Part shown: one piece after another, positions 1 to 64,000 of the stretch
Layout of the letters: every line of letters begins with the position of its first letter
How positions within the stretch are numbered: position 1 is the first letter of the stretch
NCBI GenBank assembly: GCA_000165345.1
Contig: CM000434.1
Coordinates: 768,001 to 832,000 of the forward strand
Length of the DNA: 64,000 nt
Direction of reading: 5' to 3'
Notes under the pieces: generated by a model
What the model was told of the DNA's origin: nothing
Database searches by the model: none
What the model saw: only the letters and a program-made list of their open reading frames with translations
Made by a program: the position numbers and the translations under genes

Positions 1-20
1 ACTATAGTACTACTCTGCCA

Positions 21-3000
21 CTAACAATGGTCTCTGGGCAGAGTCTGTTTTTTTATACTACTTAAAAACTGTGAAAGCCTTCCAACTGAATCTTTCTTGC
101 TTCCATTCAGAAATAATTTGCTTTTTTGTATATTTGAAGGGGAGTTATAAAGGATATCAAAAGATCCGGTACCAATTTTTATAGGCTTACCCATTATAAC
201 ACATTCACTAACACCAAATACTGGATCAACTCTATTCTGAAAAGCTGCTTCAAATAAATGCTCATTCGTCTCCTCAAATGATGCCAACATAAGTGTTGAA
301 GTACGCATCTTTTGAATACCAAATCTAGAAATACCCAAGACGTCTCCTCTAAAAGTCATGATGTCAGCTAGTAACTGTATATGCCTTAGATCAATATCCA
401 TACTATAAGCATCCATACATTTCTGTACTTCTTGAATAATTACTTTTCTTGCTGCTTCAATTCCAAGTACTTCTCTTACCTCCATTACATGATTTGATAC
501 TGTTGTTGTACCAATTATACCATTGATACCCATCAATTTTAAAAGTCCATATCCTTCTACTGCAAGACTATAACACTTTCTCTTCTCTCCAGTGATTGGA
601 TCTTCCTTATCATCCTGCCTAATTACACTTCTTTTTATCCCAGGTATACCACTAACTACAACATTTTGTAAACCTTTTTTAAGTAATTGTGTCTGGAAAT
701 AAACATTCATTGTATTTCCAATACCGGTATTTAATGTATTAACGTTACCGGTACCGTTAATATTATTAGATGAAGATCCAATTTGTGAAATTCCACCGCC
801 AATAAGAATTGAAAGTTTCCAAAGATCAAGAACTTGAATATCTTCTAATTTAAGTTTAATCTTTGAGATAGGTCCGTGACTAACTATAGAATCTCTTACA
901 GTGTATGCATTAATATCAAGATAATGGCCTTTAATGGTTTCTTCATTAAGATTTATGTTAATAAAGACTCCATTTGGTGAATAAAGCTCTTCAATATCAG
1001 AAACTACTTCGTTTAAAAGTGTTTTTACAATAGATCCTTTAACTATTTGGGCATAATTAAAGTCTGAATCATTTTCAAGCTTAGCTTCAATAATAGGGGT
1101 AAGAATCTTCGTAGCAGCATTAATGATTTCTTTAATTCTTGGTACTCCCAAAGTAACATTCATACTAGCAACTCCTGCAAAGTGGAAAGTTTTTAAAGTC
1201 ATTTGAGTTCCTGGCTCTCCAATAGATTGAGCAGCAATTGCTCCAACAGCTTCACCTGGTTCTGTGATTGCTTTCATGTACTTACTCCAACTCGCTTTAA
1301 TGAATTCATACAATTGTCTAATAGTAATAGCATATTCAGGATTATATCTTATAGACTTGAATTCTGAAGAGTAAGTAGATGAGGAGATTCCAAATTCTCC
1401 TTCATCATCAATAATTCTCCTCTTTGAAGAGTTTACAGCATTAATGAAAGAGCCTACTTCCATACTTCTCTTCCTTCCTCCGAGACTTTCTTCTTCCTGT
1501 TTTTTTTCTCCTAATTCTGTCTCTATGTTATCACTATTAGGAATAATTACAGAATAGAATCTTCGGATATACCTGGAGAATTCACTAAGTTCCTTAGATC
1601 TTCCTAAAGATGCAATTCTGGAAACATTTGGATCATGTTGAAGGATTTGCATAAACCACTCGGAGTCTAATCTGGAATCATTATAGAAATCTTCAATAAT
1701 TTGCATGTAATCTTCCAATTTGAGTCCCTCCTTTTCTCCTTGAGCTTTTCTATAGTTTGAAATTTTCTCAATATGGGAAACCAAAAACTTCCTCATATTA
1801 TTTGAGAATATATTCAATTTATGAGTCTTTTCTTGGTGAGTTGGTGACTCTAAAATTGAAATCTTTTGATGGACTAAAAGAGAGCTTGGAACAAGCTCTC
1901 TTGTCATCCTAATCAAGAATTCCATCCATTTCAGCATCTCAAAAGGAATTAGAGGTACATTTGTATCCATAATTGGCAAGTAATTGTAGATCAAATAGTG
2001 AGCTAATACACTATTTCTCATACAAATACATGTCTCGTTATTCCTACACCACTTTAATCCATTCTTTGTATACCAAATCTTCAAAGTCGTCAATTTATCC
2101 ATTACTGATTTCGGAATCTCCTTGGACTCATTTTCAAAGTACTTTGGATCAAATATGATCTGGCTAATACTTTGACTGCAATAATCAGAAGAAAACTGAA
2201 AATCTTCTAGTTTCTGTTCCTCCAATTGTTCTACCTTAACACCGATATTCTCCTCTTGTTTTATCATTTGTTCCTCTTTCCCCAAATTCTCCTCTTTATC
2301 TTCTTCTTCTTCCTTTATATCTACCATTCTTTTAAGCTTTGATCTAATTACACCTTCTCCCATCTTTTTCTTTGCTCTTCTTCTCTCCTCCTCTTCCTTT
2401 TCTTTTTTAATCCTTCTTTCCTCTTCCTCACGTTTTTTTTCTATCTGAACCAATAAATCATCTATTTCATCAAATATTAGCTCTTTTTTAAAATCACCAG
2501 TATCGACGGTATTTATAGTGCATGCATGTGCATCATTTGTTCCCGCCGGCGCCAACGAATTATTTAAAAGTTCACATGAACCATTAGATAGATAGTTTTC
2601 AAAAAGCAAAATAAGGTGGTTAACAACTTCATTTGAGGGTGGGAGAAGTTTAAATCTGTGAATATTTCGGTCATTTTTTGTTTCTTCCATAGTGGAGTTT
2701 GAATCACAAGAATTTGTTGAGGATTTTCTTTTGGATCTTTTGGAATTTGATGGTTTGGGGTTTTCTGAAATATTTAAATCATTCTTCAGGGGTTGATTTT
2801 CTAAAAAGTTGAGATAATTGTTAAATAGGAAGTAAAAGTTGGAATGGACTTTAGTTTGCGAGTAAATATGTTTGAAAAGCTTTCCAAAATTAACAAGTTC
2901 TAACTTTTCTTCCATAAGCATTGGATTAAGTCCGTCATCTCCATATATGAATTGAATAATCTGTCCATCACTTGTTCTTACTGTTTGGTCATATTTGATA

Positions 3001-5636
3001 CAAAGATCTTCTAATGCTTTCACAAGTCTTCTTTGCATATATCCTGTTTCAGCTGTCTTAACAGCTGTATCAACTAGTCCCTCTCTCCCTGACATTGTAT
3101 GGAAGAAAAATTCATCAGGTTGTAATCCTGAAAAAAAGCTATTACCTACAAATCCTCTACTTCTTCCATCAACACAATTCATCTTGAAATGAGGAAGAGT
3201 TCTATTGGTAAAGCCATTTTGAATTCTTTGTCCAGCAACATTTTGTTGGCCTACACAGGCAACCATTTGAGCTATATTAATTAGTTGACCTTTTGCTCCT
3301 GATAGATACATAAGAAGAGGTTTGTTAGAAGGAGGGAGACTAATATGAGAAGCTTTACCTGCTTCATTTCTAATATCGTCTAGAATCTTTTTTACTTTAA
3401 GTTCTAAAGTATCTTCAAGAGAAAGACCAGGATGAGGAGTTAGTTTCCCCTTTTCGTATGAATTAATCTCATCTTGAACTCTTTGATACCCATCTTCTAA
3501 TAGATTCTTTTTTGCTACAAGAAGTTCAGCATTTGGAGTAACATCATCGATTCCAATTGTCATTCCTTTATTAGCTAAATACCGTGAGACAAATCTAGAA
3601 ATACGTCCCATACATTCTGAGCTCTTTTTTGCATTGTTTTCAAGTAATATATAGAAAAAGAGTCCTTCCTTAGATCCTCCTCCAAGTACTTTCTTTCCTA
3701 TTGCTCCTGCTAAAAGTTCAGAATGTCTCACCACTACATAACCTTCATTAGGACAAAGATCTTTTAGATCTGATTTTGAGTCATAGTCTCTTTCTTTTAA
3801 TTCAAATGAAACATCTATTCTCTCTTTTTCATTCGAGTTTGGTCTTAATATCATATTAAATACCTGTTTTCCTGTCCAAAGCTCTACAGGCTTTAGAATT
3901 GTTGGAGGAGGTAGCTCCATTGGTATTTGTCCATTTGAAAAGTGACAACAGTATTGGGAGAACTGATCTCTTGTTAAGAATATATCTCTTCCTGTTAGTA
4001 CATACATTCCTAAAAGAAAATCTTGAGTTGCTGCTATCAGAGGTTCTCCGTTTCTTGGAGTTACTAAGTTATTCATAAGTCCCATCAAATGTTTGGATTC
4101 TGATCTAGCTAGTTCATTCTGAGGAAGATGAAGATTCATTTCATCTCCATCGAAATCTGCATTATAAGGAGCACAAGCACATTCATTGAATCTAAAAGTT
4201 CTCCATGGCATAACTACAACTTTGTGAGACATAATACTAAGTCTATGTAAACTTGGTTGTCTATTGAATAAGACGATATCTCCAGTTTTCATATGTCTTT
4301 CTACAATATCTCCAATCTCAAGACGCTCTGATACAACTCTTCTATTAGCATATCTAAGACTAGATTTGCTTCCATTACTCTTATAAACATAGCATGCTCC
4401 TGGCCAAATATCATGTCCATTTAGAACAGCTTCTCTTAAAGAGTCAATATTAATAGCATTAACTCTTTCGGGATAAGTCAATTTCTTTGCAATGATCATA
4501 GGTACCACAACTTCATCAACTTCAATATTAGGGTCAGGAGAAATAACAGTTCTTCCACTAAAATCAACTCTTTTACCACTCAAATTTCCTCTGAAACGTC
4601 CTTCTTTACCTTTAAGCCTCTGACATACTCCTCTTCCAGCTTTTGGGATATTCTTACTAGCTAAGAGTTGGTTAACTCCTGGAGCATCAGCATTAATTAG
4701 TCTAGTGCATTGAAGCTGAAGAAATTCCCAATTCCCAAGTAACTGAAAAGTTTGAAATCCTGATTTCATTTGAGATTTGATAATATTATTCAAATCAGTA
4801 ATTTCAGACAGAATTACTGTCAAGTCATCCTCATTACTCCCAGATTCTCCCATAGTAACTGATGGTCTAATACAATTAGGTGGGACAGGAAGGCGTGAAA
4901 TGAGTAGATTTCCAGGCTTAAAAGTTTCAAGAATATCCAAATCTTGATATGGAACTCTTTCTAAAAGTGTTTGAACAAAAATTGGAGTTAAATCCTCAAC
5001 ATATTCTTTACCATCAACTTTAATAGTATGAGTTAACTTCATAAACTGGTCTAAAGTTGGTCTAATTGTTCTCCTTAGTTGACCTTGCTGAGACATACAT
5101 CTTGGACATGTTTTGACTTTCTTACATCTCTCAACAAGCTTTCTAAATTGTAATCTATAAGAATGAGCAATAGAATATGACTGTTTTAGCCTGGCAAGAT
5201 GCTGACGTTTCTCCTCTCCTTTAAGGAGAAAAGCTCCACAACTCTTACAGATACAACACAAAACTCCATATAAATGCTTAAAATAACCAACATGAAAGAC
5301 AGGTTGTTGTAGATCAATATAACCCCAATGACCTCCACAAGTCTTTAAAGTACCTCCACAACTGGAACACTGAGCATCAGCCCTATGAGCTCCTAATCTT
5401 GAATCTAAAACCCCTCCTTGAAGTGGTATATTTGTCATTGGTCTATAAATCTCTCTATGCAAAACTTCCATATGGGCAGATCTAGCAATTTCATCCTTTC
5501 CCATTGCAGAGAACTCAACTGCTTCAATATTTCGTCTTTTAAAGACATTGACTACATTTTCCTTACTAAGATTCACATTTTTTGGAATCAAAAGCTCCTT
5601 ATCTCCAACTTTAATCCTTGTTCTGATCGTCGACAT
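21..5636 (-). CDS. RPC1: DNA-directed RNA polymerase III largest subunit (RPC1/C160), 1871 aa, carrying a roughly 400 aa lineage-specific insertion
   Basis: Catalytic motif YNADFDGDEMNLHLPQ. GKRVDFSGRTVISPDPNI and NRQPSLHRLSIMSH match the Pol III (C160) versions rather than Pol I (GKRVNYAARSVISPDP / HKASMMGH) or Pol II (HKMSMMGH). N-terminal zinc-binding CxxC clusters are present. There is no C-terminal heptad repeat domain (CTD). The trigger-loop region AQSIGEPGTQMTLKTFHFAG is present. ATG at 5636 and stop at 21-23. Confidence 0.85.
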   Translation of the reverse strand: MSTIRTRIKVGDKELLIPKNVNLSKENVVNVFKRRNIEAVEFSAMGKDEIARSAHMEVLHREIYRPMTNIPLQGGVLDSRLGAHRADAQCSSCGGTLKTCGGHWGYIDLQQPVFHVGYFKHLYGVLCCICKSCGAFLLKGEEKRQHLARLKQSYSIAHSYRLQFRKLVERCKKVKTCPRCMSQQGQLRRTIRPTLDQFMKLTHTIKVDGKEYVEDLTPIFVQTLLERVPYQDLDILETFKPGNLLISRLPVPPNCIRPSVTMGESGSNEDDLTVILSEITDLNNIIKSQMKSGFQTFQLLGNWEFLQLQCTRLINADAPGVNQLLASKNIPKAGRGVCQRLKGKEGRFRGNLSGKRVDFSGRTVISPDPNIEVDEVVVPMIIAKKLTYPERVNAINIDSLREAVLNGHDIWPGACYVYKSNGSKSSLRYANRRVVSERLEIGDIVERHMKTGDIVLFNRQPSLHRLSIMSHKVVVMPWRTFRFNECACAPYNADFDGDEMNLHLPQNELARSESKHLMGLMNNLVTPRNGEPLIAATQDFLLGMYVLTGRDIFLTRDQFSQYCCHFSNGQIPMELPPPTILKPVELWTGKQVFNMILRPNSNEKERIDVSFELKERDYDSKSDLKDLCPNEGYVVVRHSELLAGAIGKKVLGGGSKEGLFFYILLENNAKKSSECMGRISRFVSRYLANKGMTIGIDDVTPNAELLVAKKNLLEDGYQRVQDEINSYEKGKLTPHPGLSLEDTLELKVKKILDDIRNEAGKASHISLPPSNKPLLMYLSGAKGQLINIAQMVACVGQQNVAGQRIQNGFTNRTLPHFKMNCVDGRSRGFVGNSFFSGLQPDEFFFHTMSGREGLVDTAVKTAETGYMQRRLVKALEDLCIKYDQTVRTSDGQIIQFIYGDDGLNPMLMEEKLELVNFGKLFKHIYSQTKVHSNFYFLFNNYLNFLENQPLKNDLNISENPKPSNSKRSKRKSSTNSCDSNSTMEETKNDRNIHRFKLLPPSNEVVNHLILLFENYLSNGSCELLNNSLAPAGTNDAHACTINTVDTGDFKKELIFDEIDDLLVQIEKKREEEERRIKKEKEEEERRRAKKKMGEGVIRSKLKRMVDIKEEEEDKEENLGKEEQMIKQEENIGVKVEQLEEQKLEDFQFSSDYCSQSISQIIFDPKYFENESKEIPKSVMDKLTTLKIWYTKNGLKWCRNNETCICMRNSVLAHYLIYNYLPIMDTNVPLIPFEMLKWMEFLIRMTRELVPSSLLVHQKISILESPTHQEKTHKLNIFSNNMRKFLVSHIEKISNYRKAQGEKEGLKLEDYMQIIEDFYNDSRLDSEWFMQILQHDPNVSRIASLGRSKELSEFSRYIRRFYSVIIPNSDNIETELGEKKQEEESLGGRKRSMEVGSFINAVNSSKRRIIDDEGEFGISSSTYSSEFKSIRYNPEYAITIRQLYEFIKASWSKYMKAITEPGEAVGAIAAQSIGEPGTQMTLKTFHFAGVASMNVTLGVPRIKEIINAATKILTPIIEAKLENDSDFNYAQIVKGSIVKTLLNEVVSDIEELYSPNGVFININLNEETIKGHYLDINAYTVRDSIVSHGPISKIKLKLEDIQVLDLWKLSILIGGGISQIGSSSNNINGTGNVNTLNTGIGNTMNVYFQTQLLKKGLQNVVVSGIPGIKRSVIRQDDKEDPITGEKRKCYSLAVEGYGLLKLMGINGIIGTTTVSNHVMEVREVLGIEAARKVIIQEVQKCMDAYSMDIDLRHIQLLADIMTFRGDVLGISRFGIQKMRTSTLMLASFEETNEHLFEAAFQNRVDPVFGVSECVIMGKPIKIGTGSFDILYNSPSNIQKSKLFLNGSKKDSVGRLSQFLSSIKKQTLPRDHC

Positions 5637-6261
5637 GTTAAATTTTGACTTTCTCTCCTGGATTTCCTCGAAAATAGCAATTAAATCAGTTGTATTTCTT
5701 CCTCCTTTGAAACTTTTTAATGTTTAAATTACACAATGTCTACTATTACCATGAATAACTCCAGTTTTACCTCCTCTTTTCATTTCATTGCTCAATCCTG
5801 CTCTTGACCAACACAATACTGAGTCTTAATTATTCTATCTAAACCCTTTCTCTATTTCTGCTTCTTTTCCTCCGTTTTCTTCCCCTTTTTTCATTCAAAA
5901 TAAACTAAATTTTTCAGAATGGTAGTTTTTTTAGTCATCTTAAATTAATTCAGAAATTCCAAAAAGCCCGCCTAAATTTTATGTCAATAATAACCAAAAA
6001 TAGGCAACCGGTATATGGGAAAAAAAGAATAAAGTAAAAAAAAAGTTGGGGGGGAAGTGAGGATTAGAATGATTTAGGATATTGAAGAATAAATTAGTCA
6101 AAAGTATTTGGCAGAATATAGGTTTTCTGAAGAATAAGAGAGATTGATTAAGAATTGTAAAAGAAATTATAGAGTTTAATATTACTTGAAAATATGAAAA
6201 AAAATTAGAATTTGCATGCAAAGCCCGCCAAAACATAAATATATTTTAAGGAAGAATTGAA

Positions 6262-7143
6262 TTAAGATGATTGAGAGTTTTCAGAATGATTGGAATCAGA
6301 TTCGGATGAATGATATGAATCTGATTCTGAGATGAGTTCTTGTGGTATAGATGCAATATTAAATGTTCCTTTAGTGGGGAGACCACATTGAAAGCATTTT
6401 GAGGTATTAGTATAATGACTAAAGGCACATTTTTCGCAGAAATAGTGATTACAGAGGGTAACAACAGGATTTGAGTCAGATTTCCACTTTTTATTACAAA
6501 TAGAACATTTCTTTGGAAGTTTATTATTGTTAGTTGAATTAGATGATAGGTTTCCATCTCCAATACTAGATTTGTCTTTAGAAATAGATTCAATCTTTAG
6601 TCTCTTTTTTTTCTGCTCTATTTCCCATTCTTTATCAAGTTTCCAACCACTTTTGAAGTCACTCCTATCATGAAGGAATTTGCATGTATCTCCAAAACCA
6701 CAGTATCCAGTTTCTTTAAAATCTTTACAAATATCATGCTGGTAATCAATCATCAAAGTAAGTTTAATATTTGGATTTCTGGATTCTAAAGTATCATATT
6801 TTTTCTCTGAATAGATACTCTTAGAAGTTTCTTTCTTAGGAGGATTTGGGTCATGTAGGTCTAAGTCATAGTTATTTACGATATTATCACGACTAAACTT
6901 TCGATTATTTTTATGGGAAAAGATAGTAACAAGTTCATCAAGTTTTTCATCTTTTTCAAAATCTGAGTCTTTTACAAGATCTGAATCCTTTTTTAGCAAG
7001 TTTCTTTTCTTAATTTCATCAATATCTGTATTTAAGGACCCTTGAAAAGTTCTTTCCTCAAGTGTTTTTGGTTGGTTTTCCTCAAAATTATCATTTTGAA
7101 TCTTTCTAATCTGTTCTTTGCTAACATTTCTCTTCTTAAACAT
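6262..7143 (-). CDS. CWC24: Pre-mRNA splicing factor CWC24 / RNF113-like (CCCH zinc finger + RING finger)
   Basis: C-x8-C-x5-C-x3-H finger (CKDFKETGYCGFGDTCKFLH) followed by a RING-like CSICN...CNHYFCEKC...CFQCG. This is the architecture of yeast Cwc24 / human RNF113A. ATG at 7143. Confidence 0.75.
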   Translation of the reverse strand: MFKKRNVSKEQIRKIQNDNFEENQPKTLEERTFQGSLNTDIDEIKKRNLLKKDSDLVKDSDFEKDEKLDELVTIFSHKNNRKFSRDNIVNNYDLDLHDPNPPKKETSKSIYSEKKYDTLESRNPNIKLTLMIDYQHDICKDFKETGYCGFGDTCKFLHDRSDFKSGWKLDKEWEIEQKKKRLKIESISKDKSSIGDGNLSSNSTNNNKLPKKCSICNKKWKSDSNPVVTLCNHYFCEKCAFSHYTNTSKCFQCGLPTKGTFNIASIPQELISESDSYHSSESDSNHSENSQSS

Positions 7144-7213
7144 TATTCTTATCAGAGAAAATGAGAAAGAATTTAAATACTTTAATTCTTTTCGAGATCA
7201 AAGCAAAAATGGG

Positions 7214-7226
7214 TTTGGCGCCAAAA
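7214..7226. promoter_or_regulatory. Palindromic E2F/DP-type site TTTGGCGCCAAAA in the 141-bp divergent spacer between CWC24 (-) and the 7285 gene (+)
   Basis: Exact TTTGGCGCCAAA palindrome about 60-75 nt from both start codons. The E2F consensus TTTSSCGC is described as an over-represented upstream motif in Cryptosporidium. Confidence 0.6.
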
Positions 7227-7284
7227 TCATGTATATGAAAAAAATACCAAGTAAATAGTCTAAAAGTTGATTTGGAAATAGGAG

Positions 7285-8693
7285 ATGACTGAGACTCAGA
7301 AAACTCTGCATTTGCTTGAGGGTAAGTTAATTTGTGAGTGTTGAGAGTTGGTTAGTATTGGTGGAATGTTTTATCAATATAATTAGTAACATCTTCATTT
7401 TCTATGAAATGTACTTTATTGCAATATGGAATAAGAGGAAGAAATAAGGGAATGTTCAAGCTTTTCTTTTCTTAGTTTTTTTATTTCTTTAGTTTTCTAT
7501 TATTCCTTTGTTTCTCAATCTTTCTCATTACTCACTTTCTCTCTAACTCAATTTCTAACTTTGCGATTTTTAGAAGCAGAGTATGTGGTAAGGAGTCTAT
7601 TGGAATTTGAAAAAGATGATTTGGAGAAAGGATTACAGGATTATGTGGCATTGAAATCAAAAATGGAAGTTTTAATTCGTAAGACTAGTAAGTATAAGAA
7701 GTTTCTTGCAATCAAAGACCCTTCTAAACAGATTTATGGTCCAAAGATGCTTGAAAAGATGAGAAATATGTGTTCAAGGTTTGAAGATATAGATGAGATA
7801 TTTGAGGAGCAGTTAAATCCAATTTACGAAAGTGTAGAGGCTGAGTATAATAGGAAGTTGTTGGAAATGGATCAGGAAGAAAGGAGGAGAAAAGAAGAAG
7901 AGTTTAAGAGAAAAGTTCAGCAAGGCATCCAAGAGACTTATCTTGAAGAAAAAAGGCGATTAGAGAAGCTAAAGGAGAAACAAGAGGAAGAGAAACGAAG
8001 GAAAGAAGCTTTGGAACGTTTAAATCAAGAGGAGAAAGAAAGATTGGAAAAAATGAACAGAAATATAGAGATAATGAGTATTTTTATTAAAGAATTGGAA
8101 ACTGGAGAAGTTTTGAATGAGTTTAAAGATACTCAAGTTTATTCAAAATTGGAAATTTACGAATTTAAGATAATAGGGATTGGAATATTGTTATTATTGA
8201 GACAAGAGTTAGATTTGAAGGAGTTTTATACTTGTATTGGATTAGTTTCAGATCTTCTTGTATCTATATTAAAGTAAGTTGATTCAAATATAGTTTAAAT
8301 TAAAGCTAAATAATATTGTTCATTTGAATTTTAAATAGAGATCCATCTGATATTAAGTATCGTTTGTTAAGGATGAATAATGAGAACTTTTTTAAATCTT
8401 TTGGAGACAAGAAAGGATCATTTGCAATATTCTATGGAATTGGATTTAGAATAATTCAATCAGAAGAAAGAAAAGAATACTTTGAGATTTTATCTTCAGA
8501 TAAGGATCTTGGAATAAATGTGAGCCGTCTAAATTCAAATGATGAGTATTTAATACTTAGAGAACCTGATCCAATTGATCAATTTGAGATTTGGGTAACT
8601 TGGATGGAAAAATTGAGTTTAATTAACGACATATTGGTAAGTTTTATGAATATTGAAATTGGGATAGAATATCCACATTTCAAAGGAAAATAA
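7285..8693 (+). CDS. Hypothetical coiled-coil protein, 3 exons: about 7285-7321, 7574-8273 and 8339-8693
   Basis: ATG at 7285 is followed 37 nt later by a GTAAGT donor at 7322. A TTTTTAG acceptor ends at 7573 and joins in frame to ORF 7561-8277 (whose listed start is TTG). A second GTAAGT donor at 8274 and an AATAG acceptor ending at 8338 join in frame to ORF 8364-8693, which also begins with a TTG artefact. The second exon has an E/K/R-rich coiled-coil segment. Confidence 0.55.
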
Positions 8694-8936
8694 GCTATTT
8701 TAAAGTTGGATAAACAAAACCTACTCTATTATAATAACTTATAGAAAGAAATATTAACACTTAGATATGATAGAGACCTTAAAAAAGATGATATAGAAAA
8801 ACTATTAGTAAACATTATATTAAGTATAATCCAAGATAAACATTAGAGTATAGTAGATTGATAATAGTTTATAGAGTAGTACTATTATTTTGAGATTAGA
8901 TATAGTAAAATAACAATATGATTAGCTCAATTCAAC

Positions 8937-11900
8937 CTAATGATACAAATATTTACCATTTGAAATAGATTGATTATTATAATTTTGAAGTAATAATTGA
9001 TTTTCATTCTGGTTATTCTGGTAATAGTGGTTGTAATCTTCTCTATAGTATTCATGAATATCTTTGAAATGCTGTTTATGACCACCAACAATAATATTTA
9101 AGAGCAAAACTGATGTTAGAGAAATAATCAAACACATAACTAACAAAGTTGGGCCAAACTTATCATTATAAGAAATTGGCTCTTTAGTTTCCAAAGCTCT
9201 ATTTCTTTTCAAGTAAATATAATAAGAATAAGCAATAAAGAAAATAGCAACAGGAGCCATAATTAAACCACATATACGACCAACTTGTGTTCCAAAACTA
9301 AGTAAAGAAACGGAAATAGTTGCCAATAAAACTGACATATTCATCCACTGAAGTAATGTTCTCTCATTAGCAAAAAATGTCTTCGGTTCAACTCTAACAG
9401 CAGAAGATACACACTTTTTTTGAATATTATTAATACCATGATTTGCTGATCCTTCTCTACACAGGCAAAAAATTGACCTGAAAGTGCGCGCCAGTGCATG
9501 TGGAAAAGTCTGCTCATGCGCATGTACAATACCGGAATCCACGTCATTGCCAAGAAGTGGCACATGCAGTGTGTGCGGTTGGGATTGTGTGAGTTCGCGT
9601 TTAATTTCATTTTTTTTAATTGGTCGATTTTTAAGTTGATGAATATTTGAAAGAGTATGGGTACTATTTAAAGAAGAAAGGGAATTAGTTTGAATTTCAT
9701 TAGTAAGAATGCTGGCTTCTCTTTGAGCAGTGACTTCTTGATCGTGAAGAATTCTTGCATTTTTTCCAGTATGAAGAACATCAATTTTTAGTAAAGAATT
9801 ATTGAAAGAAGATTTTTCGTGTTCAAAAGATTGAAGTTGTTTGACCCCAATCAATTCCTTGTTTAAAGAAGCAGATCTGTTTAGACTTCGTACAGTTTGG
9901 GGTTCAGAGTTAGTATCTTTGATATTATTTGTAATTTCTTGTTGGCTTTCAGATTCTATAGCCATAAAATTGAACCAATGTGGAACTTGAAGTAAATTAT
10001 TACTGAATAAAAGAGCAGTACAAGTTTCAAGATTTGAAAATCCGTTAACTTCTGAAACAGAAGCAAGACCAAGAATATCTTTAAGTATTTCTCTGGGGTT
10101 AGAATTAGTGCTGGATAAGTTTCCAGAATCTTGGGAGAGACTTACACTTAAGATTCCGTGAGAAACAATTTTCATATTTTCTGATACTAATGCTTCAGTT
10201 TGGGGGCAAACAATGTAAGTATTATATAATATTGAAGGTCTCATATTGAAGATGGAGTTTGTTCCAAGTTCAGTGTTCACAATTTCACAATTGCTTCTAT
10301 TTGTTTCAGAACTCAGTTTCCTTTCACTTTGAGCAGGTAAATTATTCAATGACGAATTGTTTCTTTGGGAATGTTCATCTATTAATAATTCCAAGTCAAT
10401 TTCAGGCATAATCTTTAAGTTATTATCAATATGGACACATATATTTCTTTTTGGATTTGCAAAAGTTGTTCTATGGAACCAAAGATGTGAAAATGGTCCT
10501 AGTTTTCTAAATTGGATAAAATCTATAAAGCAATTAAGCAACATTATTTGGTCTTGTGAAAGGTTTCTTCTGGTTTCATTTAAATATGTATTCAAATCAA
10601 AGTTAAAAGATAGCGATGGATTCTTACTTTCACGTCTGAAATCCCCGTAAGTCTTAAGGATATGAAAAACATCTTTTTGTTGGATCAATAAGGTTTTACT
10701 ACTTACTAAGGCCTTTGATCCTTCAAAAGAAAAAGTTCTTTTTCCTCCTCCTTGACTCACTTGACTAGTATTTGTTGCTTGACTAACAAAGTTATTATTA
10801 TTCTTTGGTTCATGCCACTCAGTATTTGAACAACTTGGTTCCATTGGATGTATCCAATCCAAATTAAGCCATTGGTCTGGACTTCCTTCATTTTCTCCAT
10901 ACCATCTTAATCTAAATGTATAATCCAAGTATTTTTTTGGAACAATCTTCTCATCTGAGTATGCTTGAATCCTTCCAGATGAATTTTCCTCTATTTGATT
11001 CACTTGAGAGTTACAAGAGAATCTGGACCTTATTTCACGAATTCTATGGTATTCACTGAATTCTCTATTATCAAAATACAAATAAGATACTGTTGAGGTT
11101 TGCAATGTTAAAGAAGATACATTTTCTGTTGAAGCTGCCTTTTGAGAATTTGTATTATTATTTATTGGAGAAGATAAACATGGCTTGTTACTCATTCCAT
11201 CCTCTATATTCAATAGACCTATTGAAACTAGAGGAACTATTTTTGCTAATAGTACTTTAACCTTCATTACATCTTCAGCTAAAATAAGATGTTTTGAATG
11301 AAGTTCAAAAGGTGGATGTGTTGATATATCACTTTCTGATGTTTTATCACACTTTAAAGATTCTTCTTTCATCAGAAAAGCACTTTTTAGCGTTTCAATC
11401 TTTGAATAGCAGTTTGAAAGACTTTCAAGAAGTAAGTCCAAATTCATATTCATAAATGATTCTCTTGCAAGTCTTGCGAGATACCAAGAAGAAGAAGTTG
11501 ACTTATTCATCTTATCATATTTTTTGGTAATCTTTCTAAAGCCCGTATAATTCAGTTGTTGGTAACTTTCTAAAAATATTATTTCACCACTTTTACGTTC
11601 AAGTTGTTCAATTAAAGGCGAAATTAAGTCATCCAAAAGTTCTTTACTCATGCCAGATTGAAAAAATGAGCTATCGGAGTCATTTTGGTTATTATTATTA
11701 ACATTACTGGAGTTATTTATTATACCTAAATCTCTGCTAATTTGATCTATATATCCTTGAATTTGTTTAAGAGAATCTTTTATGTCAGTATACATAATAC
11801 TACTAAATGAATTAATCTTATCCAATTCATGGTTTAATAGATCCATAAATCTACTTTCTGCTGGCCTATATATGGATCCTGCTAAAGCTTTAATATTTCC

Positions 11901-12047
11901 AAAGTTATTTGTTACCTCATTAATAGTATAACTTGAAGTATCTGATCCAGTTATAAGCTTTATTGCTTTTTTAAGATCCTTATAAGATAAGTAATGTTGG
12001 ATATACTGTTGATTTACATAATGCTGAAGTTTTTTACTGAATTTCAT
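8937..12047 (-). CDS. VTC4: Vacuolar transporter chaperone 4 / polyphosphate polymerase (SPX domain + VTC tunnel domain + C-terminal DUF202 membrane helices), with low-complexity insertions
   Basis: The N-terminus MKFSKKLQHYV...YLSYKDLKKAIK is a typical SPX start. The central segment (YFDN...FRLRWYGE) resembles the Vtc2/3/4 catalytic tunnel domain. The C-terminus has the VTC/DUF202 motif FFANERTLLQWMNMSV plus 3 hydrophobic helices. The real ATG is at 12047, because the ORF-track start at 12086 is a TTG. Confidence 0.8.
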   Translation of the reverse strand: MKFSKKLQHYVNQQYIQHYLSYKDLKKAIKLITGSDTSSYTINEVTNNFGNIKALAGSIYRPAESRFMDLLNHELDKINSFSSIMYTDIKDSLKQIQGYIDQISRDLGIINNSSNVNNNNQNDSDSSFFQSGMSKELLDDLISPLIEQLERKSGEIIFLESYQQLNYTGFRKITKKYDKMNKSTSSSWYLARLARESFMNMNLDLLLESLSNCYSKIETLKSAFLMKEESLKCDKTSESDISTHPPFELHSKHLILAEDVMKVKVLLAKIVPLVSIGLLNIEDGMSNKPCLSSPINNNTNSQKAASTENVSSLTLQTSTVSYLYFDNREFSEYHRIREIRSRFSCNSQVNQIEENSSGRIQAYSDEKIVPKKYLDYTFRLRWYGENEGSPDQWLNLDWIHPMEPSCSNTEWHEPKNNNNFVSQATNTSQVSQGGGKRTFSFEGSKALVSSKTLLIQQKDVFHILKTYGDFRRESKNPSLSFNFDLNTYLNETRRNLSQDQIMLLNCFIDFIQFRKLGPFSHLWFHRTTFANPKRNICVHIDNNLKIMPEIDLELLIDEHSQRNNSSLNNLPAQSERKLSSETNRSNCEIVNTELGTNSIFNMRPSILYNTYIVCPQTEALVSENMKIVSHGILSVSLSQDSGNLSSTNSNPREILKDILGLASVSEVNGFSNLETCTALLFSNNLLQVPHWFNFMAIESESQQEITNNIKDTNSEPQTVRSLNRSASLNKELIGVKQLQSFEHEKSSFNNSLLKIDVLHTGKNARILHDQEVTAQREASILTNEIQTNSLSSLNSTHTLSNIHQLKNRPIKKNEIKRELTQSQPHTLHVPLLGNDVDSGIVHAHEQTFPHALARTFRSIFCLCREGSANHGINNIQKKCVSSAVRVEPKTFFANERTLLQWMNMSVLLATISVSLLSFGTQVGRICGLIMAPVAIFFIAYSYYIYLKRNRALETKEPISYNDKFGPTLLVMCLIISLTSVLLLNIIVGGHKQHFKDIHEYYREDYNHYYQNNQNENQLLLQNYNNQSISNGKYLYH

Positions 12048-12347
12048 AACTATTAAAACAATCAACCAAGTCAATATTAAAGCCAAAGTACCATTTAAAT
12101 AATTTCTTATTATAAATGGTTTATTGCTAGCAACAATTATATTTCTATCACTATTGATATTTTTGTTGCTGATTTAATTCTATTATTAATGAATATTTCA
12201 ATTAAATAATAACAAGTATTAAATATGTTTGAGAAATTCATCAACTAGTCAGAATCACCCCCATATGTAGAAAGATCCAATATCGACGAGCGAACTTAAA
12301 AGCTGGGCAAGATAATCCCCTCTCCCTCTTTTTCTCACCCCCCCCCC

Positions 12348-12361
12348 CCCCAACTTTCTCC
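12348..12361. repeat. Poly(C)14 homopolymer between the RPL32 3' end and the VTC4 5' end
   Basis: tctcacccccccccccccaac. This is a very unusual run in a roughly 30% GC genome, and such a run is prone to length errors and polymorphism. Confidence 0.8.
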
Positions 12362-12528
12362 AAATGGAACTGGATCCCTATTTAACCCCTCCAGAAAATC
12401 CTGCATCCCTCGACAAGAAAAAAGAGCAAATTGAAAAAAAACATGCAAATGAAAAAAAAAATAAGATTCAAGCAAAACTGCTGCTATAATTGAAAGATTA
12501 AAGGTAACCTAAGCTAAGGGAATTTCAA

Positions 12529-12942
12529 TTATTCGTCCTCCTCAATTGCGAGTCTGGCATTCTTGTTCAAAACCTTTAAGTTCAACTGCTCAGCTCTCTC
12601 CAAAATCTCTCTTCTCTTACGACTACTTACTCCAGATGCAATCTCAACACAGAAAGTCTTGTTATGCATTAAAAGCATATGAACTTCCTGGGGATTTGAT
12701 ACAGTGAATTTATACAAACCATTTGGAAGCATCTTACGTGTCTTGGCATCACTACCATAACCAATCTTTGGCATTAAATAATTACCCTTGAATTTTCTAC
12801 GTACACGACAATCAATACCTTTTGGTTTTCTCCAGTTTGGCTTGACTCTTAAGAAGCGATCAGATTGGAATCTGGTGAACTTTTTTGTTCTCTTCTTAAT
12901 GATTGCCTTTTTTGGCTTATTCTTAAAGCTTACGATGGACAT
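12529..12942 (-). CDS. RPL32: 60S ribosomal protein L32e
   Basis: [38 protein letters not shown]...MPKIGYGS...MLPNG is near-identical in pattern to eukaryotic RPL32. Single exon, 137 aa. Confidence 0.9.
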
Positions 12943-13856
12943 CCTCTTAATTTAAAAAGAAATTAGACCTGTGAAATCTTCTATAACAGAAATAGCAAGT
13001 TAGTATTTTTTTTTTTTCTGAGTGGAAAAAAAAATCAATTAACTTGTTTCTAAATTAATCCAAACTTTCTCCTTCAAACAAAGTTTCTGTTTTTCTTATT
13101 TATATTTAATAGAAAACAGAAAATAATTAACCGGTCTTTTTTTCAACCTTATATAATACTTTACTTATATTAAGTTAATATAATAATTAATTAATATTTA
13201 ATTTGAGACAAAACATTTAGTAGACTATTTATTTCAATGAGACAGTATTAATAAATTATTTTTTTTAATTAAAAAAATTAATTATTTGTTTATATATTAA
13301 AACTTTTCTCTATTTATTAATTCCTTTCATTAAATTGTCTCTATTATTACTATTAATACCGGTTCGGTACCCCAATTATGGCGCCACAATGTTCCCGCCA
13401 CATCGTGTGCTACATTATTTAAGAAGAAAATAATGGAAAAAAAAGGAGAAAAAAGGAAATGGAAAGAGAATAACAGAGCAAAATCAGAAATAATTATGTT
13501 TATATTAGGAGATGATTAATTTGATTTCTAGAATGGAAATAATTTGTTGTTTGTGCTTTGTATCGAATATAAGAGGGGAGAGGTGCATTGCATGCATTTT
13601 GAGATCTTGAAAAATAATTTATTTGAACAAATTATTTTTCATTATTGTTTTTTTTCTTTTCTTTCTCTTTTATTGTAGAATTTGGAAAAAAAGTAATTAG
13701 TAAGTTCATATATCTTTTAAAATATAGTATTTTTGGGATTATCTGTACTATTCTTTTAAAATAAGGAAAGAATATATTGTAGCAGGAGTAATCCTGGAAT
13801 GGTTTGTATTATTTCTATTGAGATGTTTGGGATTAAGTTTGGAGGAAATAAAAGTA

Positions 13857-15029
13857 ATGGAAGATTGGCTTCCTGAGTGGGTAAAAATAGGAAACTATGA
13901 ATTGAGAGAAATATATATACCAAAGAGTAAAAAAGAGTTGGGAATATGCCAATATAATATATTAACTTCCGGTAATAAGTTGAAAAAAGATCACGAATGG
14001 TTTTTAGAGAATCGAATTGAGTATTCAAGAAAGAATGGGTATTGTTATTTTCATTTGGATTTAAGTTTTGGTGAGGTTAGAAATCCTCATTATTGGAGAT
14101 ATATTGGAATAATTAAGTTATATAAAAAAGTTCAAGGCTTACTTTCTGATCATAAAGAGCATAATTATTTGGTACTATATATGGATTCCGATACCATGTT
14201 TTCAAGATTTTCTGTAAGAATTGAGGATTTTCATGAAAAGATGAAAGATTCATTTCTATATCTATCAGTGGATGATAATTGTGAATTACAGCATTATTTA
14301 TTAAATGTTGGAGTCTTATTAATGTCTTTAAGAAGATTAGAGACATTAATATTTTGTATTCAAGTACTGGCTTTACAGAAGACTCAGTCTATACTATCTT
14401 ATTCATCAGAATGGAGTAGATCGGGTTTGAATGATCAAAACATTGTTATTTCTGTTTTAAATGATACAGGAAGGTTGGATATTGAGAATATACAAAGTTA
14501 TTGTTTGAGGAAGAAGAATTCATCTTGGTTGGATAATGAAGATCAGTGGATTAATTTGAACTATTCAAAGCAAAACAAAGGAGTAGTGGTTGTTCCCAGT
14601 TTATATTTGAACCAAATTATAAGGATGGATTATATAATGAAATCAAGCGAGTTAAAAACCAATCTTTGGTTAGAAAGGTCATGGATTATTCATTTTAGTG
14701 GATCTAATAGACTAGAACAATGCTTTATGATACAAAAACTTTGTTTAGATAGGATTAGAAAGTTCAAAACAAAGTATAATCATTATTTTAAGGAATGTCC
14801 AGAGAAAATGGAAGAATTGATGACCAAAAATGAACTTAAAAAGATTGAAACTCTATTTTCATTGAAGATGGATTCAAGTTTAGATCCTAATAACTATATT
14901 GGACAAAATTATTTGGTATGGATTAAAGATCTCGAACAGATAGATCTTGGAATAAGAAACTTAAGTAACAGATACTCCATTCTAATTAAAAGGTATGTTT
15001 TAATAAGAATAATAGAAAGGAAGTCTTGA
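13857..15029 (+). CDS. Putative GT34-family glycosyltransferase (Mnn10/Mnn11/xylosyl- or galactosyl-transferase-like). The gene may continue through two further exons to about 15457.
   Basis: The motif ...WRYIGIIKLYKK...HNYLVLYMDSDTMF matches the GT34 signature (K..L..wLWwMDSDalf, DxD). The first in-frame ATG is at 13857, because the track start at 13818 is a TTG. See the findings for the candidate extension and the missing N-terminus. Confidence 0.5.
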   Translation: MEDWLPEWVKIGNYELREIYIPKSKKELGICQYNILTSGNKLKKDHEWFLENRIEYSRKNGYCYFHLDLSFGEVRNPHYWRYIGIIKLYKKVQGLLSDHKEHNYLVLYMDSDTMFSRFSVRIEDFHEKMKDSFLYLSVDDNCELQHYLLNVGVLLMSLRRLETLIFCIQVLALQKTQSILSYSSEWSRSGLNDQNIVISVLNDTGRLDIENIQSYCLRKKNSSWLDNEDQWINLNYSKQNKGVVVVPSLYLNQIIRMDYIMKSSELKTNLWLERSWIIHFSGSNRLEQCFMIQKLCLDRIRKFKTKYNHYFKECPEKMEELMTKNELKKIETLFSLKMDSSLDPNNYIGQNYLVWIKDLEQIDLGIRNLSNRYSILIKRYVLIRIIERKS

Positions 15030-15608
15030 GAAAATTGAATATTAACTTTAATCTTTAATTACTATAAATTTTGCTATTTTAATATTGTGATTTCATTATT
15101 TTAGAATAATTAAGCTTCTAAAACTAAGTAGAACCAGACAATTCACTCAAAAATCAAAAAGAGAACTAGTAGGAGCAGTTCTACAATTCTTAGAGAATTC
15201 AAACAAATTTGGATTAATTTTTGAGAAACTATATCTCACAGGAATAGTAAGTTTATATAAAATCTTTTCTCTATTTTCCTCATTTTTCCAATTTATTTAA
15301 TTTTTCTTTTTATTCCCTCTTTCAGTCAAACAGAAGAACAATAAAGTATGAAGCAAAAAATGCTATTGAATTCTCTAATATATTCAACTTCTTTTCTCTA
15401 CTAAACAAATGCCCTAATAATTTTGAATATGAAAAAAAATTTACCTCAAAATTTTGAATCACGTTACCTTTTAAGATCACATAAAAATATCCGATACCTG
15501 CAGAATGCATGCATGCAACTGTGCATGCATGTGACCGGTAATGACATGAGAAAAAAATTTGAAGAAATATGGAAAAAAATTAAATAAATTTTATGTATTT
15601 TTTTTATT

Positions 15609-16681
15609 CTAGCAGCAAAATAAGTTTTTGAGGTTTATAATGATTCTTTCTACACAATTAACAAGTTGATGATTATCAAAAATGATGGCAGAGTTTTCAA
15701 GTATTGAATGAGGTATATAGTCGTCTTGTAGGCCTAAGGAGATAGTTCTAATTCTTCCAGCTCCTCTTTGGTTTTCTGGAGAATTTAGTTGATAAGATTC
15801 AGCTCCATAATTGTTTGTAAGTTCTTTGACTCTTTGTTCAAGTCTAAAACATCTTACTCTAAGCCCATCATTTTCTAATCTAAATTTCTCCACTAAAGTG
15901 GAAGTTTCATTAGCTATACTTTTTAAATTATCTTTTTCAAATTTTATCCTTTTTAATGATTCTATAATATCTTTAGATTGTTTATATTCTTCTTTTAAGC
16001 TTTGAATATGAGATTCTCTGAAGTTTTTTTTTCAATAAAGAAAATAAAACAAAATAAGATCAAGTCAAATTCTTAAATAGTGGCTAAATATTGTTTAAGT
16101 TTAACTTACAGAATTGATATATTGTTACTCTGTTGACTTATTTGAGATCTTAAATTTGAGTTCTCCACTTCCAATTGTCTGTTTTTCTGATTCCATTTTT
16201 GGATTCCAACTAGTTTCATTTTAAAAAAATATATATTTTTCATTCATTTCATAAAACTAAACTTACCTTGACTTTCAAATAGAAGATTCTGTATATTCTC
16301 GGTACCCTCAATTTCACAAATTGATTTCCATAAACCTTGAAATGATATAATTTCTTCTAAAGCTATAATAAATTGTTTACACTTTGAAATGATTTGAAAT
16401 TGCTCCTCTAAGCCTTTTTTTAAATTCAAATTTATTTGATCCTTCACATCTAACTCTTCCTGAAGTATATTATTTGTCTCAAGATATAATTTAGATATAC
16501 ACTCTTCACATATTAATTTATCGTATATTTTATATTCAACTGTATTACTTATGTTGCAATTTGAACATTTAACTCTTCCACACAAAGTGCAACAAATTTT
16601 ATGAAACTCATCTAAATTCATACATTCTTCACATATTTCAGTATCTTTCATTAATTCTCTACTTTCAATATTCCTATTCAA
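15609..16681 (-). CDS. Hypothetical Cys-rich zinc-finger + coiled-coil protein, 3 exons: 16681-16267, 16209-16110 and 16017-15609
   Basis: Exon 1 has eight Cys in CxxC pairs (CEEC...CTLC...CSNC...CEEC). A GTAAGT donor (revcomp at 16266-16261) and a CTAG acceptor give a 100-nt open middle exon. A second GTAAGT donor (16109) and CTTCAG acceptor (16018) join in frame to ORF 15609-15893. Phases are consistent across both junctions (1 then 2). Confidence 0.55.
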
Positions 16682-17223
16682 ATATAAAATGCATGAAATT
16701 CTTTTTTTACTATGATCTTTTTCTTTTTTCCACTTACTCTGGTGAGTTTTCTCTAATTTCTCTTTCTATTGGTCCTGGACTCCAACTCATTTCTCTTTTT
16801 TTACTTTTTTTTTCTTTTATTTTTCCTTTGAATCTTTAATATTCAATTTTTTTAAGTTATTGCATTTTTATGCATATTCACCCATTCCCCCCTTTATTGT
16901 CCTCTATACCGGTGTTTACCGTTATTTTTTTTTGTGGACAAAAAAAGTGAGCGGGAAACATCGAACGCCGGTATATAAATATTAAAGCATTAAAAAAAAA
17001 AATATTTTGATTAGTCATTTTTGACAGGAAGAACTTTGTATATTTTTTTTTTCCTCAAAAGTTTTAAATTGAGGAAAATATAAATTTATATTCAAAGTAC
17101 AAAGAAGCCTGTACTCTGATACCATAGGATATAGTCGAAGCAATAAACATTACATTAATAAAGGAGTGAGGAGGGTTTAGAAAATTACAAAATTACTACA
17201 CAATTTAAGCAAGTCAGAAGGCA

Positions 17224-18618
17224 ATGGATAACACAATGATGGAGGATAAAGGGGATTCACAAGTGGAGGTTTTCTTTTGGACGAAGATTAAAGATCCAAG
17301 ACTTCAGGCTCCTGAAGGATCCTTTATGATAGATTCAAAATCTGGAAGAGCGGAACTTTCAGAATTATTAAATACCTTATTAGAAACAGAAAACAGGATT
17401 GCTTTTGATTTTATTATAGATGAAGTGTTTTTGAGAGGTACTATTTATGATTATATGAGACAGAATGAGAAAACAAGTGAATCAAAACTTAAAATAGAGT
17501 ATCTTAAAACCCTTGGAAAACCATCAATAAAGATTTTAGATAAGCAAAAGGATTGGATTAGGAGCATCACATATGGAATAGAGACAGATAATCCCATGGT
17601 AGTAGCAGGATTCTACGATGGAAGGATTAGATTTTATGATACAATTTCACATAAAAAAGATAAGAAAGTCAAATTGGACGAAGATGATAATATTAGAGAC
17701 AATAAAAGTCAAACATTTGAATTTAATGTCAATGAATTATTACCAGAAGGAGATTCTACTTCTGTTTTTAGAGTCCAATCTCAACAACTAAATGATTCCG
17801 AGTTTTCCAAAGTTTGGGCCTCAACAATGAGCGGTTCCATTATAGGTTTAAGCTATTCAGCAAAGAGACAAGAATGCATTTTGAAAAGTGTTAAACTCAA
17901 AGCCAGTATTGCTCCTATTGAAGCTCTTTGTACTGTAAAAGGATGCGATTCAATAATATCAGCAGGAGATGCAAATGGTAATGTTTTAGTATTTTGTAAG
18001 GAGTCCACAGATAATGGTACTTTAAATAATATAGAAAATACAAACAGCTTAAATTGTACTGCTAAGATAAAAATCCATTCTTCTAACGTTACAGATATAC
18101 TATCTTTGGGAGATAATTTGATTTCCTCAAGTTTGGATGGTAATATTAAGGTGTCTAAAGTTTCATTAGGAGAAGCTGTTTGCGGGTGGAATATTAAATT
18201 TCCAACATTCTCTTTATCTACTCAAAATTCCATGGTAGGAAATGTAATTTGTACTTCTCATGATGATGGTAAAGTTAGGATTTGGGATTTAAGGGCAGGA
18301 GCAACCAGCCAAATAGACCTTAAAGCAAAAAAAGATATGGGTTTAGTATCTTTTGATAGAAATACTCGTTTTGTCCATAGGAGCAGACTTCTTGCTCATA
18401 AGGAAGTTGTTCCACAAGCTGTTTGGAGTCCATATAGTGAATATATGATAGGGTCAGTTTCACATGACATGGATTTGAAAATCCTGGATATAAGGTCACC
18501 AAATTTACCACTTCAAGCAGCAAAAACTGACTCAAAATTACTTAGCCTCTGTTGGATGAATGAGCATACCATTTATACAGGAGGCTCAACAGGAGAACTT
18601 ATAGTTTGTTCATTTTAG
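17224..18618 (+). CDS. YTM1: Ribosome biogenesis protein WDR12/Ytm1 (N-terminal ubiquitin-like (UBL) domain + WD40 propeller)
   Basis: The N-terminus (VEVFFWTK..., FDFIIDEVFLRGTIYDYM..., KIEYLKT) aligns with the WDR12 NLE/UBL domain (FDFLIKGQFLR...EIEYVEK). WD repeats follow. Confidence 0.7.
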   Translation: MDNTMMEDKGDSQVEVFFWTKIKDPRLQAPEGSFMIDSKSGRAELSELLNTLLETENRIAFDFIIDEVFLRGTIYDYMRQNEKTSESKLKIEYLKTLGKPSIKILDKQKDWIRSITYGIETDNPMVVAGFYDGRIRFYDTISHKKDKKVKLDEDDNIRDNKSQTFEFNVNELLPEGDSTSVFRVQSQQLNDSEFSKVWASTMSGSIIGLSYSAKRQECILKSVKLKASIAPIEALCTVKGCDSIISAGDANGNVLVFCKESTDNGTLNNIENTNSLNCTAKIKIHSSNVTDILSLGDNLISSSLDGNIKVSKVSLGEAVCGWNIKFPTFSLSTQNSMVGNVICTSHDDGKVRIWDLRAGATSQIDLKAKKDMGLVSFDRNTRFVHRSRLLAHKEVVPQAVWSPYSEYMIGSVSHDMDLKILDIRSPNLPLQAAKTDSKLLSLCWMNEHTIYTGGSTGELIVCSF

Positions 18619-18893
18619 ACATTATAGTTAAGTCTTTGTTCTAAAACTTACAGTTAGAATACCAATAATATATATTTGATTGATTTTTAGATAATTCAAA
18701 ATAAGAATTTCGATTTAATCTATTCCAATGTAATAGTTTTCCGCTGATTGGCATTCTTTGATTTATGATATAATTTTCCTATTAATAGCTTTTATTAGCA
18801 AAAGTTAATAGGGAATAATATTTTAATAATAGAAAAGGAATGACTCAGCATTTTTTTAAAATTTTTTAGATACTTGTAATACCTTTTCTTCAT

Positions 18894-20183
18894 TTAAATA
18901 AATTCATCCAAGTCATCCTCAACCACAGCATAATCTTGGAAGTCTACTTTGTATCTCAAAATACCACCAAAGCCACCAAATCCTTTTTGGAATTGATTTC
19001 CTTCTTGAGACTTATTTGTAACAAATTCCAATTGAGCTCCGTAATTTTGATATGTATTTACAAGCCATTCAGTCAAAGGAAGTATTTCAATAACATCAAG
19101 TTCTGCTCCAGTTTCTGGATCCTTGAATTTGGATTCATCATGCTGTTCAGTTGGGCTATTTAAGAATACTTTTTCTTCGCCAGTAGATGGGTTCTTAACA
19201 ACCATCCTTTTAGTTTCTAAGTTTTCCCATACAATCAACAATTCAATTGCACCCATTTCTAAAGCTTGAAGGGTTTCATTAATTCCGTAAACATACTTTC
19301 CAGTATCCTGTGCAACTTCATCAAAGAATTTAGTGATGAGTTTCTTCTCCTGAACAAATTTAACATTTTGAAGCGCATCAGAAGATAGCTCAATGGCTTG
19401 ATTAAAACCATTATCACCTCCATATGAAACATCAACAATCTTTAGGATCTTGCTTGCTAGTCTTTGATCAAAAATATCACTTTGAGCTAGCTCATTTTTA
19501 AAATCAGCACTTCCTGCTAATATCAAAGCCGCAACATTAACTTGGTCGTTAGTAATAAACATAGTAGTTGCAGTTTCAGCAACTTTTCTCAAATAATTGT
19601 GACGCTTTTCCATTCTCAGACGAGCAAAACGTAAAGCTGATTGACCACCACGACCGTGCTTTTTTGGTAAATCCACATTAAATCTAAGCAAGACTTCTCT
19701 CGAACTACCTTGCACAACACCATACAAGGCACCATTACCATCAACAATAATAAATCCAAATTTATCATCAGTCTCCAGTAACTCTTTAAGAGCATCAACA
19801 TGGAACTTATTATCACATAAATAAAGAGACGTATTAATAGGTTTAAATGGCTCAAAGTCAATATTTACTTTCTTTTCCTTCCCATCTTCAGTAATTAAAG
19901 TTCCACAATAAACTACTAATCCATTTTGAGGAGTTCTATTATATAATTTTAGACGTTGTTGAGTACTTGTAATTGCTGATAAAACCGAAAGTCTATTTAC
20001 TCTACTCTTAATATTAGAAGCTGTACCATACTCATCAGCAAGCATTTTTGAAATTCTGGATATTTCATCCTTTGGTTTAATAACCAAAGAAATCATAGAA
20101 GTACCATTTCCTCTAGCAGCTTCCAGTGTCGCTATTAGTCTTCTGACTTTCCACTGTTTAACGTTTGTATCGTTATCACTCAT
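18894..20183 (-). CDS. ERF1: Eukaryotic peptide chain release factor subunit 1 (eRF1)
   Basis: NIKS stop-codon recognition motif ([14 protein letters not shown]), GGQ peptidyl-hydrolysis motif ([15 protein letters not shown]), and eRF1 domain 3. Single exon. Confidence 0.92.
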
Positions 20184-20514
20184 TTCTTGTCTTCAATTTA
20201 ATACTTTTCTATCTTGTTTCCTTTGGCAATATTTTCACCTCTATTTCATAATATTCTCAATATTTTCTCAAAACTACAATTGGAAAATACTGGTTGAGTA
20301 AATTCTTGGAACTTTTTGGTATTTTTTCAAAACCAATAAATTACTCTTTATTTCAAACTTTTCGACAAAAAAGCAACGCTTGGCGCGTAGTCTCTCTTAA
20401 TTATTACCTCCATTGCTCAGCCATTAACTTTTTCTTTAGGAAAATTAAAAAAAATTTAAAAACCAAAAAACTCCACCTGTCAATTCTCAAATCCATCAAA
20501 TTAAAGCATTACAT

Positions 20515-20612
20515 TTGTTTGCATGCACTAAAAGTTGTTCTTGCATGTGCTTGTCCACATGCTGACACGTGTACTATGTTTTCTTATACCGGCATTTGCA
20601 TGCACGCACTTG
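20515..20612. promoter_or_regulatory. GCATGC(A)-box cluster in the 1.07-kb divergent region between eRF1 (-) and PI4K (+)
   Basis: TTTGCATGCAC, TTGCATGTGC and TTTGCATGCACGCAC lie within 100 nt. A TGGCGCG (20381) and a TATACCGG (20586) sit nearby. GCATGC-type boxes are described as over-represented Cryptosporidium upstream motifs (G-box/AP2-like). Confidence 0.45.
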
Positions 20613-21248
20613 TGTATGAAGAAAAAAAATTATGACACGTATCAAAATAATTTACTAAAAATAAAAATTAAAGTGTGAATAGTTTGTGTTTTAGATTTAA
20701 TTTGGTTATTTTTTTCCTTTAAAAATTATATAGTCAATTATTTCAAGAGTTTTATAATTGATTAAGATATGTAGAAAAAAGAGAAATTGTGTAAAGAAGG
20801 AAATAAAGACATTAGAAGAATATAAAAGGGATGATGGCCAGTTCAGAATTATCAATAAGGTAAAATAATTTACGAAATAAAAGTAAGCACATTTCAATAA
20901 ATAGTAAAATATAAATAAAATAAATTTTTTTTTTCTCCAAATAGCATAATATATTTTTTATGCCTTTTAAGAGGAAGAACTTTATATGGAGTGTGGGGGG
21001 AAGATCAAAAAATATGCTCTGAAAAAAAGAAAAAATTGAATTAAGAAAAAATTATTATAAAACCAGTCAAATAAATAAAAATACATGAAATAAATATAAT
21101 TCCAGAATAATATTAGTAATTAGAAACTTTTTAAGTCAAACTATTGACTCACAGATATATGATGATCATACAGCAATTGGCTATATGTGAAAACTATTAG
21201 AGTAAACTTAATATTAATTTCATTTTAAGAACTCTATGAAAATCCAAA

Positions 21249-24200
21249 ATGAGTTGTGGGAATAAGTACTTTTGGAATTTGGAAGGGCGTGATCCTGCAT
21301 TAGCTTTATTGGACTTATTTGAAAATGGTAAAAAATATAATTCTTTGGAAACATTAGTGGATTTCTTATCAAAAAACATTGTTTTGCTTGAAAACATGAA
21401 AAACAACTCAAATTCTAAAAAGGAAGGCTTATTCAATTTCTTATTTTTGTTTCAAAAGCTTAATGGAAGACCAACGGAAAATGAGAATCTAGAGCCCGTA
21501 CCATTACTCTCTTTAGATTTGAAGCTTGCAGATACAATACTTGTGCAGAAAGCTCTATTAAAGGATCTAGTATTTCTACTAGGCAACAGAGAGTTTGATG
21601 TATTTAGGAGACTATATAGTCTTTTAATCAAATTTGCTCCTTTAGATTTGAAGGATCTAATCAGCATTGAAAAGAATCATGGTTCAATGATATGTATTTA
21701 TTTCACAATTTATTTTTCCATATTGTTGAATATATTTGGATACGAGAATATTGGAGAATTTAGAAAAGGAGAGGAAATTGAGGAGCTAAAATTAAATTGG
21801 ATTAATAAATTTGTTTCTCAAATAAATGATTTACTGGATTACTTTATTGATAAGAAAACCAATCTTTTGAGAATTACGGATATTAACAATGACTGCTTAA
21901 TACTAATCTTTGCATTAATCCTTTATTTGATAATTTCTATTATCGATATAGGAAGTGATAAGATGACTGAATTTAAATTAGTAATCATAAAATTAATAAA
22001 GATTCAGCTAAGTAATTTAATGTTCAATTATTGGTATTTGAAGATTCTATTGATTATTATTGAAAGAATTGGCATGGATTTGACAGTTTCTGAATTAGTA
22101 TTGGTTGTTCTTCAATATCAAAAATTCATTGGTGAACAATCTATTAAGATAGAAAATAATAGTTTCGACAAATCAATGAATAAATTGGGAGTATTTGAAG
22201 TTCATATTGTTACTCACTTATGTAGAACATGGGTGGTTAAAGAAATAACTCTCAAAAAACAGCTTATGGAGTTTGTTGAACAATTTATTTTTACATATGG
22301 AAAATTGAAAGAAAAGAAATTTGATGATTATTTTTTGAAAAAAGAAGATGATTTATCAATGTTGGATCCGATTAATATTGTCTTTATAAAGTTAGTAAGC
22401 TTGTTTTCCAAAGCATTTGGAGTTTTTATGACGGGAATTGATAAAGAAGAATACAAAAATAAAGAAATGTCAGATTCAAAAGAAATTGACAGTCTGGTTC
22501 TGCTTAATTTATTGGAAGAACTTCTACAAGGAAAAAGGTCCCAAAAAATATGTGGATTGATTCTATTTGATTCAATAAGAATGCTTGTCAGTGTTTTAAC
22601 AATCGTTGTTGACCATCGAAATTTTGAAAGTGAAAATTATGATATAAAGAGAGAAATTATTCAAAATGATCTTGTCATCGTTAACTTACATAAGGGAGGA
22701 TGGAATTTGAAGGCTTACAAATGCATTGACTTAATTGAAAAATTATTTGAAGTCATCACTCATTTGATTATAAGATACAAAGAAGATTATAAAGAGTTGA
22801 ACAATTCTGTTAATACAATTTCTTCTGTTTCTTCTTCATCAACAGGCTCAATATTTAAGACAACTAGTTTTGACATTTCATTATTCCTGATAGTTTGGAA
22901 AAATTATGTGACTCTAATAACAAGAAAGGAATACAGAAATGATCAAATCATACTCAATAAATCCATTCATCTTATTTCTTTATATCTTGTTAGTAGAAAA
23001 TACAAATTGGATATCCTATGTGAGATTACATTTCCAATCAGTGAATATAGTGATAATTTACCAATATTATTGGATGAAAGGTATTCTGATTTGATTGACT
23101 TATGGACCATTTTATGGAGGAATTATTTGAATGAAAACATTCATCTCTTTTACAATAAGAGAGATGAAGTAGAAAATATTTTCACAGTTCCAAATATCAA
23201 TTACTTTTTTGAGTATCTAAGAATTTTGGATCAAGTTATTACACTAAATAATGGAATCTCATCTCCGGGTTTGGCCTTAAGTGATAAAGAATCTATGCAT
23301 GCTCAGAAATTCACCACCAAGGTACTTGAACTTACTGGAATTATATCAAGTATTTTAATTTGCCACAAAATTGTTCATTCTTCTGATAGGCATAATACTC
23401 TAATGGCAATACTTTCAGCTTCAGAAAATCCTAGAATAATGTCTGAATACATTTATAAACAAGCTACTAATTCTCTTCAGTTTGACGGTGCATATATATA
23501 CAATTGTCTAAAATTCTTCAGAGAAAAATGGAGTTCCAGTATTAAAATTCGAGTATTTTCACTCATTTCAGACTTATATATTTCTATTATGAAACAGAGC
23601 CTTTTTCAGTTTATTCAATGCTTGTTAAGCAATTTTTCAGTCAGAGGAGGAATTTTTGAGAAAAGTTTTGCTCTTTTCAAAATACGTGGGATGAGAGGAA
23701 TCATTTCCGAAGAAGACTTTGAAGTTCTTCAACAAAAGTTGACAAATATTTTTTCGTACTCGAATTCTGATTTAGATGGGGACTTGACTTCATCTCTAAT
23801 TAAAAATGAGATATTTTTTGGATGCTATTCTATTGATCTCTATTACACAATAAATAATATTCAAAAAGGGTGGCAGAGTCCTTCATTATCTATTACCCCA
23901 TCTTCTCCCAAGACATTTCTAAATAAGAAAAGACACTCATCATTAATGATTACAGATTCAGAAGATGTATATTCTATTATTAACCGATTAAACCCACTAT
24001 TTGATCAACTGATCAATGATGATGATTATTTAAAGTTATTCATGGATACTGTGGGTGAAATTAGTAAATGCTACTTTTACTTTCTATTTGAAAATAAAAG
24101 TTCTGATAGTGGAGGAAGAAGCTTAATCGATCAGATCTCAAACTTTTCTACAATATTTGGTGTCAAATTTGAAGACGAAAAGTTCATGGCAAGTATGAAC

Positions 24201-27200
24201 TTAAAGAATGAGCTATTAAAGAATGTTAATTATTCCAATCCAACAGAGGAGGTGATTGTGGAGAGATTCAACTATAAATTCTATTCTCAACTAATAATCA
24301 GGATGATATACTTATGCACATGGATGATTGTGGATAATAATTATGAGTCTTATAAATCGTTATCTGATTTATTTGCTGAGAAAATACTAAATGGACTTTT
24401 TGGAATATCTAATGAAGGTGGGAATGATACATTTTCATACAAGTCCAGCCAAGGAAATGATCAATTTGATAGGTTTAAAAGTTCACTGACTGATTATTAT
24501 GTCTTAGAACACTATACAAAGTTTGTATGTATTATTTGGTCAATAATTTCCTCAATGGATCCAGAGTCTATTTTTAAGAGTTACATTAAAATTCTTGAAA
24601 GGGAATCTTTATCGTATTATCAGCTTTATATTTTACTAGTTTTTCTAATTGAAAGTTCTGACTGGTTTATTCATCATGGCTATTTCCAGCATATTAATTT
24701 ATTAAAGATATTAAGACAGGTGGAATTAATGACTTGTTTATCGTCAGCATATTTACAGGTAAAAGATGAAAATAAGGAAAAAACATCTCAAATAAACTCT
24801 TCAGACTTACACTTGAAGATTTTATTGGTTTGCTTGATTCAGAAATCGATAACAGTAGAAATATCAAAAGAAGTACCTTTAGAGTATTATAAGAAGAAAC
24901 ATCCAACAATTTCAAAGACCAATCACAATGATTTGGATATTCCACAGATAAGGATATACAAATTTAATAATAAATTTAATCAAAGAGATGCGTACATTAA
25001 TGGAGGAAGGTCGATGATAAGTACCTCATACTTCCTTTCATGCCGAATATTGCCGTATTTATGGTCATTTTATGAAAGTTACCCAACTTATAAAGATATT
25101 TATACGAGATTATTGCAATCTTCTACACAACTTACAACTTATTTGGATAATTTATGCATAAATCTATATGAAACGAAGAATTGGCAAGGAATGATGAACA
25201 ATTTCAATAATGTACATTTAGAATCTTCAGTTGAAATATATGATAACAGACTAATACCTTATAATCAATATATTGTTTTAGAGTATATTTGGGAATATTT
25301 TATTAATGGAAATACGATGATTTTAATTGAAAAATACGTCTCAGCATTGATATTTTCGATATATAGCTCAAAAAAAGTGGGATTCTTTGAAGTCTGGTTA
25401 TTATTATCTTTATGGAAGAGGTATCCAGCTAGGATATATAGACATATGATGAAGACTAGTAGCACTTGGATTGTTCCATTTTTAATGGATCATCTAATTC
25501 ACTATTCTATTTTGGTTAAAAACAATTATATCGGAATTTCTTCACCAGAGAATGATTTAATCCGCGTTTTTAATAACATTGAGTTGGAAAATACATTTTC
25601 ATTCTTGTTGTATCATTACCATCCACAATATTATCATGATAGAATGAGTGGTAAATATTTCTGGTATAATGCAAGTAGTGAGCAAGGTTATTTGAATAAG
25701 ATTAATTCTCATAATACTGAGATTAAAGGATTAGTGATGAATTGCAGATACACTCAGGGAAATCATCAATTAGTATTACAGTTCCACGATTATTTACATT
25801 ATATTGGTCATTCACTTCCATTCCCAGTGGTAATTTACTTATTAAGTAATCAATTTTCATCAGAAAAAAAGAAGTTCATGTCAAATTCACATCATTTTCA
25901 CAATTATTTCCATCATAATCTATATACAAGCACTTTAATTGTTTGGAGTTGTGTTAGGTCGTTATTATTATCTCAAGAATCTGAATGGGAGTTATTGTTA
26001 CTACAATATATGGAAATTATTAAAAGTAACAAAAGAAATAACCAGTTGGTATTAACTGGCTTGTTAGATATGGCATTAAAAAGCACAAGGTTCTCTCAAA
26101 TATTGTGTATATACACCAATAATCCTAATTCACCAATAATGAATATATTTCAAAAAAGTTTATTTAAAGAGTGTGACTTTTTATTAACTTGCAAAAGCAT
26201 GAAAAGTTCTGAGGAAAATATTGAAAGGAATGAAGAAGATCAAAATATGAATGGGAGATATGAAAAAAGAAATAGTTCAGAAATTCATGGAAAAGGTGTT
26301 ATAAATCGTCTAAGAACAGTTCAGGATAGTATGGAGGGATTGAACTTGAGAATGTCAAGTGTCTCTTCCTTGATTAATAAATGTTTTGATACTATATCAG
26401 AGACTTCAGAAAACTTGAATAGATCTAGTCTAAATATATTACAATTTGAAAATAAAAAACATTCTTTGGCAAATGTTCAGTTTTCCTTCTTTTATATACT
26501 TTGTCAGCTTGGTGAGATGGCAAAGTATAGGAATAGAAAAGAAGGAGGATTAGGTTTACCTATAGAAGAAGATGATAACCCTTCAGCTTTAATAGGAAGA
26601 TTAAATTCAAAAGAGATTGCACAATTAAAGTCAGAGATTGCTCAAGATTTATTAGCAAAGATTGAAAACGTGATACAGAGGAGGGAATACAAAAATGTTC
26701 CCTTTTTGAATACAAACATGTTAAAATCGTCTGAAAACAAAACAAAACTTTTATCAATAAAGAAGATTAACAAGCTTAAAATACTTCAAAGTGCTAAGAA
26801 TATTCCATATTTACTTTCACTACAACTAACAGATCATAATTCAGATAACCAGGACACATTAGTAGATATTCCAAAAACAGAACCTGAACAAGACTATGAA
26901 ATGACCATTAATTTGATCGTGAAATGTAATGATGATTGCCGCCAGGATGTAATAACTATGCAATACATACATGTTTTTCAAAAGATTTTTGAATTGTATA
27001 ATATTCCTGTATGGCTATACCCATATAGAATTCTACCAATGATGTTCAAGGATATTAACAATTCAGTAATATATGGAGGGATAATTGAGTTCATTGAGGA
27101 GAGCATTTCTCTACATGAGATTCATGAACTTCATTCTGAAGGTGGACTCAAAGCCTATTATGAATCTACTTTTGGTGGTAAGAATAGTCATATTAAAAGA

Positions 27201-27725
27201 TTAGAAAATGATAACAGTGTTAGTTATGAACAAGCCAGATACAATTTTATCTCAAGTTTGGCAGGATATTCTATAGCTTGTTATGTCTTGCAGATCAAAG
27301 ATCGACATAATGGAAATATTTTAATCACAAAGAATGGGCATATAATACACATTGACTATGGATTTATTTTTGATATTTCTCCAGGAAACAATTTACATTT
27401 TGAAAGAGCAGCTTTTAAGGTAACTCAGGAGATGTTAGATTTCATGGATGATCAGGTAGACTTATTTGATGATCTTTGCTTGTCTGGCTTTTTAGCTGTA
27501 AGAGAACATGCAGATTTATTGCTATCTTTAACACAGATGTTGATAAATAGTGGTATTCCATGTTTTCGTGGTGAAACAATCAAGAAACTTAAGGAAAGAT
27601 TACTGCTAAATTTTTCGCAACAGCAGGCATCAAATATATTCTCAAAGAAGATTCACTCAGCTCATAATCATATTACGACTAAAGGATATGACCTCGTACA
27701 GTTTATCCAACAGGGAATTAAGTAA
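21249..27725 (+). CDS. STT4: Phosphatidylinositol 4-kinase type III-alpha (Stt4/PI4KA-like), 2158 aa
   Basis: C-terminal PI3/PI4-kinase catalytic domain (DCRQDVITMQYIHVFQKIF...DRHNGNILI...HIDYGFIF...) ending with the PI4K-type tail ...GYDLVQFIQQGIK. The long alpha-helical N-terminal region is typical of PI4KIII-alpha. Confidence 0.8.
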   Translation: MSCGNKYFWNLEGRDPALALLDLFENGKKYNSLETLVDFLSKNIVLLENMKNNSNSKKEGLFNFLFLFQKLNGRPTENENLEPVPLLSLDLKLADTILVQKALLKDLVFLLGNREFDVFRRLYSLLIKFAPLDLKDLISIEKNHGSMICIYFTIYFSILLNIFGYENIGEFRKGEEIEELKLNWINKFVSQINDLLDYFIDKKTNLLRITDINNDCLILIFALILYLIISIIDIGSDKMTEFKLVIIKLIKIQLSNLMFNYWYLKILLIIIERIGMDLTVSELVLVVLQYQKFIGEQSIKIENNSFDKSMNKLGVFEVHIVTHLCRTWVVKEITLKKQLMEFVEQFIFTYGKLKEKKFDDYFLKKEDDLSMLDPINIVFIKLVSLFSKAFGVFMTGIDKEEYKNKEMSDSKEIDSLVLLNLLEELLQGKRSQKICGLILFDSIRMLVSVLTIVVDHRNFESENYDIKREIIQNDLVIVNLHKGGWNLKAYKCIDLIEKLFEVITHLIIRYKEDYKELNNSVNTISSVSSSSTGSIFKTTSFDISLFLIVWKNYVTLITRKEYRNDQIILNKSIHLISLYLVSRKYKLDILCEITFPISEYSDNLPILLDERYSDLIDLWTILWRNYLNENIHLFYNKRDEVENIFTVPNINYFFEYLRILDQVITLNNGISSPGLALSDKESMHAQKFTTKVLELTGIISSILICHKIVHSSDRHNTLMAILSASENPRIMSEYIYKQATNSLQFDGAYIYNCLKFFREKWSSSIKIRVFSLISDLYISIMKQSLFQFIQCLLSNFSVRGGIFEKSFALFKIRGMRGIISEEDFEVLQQKLTNIFSYSNSDLDGDLTSSLIKNEIFFGCYSIDLYYTINNIQKGWQSPSLSITPSSPKTFLNKKRHSSLMITDSEDVYSIINRLNPLFDQLINDDDYLKLFMDTVGEISKCYFYFLFENKSSDSGGRSLIDQISNFSTIFGVKFEDEKFMASMNLKNELLKNVNYSNPTEEVIVERFNYKFYSQLIIRMIYLCTWMIVDNNYESYKSLSDLFAEKILNGLFGISNEGGNDTFSYKSSQGNDQFDRFKSSLTDYYVLEHYTKFVCIIWSIISSMDPESIFKSYIKILERESLSYYQLYILLVFLIESSDWFIHHGYFQHINLLKILRQVELMTCLSSAYLQVKDENKEKTSQINSSDLHLKILLVCLIQKSITVEISKEVPLEYYKKKHPTISKTNHNDLDIPQIRIYKFNNKFNQRDAYINGGRSMISTSYFLSCRILPYLWSFYESYPTYKDIYTRLLQSSTQLTTYLDNLCINLYETKNWQGMMNNFNNVHLESSVEIYDNRLIPYNQYIVLEYIWEYFINGNTMILIEKYVSALIFSIYSSKKVGFFEVWLLLSLWKRYPARIYRHMMKTSSTWIVPFLMDHLIHYSILVKNNYIGISSPENDLIRVFNNIELENTFSFLLYHYHPQYYHDRMSGKYFWYNASSEQGYLNKINSHNTEIKGLVMNCRYTQGNHQLVLQFHDYLHYIGHSLPFPVVIYLLSNQFSSEKKKFMSNSHHFHNYFHHNLYTSTLIVWSCVRSLLLSQESEWELLLLQYMEIIKSNKRNNQLVLTGLLDMALKSTRFSQILCIYTNNPNSPIMNIFQKSLFKECDFLLTCKSMKSSEENIERNEEDQNMNGRYEKRNSSEIHGKGVINRLRTVQDSMEGLNLRMSSVSSLINKCFDTISETSENLNRSSLNILQFENKKHSLANVQFSFFYILCQLGEMAKYRNRKEGGLGLPIEEDDNPSALIGRLNSKEIAQLKSEIAQDLLAKIENVIQRREYKNVPFLNTNMLKSSENKTKLLSIKKINKLKILQSAKNIPYLLSLQLTDHNSDNQDTLVDIPKTEPEQDYEMTINLIVKCNDDCRQDVITMQYIHVFQKIFELYNIPVWLYPYRILPMMFKDINNSVIYGGIIEFIEESISLHEIHELHSEGGLKAYYESTFGGKNSHIKRLENDNSVSYEQARYNFISSLAGYSIACYVLQIKDRHNGNILITKNGHIIHIDYGFIFDISPGNNLHFERAAFKVTQEMLDFMDDQVDLFDDLCLSGFLAVREHADLLLSLTQMLINSGIPCFRGETIKKLKERLLLNFSQQQASNIFSKKIHSAHNHITTKGYDLVQFIQQGIK

Positions 27726-27836
27726 ATCAATACTTAGAGTATTTTTGGATATTATTTTCCGCACAATTTGAAGCCTCCATTTTTCCTTTAAGGAAAATAT
27801 TAACAAATTGATAAAGGTACCGAATTTCAAGATCAC

Positions 27837-27855
27837 TTGGCGCCAAGTTGGCGCC
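27837..27855. promoter_or_regulatory. Tandem E2F-type sites TTGGCGCCAAgTTGGCGCC upstream of the kinase gene
   Basis: Two adjacent TGGCGCC cores about 290 nt upstream of the 28139 ATG. Confidence 0.55.
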
Positions 27856-28138
27856 GAGAAACACTACGAGTTAATTGAGGATGTATTAAGAAAAAAAAAA
27901 GTCAGAGATAAGAGGAAGTAATTGTTATTATTATTTAATATTGCATTTATTGGATTAAAATAATTGAAATAAAGGTATCTATTATATAAATTGGAATCTA
28001 ATTAACAAAAATAAGGTATTAAATAGTGAAGGAATACCTAGTCAATATTAAGTAGACAAGGGGGGAAGGATTTGAAATAATACATAAGCTGATTTCATAA
28101 GGTAAATAGTGAATAGAATAGAAGAACTTTAGAGATAT

Positions 28139-31078
28139 ATGATAGACTCGAACCAACAACAGAATGGTTTACCTTCCACATTTTTTGGTCAGTCTGGGAT
28201 AGGGTATAAAATATGTGATCGACTTGGAGCAGGAAGCGCTTCGGTGGTTTTCAGATGTAAATCTGTGGGAAGAGTTAGAGAAGATGGAATAATGGTACCT
28301 ATTGATGAGGAATATTTTGCTGTGAAAATTATTGATATGAAGTCGATATATTTGACTCCAGATTTTATGGATAAAAAGAACAGGTTATTAGAAGAAGCAA
28401 TGATATTACACAAATTAAGACATCCAAATATTGTAAGCTTGGTTGATTTTTCTGATTCTGGTGATACATTTTACTTGGTTATGGATTTAGTTGAAGGGGG
28501 AGAGCTTTTTTACAAGATTGTAGAACATGGTTCACTATCAGAATCAAGTGCAAGATTTATATTAAAACAAGTTGTTGAAGCTTTGATATATATGCATCAA
28601 AAGGAAATAATTCACCGTGATTTGAAACCTGAGAACATTTTGATTGAAAAGTCATATCCTGGGGAGTATTTTGTAATTAAAGTAGCAGATTTTGGAGTTG
28701 CAAAGTTTTTAAGGCAAGGATATACACAAGCAAGAACTTTGGTTGGGACACCACAATATTGGGCTCCTGAGGTGTTAAGCGCCTCTAATAGTGGAGAATC
28801 TTATGGTACTGAGGCTGATTTATGGTCTTTGGGGGTCTTATTTTATGTAATGCTTGGCGGAGCTTTTCCATTTGATGAAAGAAAAGGCAATTTAGAGCGT
28901 TTAATTAGAGAAGGAAATTATCATTTCAGATATCCTCGATTTAAGAGGGTTAGTGAGCAAGCTAAGCAATTGATTAGGAGACTGTTAACAGTTGATCCAA
29001 GTCAGAGGATGACTCTTTCTGAGTTAAAAAATGATCCTTGGATGAAAATTAAGTGTGAAAATGAGCCAAATATGGCAGACATACAAGATAATATTGGCTC
29101 TCCTCTTCCTGAGAGACATGAAATCGTACTATTTAAATCAATGGAAGATGCTAATAATACAACTTTTAGCAAAGCTATTACTAAAAAAGAGACTATAAAG
29201 ATGATTGAGACAGCTGAGAATGGTAAAGGTTTTTCAATTCAAAATAAATCTATCAACTCATCAAAAACATCATCAATTATGGACATTAATAGCTTGTTAG
29301 ATCTTCAATTAAGTGTTGCATATAAGCTACATGGAATTTATATTGCTTTTAGACATAATTCAGCAATTTGTAGAGTAATTCAGCAACACATTCACAAGTG
29401 GAGAATATTACAACAAAGATCTTATATAGCAATTGGGAAGTTTAAACAAACTTGTGAATCTGTATTGGATGAACTTCCTGATTTTTTATTAGCAGTTAAC
29501 ACAAATGAGCCAAAGCTTGCAATTGAGTTGTTATCGCATGTCAAAAGTTTAGTAGATGTAACACAAAATGATGTTGAAGATATTCAAAGCTCTTACAACA
29601 ATTTTTTATTTGAATTATCCAATTTTGTGGAATCTGTGAGAGATATTAAAAGAATTACAGAGACAAGTGTTAATGCTATTCCATATGAAGCCAATAAAGA
29701 AACATACGAAACGGAAGTAAGAGATCAATCATCATCTTTAACAGGAGGTGGTAGTTCTTCAATGAATTTGGATAGAAATAAAGAAGGATTATATGATTCT
29801 CGAGCAAGGAGTGATTTTGATTCTTCTTCAATGGATATAAGTTCAAATGGCTTTAACACAAATGAAAGTGTGAGTTTTTCAAGATCCGGATCAAATATTA
29901 TGAGTAATTCAAACGGTATTGGCAATGGAATTAAAAGTGAATTTGATCCAAGTATATTTATTGGTTATAATTCAGCAAGGGATAGAGTAATAAGAAAGAT
30001 TACAGATATATTCTTAAATTCAGAAATTAATGCTTTATTTGATAATTTAGAGAATGAAGATCCAAGTTCAAAGATTACAGATATAGGTGGAGAAGGGAAT
30101 GTTACTACTATGGGGGGGGTACCGGCTGAGGAATTTAACAGTAATAATTTATCATCAGATTTATCAATACAGGTTCATGGAAAGTCTCAATTTAATCAAA
30201 ATTCATCATATATTACTACTTCTTTGGCAAGTACAAGAGACTTACTTTTAGATTTCTTGTTTCTCCCTGCTAGTATATGTAATGTTCCTCCAACAGGAGT
30301 TGAATCCCTACTACAGGAAGGAGTGGATTTTGATCTTCCAATCTTGTCAAATTTTGAAATAACACCAGAAAAACTTAATAGCTTGGGAAGAGATTATGAA
30401 GGTGGAGGTTCTTCCGGGGGTGGTTCTGTTGAAGATATGGCGAATGTTAATATGTATAGAATTGACAGAGTTCATACTAATAGCAATGGTTCAGAATTCT
30501 CATCTAAATCTGGAGCAAAGAAAATCAATTCTACAGAAAAAATAGATTCTCAAATGGCAACAGAAGAGTGTAAGAATGGTGTGGAAAATAGATTAGAAGA
30601 ATCAATGATGGGATCAATGTCTAGTGGATTTGATTCTTTCACAGAAAAAGGTGGATACGCAATTCCAGGCTCAAATTCATCTACAATTTATGAACAAAGT
30701 GTTATAAAGAGGAGGAGTGAGAATCAGCTAAAGATTTCTTACATATTGGTAAGAGTTTTGGCTCAACTTAGAATGATTGAGAGTATACTAGGAAGATGCG
30801 TAGCTTTTTGGGGTAATATGAATATTATGATAGAGAAGATTTTACAGCTAAGGCAACATGCTGAAAGACTTTTAGGGTTTACAGGAAATCCCGTATTAAG
30901 AACAAGGTTTGACGAAAGGGTTGAATCATATAGAGAATTCTGGCAAGAGTTAAGAGATATTTGTGATTCCTACCTTCGCTCATCTCAAATTAGGCAACTA
31001 AGCCTTGAGAATCAGGTTCATGAGCTGCTTGATGCCGCCTCTAAAGTGGATACAGTTTTCAATATGAATATGAAATAA
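28139..31078 (+). CDS. Ser/Thr protein kinase (CAMK-like catalytic domain) with a roughly 650 aa C-terminal extension
   Basis: GxGxxSxV...AVK, HRDLKPENILI, DFGVAK, GTPQYWAPEV and DLWSLGV subdomains. The C-terminal half is S/N/G-rich low complexity followed by a conserved-looking helical tail. Confidence 0.8.
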   Translation: MIDSNQQQNGLPSTFFGQSGIGYKICDRLGAGSASVVFRCKSVGRVREDGIMVPIDEEYFAVKIIDMKSIYLTPDFMDKKNRLLEEAMILHKLRHPNIVSLVDFSDSGDTFYLVMDLVEGGELFYKIVEHGSLSESSARFILKQVVEALIYMHQKEIIHRDLKPENILIEKSYPGEYFVIKVADFGVAKFLRQGYTQARTLVGTPQYWAPEVLSASNSGESYGTEADLWSLGVLFYVMLGGAFPFDERKGNLERLIREGNYHFRYPRFKRVSEQAKQLIRRLLTVDPSQRMTLSELKNDPWMKIKCENEPNMADIQDNIGSPLPERHEIVLFKSMEDANNTTFSKAITKKETIKMIETAENGKGFSIQNKSINSSKTSSIMDINSLLDLQLSVAYKLHGIYIAFRHNSAICRVIQQHIHKWRILQQRSYIAIGKFKQTCESVLDELPDFLLAVNTNEPKLAIELLSHVKSLVDVTQNDVEDIQSSYNNFLFELSNFVESVRDIKRITETSVNAIPYEANKETYETEVRDQSSSLTGGGSSSMNLDRNKEGLYDSRARSDFDSSSMDISSNGFNTNESVSFSRSGSNIMSNSNGIGNGIKSEFDPSIFIGYNSARDRVIRKITDIFLNSEINALFDNLENEDPSSKITDIGGEGNVTTMGGVPAEEFNSNNLSSDLSIQVHGKSQFNQNSSYITTSLASTRDLLLDFLFLPASICNVPPTGVESLLQEGVDFDLPILSNFEITPEKLNSLGRDYEGGGSSGGGSVEDMANVNMYRIDRVHTNSNGSEFSSKSGAKKINSTEKIDSQMATEECKNGVENRLEESMMGSMSSGFDSFTEKGGYAIPGSNSSTIYEQSVIKRRSENQLKISYILVRVLAQLRMIESILGRCVAFWGNMNIMIEKILQLRQHAERLLGFTGNPVLRTRFDERVESYREFWQELRDICDSYLRSSQIRQLSLENQVHELLDAASKVDTVFNMNMK

Positions 31079-31248
31079 TCCCAATATTTTGGTACGAGTG
31101 CTCTATGACTGTACCGTTGCCATTAATAAAACTACGACCACTTTTTACCTTCCTGCAATTCTAATAATAATAAATGAATAAATAATAATAGTAATTAGTG
31201 TTTATAATAGAATTAATTATTTTCTAAATTGCATAGTTTCTTTGTTTT

Positions 31249-31269
31249 GCATGCATGCATGCATGCATG
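31249..31269. repeat. (GCAT)5 / (GCATGC)n microsatellite in the convergent 3' spacer between the kinase and GCP genes
   Basis: tgcatgcatgcatgcatgcatgg. A GGCGGGAAA E2F-like half-site follows at 31283-31291. Confidence 0.8.
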
Positions 31270-31323
31270 GGACAGAAAAATAGGCGGGAAACAAGTTATA
31301 ATAAGAATTATTAAAGATTTACA

Positions 31324-34110
31324 CTAATCTAAGAACTTAATATGTAGTGTGAACTGCTCCAGGAGTGATTCGAAGAGATTGATTTGGAAATGAAGAAGTG
31401 GATCATACTGGAGATATTCTTGTTTAAGTTGAACCAGTAAAGTGAGATTAGTATGAAAAGTTTTTAAGCAATTCTTGAAATTGTTACTGGATTCATAAAT
31501 TTCGTCTATTGGAGACGAAATAGTATTATCCACTTCAAGAGAGAGTATCTGTTTCAAGCCATTTTCGTGATCATTCTCATAAATAAGCAGATTGTTTAGG
31601 ATGGTATGATTGATTTTACAAAGGAAGAAGGATGATTCAAAAAGGAGATCAAGACAAAGATATAAGCTCTGGGTAAGTTTTTGTTCTTGAGAGGGTGAGG
31701 AAGAGGAAGAGGAGGAGGAAGAGATAAAGAGGTTGGATTCTATGTAAGAAATATAGGTATCGTGTATATCTCTGATTTTGTGAATATTAGAGGCTTTTGG
31801 GAGAAGATTCTCAAATGATGACCAGAGATAGCTGATAGAACTGAATGAAAGAAGGTTTTGGATGGTATTTAAGGTGATAATAAGACTTCTAATGAGACAA
31901 CTGGATTGCCTGAGGAGTGGGGTATTATCAATGGAATCAGAGGGAACGCAAAGTTCACTTTGACGAAGATATTTAATGAGTTTGATCCATGTAGAATTGA
32001 GTTTATGAATTGTAAGTTTGAGCTTCCAAATAGTTTTGAAGATCCTTTCATATCTTTTAAGGTGATTTGTGGTTAATATTAGGGAAAGATTAGTTCTTTC
32101 TGGAATATTAAAATCTAGAGTAAAAATATCCCATCCACAACTTCCTGGTTTATTATATTGTTGAGAATCTAATAAGGATACCTGAAAATGATCTTCAAAC
32201 TCAAATCTAGGAAATGATCTTTTGGTATTTTCAAAGATTTCTTCCAATTTCTGAAGGGAAACAGATTCTGAAGGCTTATCTAGTTCATTTTCCATGTTCT
32301 TTATTAATAAATCCGAAAAATCACCATTAAAACATATAAAGTAATCTCTAATGATCTTGAGACGAGAAATTAATGAACCATTATCAGTTATAAGATCCTT
32401 AAGCTTAGTATCTAATTGGGCCTGAAGTCGATTTAAAGTCAAGTGTAATGGAGTTCTATTCAAATCAGTAATCATTTCTGAGGTTATCTCAGGAATCCCA
32501 AACTCATCAACAAGTTTTACATCTTCATCAGGAGGTAAAAGAGTCTTAATAATTATCCTAGTTTCACAAATATGTATTATTTGATGAGCTGTCTCTATTA
32601 ATAAGAAACTTGGTACTCGACTCTCATCTATTTTTATTCCTTCCGCAATATTACCCTTTATAAAAAACTCACCCAATTTATTCTCAAAATCTATCACAGT
32701 TTTTGATCTTGAATTGGTTGATCCAGGATCATATAAGTATCGTCTTGAGGTACCGTGTCTCAAGATCAAATTTAGATCTTGAAGCCAAACTGAAACGCAT
32801 TTATGGAATAAATTTTCAAAGACTTTTTCTTGGTATTGGTTTCCATTATTTCTATGAATATTTAGACAAGAGAGTATGGAAGAGCAAGTTTGTCCAAATA
32901 GACCTTCTAATATAGCAAAGATCTTTTCTTTTTTATGATATTGATCATTCATTCTATGTAGTAATTTTCTCAAAGTTAGCATTGGTTTGTTAGATTTAAG
33001 AAGTTCTAGGTTTGGATTTACTCCAGGATCTAATTTAGAAAGTGCTATCATTGAATCTTGTACTTCGTTTTGTTGGCTAACTATGAATTGTAAGTATTCT
33101 GAAAGTAGATCTTGAGTAAATTCAGTTAATGTTTTTGTAAGCATTGATCTTTCTTGAATATAAGAATTCTCTAGTTCTTGTTTGTAATAGTTTACAATTT
33201 GGGTCATTCTTTTATATATTGTCCCAAAATGGCAGATTTCTGTTACAATTTCTCTTGTAGTTTCCAATGAATATACTGAGGGATCTAAGATGTAAGAATC
33301 TGTTGAGATATCGTATTTAATAAATTGAGCTTCAAATCCTTGTAGAGCATAAAGGATATCATGTACTAGAGCAAGTTCTTGTGTAGGAGAAAGTAAACAC
33401 TTTTCCAAGACAAATAAAGGAACAGAATAGCTATCATTACTTTCAATAATACTGGATTCTTCTTTATATACTTCTAAACTATTATTAATACCTTCATGAT
33501 CTCCATTATTATTATAGACAGAAGTAATAGAGTGATCTTTTGAGCTGTTTCTGGTTTGAATTGCAAATTCATTATTTCCCATTGATGGTGATGAAGCTGA
33601 ATATATATTATTAGAATCTTTGAATCTACTTAAAACAGGACTAATAGAATTATTCAAGTCTCCAGCTTCTTTTAGATTGGAAATTGAATTACCAATATTT
33701 TCTTGATCATACTTGTCTCGTGATCCGGTATCGAATAATGGAAGTAGGAGTCTAAGTATTTTATCTTGAAAGCTACTGGTTTGATTTCTGGGTGAAGAAT
33801 TATTCAGTTCAGGAATTGCAAGACATAGGTTTGAAAGTTTATCATATAGTCTATTGAGTTTGTGTACTTGAGTTGATCTTCCATTGCTTAAAAGTAACTC
33901 ATGTGCATCTTCAAGAGGATTTCCAAAATTTAATTCTTTTACTCCAGAAACTATATGAGATTTAATGAGCTTTAAAGAGGCCAGATAGCATTTTTGAGCA
34001 AGTTTACTTCGTTCTGAAGTTCTATCTTTGAGTATGTTACTATTTTCAATTTCCTTGTAAACAAGTTCCTTCAGTAGTTCTGGGATAATTATGGGCTTTT
34101 CTGATATCAT
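31324..34110 (-). CDS. Gamma-tubulin complex component (GCP2/GCP3, Spc97/Spc98 family)
   Basis: GRIP1-like motif ELALVHDILYALQGFEAQFIKYD (compare LVRDLLYVFQGIDGK.IK in GCP2/3). The size (928 aa) and C-terminal GRIP2-like helical region fit the family. Family assignment is from pattern memory, not a search. Confidence 0.55.
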   Translation of the reverse strand: MISEKPIIIPELLKELVYKEIENSNILKDRTSERSKLAQKCYLASLKLIKSHIVSGVKELNFGNPLEDAHELLLSNGRSTQVHKLNRLYDKLSNLCLAIPELNNSSPRNQTSSFQDKILRLLLPLFDTGSRDKYDQENIGNSISNLKEAGDLNNSISPVLSRFKDSNNIYSASSPSMGNNEFAIQTRNSSKDHSITSVYNNNGDHEGINNSLEVYKEESSIIESNDSYSVPLFVLEKCLLSPTQELALVHDILYALQGFEAQFIKYDISTDSYILDPSVYSLETTREIVTEICHFGTIYKRMTQIVNYYKQELENSYIQERSMLTKTLTEFTQDLLSEYLQFIVSQQNEVQDSMIALSKLDPGVNPNLELLKSNKPMLTLRKLLHRMNDQYHKKEKIFAILEGLFGQTCSSILSCLNIHRNNGNQYQEKVFENLFHKCVSVWLQDLNLILRHGTSRRYLYDPGSTNSRSKTVIDFENKLGEFFIKGNIAEGIKIDESRVPSFLLIETAHQIIHICETRIIIKTLLPPDEDVKLVDEFGIPEITSEMITDLNRTPLHLTLNRLQAQLDTKLKDLITDNGSLISRLKIIRDYFICFNGDFSDLLIKNMENELDKPSESVSLQKLEEIFENTKRSFPRFEFEDHFQVSLLDSQQYNKPGSCGWDIFTLDFNIPERTNLSLILTTNHLKRYERIFKTIWKLKLTIHKLNSTWIKLIKYLRQSELCVPSDSIDNTPLLRQSSCLIRSLIITLNTIQNLLSFSSISYLWSSFENLLPKASNIHKIRDIHDTYISYIESNLFISSSSSSSSSPSQEQKLTQSLYLCLDLLFESSFFLCKINHTILNNLLIYENDHENGLKQILSLEVDNTISSPIDEIYESSNNFKNCLKTFHTNLTLLVQLKQEYLQYDPLLHFQINLFESLLEQFTLHIKFLD

Positions 34111-34173
34111 TGTTTAAATATATATATTGGGATTTCTTTGGATGTTAAAGTAGTCCAATATATTGCCGCTTTT

Positions 34174-34202
34174 ACTACTACTACTACTACTACTACTACT
34201 AT
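34174..34202. repeat. (TAC)9-10 microsatellite about 65 nt upstream of the GCP start codon
   Basis: tactactactactactactactactact read directly. Confidence 0.85.
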
Positions 34203-34816
34203 TAATACCACAACTAATGAGCACTAATTTATTAGTAATAGTTCCTGAAAAGGAAATGTAGGAGTAGCAAGAAAGAGAAAAATTGGAAATAGACTTTAAG
34301 AACTATTTACATTCAAGTATTCCCACACACATACACACACAAAGTTACTTATTTTTGTTGTTTTCCTTTCTTTTAAGCCACTTTTAATTTACATGCGAAA
34401 GATCTTGAGACGTTAACTTGTTATAAGCTTGACAAGAAACCACACCAATCAAAATTAATTAATTCAAAGATTATAAATTAAATTATTCTTACAGATTTCT
34501 ATTTAATTATCCAAATTTTAATGATTTTTATTTTTTCTATAAATTTTTTTTAATATTAAGTTACCCGTGATTTTTTTCTAGTTGATATGCCCTAAAAACA
34601 CACTTTCCCGCCAAAACATTCGGTACTTAAAAAAAACAAGCCGGTATACAAAAAAAAAAATAACTTTGGAGGAAGAGAGAAGAAATAATAATAATTCAGA
34701 CATAAGTTTTATGAGCTTTGTGTTTTTGGTAAATTTTAAGAAAAGATTTTACTTAAGATACTGACCATAGTGTTATTATTAGCTTTGCTGTATTTATTGG
34801 TATCGGTAATTAGGTG

Positions 34817-37195
34817 ATGGATAAAAAAAATACCGGATCAGTAACACAAAGCGTGGGAGGAAATAAAATGAGCGAGTTAGAGTTTACATCATTACCAGCA
34901 GTGGTAGTAGTGGAAAGTTTAGGAGTAGATTCATTTTTACCAATATCATGTGAATTTCCTGAATCATTATTACCAATAAATGGGGTACCGATAATTAATT
35001 ATATAATTGAGATGCTGCTTAAGAATGGTGTAACTGAGATATATTTATTGGCGTATTCTCATAAGGATTTGTTAATGGATCACATTGAAGGATTAAAATC
35101 ATCCAATAAAAAGTTAAGATCATTAAATATTCAAATTATTCAGCTTGGAGTACATTGTAATTCAATTGGAGATGCATTAAGAGATTTAGATTGTCAAGTA
35201 GATATCAGAGACGACTTTGTTTTAATACAAGGGGGATTGCTTTGTGTGGCTGATATAAAGGAAGTAGTTCAAATTCACAAAAAGAAGAGAAGTAGTCAGG
35301 TACCAAATTTATCAATGACAATGATATTTATGGAAAGCCCACCATTAAGTACATTAAGAACAAAAAAGAATGAGAATTTGGTGATCTATGATCAGGTATC
35401 GAATGAATTGGTTCATTGGGGTAAATTTGATGATGATTACTGTTCCAGATTGTCAATGAAGACTTTAATGAGGAACTCGAGTTCATCTTATTATGGTACA
35501 AGTAAATGCATCATTAGATATGATTTATTGGATATAGGACTTGCAATATGTTCTCCTCAATTGCTTAAGACTTTTTGTGAGACCTTTGATTTTACTGATC
35601 TATTTAATGATTTTGTGCAAAATGCATTAAGCTCTGATATTAAACAAGATGTAATAGATGTTTCAATAATGTCTCAGTATGCTGTTAAGATCACAGACTT
35701 TAGGACATATCATGTAGCACAACAACATGTATGTGAAGGATGGGCATTCCCAATGGTACCGGATTATTGTAGTATATCAGGACAGAATGTACAAAGATAC
35801 CAAGGATTTAGTGTATTTTTGGGAGATAATGTAAATATAAGTCCAAGTTCTGAGATTGGATCAATAGTTACTATAGGGAAATCAACAAAGATTGGAAATA
35901 ATTGTAAGATCTCGGATTCTTTTATTGGTGAGAATTGTGTGATTGGAGACAATTGCATCATTAAAGGATGTTCAATATTAGATAATACCGTTATTGAGAA
36001 TAACGTTGAATTGGATTCAAGTTTTATTTCGAGTAATGCTAAGATTATGAGTAATGTAATAGTGAATCCATGTTGTTTAATAGGATCTGGGATTATTATT
36101 CAAGAGAATTCAAAAATTGAATCTTTTAGTAGGGTATCGAGATATATTTCAAGATCTATACTACTTGAGAATCTAAAAAATAAATCTCAAAAAGGTTTTG
36201 AACAAGATGAAAGTGAATTAAGAAGTAATAGTAACTCTCCAAGTATGAATTCTAGACGATTTAAACTTTTAGATGAGACGGATTTATCTTTATTAAGTAA
36301 TATGACAAAAGATGGAGCAATATTGAATGGCGTGATTTGGCCTGAAGATAAGTTAGCTAAGCTGGAAAATCACGAGATCACAAATGAGGATGTACTTTCT
36401 AATATTGTTTTATTTGATTCATCTAGAAACAGAGAGACTGTTTGTAGTAGTGATTCAGAAAGTTCTGATGATGAAGATTTTGATGGAGAGATAATTAGAA
36501 GAGGTAGAAAAGGCATTCAAGGAGGTACCGGAGGGTTGAATAAGGTTAATAATGGAGAAGAGGAGGATGAGGATGATGAAGAGGAAGATGAAGATTCACG
36601 GGAATTTTTTGAAGAGTCTGTGCTACTTATAAAATCTGGACTTGAAAATCCGGTACATATGTCTAATAAGATCTTAGAGTTGAAAGGATTAAGATTTGCA
36701 TTCTTTAAAGATGATCTTGATATTTTAGATACATGTATAATCATGGCATTGGATCTACTTGGTAAAAACTCAAAGGAGTTTCTGGTGGAAGAGAAAGGGT
36801 TTAATAATAATAATAGTACTAGTACAAGAATAGATTTGGATAGATTTAGATCATTTTGTGAGAAGAAAGGCATTTTAGAGCTGGTATCGGCTTTTAATAG
36901 GTCTGAGGATGAAGCCTTTACTGGCTTAATTTGTTCAAAGTTGTTAGAATTTGCTTTAAAAAAGGATTTCCCTCTTCCTTTTGGATCTCTCTTAGTTACT
37001 TTTGAGAGATTGGATCTTATTAATCAGTCTTTCATCCCAAATTGGTATGATAGCGTGATTGGAGGATCAGGAACTGAGACCAAAACAAAAGATGAGGTCT
37101 TATCAATTTTGAGATCAGACTTTGTGGTGAAGTACATTGAATGGCTTAAAGAAGATGAAGAAGATGACGAAGAGGATGAAGAGGATGATGATTAA
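34817..37195 (+). CDS. EIF2B5: Translation initiation factor eIF2B epsilon subunit (GCD6/EIF2B5)
   Basis: N-terminal nucleotidyl-transferase-like domain; left-handed beta-helix hexapeptide repeats (IGENCVIGDNCIIKGCSILDNTVIENNV); C-terminal W2 domain with acidic/aromatic boxes (VVKYIEWLKEDEEDDEEDEEDDD). The real ATG is at 34817, because the track start at 34814 is GTG. Confidence 0.75.
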   Translation: MDKKNTGSVTQSVGGNKMSELEFTSLPAVVVVESLGVDSFLPISCEFPESLLPINGVPIINYIIEMLLKNGVTEIYLLAYSHKDLLMDHIEGLKSSNKKLRSLNIQIIQLGVHCNSIGDALRDLDCQVDIRDDFVLIQGGLLCVADIKEVVQIHKKKRSSQVPNLSMTMIFMESPPLSTLRTKKNENLVIYDQVSNELVHWGKFDDDYCSRLSMKTLMRNSSSSYYGTSKCIIRYDLLDIGLAICSPQLLKTFCETFDFTDLFNDFVQNALSSDIKQDVIDVSIMSQYAVKITDFRTYHVAQQHVCEGWAFPMVPDYCSISGQNVQRYQGFSVFLGDNVNISPSSEIGSIVTIGKSTKIGNNCKISDSFIGENCVIGDNCIIKGCSILDNTVIENNVELDSSFISSNAKIMSNVIVNPCCLIGSGIIIQENSKIESFSRVSRYISRSILLENLKNKSQKGFEQDESELRSNSNSPSMNSRRFKLLDETDLSLLSNMTKDGAILNGVIWPEDKLAKLENHEITNEDVLSNIVLFDSSRNRETVCSSDSESSDDEDFDGEIIRRGRKGIQGGTGGLNKVNNGEEEDEDDEEEDEDSREFFEESVLLIKSGLENPVHMSNKILELKGLRFAFFKDDLDILDTCIIMALDLLGKNSKEFLVEEKGFNNNNSTSTRIDLDRFRSFCEKKGILELVSAFNRSEDEAFTGLICSKLLEFALKKDFPLPFGSLLVTFERLDLINQSFIPNWYDSVIGGSGTETKTKDEVLSILRSDFVVKYIEWLKEDEEDDEEDEEDDD

Positions 37196-37342
37196 AATAA
37201 GGATAGCAGCAAATAATACAATAGAAAGACTCCAATAATGGAGAATGATAAGTAAAAACTAGGATTAGTAGTACTTCTAACTCATATAATTTATTTATAA
37301 TAACGGTTTGTTTGTTCAATATAAATATAGGAAGGTAATATA

Positions 37343-38224
37343 TTATTCATTTGAATGAAACGGAGAGACGGATCTAGAAAGTGATCTAGTTCTACCGCCC
37401 GTGATAACTTTTTTATCTAATGGTACCTTTGTATCAGATAGAGGAGGGGAAGGAGAAGGAGTGGGAGATCTGGGCTGATAAGAGTCCTGGTTAAAACCAG
37501 ACTGGAGTTTAAGGTCGTTATTTAAAGTATTCAAAAGTCTCTCTTCAATCTTCTTCTTAATGGAATAGATCTTTGATAATTTACTATCCCATTCAAGTTT
37601 TTTGATCTGTTGATATGCAAGAGGAACAGGAATACTTTCTAAATTTAATAAGGTATCGTTAATATCATGAAGATTAGAATTAGTCTCTAGATTTGATGGA
37701 ATATATTTCTGAATTTCAAAGTCGGAAGAAATCTCAATCTTTTCACCACTTTCTAAAGTAAGATATCGTTTTTCTATAAGATCTGCAGCAGAGCTTTCAT
37801 TTTGAAATTCTATTATAATAGAATTGGAGTTAATATTAGGATCTTGTCTCTTAATACTAACAATTTGTCCATATTTCTGAAAAATGGATGTAATTCTCAA
37901 GTCTGACAAAGAACTTGGTAAATTTTTTACCGATATTTCTCTATTTGAGACAATTCTTTTTTGCTCAGATTTTTGAATTTGTATTGGTGGCAGTACCGTT
38001 ATTGACATAGGTACCCCAAGTAACGTTGAACCATTAAATCCAATACTTTTTGTGACACCATTTGAAGATTTAAATGAGATTTGGCAGAATCTTTGGTCAC
38101 TTTCTGGGTAATTATGGAATTCAATATCAATAATTTCATCCTCAAGTTCATTGAATATATTAAGTACCGACTTTTTATTTGCAAGTGGGGATAAGTTTCT
38201 GATAAATACGCAATTTTCTGTCAT
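37343..38224 (-). CDS. RRM-type RNA-binding protein with a C-terminal SP/RS-like tail (possible SR-related splicing factor)
   Basis: Two RRM-like segments (CVFIRNLSP...; ISVKNLPSSL...YGQIVSIKRQD...IIIEFQNESSAADLI). The C-terminus reads SPTPSPSPP...RTRSLSRSVSP. Confidence 0.5.
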   Translation of the reverse strand: MTENCVFIRNLSPLANKKSVLNIFNELEDEIIDIEFHNYPESDQRFCQISFKSSNGVTKSIGFNGSTLLGVPMSITVLPPIQIQKSEQKRIVSNREISVKNLPSSLSDLRITSIFQKYGQIVSIKRQDPNINSNSIIIEFQNESSAADLIEKRYLTLESGEKIEISSDFEIQKYIPSNLETNSNLHDINDTLLNLESIPVPLAYQQIKKLEWDSKLSKIYSIKKKIEERLLNTLNNDLKLQSGFNQDSYQPRSPTPSPSPPLSDTKVPLDKKVITGGRTRSLSRSVSPFHSNE

Positions 38225-38435
38225 ATTAATGTGAGATTTTGAAGCAAAGTTTTTCTAAGAATGTATAATTGGAAGAATTAGAAGGAGTTCCTGTCGTCCT
38301 TAAGTCAATTCAGATGGAGATCCTTGATTAATTATATATAAATAATTTTATGTGGTTTATAAGAGAAAGAGATGTTGGATTAAAAAAAAATGGGATTTTT
38401 TTTTTCCAAGTCAAATTGCTGTGCATCATTGCCTA

Positions 38436-38492
38436 TACCGGCGTATTACGAATTACCGGTATAGGAAAATAAATAAATGCCGGTATAGGCAA
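38436..38492. promoter_or_regulatory. Cluster of three CCGGTATAGG elements (one inverted, two direct) in the divergent promoter of 38224 (-) and 38549 (+)
   Basis: CCTATACCGGcg-N13-ACCGGTATAGG-N15-GCCGGTATAGGC. The same 8-10-mer recurs in many other spacers in the window (see findings). Confidence 0.5.
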
Positions 38493-38548
38493 AAATATTA
38501 AAAAAAAAAAATAATAAAAAATATATAAAAAAGAAAATAAGTGACTAA

Positions 38549-39118
38549 ATGAATGATTTTGATATTATTGAGTCGCAACTTGCGAAGATTAATGAACTCA
38601 GAAATCAGGTAGAAGGTATTGAAAAAACCAACTTTAATAATGTAAACAACAAAACTATTATAGATAAGAATTTAGAGATTTCAATAAGTTCAGAAAGTAC
38701 TCTTCAAGAAAGATATAAATCTATAAATCTTCTTTATCTTGTTGGCCAGAAAAAGCTGATTAGGGAGATAATCAATACTCAAAGTCCATCAAATCTTACA
38801 AATTTGATTAAAAGAATGATTAATACTCCTCCAATTGGTGATTCTATAGAAAAGATGGCTTGTAATAGAAATACTTGGATTGACGAATCAATTTGGCAGC
38901 TTTCTAAAGTTAGTAGCGAAGATAATTCTGATAATACTGCTTCTAGTGATATTAATGATAAAGATAAGAACTTATCAGAGATTCTAGAGTTATTGAATCA
39001 TTATAAATACCACTTTGACTCTTCACTACAACTTAGTGGAGCTATAAATCTATCAATTGGGATGCTTAATAATTCCAATAAAGAAGAATCCATTAACTCT
39101 TCCTCCTCCCCTAAGTAG
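38549..39118 (+). CDS. Hypothetical protein (189 aa)
   Basis: Clean ATG-initiated ORF immediately downstream of a motif-rich promoter (CCGGTATAGG cluster). No recognisable domain. Confidence 0.4.
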   Translation: MNDFDIIESQLAKINELRNQVEGIEKTNFNNVNNKTIIDKNLEISISSESTLQERYKSINLLYLVGQKKLIREIINTQSPSNLTNLIKRMINTPPIGDSIEKMACNRNTWIDESIWQLSKVSSEDNSDNTASSDINDKDKNLSEILELLNHYKYHFDSSLQLSGAINLSIGMLNNSNKEESINSSSSPK

Positions 39119-39252
39119 AAATAAATACTAACTTTAACAAAAATTCTAGTAAAGACAAAGAATCTTTCTAGGTAGTAATAAACTAATTATTATAAATAAA
39201 ACTCTAAAAAGTATATTGTACTACATTTCTAACCAGTAACATTTGGAAAGGT

Positions 39253-40102
39253 TCATTTCCTCTTTCCTCCTTTTCTTCCTTTTCCTCCTCCTTGCTTAGA
39301 TGGTTTATTAGTATTCTTAGTTATCTCAAAGTTATTTGTCTTACTAATATGCTTAGATACCTTCTTATTCTTATTAAGATCAGATTTCTTGGAATTTTCA
39401 GAAAAGTACTTATCAAAAGATTCTTCAATAGAAGCACTATTTTTATGATCACTCTTTTTCCAATTCTCAATTTCCCTCAAATTCTTCTTGGTTTCTTGCT
39501 TTCTAAGTTTCTTCTTCTCTACCTGGATCTTCTTAGTGAACTTTTTCTCAACATATTTTTGTTTTTTAAGTTCAACAGCCTTTATTTTCTGCTCCTGTTT
39601 AAGTAAATCCATCTTAATTTTCTTCATATGTTGGTCTGTTTTAAGCATTTCAGCTAACATATCATCTGGTCTATTCCAGTTTATATTCATCTTTTCCAAA
39701 ATTTCACATCCTTTATTCACATTTCTCAAAGTATTTGAATAAAAGTATGATTCTCTTTTTGTATTATCTTTGTAATCAATCTTTTCCTCATTTCCTACCT
39801 TATCCACTATAGCTAAAGTTTCTATAAAAGGTACATTTTTCATTCCTAATTGAATCCCATAGTCCAAAGCTGAGATCTTTCTCTTTATTCCTTCCTCATC
39901 CAAAACTAATTTATTCCCTATTTTAATTAATGGAATTCAATTAATAAAAATATAAAGTAAAAAACAAGTTATTAAGTAAATTTTCTGTATTAATTTTATT
40001 CCTTTCAGGTATTAAACTAAACTTACCTCTATCAATGCTTATTCTCTCTCCTTGATTATCTTCTAAAACGTGAGTTTCCAGCTCACTGTCAGAATCTGAC
40101 AT
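39253..40102 (-). CDS. EBP2: rRNA-processing protein EBP2 (EBNA1BP2 homologue), 2 exons: 40102-40027 and 39917-39253
   Basis: Exon 2 contains the Ebp2 core (VPFIETL..., RPDDMLAEMLKTDQHMKKIKMDLLKQEQ, K-rich tail). The upstream exon MSDSDSELETHVLEDNQGERISIDR ends at a GTAAGT donor (minus strand, 40026-40021). A TAG acceptor at 39920-39918 joins it in frame (phase 1) to the ORF listed as starting at 39903 (TTG). Confidence 0.7.
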
Positions 40103-41473
40103 CCTTGCCTTTAAGTTTTCTCTTATCTATTTAATACTTAAAGGAGACAAAAAATTTATCTAAATAAAAAATAACAAGTTTATCAGCAAGTTCTACTCTG
40201 CTTGTATACTTGTTTTTTATTTTCTTTTAAATTCACACCCTCTTTTACTAATTAGTAATATTTCCTATTCACTTTTTTACCCTTTTTTTGTAAAGCCAAC
40301 AATGTCACAAACGACATTTGGCGCGAGCGCCATGATGCATAATGCCGGTATAGATACCTTTTAAGTGTAAAATAGGCAAGAAAAAAAAACAAAAATTTGT
40401 ATTTAATAAATAAATATTTATATATATATATATATATGTATATATAAATATACACAAAATAAATAAGGGATTAAATATAATTCTTGAAATTTCCTCTATT
40501 TCCCCTTTATTATTTTATACTTTTAAATACCAATTTCTCAAACTGGAAAATATTGGTTTAAATTTAGGTGAATAAATCACTAATTCTCACTTTATTGAAT
40601 AGGAATTAGATGATATTTGATTTTTTTATAGATTTATTAAGGAAAAATATTATTAAACATCTTCCTTTGAAATAGAAATGAATAGCAGATATTTTCAGTG
40701 TATTGTCTAAAGTTTCTTAATATCGTTTGGATATTTACGAATTTGAAATATTATTATTCTGAAAATGTGGTTATAACAATATTTTGAATCCAAATTCTGA
40801 ATAGTTTTTCTATAAGAAACAAAATCTTTGTTAACCAAAGAGGTTTTTCTTTTTTAATGTAAATGCAAAGAAGAAAAATAGTAATAAAGAAACGATTAAA
40901 GCTGAAATGTTGAACAATAGTTAATATCTTTGATATAATTCATTTTGTAATTATATTCAACAAATTCAGTATCTTGCTTTTAAGTATTCAACGAATATCT
41001 TGTAATGTTACCGACGTAATAAGTATTGATTGCTTATTAATAATGATTAATAAAGTGCTTCCAAACAATTTTTTTTAATCGTTTAACAATATTATTGAAT
41101 GAGTAGTTGATTTAACTGTTTGTATTGAAAAATCTTTAGATGGTAATTCCTCTACTCTTATTATTTTGTTTATATTATTAAAAACTCAAATTACATCTTT
41201 TCCCATTGTTTGACAGAAATTTTTCAATGGAATTCAAGACCATATAATATTAAATAACGTAGGTGTTTCCATTTCTTAGGTTTGAATTTTCCTTTAAACA
41301 ATATTACTACTGAAGTATTATTTTCTTTTCCAATGAATTTAAGCGTTTCATGTTGGATCTTGATCCAATAATTTACATATTTATTATCATTACGATATCT
41401 GATAATTGTGCATTAGTGTTAATAACACTCAAGCTATTCTTGTAAGCAGTATTATGTTTCGAAATAGTCTCAC

Positions 41474-55896: not shown

Positions 55897-56879
55897 TTGA
55901 AAGAACTTTGGAAATTTTATATAAACCCCCTTTTACCATTTATTTAATGTCAAAGTTGGTTATTTTATTTTTAATTATTTTTCTTCAAGTCTTGTTCACA
56001 TCTTTATTTTCAAAATTCACGCGCAAACTTGGCGCCATTTTCATATTAGCAAATCCAGTCAATTCGGGATTTTCTTGCGATATTATTAATAAATAAGTTA
56101 ATTAATATAAAAAATTTAATTAATTTCGAATTTGTTTCCCCTCACCAAGTTGACGATAAATTATTATAAATATTAATATTTGATTTTTTTATTAGTTTCG
56201 TTTAAATAATGTATTGTTTAATTTGAAAATGAATATATATTTAAATATATGTTTATTTATGTATATATTTATTATATGACATTAATTATATAATATATAT
56301 AATTTAAATATATATATATAATTAATGTATAAATATTACTATGTATATATTATTATATTAATATAAATTAATATTTATATAAAATATTATATATCTAATA
56401 TATACATATATATATTTAAATTATATTATTCCGTATATTGTACTTAATTAAATAAGGCTTCATATAACAAATTACCAGTGTTAAATCATATGTTATCAAA
56501 TAAACTTGTTTCTTTTTAATCTATTAGATGTTGGTTTCATATTAAATTTCCAATCTTTGTCTGCAATATTTAGCTCTTTTAGCTCTTGTCTTTTTATGAT
56601 TAATTAAGATGAAAAATAATTCAGAGTTCTCTACTTCTTTGCCTCCAAACTTGTAAATTCCTAGAAAAAAATCAAAAACTTCCAGGCAAATGCACTGAAA
56701 AGGATTTTTTTTCCTTAATAAAATTCTCAAATTATTGGAAGTTTCGCCGGTATAGGAAATTTTTGAAATTGCATGCATGTGGCATCATATGCAATGGTTG
56801 ATTTATCTGCTGAACTCATTAAAAAAAAAAAAAAAGAAAAATGAAAATGGGGTTGAAATTTCCAAATTTTTTAAATTAT

Positions 56880-58769
56880 TCACTGTAAATAGTGAAATAA
56901 AGGATATGTTTTAATTGTTGCTTGTAATGAATCAACACTTTGAATAATTTGGGAATTCTCTCCATGTAATCTATCAGAATTCTGCCACTTAACAGATAAC
57001 ATAGTTCCAGAAACAAGATGGTTAGATTCATTGATTGTTTGCATACTTATTTGTAAAGGAATTCCAAAATCTTGAATAACTCCAATCAACATAAGTTTAC
57101 TAGGAGTGTTAGCTGACATTAAATAACAATATAACCAGACCATATTTGATTCTTTATAGACTATTGCAACTCTTTGGAAAGTTGTACAAAAATTCAAAAT
57201 CGTTTTTTCACGATTTCTTGAATGAATTGGTAATTCTCTTAATCTGATTCCATTAGAAATCTGAGATTCAGAAACTGAAGAAACATTGATTGTTTTTGAT
57301 TTTTTAATTTCTTTTAATTCTTGATTAGTCAGCAAAGTCTCATAAATACTTTGATCATCTGCAAATAAAAAGCTTGATGAATCTTTATCAAGAAGATTAT
57401 CGACACACTCCACTTTTGGAATAAATGTTTTTGATCTTAATCCAAATTTATGACAAATTTGTATATTTTCCCAAGTAAATGTATCATATATTCTAAAATA
57501 TCCGCCCTCCCAAATTGTTCCAATTAATGAAAATATTCCTGAAACAGCAATGGAAACACAATCATGTGCTAAAGTAGGTCCTCTTGCAACAACATAGCCA
57601 TTATTAATAAACTTTTCAGAGTTTATATAATAACCCAATTTTTTTGAATCACTTGTAACAAAATAAGTGTAATTAAATTCTCTAATTGATGATCCATCTC
57701 CAATATATAACGATGATCCATCTTTTGACCATGAAATACTATTTAATTTAAAAAGATCAACAGAGTATATATAATTCCATTTTCCATTTAAATTTAAATT
57801 ATCACTTAATGATCTTAATCCTCCTCCATTAATTGGGTTTAATTGATTGATTCCTGTATTCCCATTACTTAATATAGAAGGTCTGTATTCCCATATTGAT
57901 ACATTATTTGAATAACCAATAGCTATAATATTTCCTATTGGCCTGATTGCAACAAACCGAATTCTTTTATTATTCTTTTCTGATTGAGATAAATTACATA
58001 TTATTCTATGTTCCCTTGTACTAGTACGTAATCCTTTGCATGTTCTAATAGTACTTTCTGATGGTCTTGAGTAAATACTTATCCCACATTTAGTATTATT
58101 AAAGCCATTAATAGGATGAACTATATTTAATGTACGAGGTATCCATGTAATTCCTTCTTCCTTTACCAACTTTTCTCTATAATCCTCATCTTTATTATCA
58201 AATTCCTTCTTTGGAGTAAGTTCAATACCCCAAATAAAGTAGAATATTATAGATATTATATATCTAATAGGCTCCAATATATATTTCCAATAATATGGAT
58301 ATATATATGCAATACTTGGAGTTTCTGATACTATATTTAACTCTGGGCCAGATAGCTCTGATTTATAAACAGAGTTAGGAATAACAATTCCTGTAATATC
58401 ATGTAGCATGGACAAAAATGATATATAAATAAAAAGAATAATTCTTCCAATTTTACCCCAATTATTGAAAAATACTGTATTGTCATCTTTTTCTTGTGTA
58501 CCTAAAAAACTTGTTCTAGTAACATTTTCTTGAATTTCTGCAATTTTTGAGTTTTGATTTGGATTTAGTTGAACATTCCATAGATGCTGCTCTGCAAATA
58601 CTTTTTCATTTCCAGATAATGGAACACCTCCTAAATCATTTGCAGACACAATTCTATATTCAGTTTCTAATATGGATTCTGTAACGATAGATTTACGTTC
58701 ACTCTCTAAATCTGAATTTTCAGGTCTAATATAACTGCTTGAGCACCAAATAACTTCTGAGCTCTCCAT
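56880..58769 (-). CDS. Hypothetical membrane protein with a predicted beta-propeller-like domain
   Basis: Two hydrophobic helices (IGRIILFIYISFLSMLHDITGIVI; ILEPIRYIISIIFYFIWGI) are followed by WD-like beta-strand repeats (IAIGYSNNVSIWEY, SISWSKDGSSLYIGDG, VSIAVSGIFSLIGTIWEGGYFRIYD). Confidence 0.45.
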   Translation of the reverse strand: MESSEVIWCSSSYIRPENSDLESERKSIVTESILETEYRIVSANDLGGVPLSGNEKVFAEQHLWNVQLNPNQNSKIAEIQENVTRTSFLGTQEKDDNTVFFNNWGKIGRIILFIYISFLSMLHDITGIVIPNSVYKSELSGPELNIVSETPSIAYIYPYYWKYILEPIRYIISIIFYFIWGIELTPKKEFDNKDEDYREKLVKEEGITWIPRTLNIVHPINGFNNTKCGISIYSRPSESTIRTCKGLRTSTREHRIICNLSQSEKNNKRIRFVAIRPIGNIIAIGYSNNVSIWEYRPSILSNGNTGINQLNPINGGGLRSLSDNLNLNGKWNYIYSVDLFKLNSISWSKDGSSLYIGDGSSIREFNYTYFVTSDSKKLGYYINSEKFINNGYVVARGPTLAHDCVSIAVSGIFSLIGTIWEGGYFRIYDTFTWENIQICHKFGLRSKTFIPKVECVDNLLDKDSSSFLFADDQSIYETLLTNQELKEIKKSKTINVSSVSESQISNGIRLRELPIHSRNREKTILNFCTTFQRVAIVYKESNMVWLYCYLMSANTPSKLMLIGVIQDFGIPLQISMQTINESNHLVSGTMLSVKWQNSDRLHGENSQIIQSVDSLQATIKTYPLFHYLQ

Positions 58770-59259
58770 CTTGATTAATTAATATATCCAATTTTAACTT
58801 TTGAAACCCAAATATTACTTTATTAATTATAAATGAAAAATGTTTTGAAGTTAACTTGAAAACAACAACACGCTGCAATATGTGAACAGTGCGTATTTCC
58901 AATTCTTTAAAACAATAATTATAATTTTGGGGCTTCTTTAAATTGAATTTATCCGTATTTATTACAAATTTATTTATCAATTTTTGGGCAAATTCTGGTA
59001 ATTAGTAGCTTTTTACATTAGAGTTGCGGGAGACTGCTTTTTTTCAATTAAATATTTTTAATTAAAAATAATATAAACGGCATTGTAAATAGAGAACGAA
59101 GAAGAAGATATAATAAAAAGGTTTCAGTTGATATTATAATATTACCAACAATAGCAGTATTTTGATATTTCAGCATTTATATTGCCCATTATTAATAAAC
59201 AAATAATCCATAATCTTTAAGTATTTAATTTTCAATTATATTCAAGCTTTAGTATTATT

Positions 59260-60171
59260 ATGGTAGTTTTTGACTCTTTTCCTCCTTTAACTCCAATTTC
59301 AGAAAATAAGAGCTTAGTAAAAAATTGCGATTCTTCAACTTTAAAAAAAGAGAATCCAGGAAATTTTAACATAATATCTGAAAATAAGGTATTGATTCGT
59401 AATGATGATAGACAATTTGAAGAATTGAGGCCAATTACAATTCGTACTGGAGTTATTGAAAATGCAGATGGTTCAGCCTATTTTTCAATAGGAAATACAA
59501 AGGTTTTATGCGGGATTTATGGACCAAACTTGTGCAAGCAAAACCCAATCGAAGATGGTTTATCAGTTTCAGTAGAATATACCATTGGAAGCTTTTGTAG
59601 AGATTCAGCTTTAGCAAAAAGCAAAGTGAATACTGAAAATATTGAGATAAAATCTGATGAAAAAATTAAATCAATTCTTCTTGAAAAAGTTATAAGCTCA
59701 GTTATATGCCATGAAAAGTATAAAAGAAGCAGTATTGACTGCTACTTTTACATTATAGACGATGATGGATCAGCATTTTCTGCAGCAATTTCAGCTGCTT
59801 GCCTATCTCTCTGCAATGCAAAAATTGAGATTATTGGACTCTTTTCAGCAACAAATATTATTGCTGTAAACTCAAATTCTTTATTTAATCATGATGGAAA
59901 AAAACAAACTGAAGATGAATACTCTATGATTTTGGATCCAACTTATAATGAAATTTCATACCTTGGAGCAAGCAATTATTCTACTCTTGAGATAGGTCTT
60001 TGTACAATTAGAAACCAAGTTGTATATTTATCAGCAAATGGTGACTTTTTTAAAGACCCAAAAAGAATTGAAGAAGGGTTTTCCCTTGCAGAAGCTTCCT
60101 GTAGTGCAATTGTTGATGAAATTAAAGACCACTTAACTTCAGAATTCAATACCAATTTCAATGAATCCTAA
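59260..60171 (+). CDS. Exosome complex RNase PH-like ring subunit (Rrp41/Rrp46/Mtr3 group)
   Basis: RNDDRQFEELRPITIRTGVIENADGSAYFSIGNTKVLCGIYGP matches the RNase PH domain 1 signature (R.DGR..EELR......G....ADGSA....GNTKVL..VYGP). Confidence 0.6.
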   Translation: MVVFDSFPPLTPISENKSLVKNCDSSTLKKENPGNFNIISENKVLIRNDDRQFEELRPITIRTGVIENADGSAYFSIGNTKVLCGIYGPNLCKQNPIEDGLSVSVEYTIGSFCRDSALAKSKVNTENIEIKSDEKIKSILLEKVISSVICHEKYKRSSIDCYFYIIDDDGSAFSAAISAACLSLCNAKIEIIGLFSATNIIAVNSNSLFNHDGKKQTEDEYSMILDPTYNEISYLGASNYSTLEIGLCTIRNQVVYLSANGDFFKDPKRIEEGFSLAEASCSAIVDEIKDHLTSEFNTNFNES

Positions 60172-60766
60172 TTTTCCTTAGTTTTTATAGCTTAAATTAT
60201 CATGAATTATCTTTCGTATATTATTAACTTAATATTTTTATTATTGCTGTTATTATTTTAAATTTAACACGTAATTAATAATTACATGTGGATGACCGGT
60301 ATATGCAAGTAAAAATAAAAATTGCATGCAAAAAACGGTATGTGGAAATATGAATGCATTGTAAATATGAGTAAAAATTAAAGTTACGTGTATTATTAAT
60401 TTAATTTTTTGAATATATTTAAAAAATCCTGATGATTGCGATTTTTTTTTGCTTTAAATTAATAGAACAAGTTAAAAGCAGGAATATCAAGTGAGTACAA
60501 AACAAAGTTTATATTTAGTTAAAATGAAAATCATAAATGGTAAAATCCAAAATTACAAAAACATTTTTTTCTCCGTAAAAATTAAAATAATAACATCAAT
60601 TTAATGATATGAAAAATCTTGTCAAATAAAAGTAAAAATGACATTAACCATATATAAAATATTACCGCTAAAAAAGCTTAATTAAAAGTTAATGCTATTT
60701 TTATGTTTTGAATTAAATAAAGATTAAAGATTTGAAAAGATTTCTCAAAATTGAAATATCAAATTC

Positions 60767-61887
60767 ATGGAGGGATCTAATAATGAAGTTCTAATTTCCC
60801 TTGGGATTGAGTCAAGCGCAAACAAGGTAGGAGTCGGAATAGTAACATCTAAAGGAGAAATCTTGGCAAATGAAAAAATGACATTTGTGGGACCACCTGT
60901 AAGTTTGAATGAAAATAATATTGAATAATCCTTATCTTTAACTTTAATTACTTTAATCAATTTTAGGGCTCTGGATTTTTACCCAGAGAAACTGCAGAAT
61001 TTCATAGAAATAATATATTGCATTTGGTTAAACAGGCTTTAGAAAAATCCGGAATAAATAAGAATTCAATAACAATTATTTCATTTACACAAGGACCAGG
61101 AATGGGTGCACCTTTAGCGGTTGGAGCTCTAGTTGCAAGAATGTTGAGCATGCTTTGGTCAAAACCTTTAATCGGAGTAAATCATTGCGTTGCTCACATA
61201 GAAATGGGAAGACTCGTAACTAAAGTTGAAAATCCTATAGTACTATATGCGTCAGGAGGAAACACTCAAATAATAGGTTATGCCAACAAAAGATACAAAA
61301 TTTTAGGTGAAACTTTGGATATTGCAATCGGGAACTGCATTGATAGATTTGCTAGAGTTATGAAACTTGACAATTATCCTGCAGCAGGATACCATATTGA
61401 ACAAATGGCAAAAAAAGGAAAGAATTTAATTTCACTTCCTTATGTTGTTAAAGGCATGGATTTATCATTTTCCGGAATTCTAACTTTTGGAGAAGAACTA
61501 ATAGCAGAGAAACAAAAAGAATTTAATAATGATGAACAAAAATTACAATCTTTTTATCAAGATTTCTGCTTTTCTTTGCAAGAGACCCTTTTTGCAATGT
61601 TAATTGAAGTTACAGAAAGAGCAATCAGTCTATTAAACTCAGATTCAATCTTACTAGTCGGAGGTGTTGGATGCAATTTAAGGTTGATTGAAATGATGGA
61701 ACAAATGGCAAAGGATAGAGGAGCTATTGTATGTAGCATGGATGATAGTTATTGCATTGATAACGGAGCAATGATTGCTCATACAGGATTATTAGCATAC
61801 CAAAAAAATTTCATCACAAAAGTGGAAGAGTCTGCAGTATCTCAAAGATTTAGAACTGATCAAGTTGAGATATTATGGAGAGAGTGA
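60767..61887 (+). CDS. KAE1: tRNA N6-adenosine threonylcarbamoyltransferase Kae1/OSGEP, 2 exons: 60767-60898 and 60967-61887
   Basis: Exon 1 (MEGSNNEVLISLGIESSANKVGVGIVTSKGEILANEKMTFVGPP) ends at a GTAAGT donor (60899). A 68-nt intron and a TTTTAG acceptor (60966) continue in phase 0 to GSGFLPRETAEFHR...SFTQGPGMGAPL...GVNHCVAHIEMGR. This is collinear with the Kae1 KEOPS subunit (compare VALGIEGSANKLGVG...PPGTGFLP...TKGPGMGAPL...GVNHCIGHIEMGR). Confidence 0.85.
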
Positions 61888-62027
61888 TTTTACTATATTT
61901 ACAAGGTGGCGCCAATTGTCAATTTTGATACATTAATTATTAATAGCGGATTTAAAAACACAAAATTCAAATGGAATAACAATAATGCAACATTCATTTA
62001 GTTTTTATTTGATTAAGGTCTATAGAA

Positions 62028-63647
62028 ATGAACAATTTATGTTGGAGATGCGAAATTAGAAAGACTTCATTCAATGTTGAAAGCTTTAAATTTGGTTCTG
62101 AACAAGCAATTTTAGCAAACTTATCATCAACTAATAACAAAGAAAAATGTCACAGCTGTAGAGATTTATTACTAATTGATAATAGATCAAAGTATTGTAT
62201 TTTGAAGATTCCAAATGAAGTTAAAAAAGTAAGGCGTAAACAATCTAATAAGTTTATGGCAGTTCAAAACACACAATCAGGAATAATTAACACTTATATT
62301 ATATATAAACAAGATGATATAAATGATGAGTTAAAACATCAATCAATTAAAGGGTACTTGGGTACAGTTTTTAATAATGCTTTAACTGCAGCAGTATCTA
62401 ATGACACTGGATTGAAAGTTAAAGAAGCAGGAATTTCCATTGAATTTACTCCAGAATTAAGGCTTAATTCTGATCAAGAGATGTGCTTTAGTTTAAAAAA
62501 TTGTCTAAGAAACTTATTATTAAGTCAAATAACTTCTGATGAAGGTATGAATACAAATTTGGATATTTCTCAGAATCAAATTCATACTTTAAAACTTAAC
62601 CAAAATAGTGAATTATATATCAACTTTGTTTTTTCAACAAAAATTCCAACGCATTTAGAACATGCTAATGGCTTTATGTTTTCTATGGTTGTTTCTTATA
62701 CATGGAATAATGTATACTTATTGGGCCGTTACATCAAATTTTCCAGAAGAATATCCCAATCAAAATGGGGATTTTCAGATGGCGATAAAAACAAAATAAC
62801 TGTTGATACCTCTATCGAGGAGATTCTTATTAATTCTTTGAAAGAATTAATAAATTTTGAGAAATTCACATTTTCTTCATCAGGTAGAGAAGATGTTGAT
62901 GTGAGAATGCTTGGAAATTATGCTAATACACTTTTTGACCGTGATCTTAATTTAAATGAAGACCGAAATTATGATCAGAGCAGAAATAATTGTCTCTCAA
63001 CAGAAGTCAAGATTAAACAATCAATAACTCCAGCTGGAAGGCCTTTTGCTATAGAAATTGGTAATATTTTAACCCATCATTATTTATTTTATCCAAAAAA
63101 CATTCAGGTTATGGACTTGAAAGAAAATTCCAAGTATTTTTCTAGAGAAAATTTCATACAACTACTTAAAGATACTATAATACAGAAATCTAATTCAAGA
63201 ATTGAAATATCAGCTTTAAATTTCTCAGATTCTTATTCGGTTCAAAAAATGAATAAGGAAGTTAATGATAGGCAAAAATCATACCGTTGTATTTGCTATA
63301 TATCTACTCCTATTTATATCCATGAATATCATGAAATTTCAGAGAAACTCAAATTTCCTATTACCCTTAATCAAAGAACTCCTGTTCGCGTTTTACATCG
63401 AAGGCCAAATATAAATAGAGATCGTAAAATATATGATCTCATGATTTCTCCAATTAATGATAACTACTTTATTTTGGACTTATTAGCACAAGCTGGTACA
63501 TATATCAAAGAGTTTGTAAATGGAGATCTTGGTAGAACTTCACCAAGTTTGGGAGACTTGATTCAAGAATCCTTACCTGGGAAATGTAATAACGAAGAAA
63601 AGCTAAATGTAATAATTGTTCAATTGGATGTATTGAATATTTATTAA
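62028..63647 (+). CDS. PUS10: tRNA pseudouridine synthase Pus10
   Basis: N-terminal Zn-ribbon CWRCE...CHSC. The C-terminal catalytic/THUMP region reads RTPVRVLHRRPNINRDRKIY...AGTYIKEFVNGDLGRTSPSLGDL (human PUS10: AGTYIKEFVHGDFGRTKPNIGSL). Confidence 0.75.
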   Translation: MNNLCWRCEIRKTSFNVESFKFGSEQAILANLSSTNNKEKCHSCRDLLLIDNRSKYCILKIPNEVKKVRRKQSNKFMAVQNTQSGIINTYIIYKQDDINDELKHQSIKGYLGTVFNNALTAAVSNDTGLKVKEAGISIEFTPELRLNSDQEMCFSLKNCLRNLLLSQITSDEGMNTNLDISQNQIHTLKLNQNSELYINFVFSTKIPTHLEHANGFMFSMVVSYTWNNVYLLGRYIKFSRRISQSKWGFSDGDKNKITVDTSIEEILINSLKELINFEKFTFSSSGREDVDVRMLGNYANTLFDRDLNLNEDRNYDQSRNNCLSTEVKIKQSITPAGRPFAIEIGNILTHHYLFYPKNIQVMDLKENSKYFSRENFIQLLKDTIIQKSNSRIEISALNFSDSYSVQKMNKEVNDRQKSYRCICYISTPIYIHEYHEISEKLKFPITLNQRTPVRVLHRRPNINRDRKIYDLMISPINDNYFILDLLAQAGTYIKEFVNGDLGRTSPSLGDLIQESLPGKCNNEEKLNVIIVQLDVLNIY

Positions 63648-64000
63648 TAATAGCATCCATTAATTATTCATCATCATATTAAAGTTATTTTAAATAAAAC
63701 GATTAACTTCAAATCTATCAATTATTGAACAAAGATTTCAATCTGAAATCTTCTAAATTAGTTCTTAATTGATTATTATTATCATTATTATTATTATTAT
63801 ATAAATAGTCTATTTTAATTATTTTACTACTTATTCTCAGTAATTGTATTTTACTGAGAGTCCACAGAATTTACTGCATTTTTTTTTTAATTACATTAAT
63901 ACAATATAACCAAGTCAATTAAGCTATGCACTATTCCTAATTGCAAGGAAGAAAATTATTAAGCTTACTTAATTGATGTTTTGTATGAATTGTCTATGAA

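Follow-up and report, generated by a model that had tools for sequence, protein, structure and literature searches.

A GT34-like glycosyltransferase gene of Cryptosporidium parvum with two 3' introns and a probable signal anchor encoded upstream of its annotated start

The glycosyltransferase gene cgd6_3350 of Cryptosporidium parvum does not end at the stop codon of its long open reading frame (ORF). Its coding sequence runs past position 15029 through two ordinary spliceosomal GT-AG introns and gives a product of 469 amino acids (aa). Both introns are real, but they are already known from current public annotations. At the other end of the gene, a hydrophobic segment encoded upstream of the annotated start, in a frame without an ATG, is probably translated, as judged from sequence comparison. 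This question of the N terminus weighs more than the 3' introns, which repeat the newer C. parvum annotations. Taken together, we regard the gene structure and the family assignment as highly likely to be correct.

Gene identity and locus

The window, which is the whole stretch of 64,000 nucleotides (nt) analyzed here, belongs to C. parvum chromosome 6. On one side of cgd6_3350 lies the ribosomal protein L32 gene (RPL32) on the minus strand, and on the other side lies a convergent minus-strand gene. The gene order SPX/VTC, RPL32, cgd6_3350, convergent gene, and NLE/WD40 was kept in all nine loci with both flanks; L001, L010, L011, and L012 are left out of this count because their DNA was too short to include both. 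The gene did not appear in our main-text literature search and is named only in a supplementary dN/dS table, where it is 98.2% identical to CHUDEA6_3350 (PMC4637869). That figure agrees with the identity to C. hominis that we computed for exon 1.

Exon-intron structure of the 3' part

The features described here are all on the plus strand. The first annotated coding exon (13857 to 14992) begins with Met13857, encodes the GT-A catalytic domain, and ends in phase 2. Intron 1 (14993 to 15104, 112 nt) begins with GTATGT at 14993 to 14998 and ends with TTTTAG. Coding exon 2 (15105 to 15246, 142 nt) supplies one base that finishes a split Arg codon, followed by 47 codons. Intron 2 (15247 to 15325, 79 nt) begins with GTAAGT at 15247 to 15252 and ends with CTTTCAG. 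Coding exon 3 (15326 to 15457, 132 nt) contains 43 codons and the TGA stop codon at 15455 to 15457. The three joined exons have a length that is a multiple of 3 and no internal stops, and they encode 469 aa. Cryptosporidium introns have a reported mean length of 84 to 99 nt and a G+C content of 22% (PMC4637869); lengths of 112 and 79 nt are typical beside that mean.

This structure is exactly the two-intron model drawn in the first-pass annotation of this DNA, with the same exons, splice sites, and phase. Three details of that annotation needed correction. It had rightly recognized the GTATGT donor of intron 1 but had placed it at about 14994, one base off. It had also rightly proposed a C-terminal extension, which it put at about 93 aa; the extension consists of 90 new residues in place of 11 read-through residues, a net gain of 79 aa over the unspliced 390-aa ORF. 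The third detail was a 1-nt mismatch between the sequence and the ORF translation near 14995, which we did not reproduce. The window ORF from 13857 to 15029 translates exactly to XP_627680.1/EAK89958.1, and the mismatch was therefore a counting slip.

The same annotation had called the introns unannotated, which is outdated. The spliced 469-aa product (P0011 in our protein set) is identical to QOY41220.1 (cpbgf_6003350) and to WKS78449.1 and WRK32940.1 (CPATCC_0014920), and KAL5368213.1 is one residue apart. The same 469-aa model is found in three C. parvum annotations as well as in C. meleagridis (POM84652.1) and C. hominis (KAL3127687.1). The current C. parvum models share one exon-intron layout, with a start at Met13857 and a stop at 15455 to 15457. 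At the 3' end they do not differ from the structure described here, but they leave out the conserved anchor-coding frame at 13758 to 13856. One of them, the IOWA-ATCC annotation, was manually curated against RNA-seq (PMC8744675). Baptista et al. state that the introns of that annotation are 100% supported by RNA-seq, a statement that covers the annotation as a whole and is not specific to cgd6_3350 (PMC8744675).

Conservation of exons 2 and 3

Exons 2 and 3 evolve as coding DNA, and both introns do not. By tblastn, the two exons were found in C. hominis, C. meleagridis, chipmunk genotype I, C. canis, L001, L010, C. xiaoi, and C. ryanae. Alignment to orthologues, which the first-pass annotation had named as a check, thus found the added C terminus conserved in eight other genomes. 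Exon 2 matched with E values of 1e-10 to 1e-26 in these eight, and a recognizable homologue is present in C. muris too. Exon 3 keeps an FxFFS..NKCP motif in the eight. Compared with chipmunk genotype I, the exons are 85 to 89% identical, and the sole gap is 1 nt near the end of exon 3. Intron 1 is 65% identical with indels of 4, 38, and 2 nt, and intron 2 is 63% identical with frame-breaking indels.

The splice sites of both introns are conserved across the nine genomes compared (a slash marks the exon-intron boundary). The intron 1 acceptor, ending in TAG/A, is conserved in six intestinal-clade genomes. The intron 2 donor is GTAAGT in eight of the nine genomes and GTAGGT in C. xiaoi, and the acceptor of that intron is CAG, AAG, or TAG. 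C. muris keeps the position of intron 1 (AA/GTAAGT) and also the intron 2 donor, with GTAAGT at the homologous site.

Most comparisons of the 3' exons gave dN/dS values of 0.05 to 0.22. Exon 2 has no indels and a dN/dS of 0.07 to 0.22. For exon 3, the dN/dS comparison with C. meleagridis gave 0.68, and those with C. hominis, chipmunk genotype I, and L001 gave 0.05 to 0.10. These exon 3 values, together with its protein-level conservation in eight other genomes, speak against a different 3' end. In CAD98376.1, a deposited C. parvum chromosome 6 annotation of 444 aa, intron 1 is used as in the 469-aa models, but the last exon maps to about 15613, with its acceptor nearby, and would replace 15326 to 15457. 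That exon falls within the 3' end of the minus-strand gene that converges on cgd6_3350, and no later annotation retains it. We consider such a replacement highly improbable; the CAD98376.1 last exon could represent a minor isoform.

A single-exon gene is equally improbable. It would end at the TGA at 15027 to 15029, and the downstream frames and splice-like signals would be products of chance. C. parvum Iowa II, C. hominis UdeA01, C. tyzzeri, and chipmunk genotype I all have a deposited 390-aa model, and its tail, YVLIRIIERKS, is an unbroken continuation of the ORF. However, this tail is a spurious read-through of intron 1 and shows no conservation. Exons 2 and 3, by contrast, recur in eight other genomes, with canonical splice sites and low dN/dS. 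At the local composition (A 0.40, T 0.36), the chance of an open frame is about 0.013 for 47 codons and about 0.019 for 44 codons, so that "a few percent" for each frame, the earlier estimate, was fair; for two such frames the chance is about 0.013 x 0.019. The 390-aa models are older or automatic only, and newer annotations, at least one of them based on RNA-seq, use both introns. In the spliced gene, the exons at 15105 to 15246 and 15326 to 15457 add a conserved, probably helical C-terminal region. At the 3' end, the orthologue models of C. tyzzeri, chipmunk genotype I, C. canis, C. muris, and C. hominis UdeA01/TU502 stop short, as does that of C. parvum Iowa II.

Relationship to glycosyltransferase family GT34

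By sequence profile and predicted fold, the cgd6_3350 product is a divergent glycosyltransferase of the GT-A type that carries a DxD motif and is a distant relative of CAZy family GT34. The motif lies in YMDSDTM (14184 to 14192), and D110 and D112 are invariant in a 20-sequence alignment. CAZy GT34, or Pfam PF05637 (Glyco_transf_34), comprises the Gma12/Mnn10 alpha-1,6-mannosyl- and galactosyltransferases and includes the plant xyloglucan xylosyltransferases XXT1 and XXT5 (PDB 6BSU and 9P3J). The C. parvum protein itself did not match PF05637 even at an E value of 10 or below, and four of eight orthologues matched it weakly (best E value, 1.9e-4). A profile built from the orthologues retrieved a set of remote relatives, P0019 to P0035, with E values of 1e-46 to 1e-9. 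Eight of the 10 remote relatives that we scanned matched PF05637 and no other family, and two of them, P0019 (28.9 bits) and P0021 (46.2 bits), exceeded its gathering score of 23 bits. Without a Pfam match of its own, the C. parvum protein belongs to GT34 only transitively. The family around this protein is tiny, with 37 cluster representatives at an E value of 1e-3 or below among 1.84 billion.

Structural comparison pointed the same way. An eight-orthologue profile had no matches among PDB sequences, and the 20-sequence profile matched only XXT5 (E value, 0.016) and XXT1 (E value, 2.6), with weak scores. A model from the 8-sequence alignment was too poor to use (pLDDT, 58.6), and we used the AlphaFold2 model from the 20-sequence alignment, in which the core has a pLDDT of about 85 to 97 and the C-terminal 130 residues have a pLDDT of 32 to 60. 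In a Foldseek search with this model, the glycosyltransferase of chlorovirus PBCV-1 (2P6W) and XXT1 (6BSU) ranked at the top, with E values of about 1e-6. The best match was the N-terminal domain of the PBCV-1 capsid glycosyltransferase (2P6W, 2P72, and 2P73; E value, 7e-7), with a TM-score of 0.64 normalized to the target and 13% identity. That protein is a minimal GT-A domain of about 200 aa without an anchor or C-terminal extension, and the likeness is one of fold, not of family membership. XXT1, at rank 2 (E value, 1e-6), shares about 14% identity and has a TM-score of about 0.5.

The predicted product resembles GT34 enzymes in its GT-A fold, its DxD motif, and the motif series N-x-G-V, D-Q, and H-F-S-G, and it would share their type II topology if an anchor encoded upstream of Met13857 is translated. 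Unlike them, it has an extra, probably helical region of about 130 aa at the C terminus, encoded in part by the two small exons. The label "GT34-like" in the first-pass annotation therefore holds as a distant relationship, by way of the PF05637 matches of the remote relatives, the XXT5 and XXT1 profile matches, and the Foldseek match to XXT1. A literature search for a described Cryptosporidium GT34 enzyme gave nothing relevant.

A conserved hydrophobic segment upstream of Met13857

In the register of the gene, the frame is open from 13728, directly after a TAG at 13725 to 13727, to the ATG at 13857. It encodes the sequence KIRKEYIVAGVILEWFVLFLLRCLGL, with a basic flank (KIRK) and a hydrophobic segment, IVAGVILEWFVLFLLRCLGL, at 13776 to 13835, and it contains no in-frame ATG, as first noted in the initial reading. 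The segment had been likened there to a signal anchor, and it is probably a genuine one: it is conserved in 11 genomes and changes in the manner of coding sequence. The hydrophobic window has a Kyte-Doolittle (KD) value of 1.9 to 2.6 in all 11 genomes (2.2 in C. parvum), and the anchor is kept as far out as C. muris. None of the 11 has an in-frame ATG before the anchor, with 34 to 74 codons open in each.

The stretch from 13728 to 13856 is 99% identical in C. hominis, 92% in C. meleagridis, 88% in chipmunk genotype I, 64% in L001, and 59% in C. canis, with a single 3-nt indel across these five genomes. It is thus conserved like exon 1 and unlike the flanks and introns. Its dN/dS is 0.2 to 0.5 in the gene frame and about 0.7 to 1.5 in the wrong frames; one of eight wrong-frame comparisons, frame +2 of C. 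meleagridis, was an exception at 0.21. Within the clade, upstream codons 1 to 10 show 0 synonymous and 6 nonsynonymous changes, and codons 11 to 43 show 11 synonymous and 8 nonsynonymous changes. The synonymous excess from 13758 onward is significant (P = 0.002), with the test resting on few events, 19 codon changes.

These patterns suggest that Met13857 is probably an internal residue and that the protein would begin upstream of it. Such a protein would include the conserved basic flank and the hydrophobic signal anchor, at about 13758 to 13835. With the anchor, the cgd6_3350 product would be a secretory-pathway enzyme with type II membrane topology, like the known GT34 enzymes.

It is unlikely that the C. 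parvum clade initiates solely at Met13857 and makes an anchor-less protein, with the upstream frame being an untranslated leader kept for some other reason or a recent relic. Met13857 is the first in-frame ATG, it is conserved inside the clade, and all models of C. parvum, C. hominis, C. meleagridis, C. tyzzeri, and chipmunk genotype I use it. Three annotation efforts kept it, at least one of them (IOWA-ATCC) after manual curation against RNA-seq (PMC8744675). A 90% identity cluster from a large protein collection had 10 members, none with an N-terminal extension. However, outside the parvum clade this position is Ile, Leu, Val, or Arg. C. canis has Leu and L001 has Ile, and in both the next in-frame Met would cut away conserved parts of the catalytic domain. 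The synonymous excess in codons 11 to 43 was found in the very clade that carries the ATG, with no indels there, and the anchor is conserved as far out as C. muris. Nothing in the annotated 469-aa protein is convincingly hydrophobic enough for a signal anchor (maximum KD, 1.47), whereas known GT34 enzymes are type II membrane proteins.

Where translation of the anchor might begin

If the anchor is translated, a start has to be found for it. An assembly problem, one of the explanations offered earlier for the missing ATG, is excluded. Independent assemblies and other species, including two C. hominis assemblies, C. tyzzeri, and C. meleagridis, show the same upstream stop and likewise lack an ATG.

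The other explanation offered was an undetected 5' exon. A small unannotated exon with an ATG, spliced into 13728 to 13790, would be the ordinary solution to a missing ATG, and we consider it possible but somewhat unlikely. Mini-exons are annotated in C. xiaoi (8 aa), C. ryanae (13 nt), and C. muris (20 aa, with a 35-nt intron), but they have no homology to one another. L010, C. canis, and L001 each have an ATG in good context with a strong donor within the next 2 to 8 nt (ATGTTTGGC/GTAAAT, ATGGA/GTAAAA, and ATGGGTGAAG/GTGAGA, respectively). The spacer to RPL32 is also long, at 915 nt against a reported mean intergenic length of 552 to 589 nt. Nevertheless, when all single-intron models made of an ATG, a GT, and an AG upstream of the anchor were compared in six intestinal-clade genomes, each genome had some and no homologous one was shared. 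C. meleagridis permits a single such model, which loses the frame in C. hominis; moreover, the stretch of C. meleagridis from the in-frame TAA to a conserved Lys-Ile (K-I) codon pair contains no AG. The region from 13611 to 13727 differs by frame-breaking indels of 1 to 2 nt even among C. parvum, C. tyzzeri, and C. hominis, and the annotations that placed the two 3' introns by RNA-seq added no 5' coding exon. The proposed exon was not located.

We have a slight and tentative preference for initiation at a near-cognate codon within that pair, AAA-AUA in C. parvum (13758 to 13763). The pair takes the form AAR-AT[A/T], with an A at -3, in all 11 genomes, and it sits where the neutral-like pattern of substitution turns coding-like; its conservation must be read with the caveat that AT-rich genes use many Lys and Ile codons and that other near-cognate codons are nearby. 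The broader form of this proposal is somewhat more doubtful. Here the near-cognate start, AUA or AUU at the K-I pair (13761 to 13763 in C. parvum), would be conserved across the genus, and the anchor would never have been preceded by an AUG. In eukaryotes studied so far, AUA and AUU are weak initiators, and AUA is among the weaker near-cognates.

Near-cognate starts of main ORFs are known from vertebrate TEAD1 (AUU) and EIF4G2/DAP5 (GUG) and from isoforms of yeast GRS1 and ALA1. If the non-AUG reading is right, cgd6_3350 would share with them a conserved N-terminal extension without an AUG, a purine at -3, and a near-cognate codon conserved across species. Those are known cases, whereas the start of cgd6_3350 is a candidate from sequence comparison. 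A literature search for non-AUG initiation in Cryptosporidium found no precedent, and we know of no earlier documented case of a conserved non-AUG start in the genus.

Implications

Cryptosporidium has a small repertoire of glycosyltransferases, and the glycans of its surface and oocyst wall are under study as adhesion and vaccine targets. If the anchor is translated, the cgd6_3350 enzyme would be a membrane-bound glycosyltransferase of the secretory pathway and not a soluble one. This would alter predictions of its localization and the design of tagging and knockout constructs. If initiation is indeed near-cognate, every current model in the C. parvum clade would lack about 32 N-terminal residues and would wrongly predict a soluble protein. 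A start that proved to be a conserved non-AUG codon would also be a warning that signal anchors can escape annotation pipelines built on the first ATG.

A conserved element in the upstream region

Further upstream, on the plus strand, lies a conserved block, GGAGAGGTGCATTGCATGCATTTTGAGATCTTGA (13572 to 13610). It has a TGCATGCA motif and an ATG at 13592 that opens a uORF-like frame. The block is 89 to 97% identical to C. parvum in four of five genomes, and its flanks diverge. In C. canis it is 65% identical and keeps the GCATGCATTT core. We suggest that the block is probably a promoter or 5'-leader element and not a coding start.

Several other ways of reaching the anchor were rejected. The ATG at 13592 as the start was one: no GT follows within 55 nt, and its distances to the main frame, modulo 3, are 1, 0, 1, 1, 1, and 0 across species. 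The block gave no match to what we take to be the consensus of U12-type or other non-canonical splicing. A micro-exon at 13679 to 13699, with a polypyrimidine-TAG acceptor and a GTAAGT donor, varies in length out of register, and its donor is TTAAGT in C. hominis, AATAAG in C. tyzzeri, and AAAAAG in C. meleagridis. A +1 or -1 ribosomal frameshift from an upstream ATG frame would need registers that are inconsistent between species, and sequence inspection showed no slippery site.

In the window, GCATGCA is about 14-fold over-represented. The frame from the ATG at 13592 ends after 20 to 36 codons, and its register to the main ORF varies by species. If transcribed, this ATG would compete for scanning ribosomes.

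Spliced structure of cgd6_3350

Protein searches placed the locus on Cryptosporidium parvum chromosome 6, in a window of about 30% G+C with densely packed long ORFs. The gene is cgd6_3350 (cpbgf_6003350 and CPATCC_0014920 among the locus tags of its protein cluster). The first-pass annotation had proposed that the frame continues through two introns, and all of the splice signals and open exons it claimed after 14993 are present in the sequence. On the plus strand, the intron 1 donor GTATGT lies at 14993 to 14998, one base before the proposed position of about 14994, and its acceptor TTTTAG ends at 15104. The open exon 2 (142 nt, 15105 to 15246) is followed by the intron 2 donor GTAAGT (15247 to 15252), the acceptor CTTTCAG (ending at 15325), and the 132-nt exon 3 with TGA at its end (15326 to 15457). 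Exon 1 ends in phase 2, its AGA codon is completed by the first base of exon 2, and exon 2 ends at a codon boundary. The joined CDS encodes 469 aa. At local composition, the chance of the two open frames is about 0.013 and 0.019 for exons 2 and 3. A suspected 1-nt discrepancy near 14995 is absent, as translation of the unspliced ORF gives XP_627680.1 exactly.

The introns are real, but they are not unannotated as first thought: both are already in public 469-aa models. The spliced translation matches QOY41220.1 (IOWA-BGF), WKS78449.1, and WRK32940.1 (the last two CPATCC_0014920) at every residue and is one residue apart from KAL5368213.1. The 469-aa structure is shared by C. meleagridis POM84652.1 and C. 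hominis KAL3127687.1. The old model CAD98376.1 (444 aa) contains intron 1 as well but has another last exon from about 15613, which overlaps the 3' end of the convergent neighbor on the opposite strand. The two 3' introns adding a conserved C terminus to a GT34-like enzyme are therefore correct but already known, and the novelty is confined to a by-product, the exposure of several truncated orthologue models in other species.

The unspliced 390-aa form persists in C. parvum Iowa II, C. hominis UdeA01, and C. tyzzeri, with 389 aa in chipmunk genotype I. The 418-aa C. muris model likewise terminates at the unspliced end, and the C. hominis TU502 model has 134 aa. The C. canis models are shorter still (321 and 332 aa), and they have lost about 100 N-terminal residues as well, because no ATG was available. 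The 3' exons are nevertheless present in the DNA of chipmunk genotype I, C. canis, C. tyzzeri, C. hominis UdeA01 and TU502, and C. muris (loci L002, 4282 to 4619; L005, 3968 to 4247; L012; L008; and L007, 4288 to 4490).

Conservation of exons 2 and 3

Comparative evidence for the 3' introns stands apart from any annotation. By tblastn, both small exons were found in C. hominis, C. meleagridis, chipmunk genotype I, C. canis, C. xiaoi, C. ryanae, the Logan assembly L001, and the ENA metagenome contig L010. In C. muris, exon 2 is recognizable, with GTAAGT at either side. The splice sites of both introns are kept across the compared genomes. Exons 1, 2, and 3 are 85, 89, and 87% identical to those of chipmunk genotype I, with a single 1-nt gap near the exon 3 end as the sole indel; identity falls to 65% in intron 1 (indels of 4, 38, and 2 nt) and 63% in intron 2 (indels of 2 and 5 nt). 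The dN/dS of exons 2 and 3 is 0.05 to 0.22 in most comparisons. The introns of the IOWA-ATCC annotation, as a set, are reported to be 100% supported by RNA-seq (Baptista et al. 2022, PMC8744675), and the two introns here, 112 and 79 nt long, are in line with the reported mean of 84 to 99 nt. Given these lengths, the RNA-seq statement, the comparative evidence, and the annotation match, it is very unlikely that cgd6_3350 is a single exon ending at 15029.

A conserved frame encoding a probable anchor upstream of Met13857

The first-pass annotation had also suspected a missing N-terminal anchor, ascribed to an undetected 5' exon or an assembly problem. Something is indeed missing, and the 5' exon is unproven. 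An assembly error is excluded, because the stop upstream of the open frame recurs across species and assemblies (TAG in C. parvum, C. tyzzeri, and both C. hominis assemblies; TAA in C. meleagridis). Public C. parvum models leave this point unaddressed; of all the observations here, this one alone could open up new ground.

Following a TAG at 13725 to 13727, the frame stays open from 13728 and encodes YFWDYLYYSFKIRKEYIVAGVILEWFVLFLLRCLGLSLEEIKV ahead of the annotated start, Met13857. There is no in-frame ATG from 13728 to 13856. Orthologues outside the parvum clade, the genomes carrying Met13857, all have a hydrophobic segment directly preceding a conserved WLP[EDS]W motif. We compared C. parvum, C. 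tyzzeri, C. hominis (two assemblies counted as one), C. meleagridis, chipmunk genotype I, L001, C. canis, C. ryanae, C. xiaoi, L010, and C. muris. All 11 genomes have 34 to 74 open codons upstream of the motif and a 17-residue window there with a Kyte-Doolittle score of 1.9 to 2.6; no in-frame ATG precedes that window in any of them. Within the annotated 469-aa protein, no window exceeds 1.47.

The region from 13728 to 13856 is 99, 92, 88, 64, and 59% identical in C. hominis, C. meleagridis, chipmunk genotype I, L001, and C. canis, respectively. It has one 3-nt indel and behaves like exon 1, whereas the segment from 13611 to 13727 and the introns show lower conservation and many frame-breaking indels. 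Its dN/dS is 0.2 to 0.5 in the gene frame versus about 0.7 to 1.5 in the wrong frames, with the sole exception of 0.21 in C. meleagridis frame +2. Within the Met13857 clade, codons 11 to 43 (13758 to 13856) carry 11 synonymous and 8 nonsynonymous changes (P = 0.002 against a neutral 25%), but codons 1 to 10 carry 0 and 6. This contrast suggests that coding constraint starts at about AAA-ATA (13758 to 13763). The Lys-Ile pair is kept as AAR-AT[A/T], with A at -3, in 11 of 11 genomes.

C. xiaoi (L006, 3125 to 3140), C. ryanae (L009, 3170 to 3185), and L010 (190 to 205) share an out-of-frame ATG that aligns at one position immediately ahead of the anchor. It sits in NAT-GTN codons (N, H, or Y, then V), with AT-G constant and the first base of the codon variable, and is stopped immediately (ATG TTG TGA or ATG TAG). 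It may be a coincidence or a minimal uORF.

Where translation starts

Met13857 is confined to the parvum clade; its position is occupied by Ile in L001 and L010, Leu in C. canis, Val in C. xiaoi and C. ryanae, and Arg in C. muris. The "M" at the head of database proteins P0003 and P0008 reflects a prokaryote-style gene caller that picked TTG and GTG as starts. In L001 and C. canis, a start at the next in-frame Met would cut away conserved parts of the catalytic domain. We consider it quite unlikely that Met13857 alone is genuinely used.

Initiation at a near-cognate, non-AUG codon at or near the Lys-Ile pair is the sole model that fits all 11 genomes without added assumptions. Its prior is low. 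AUA and AUU are weak initiators, and a literature search found no Cryptosporidium precedent for non-AUG initiation. We give it a slight edge over the other readings, but hold it to be less likely than not.

The ordinary explanation would be that the ATG of the anchor comes from a tiny spliced 5' exon, and annotators have chosen such mini-exons in C. xiaoi (8 aa), C. ryanae (13 nt), and C. muris (20 aa, with a 35-nt intron). However, these three are mutually nonhomologous. Enumerating every ATG plus GT...AG single-intron solution in six intestinal-clade genomes gave no model common to the six; only a single one is possible in C. meleagridis, and its C. hominis counterpart is out of frame. Between the TGCATGCA block (13572 to 13610) and 13727, indels of 1 to 2 nt already distinguish C. 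parvum, C. tyzzeri, and C. hominis from one another. Therefore, a long coding exon between 13610 and 13727 is impossible. Nor is the GTAAGT at 13700 conserved; C. meleagridis lacks any AG from its in-frame TAA to the Lys-Ile codons; and the annotators who placed both 3' introns from RNA-seq added no 5' coding exon. We judge the 5' exon only slightly less probable than near-cognate initiation. There is a slim chance that something else explains the start. Use of a non-AUG start across the whole genus, giving a signal-anchored glycosyltransferase, is likewise less likely than not.

In C. muris L007, a 30-nt GTAAGT...CAG stretch follows exon 2 (4489 to 4520), and the annotation links an ATG-bearing ORF to the anchor via the 35-nt intron (3001 to 3100). 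These are either very short introns in this species or annotation devices that restore the frame.

A divergent GT34-like glycosyltransferase

No Pfam family matches the C. parvum protein, even at an E value of ≤10, and PF05637 (GT34, Gma12/Mnn10 family) matches four of eight orthologues weakly. An orthologue profile retrieved only 37 proteins at an E value of ≤1e-3 from 1.84 billion cluster representatives. Ten proteins from among the closest non-Cryptosporidium matches were scanned, and PF05637 was the sole family matched by 8 of them, in 2 cases above the gathering cutoff. Searching all PDB sequences with a 20-sequence profile returned only the xyloglucan xylosyltransferases XXT5 (E = 0.016) and XXT1 (E = 2.6). 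The AlphaFold2 model from a 20-sequence alignment has a pLDDT of about 85 to 97 across most of residues 1 to 335, and by Foldseek it most resembles the PBCV-1 capsid glycosyltransferase (2P6W; E = 7e-7) and XXT1 (6BSU; E = 1e-6). D110 and D112 of the YMDSDTM motif are invariant. On these sequence matches, the predicted fold, and the invariant DxD, cgd6_3350 is fairly described as a putative, very divergent GT-A, DxD enzyme, and the first-pass label "GT34-like" holds as a likeness, short of strict family membership. Residues ~340 to 469, which contain all of the sequence from exons 2 and 3, are predicted by AlphaFold2 with low confidence as long helices (pLDDT 32 to 60). The sequence of this C-terminal region is conserved, with an FxFFS..NKCP motif detected by tblastn.

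Gene neighborhood and noncoding motifs

The gene order is SPX/VTC protein, ribosomal protein L32 (12529 to 12942, minus strand), cgd6_3350, a convergent gene of about 320 aa, and an NLE/WD40 protein. It is identical in 9 of 9 related loci whose DNA spans both flanks, a count that leaves out the shorter L001, L010, L011, and L012. Exon 1 is 98.2% identical to C. hominis UdeA01, the same value as reported for cgd6_3350 and CHUDEA6_3350 (supplement, Isaza et al. 2015, PMC4637869). The convergent neighbor (minus strand, 15609 to 16681) appears as three separate ORF pieces (15609 to 15893, 16106 to 16243, and 16244 to 16681) but is called as one gene of 319 to 330 aa in related loci (285 aa in L012, clipped by the locus end). 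Therefore, it is probably a multi-exon gene too.

Upstream of cgd6_3350, the 39-nt block GGAGAGGTGCATTGCATGCATTTTGAGATCTTGA (13572 to 13610) shows good conservation in five of the six Cryptosporidium genomes compared, four at 89 to 97% identity to C. parvum, and its flanks diverge. C. canis has 65% identity overall but keeps the GCATGCATTT core. A conserved ATG at 13592 opens a uORF-like frame of 20 to 36 codons (MH[FL][EK]I...) that is not in constant register with the main ORF from species to species. The block resembles a promoter or leader element, and its uORF would be incidental or regulatory.

The window contains 41 copies of GCATGCA versus about 3 expected, with sites at 2519 to 2526, 6213 to 6220, 15497 to 15535, 20520 to 20604, 31248 to 31267, and 48811 to 48833; the copies often form tandem TGCATGCATGCA runs. 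One cluster, at 15506 to 15529, lies after the cgd6_3350 stop (15457) and before about 15609, where the convergent minus-strand gene has its 3' end. GCATGCA is usually regarded as a promoter motif, for which a location between two 3' ends is odd. This cluster may be a promoter for an antisense or noncoding RNA.

Follow-up and report, generated by a model that had tools for sequence, protein, structure and literature searches.

The genome of Cryptosporidium spans 9 Mb, has very short spacers and encodes very few recognisable transcription factors, a small and little-understood set. Bankier et al., in the original chromosome 6 paper of 2003, reportedly described two abundant motifs, one of the TGCATGCA type and one of the E2F type. 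Promoter motif catalogues for the genus list about six families, namely AP2_1 (TGCATGCA), AP2_2 (GCACAC), the G-box (G.GGGG), the E2F site ([A/T][C/G]GCGC[G/C][A/T]), GAGA and the CAAT-box (PMC12246861). Candidate binders are available only for the ApiAP2 and E2F/DP classes.

We analyzed the eight-base word CCGGTATA in a 64-kb stretch of C. parvum chromosome 6 (the window) and compared it with these catalogues. We found no counterpart of the word or its palindromic form TACCGGTA among the 25 IUPAC consensuses tabulated by Oberstaller et al. (2013; PMC3734150, Table 1), nor among the six families (Table 3) or ApiAP2 microarray motifs (Table 4) of a 2025 review (PMC12246861). No consensus in these three tables is alike, in agreement with the preliminary description of this DNA, which could not assign the word to any of the named Cryptosporidium motifs. 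Searches for the strings CCGG, GGTA and TACC in the text of five Cryptosporidium motif papers were negative, and full-text literature searches combining the word with the genus name retrieved primer sequences only. Absent from these catalogues, frequent in the sampled promoter regions and retained at the same promoters in other Cryptosporidium species (see below), CCGGTATA is most likely the binding site of a further transcription factor.

Abundance and form of the word

Counting both strands, we found 11 exact matches to CCGGTATA/TATACCGG in the window. Dinucleotide-preserving shuffles yielded a mean of 0.19 copies and a maximum of two, with none of 100 shuffles reaching 11, and a second-order Markov model of the intergenic sequence likewise predicted 0.19 (P = 3e-16). 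Open reading frames of at least 100 aa occupy 72% of the window, and all 11 copies lie outside them. The preliminary description had therefore been right about the number of copies (at least 11, with about 0.2 expected by chance) and about their intergenic location; its sites are real, but its positions were 1 to 10 bp off. Only TGCATGCA and the E2F site rank ahead of CCGGTATA among the over-represented intergenic 8-mer families of the window. The 19.6 kb of C. parvum sequence flanking the window contain three further copies where 0.04 were expected, all three intergenic, and in this chromosome 6 stretch roughly one in three sampled promoter regions carries the word. Our sample is a single 84-kb region of chromosome 6 with its orthologues, from which a genome-wide copy number above 1,000 is an extrapolation. 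A small-RNA gene promoter was ruled out as the identity of the word, since searches of the window with Rfam (gathering threshold) and ARAGORN gave no match.

The bases next to the word are constrained in the 14 C. parvum copies to which our form statistics refer: all 14 have a purine at -1 and at +2, and 12 have G or T at +1. The extended C. parvum consensus is RCCGGTATAKRnA; longer forms proposed at the outset, CCGGTATAGG and CGCCGGTATA, turned out to be present at only four and three of the 11 sites. One-mismatch variants show no spacer enrichment (four intergenic and 12 coding in the window), so the 8-mer is sharply defined. When 28 copies were aligned with 25 bp on each side, information was confined to about -4 to +4 around the word, and because the flanks are unrelated, CCGGTATA is not a dispersed repeat.

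Four of the 14 C. parvum copies take the palindromic form TACCGGTA. At the loci of the gastric species C. muris and C. andersoni, no intergenic word is more enriched than TACCGGTA/ACCGGTA, the spacers containing five occurrences of TACCGGTA (0.04 expected) and 13 of ACCGGTA (0.20 expected). CCGGTA is constant in C. felis and the gastric species, and positions 7 and 8 vary (CCGGTAGA, CCGGTAAA, CCGGTATG and CCGGTACA). From these sequences we take the palindrome to be the older, ancestral form of CCGGTATA, the word of C. parvum and C. ubiquitum having presumably become asymmetric, (Y)RCCGGTATAKR. A second motif, GGTACC/CGGTAC, adjoins some C. felis and C. ryanae copies and is not enriched in C. 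parvum spacers.

Sites in the window and their orthologues

The copy at 6008..6015 (plus strand) lies 372 bp 5' of the ATG of RPC1 (cgd6_3290) and 247 bp beyond the stop codon of a Cwc24-like zf-CCCH gene, and points away from RPC1. The orthologous C. andersoni spacer has an exact copy that is likewise directed away from RPC1, and the aligned C. ubiquitum position reads CCGGTACT. An outward-facing pair occupies the unk322/WDR12 divergent spacer, its left half (16905..16912, minus strand) 254 bp from the unk322 ATG and its right half (16968..16975, plus strand) 256 bp 5' of the ATG of the Ytm1-like WDR12. The left half is exact at the aligned C. ubiquitum position and the right half is also exact in that species; the orthologous C. 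felis spacer has one exact copy, and the C. andersoni WDR12 spacer combines one exact copy with three TACCGGTA-type copies within 45 bp. In the eRF1/PI4K divergent spacer the word (20585..20592, minus strand) adjoins TGCATGCA, 402 bp from the eRF1 ATG. C. ubiquitum keeps this copy unchanged at 408 bp from the eRF1 start codon, along with the neighbouring TGCATGCA and ATAGTACACGTGT blocks, and the C. andersoni counterpart is CCGGTCTA. The copy at 34641..34648 (plus strand), in the GCP/eIF2B-epsilon divergent spacer and 176 bp 5' of the eIF2B-epsilon ATG, is exact in the orthologous C. muris spacer, reads CCGGTATG in C. felis and is gone from C. ubiquitum.

Upstream of EBP2, whose exon 1 spans 39941-40102 on the minus strand, the word (40345..40352, plus strand) sits 243 bp 5' of the true ATG inside a compact module, GGCGCGAGCGCC-ATGATGCAT-AATG-CCGGTATA; the equivalent C. 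ubiquitum position is CCGGTATT. The copy at 56747..56754 (plus strand), 851 bp 5' of the cgd6_3520 ATG and 133 bp beyond the stop codon of a 629-aa gene, is exact in C. ubiquitum, 96 bp beyond the orthologous stop codon and with its orientation unchanged. At 60296..60303 (plus strand) the word falls 125 bp beyond the RNase PH stop codon and 471 bp 5' of the ATG (60767) of Kae1, a gene that contains an intron; it is exact in C. ubiquitum and C. ryanae, the adjoining GCAAGT is also kept, and C. felis has CTGGTATA and CCGGTATG. The only tRNA nearby, tRNA-Gln, lies past the window end. A decayed copy, CCGATATA (44257..44264, minus strand), was found in the spacer of a 780-aa and a 243-aa gene, whose orthologues in C. 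ubiquitum, C. felis and C. ryanae are separated by spacers with one exact CCGGTATA each; its flanks agree between species (C. ubiquitum ...aaacgCCGGTATAtgaaagtat and C. parvum ...aaactCCGATATAtgaaagtat). The variant previously noted at RPL32 does exist, but it is an inexact copy at a different position, the one-mismatch CCGGTATT at 13355..13362 (minus strand) in the RPL32/unk469 divergent spacer, and its status as a site is uncertain.

The divergent spacer of 324 bp that separates the 2xRRM gene (cgd6_3430) from cgd6_3440, where a triple, partly palindromic cluster had been described, contains three copies. We recovered both features. Copy 1 (38434..38441, minus strand) belongs to the left arm TTGCCTATACCGGC, and copy 3 (38480..38487, plus strand), 69 bp 5' of the cgd6_3440 ATG, to the right arm GCCGGTATAGGCAA, the two arms making up a perfect 14-nt inverted repeat in the 38434-38487 cluster; copy 2 (38456..38463, plus strand), taken with its two preceding bases, makes the palindrome TACCGGTA at 38454-38461. 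Copies 1 and 3 are exact at the aligned C. ubiquitum positions. Alignment of this spacer across five species leaves a single stretch of four successive invariant columns, the CCGG of the second core (38456-38459); the first core is kept in every species but C. ryanae. The separation of the inverted pair is constant at 22-23 bp in four species. A PDB sequence search with cgd6_3440 gave no hit, and one with the cgd6_3430 RRM protein gave a weak Prp24/PABP-type RRM match. With a length of 60 bp, the triple cluster is a compact bidirectional promoter module that lends itself to reporters in transgenic parasites.

Seven of the 11 sites have TGCAT within 40 bp, and eight have an A8/T8 tract in that range (P = 4e-4 in each case against random spacer positions). 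The frequent proximity to E2F-type sites claimed earlier did not hold up, as only two of the 11 sites have one within 40 bp (P ~0.2, not significant). Copies in the two-copy divergent promoters face outward, each toward one gene (16905- with 16968+; 38434- with 38456+ and 38480+), and do so in C. ubiquitum alike. In tandem spacers the word is directed away from the downstream gene in four of six cases (RPC1, EBP2, cgd6_3520 and the branching enzyme) and often sits 96-250 bp beyond the upstream stop codon, at a great distance from the ATG that follows (56747, 60296 and 6008, the spacer at the glycogen branching enzyme, and C. ubiquitum orthologues). Distances from word to ATG span 69 to 851 bp. 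Given these mixed results, orientation as a directional signal was dropped as the main explanation.

C. parvum and C. ubiquitum share 95% identity at motif positions, with about 57% identity for whole spacers and 59-73% in aligned columns (13 spacers), and eight of the 11 C. parvum sites are fully conserved. Retention at orthologous promoters, which had been suggested as a check on the element, was found in all five other species compared: of 17 intergenic exact copies in C. ubiquitum, C. felis, C. muris, C. andersoni and C. ryanae, 14 fall in spacers orthologous to those that carry the word in C. parvum. Such spacers account for 37% of all spacer sequence (P = 1.7e-4 for this concentration), and the remaining three copies share one spacer, that in which the C. 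parvum copy is decayed by one base. Annotated spacers contain nine copies in C. ubiquitum (0.14 expected), two in C. muris (0.04) and two in C. andersoni (0.05); C. felis and C. ryanae, which have two exact copies each, show weaker enrichment and patchy retention. CCGGTATA is a phylogenetic footprint under purifying selection, retained genus-wide at orthologous promoters.

Possible functions of the word

Inferring function from sequence statistics and conservation alone, we think it likely that CCGGTATA is the core of a putative protein-binding site of about 12 bp in Cryptosporidium RNA polymerase II promoter regions. One sequence-specific DNA-binding protein would recognise the CCGGTA core throughout the genus and, given the palindromic form in the gastric species, may bind TACCGGTA as a dimer. 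Binding would take place in the central part of promoter-containing spacers, at sites that stand singly or in homotypic groups and adjoin TGCAT (ApiAP2-type) sites and poly(dA:dT) tracts. Such a factor would probably be an activator or a general promoter-opening factor, with broadly expressed growth genes as its targets, among them those for translation factors, ribosome-biogenesis factors and Pol III. Several published observations count against a binding site of this kind. Motif analysis of sporozoite ATAC-seq data returned only E2F and poly-T in open chromatin (preprint 10.1101/2025.01.17.633476), three de novo expression-cluster searches did not recover CCGGTATA, which is odd if the extrapolated >1,000 copies exist (PMC3734150), and no ApiAP2 domain on protein-binding microarrays is reported for a similar word (PMC12246861, Table 4).

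The genes flanking the sites raise the possibility of a ribosome-biogenesis and translation regulon, the hypothesis put forward in the preliminary description; the word would then play the part that PAC/RRPE play in yeast, and a single factor would couple its genes to growth. We regard this as possible but tentative, and the link drawn from the flanking genes, about 30 in number, is suggestive at best. Motif-bearing spacers flank WDR12/Ytm1, EBP2, eRF1, eIF2B-epsilon, the Pol III largest subunit RPC1 and Kae1, and the WDR12, RPC1, eIF2B-epsilon and Kae1 promoters keep the word even in distant species. The same spacers, however, serve PI4K, a gamma-tubulin complex protein, DER1, a myotubularin-related protein and glycogen branching enzyme, while RPL32, the exosome RNase PH subunit, Pus10 and the Cwc24-like gene have no exact copy; moreover, the promoter motif reported for C. 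parvum ribosomal-protein genes is a different word, (A/T/C)GAGAC(A/G) (PMC11078545). For a look-up in published expression clusters we mapped the window genes to cgd6_3290-3560. eIF2B-epsilon belongs to the ribosomal-protein-rich cluster 6, EBP2 is grouped with an Mrd1-like protein, and cgd6_3440 with a nucleolar GU2 helicase (Oberstaller et al., Table S2), yet the motif-adjacent genes among those listed scatter over clusters 6, 46, 100, 112 and 114 of 200. These clusters are very fine-grained, too much so for the look-up to be informative about a regulon, and some 30 genes are too few for an enrichment test.

As a boundary or roadblock, the word would bind a general regulatory factor comparable to yeast Reb1 or Abf1, would open nucleosome-free regions and insulate closely packed genes from read-through, and would serve no specific gene set. 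Such a role would suit a long invariant word that occurs in either orientation in roughly a third of promoter-bearing spacers, with poly(dA:dT) tracts close by and, in tandem spacers, often a position soon after the upstream stop codon. We consider it somewhat doubtful; it is a sub-type of the binding-site explanation and no exclusive alternative to it, and the likeness to the Reb1 site is only partial. The ending of the word in TATA after a GC clamp, the A-rich sequence 3' of it, and the outward-facing copies in both two-copy divergent promoters, C. ubiquitum included, would all suit a directional core-promoter element instead, a GC-anchored, BRE-plus-TATA-like box that would position TBP/TFIIB and set the transcription start about 30 bp downstream, in which case copies aimed at a neighbour's 3' end would drive antisense transcripts. 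This is improbable, as the orientation disagrees with the downstream gene in four of the six tandem-spacer cases and the distance to the ATG is as variable as described above. The prediction from a TATA box is in fact reversed, because CCGGTA is constant, the final TA is variable and the likely ancestor is palindromic.

An element acting at the RNA level, in the 5'-UTR, on the translation or stability of the flanking mRNAs would account for the several copies that lie 69-260 nt 5' of an ATG on the sense strand. We judge it very unlikely: both orientations occur, four tandem-spacer copies are antisense to the sole gene they could precede, the likely ancestral form is a DNA palindrome, and the copies at 38434-38441 and 38456-38463 face outward only 14 bp apart, leaving no space for two start sites. 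Finally, a chance cluster, or a functionless remnant of a dispersed repeat or mobile element, might be suspected from the sampling of a single genomic region, but hardly merits consideration. None of 100 shuffles reached even three copies, and the flanks, alike over no more than about two bases per side, the replication in the sequence outside the window and the retention at orthologous positions amid diverging spacer refute it. The preliminary description had named a dispersed repeat as one outcome that would overturn its promoter-restricted, GC-containing cis-element; with every copy in the window intergenic, that element stands.

Comparison with known promoter elements

Like the catalogued Cryptosporidium motifs, CCGGTATA is a short word strongly over-represented in compact spacers, ranking behind TGCATGCA and E2F within the window. 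It differs from AP2_1, the G-box and E2F in that those motifs have a candidate binding factor and CCGGTATA has none. With a range from intestinal to gastric species, it would add a major piece to the Cryptosporidium promoter code and would point to an orphan factor, which could be a Myb protein, a C2H2 zinc finger or an untyped ApiAP2; an oligonucleotide carrying the word could be used to retrieve it.

In its layout the word resembles the yeast Reb1, Abf1 and Rap1 sites and the PAC and RRPE elements, which are likewise sharp words of 8-12 bp found in many housekeeping promoters in either orientation. Poly(dA:dT) is adjacent in both cases, the sites sometimes lie just beyond a neighbour's 3' end, and ribosome-biogenesis genes are among the neighbours. 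The yeast Reb1 site, TTACCCGG, bears a partial likeness to TATACCGG; otherwise the sequences of the yeast general regulatory factor sites differ from the Cryptosporidium word, and no Reb1-type Myb protein is linked to CCGGTATA. Grainyhead/CP2 sites, AACCGGTT, have an ACCGGT core and a dimeric palindromic layout, as does the Cryptosporidium word, although their flanking bases are A...T, whereas those in Cryptosporidium are T...A. We know of no Grainyhead/CP2 family in apicomplexans.

Oomycetes and apicomplexans are both members of the SAR supergroup, and a match to our word comes from an orphan promoter palindrome of oomycetes. It has been described as motif-9 in Phytophthora, GTACCGGTA (Seidl et al., 2012; PMC3520976), as M94 in P. 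infestans, TACCGGTA (Roy et al., 2013; PMC3597505), and as streme-5 in Plasmopara halstedii, ATACCGGTAT (PMC10031896). The core TACCGGTA is common to the oomycete and Cryptosporidium motifs, the oomycete form being (A)TACCGGTA(T). The oomycete palindrome lies 5' of 1,284 Phytophthora genes, is promoter-restricted and conserved between species and, as here, has no factor assigned. It tracks infection-stage expression and RXLR effector genes, whereas the Cryptosporidium word accompanies housekeeping genes. That the two share an 8-mer could be a coincidence between distant lineages. More speculatively, and in our view rather unlikely, TACCGGTA/CCGGTATA might be the site of an ancient stramenopile/alveolate DNA-binding protein. 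In Cryptosporidium the word would then join E2F, TGCATGCA and the G-box as a fourth major promoter code, present at some thousand promoters or more, where its binder would open or insulate the promoters of growth genes in a general way. The match raises the question of whether a factor and its site form a pair deeply conserved across the SAR supergroup.

Abundance and sharpness of the word in C. parvum

We counted the 8-mer CCGGTATA and its complement in the window and found exactly 11 copies, in line with the preliminary description's figure of at least 11; its chance estimate of about 0.2 also agrees with dinucleotide-preserving shuffles, which average 0.19 copies with a maximum of 2. All 11 copies fall outside open reading frames, which make up 72% of the window. 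When intergenic k-mers were ranked without bias under a second-order Markov model, CCGGTATA (P = 3e-16, zero coding copies) was the third family, behind TGCATGCA and TTGGCGCC (E2F). Its one-mismatch variants occur at background (4 intergenic versus 12 coding in the window), and the 8-mer is therefore unusually sharp. The 10 kb on either side on the same chromosome, of which 19.6 kb lay outside the stretch first described, served as a replication sample. Those 19.6 kb hold three further exact copies where 0.04 would be expected (P = 9e-6), every one of them intergenic: one in the Myotub/DER1 spacer and the others upstream of a WD40 gene and of the glycogen branching enzyme gene. The density, about one copy per 6 kb, is alike in flanks and window, and extrapolating very roughly from this one chromosomal neighborhood would give more than 1,000 copies per genome.

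Aligning the 14 C. parvum copies yields the extended consensus RCCGGTATAKRnA, with a purine at -1 and at +2 in all 14, G or T at +1 in 12, A at +4 in 11, and nothing else in common. Inside the RPC1 coding sequence (720-731) lies the perfect palindrome AATACCGGTATT, made of two overlapping CCGGTATT variants; it is the window's only TACCGGTA-type palindrome within a gene and is probably coincidental.

The window corresponds to about positions 765,162-829,161 of CP029785.1 (C. parvum chromosome 6), with the Pol III largest subunit (cgd6_3290) at one end and Pus10 (cgd6_3560) at the other; its proteins match C. parvum entries with 100% identity. The cgd6 gene numbers were checked against the gene descriptions that Oberstaller et al. 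give in their Table S2, and Pfam agrees with the names originally given to RPC1, WDR12 (NLE plus WD40), eRF1, the gamma-tubulin complex protein (GCP), eIF2B-epsilon, EBP2, RPL32 and Kae1. In both EBP2 (39941-40102, minus strand; ATG at 40102) and Kae1 (60767-61101, plus strand; ATG at 60767), a short 5' exon and an intron that are present in the public annotation escape a simple ORF map, so motif-to-ATG distances for these two genes need correction. Neither Rfam nor ARAGORN found RNA genes in the window. The stretch at 46703-48864, 2.1 kb without an ORF of at least 100 amino acids, lies in the window's most AT-rich part (GC 0.23). Between cgd6_3440 and cgd6_3520 the CPATCC locus-tag sequence has one slot more than the genes identified, which suggests that the 39-51 kb region includes one more annotated gene or a non-coding RNA. 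About 160-235 bp past the end of the window, a tRNA-Gln(TTG) gene separates Pus10 from the myotubularin-related gene (L010:12136-12208, the C. parvum flank) and occupies the same syntenic position in C. ubiquitum (L007:4515-4586), C. felis (L008:4479-4550) and C. ryanae (L009:4592-4664). It contains a CCGGTA hexamer (ttgattCCGGTAgcctgg) that is unrelated to the promoter motif and slightly raises spacer CCGGTA counts.

Conservation and form of the site across Cryptosporidium

Syntenic loci of C. ubiquitum, C. felis, C. muris, C. andersoni and C. ryanae were reached via the eIF2B-epsilon, VTC/SPX and 629-aa proteins. In their annotated spacers the exact word is enriched in all five species (observed versus expected: C. 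ubiquitum 9 versus 0.14, C. muris 2 versus 0.04, C. andersoni 2 versus 0.05, C. felis 2 versus 0.17, C. ryanae 2 versus 0.23), with only one coding copy in roughly 168 kb of coding sequence. Conservation at orthologous promoters, proposed earlier as a check, was borne out: these species have 17 exact intergenic copies, 14 of them in spacers orthologous to C. parvum-positive ones, which make up 37% of spacer DNA (binomial P = 1.7e-4). The remaining three share the spacer between the 780-aa and 243-aa genes, where the aligned C. parvum position, 44257, reads CCGATATA, an example of site decay.

Between C. parvum and C. ubiquitum, spacers show 57% identity overall and 59-73% in aligned columns (13 spacers), against 95% at motif positions; 8 of 11 copies are kept base for base. 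Orthologous copies keep their orientation, as common descent would predict. All four species sampled at the WDR12 promoter have the element there, C. andersoni with one exact and three near-exact copies within 45 bp. C. parvum and the gastric species also have it in common at the RPC1 and eIF2B-epsilon promoters, in spacers that are otherwise unalignable. At the eRF1 promoter (20540-20620; L004:1575-1650 in C. ubiquitum), both species keep a module of TGCATGCA, CCGGTATA and ATAGTACACGTGT, the last including the E-box-like palindrome CACGTG.

The triple cluster between cgd6_3430 and cgd6_3440 is partly palindromic, as first described: TTGCCTATACCGGC (38429-38442) and GCCGGTATAGGCAA (38479-38492) form a perfect 14-nt inverted repeat, and the middle copy makes the palindrome TACCGGTA. 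C. ubiquitum retains both the minus/plus/plus layout and the 14-bp gap between copies 1 and 2. Mean column identity in a five-species alignment of this spacer is 44%; the CCGG of the second core (38456-38459) is the only place in it where four successive columns are invariant. The first core, some 22 bp away, persists in every species but C. ryanae.

The site varies in form. [quoted passage not shown] The simplest reading is that an ancestral palindromic site drifted to one strong half-site in the intestinal clade; its binder would therefore perhaps be dimeric.

Other spacer words also differ among species. In the gastric species (L003 and L006) the canonical E2F word GGCGCC is absent from the top intergenic k-mers and TACCGCCA/TGGCGGTA is enriched (3 versus 0.03 expected); gastric-clade promoter vocabulary may differ from that of C. 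parvum. Spacers of C. ryanae (L009 and L012) are enriched for TCTAGCGG/CCGCTAGA (5 versus 0.10), along with GCCGCTAG and TTGCCGCT, 8-mers not seen in C. parvum that together suggest TTTGCCGCTAGA. Likewise not seen in C. parvum is CGAAGCGG, enriched in C. felis (6 versus 0.17; L002, L005 and L008). CGGTACC/GGTACCG is enriched in C. ryanae spacers and CCGGTAC in those of C. felis. A CGGTACT/GGTACT element adjoins the CCGGTATA-type site in the GCP/eIF2B-epsilon spacer of C. parvum (34621-34648), C. muris (L003:9845-9864) and C. felis (L002:9785-9805), at differing spacing.

Promoter context and possible roles

In divergent spacers the copies are central; at unk322/WDR12, for instance, the distances to the two ATGs are 254 and 256 bp. 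Copies in tandem spacers are often found 96-250 bp beyond the stop codon of the upstream gene, with 370-850 bp separating them from the next ATG; there, four of six point away from the downstream gene, and orientation does not track that gene. Within 40 bp, 7 of 11 copies have a TGCAT and 8 of 11 an A8/T8 tract (each P = 4e-4 versus random spacer positions). The adjacency to E2F-type sites noted in the preliminary description did not hold up, such sites being near 2 of 11 copies, an association that is not significant.

The motif is real, highly significant, replicated and conserved in the one chromosomal neighborhood and orthologous loci sampled. This evidence most likely reflects the binding site of a sequence-specific DNA-binding protein, predicted to act in Pol II promoter cores. 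A TATA/BRE-type core promoter element is unlikely, because it is the TA end that varies between species, the ancestral form appears palindromic, and orientation does not follow the direction of transcription. Orientation that is mixed relative to transcription, together with the mere 14 bp separating the cluster's outward-facing copies, makes an RNA-level element unlikely too.

As to what a bound protein would do, the ribosome-biogenesis regulon first proposed is possible but unproven: neighbors include WDR12, EBP2, eRF1, eIF2B-epsilon, RPC1 and Kae1, but also PI4K, the gamma-tubulin complex protein, DER1, the myotubularin-related protein and branching enzyme, while RPL32, RNase PH, Pus10 and a Cwc24-like gene lack an exact copy. 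Any specific regulon is hypothetical. By analogy with Reb1/Abf1, a general role in opening promoters or marking boundaries would fit the word's abundance and sharpness, its proximity to poly(dA:dT) tracts and its location just beyond 3' ends.

The 18 C. parvum ApiAP2 proteins on protein-binding microarrays recognize TGCAT-type, CACACA/GTGTGT-type, G-box, GCGTGCA or AAAA sequences, or nothing (PMC12246861, Table 4; PMC4117751), and E2F/DP sites differ from CCGGTATA. Candidate binders would include the uncharacterized DNA-binding Mybs cgd6_4510, cgd3_2510, cgd8_4840 and cgd3_1120, C2H2 zinc fingers, and ApiAP2 domains without array signal.

Comparison with published motifs

CCGGTATA resembles neither any of the 25 IUPAC consensus motifs of Oberstaller et al. 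2013 nor any of the six motif families in a 2025 review (PMC12246861). Nor does it appear among the motifs spelled out as text in Mullapudi 2007, Cohn 2010, the 2014 ApiAP2 paper, a 2024 PLoS Pathogens promoter analysis or a 2025 ATAC-seq preprint. As far as checked, CCGGTATA would be a new promoter transcription-factor motif, outside the Cryptosporidium motif catalogues; that neither earlier genome-wide motif searches nor an ATAC-seq analysis reported it is puzzling.

Among published motifs the nearest counterpart is an orphan palindrome in oomycete promoters, with a core that matches the gastric-species form exactly: Phytophthora motif-9, GTACCGGTA, which precedes 1,284 genes (PMC3520976); P. 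infestans M94, which is TACCGGTA (PMC3597505); and the Plasmopara halstedii promoter motif ATACCGGTAT (PMC10031896). Like the Cryptosporidium word, the oomycete palindrome has no factor assigned; it differs in its gene associations, which are with infection-stage and RXLR effector genes.
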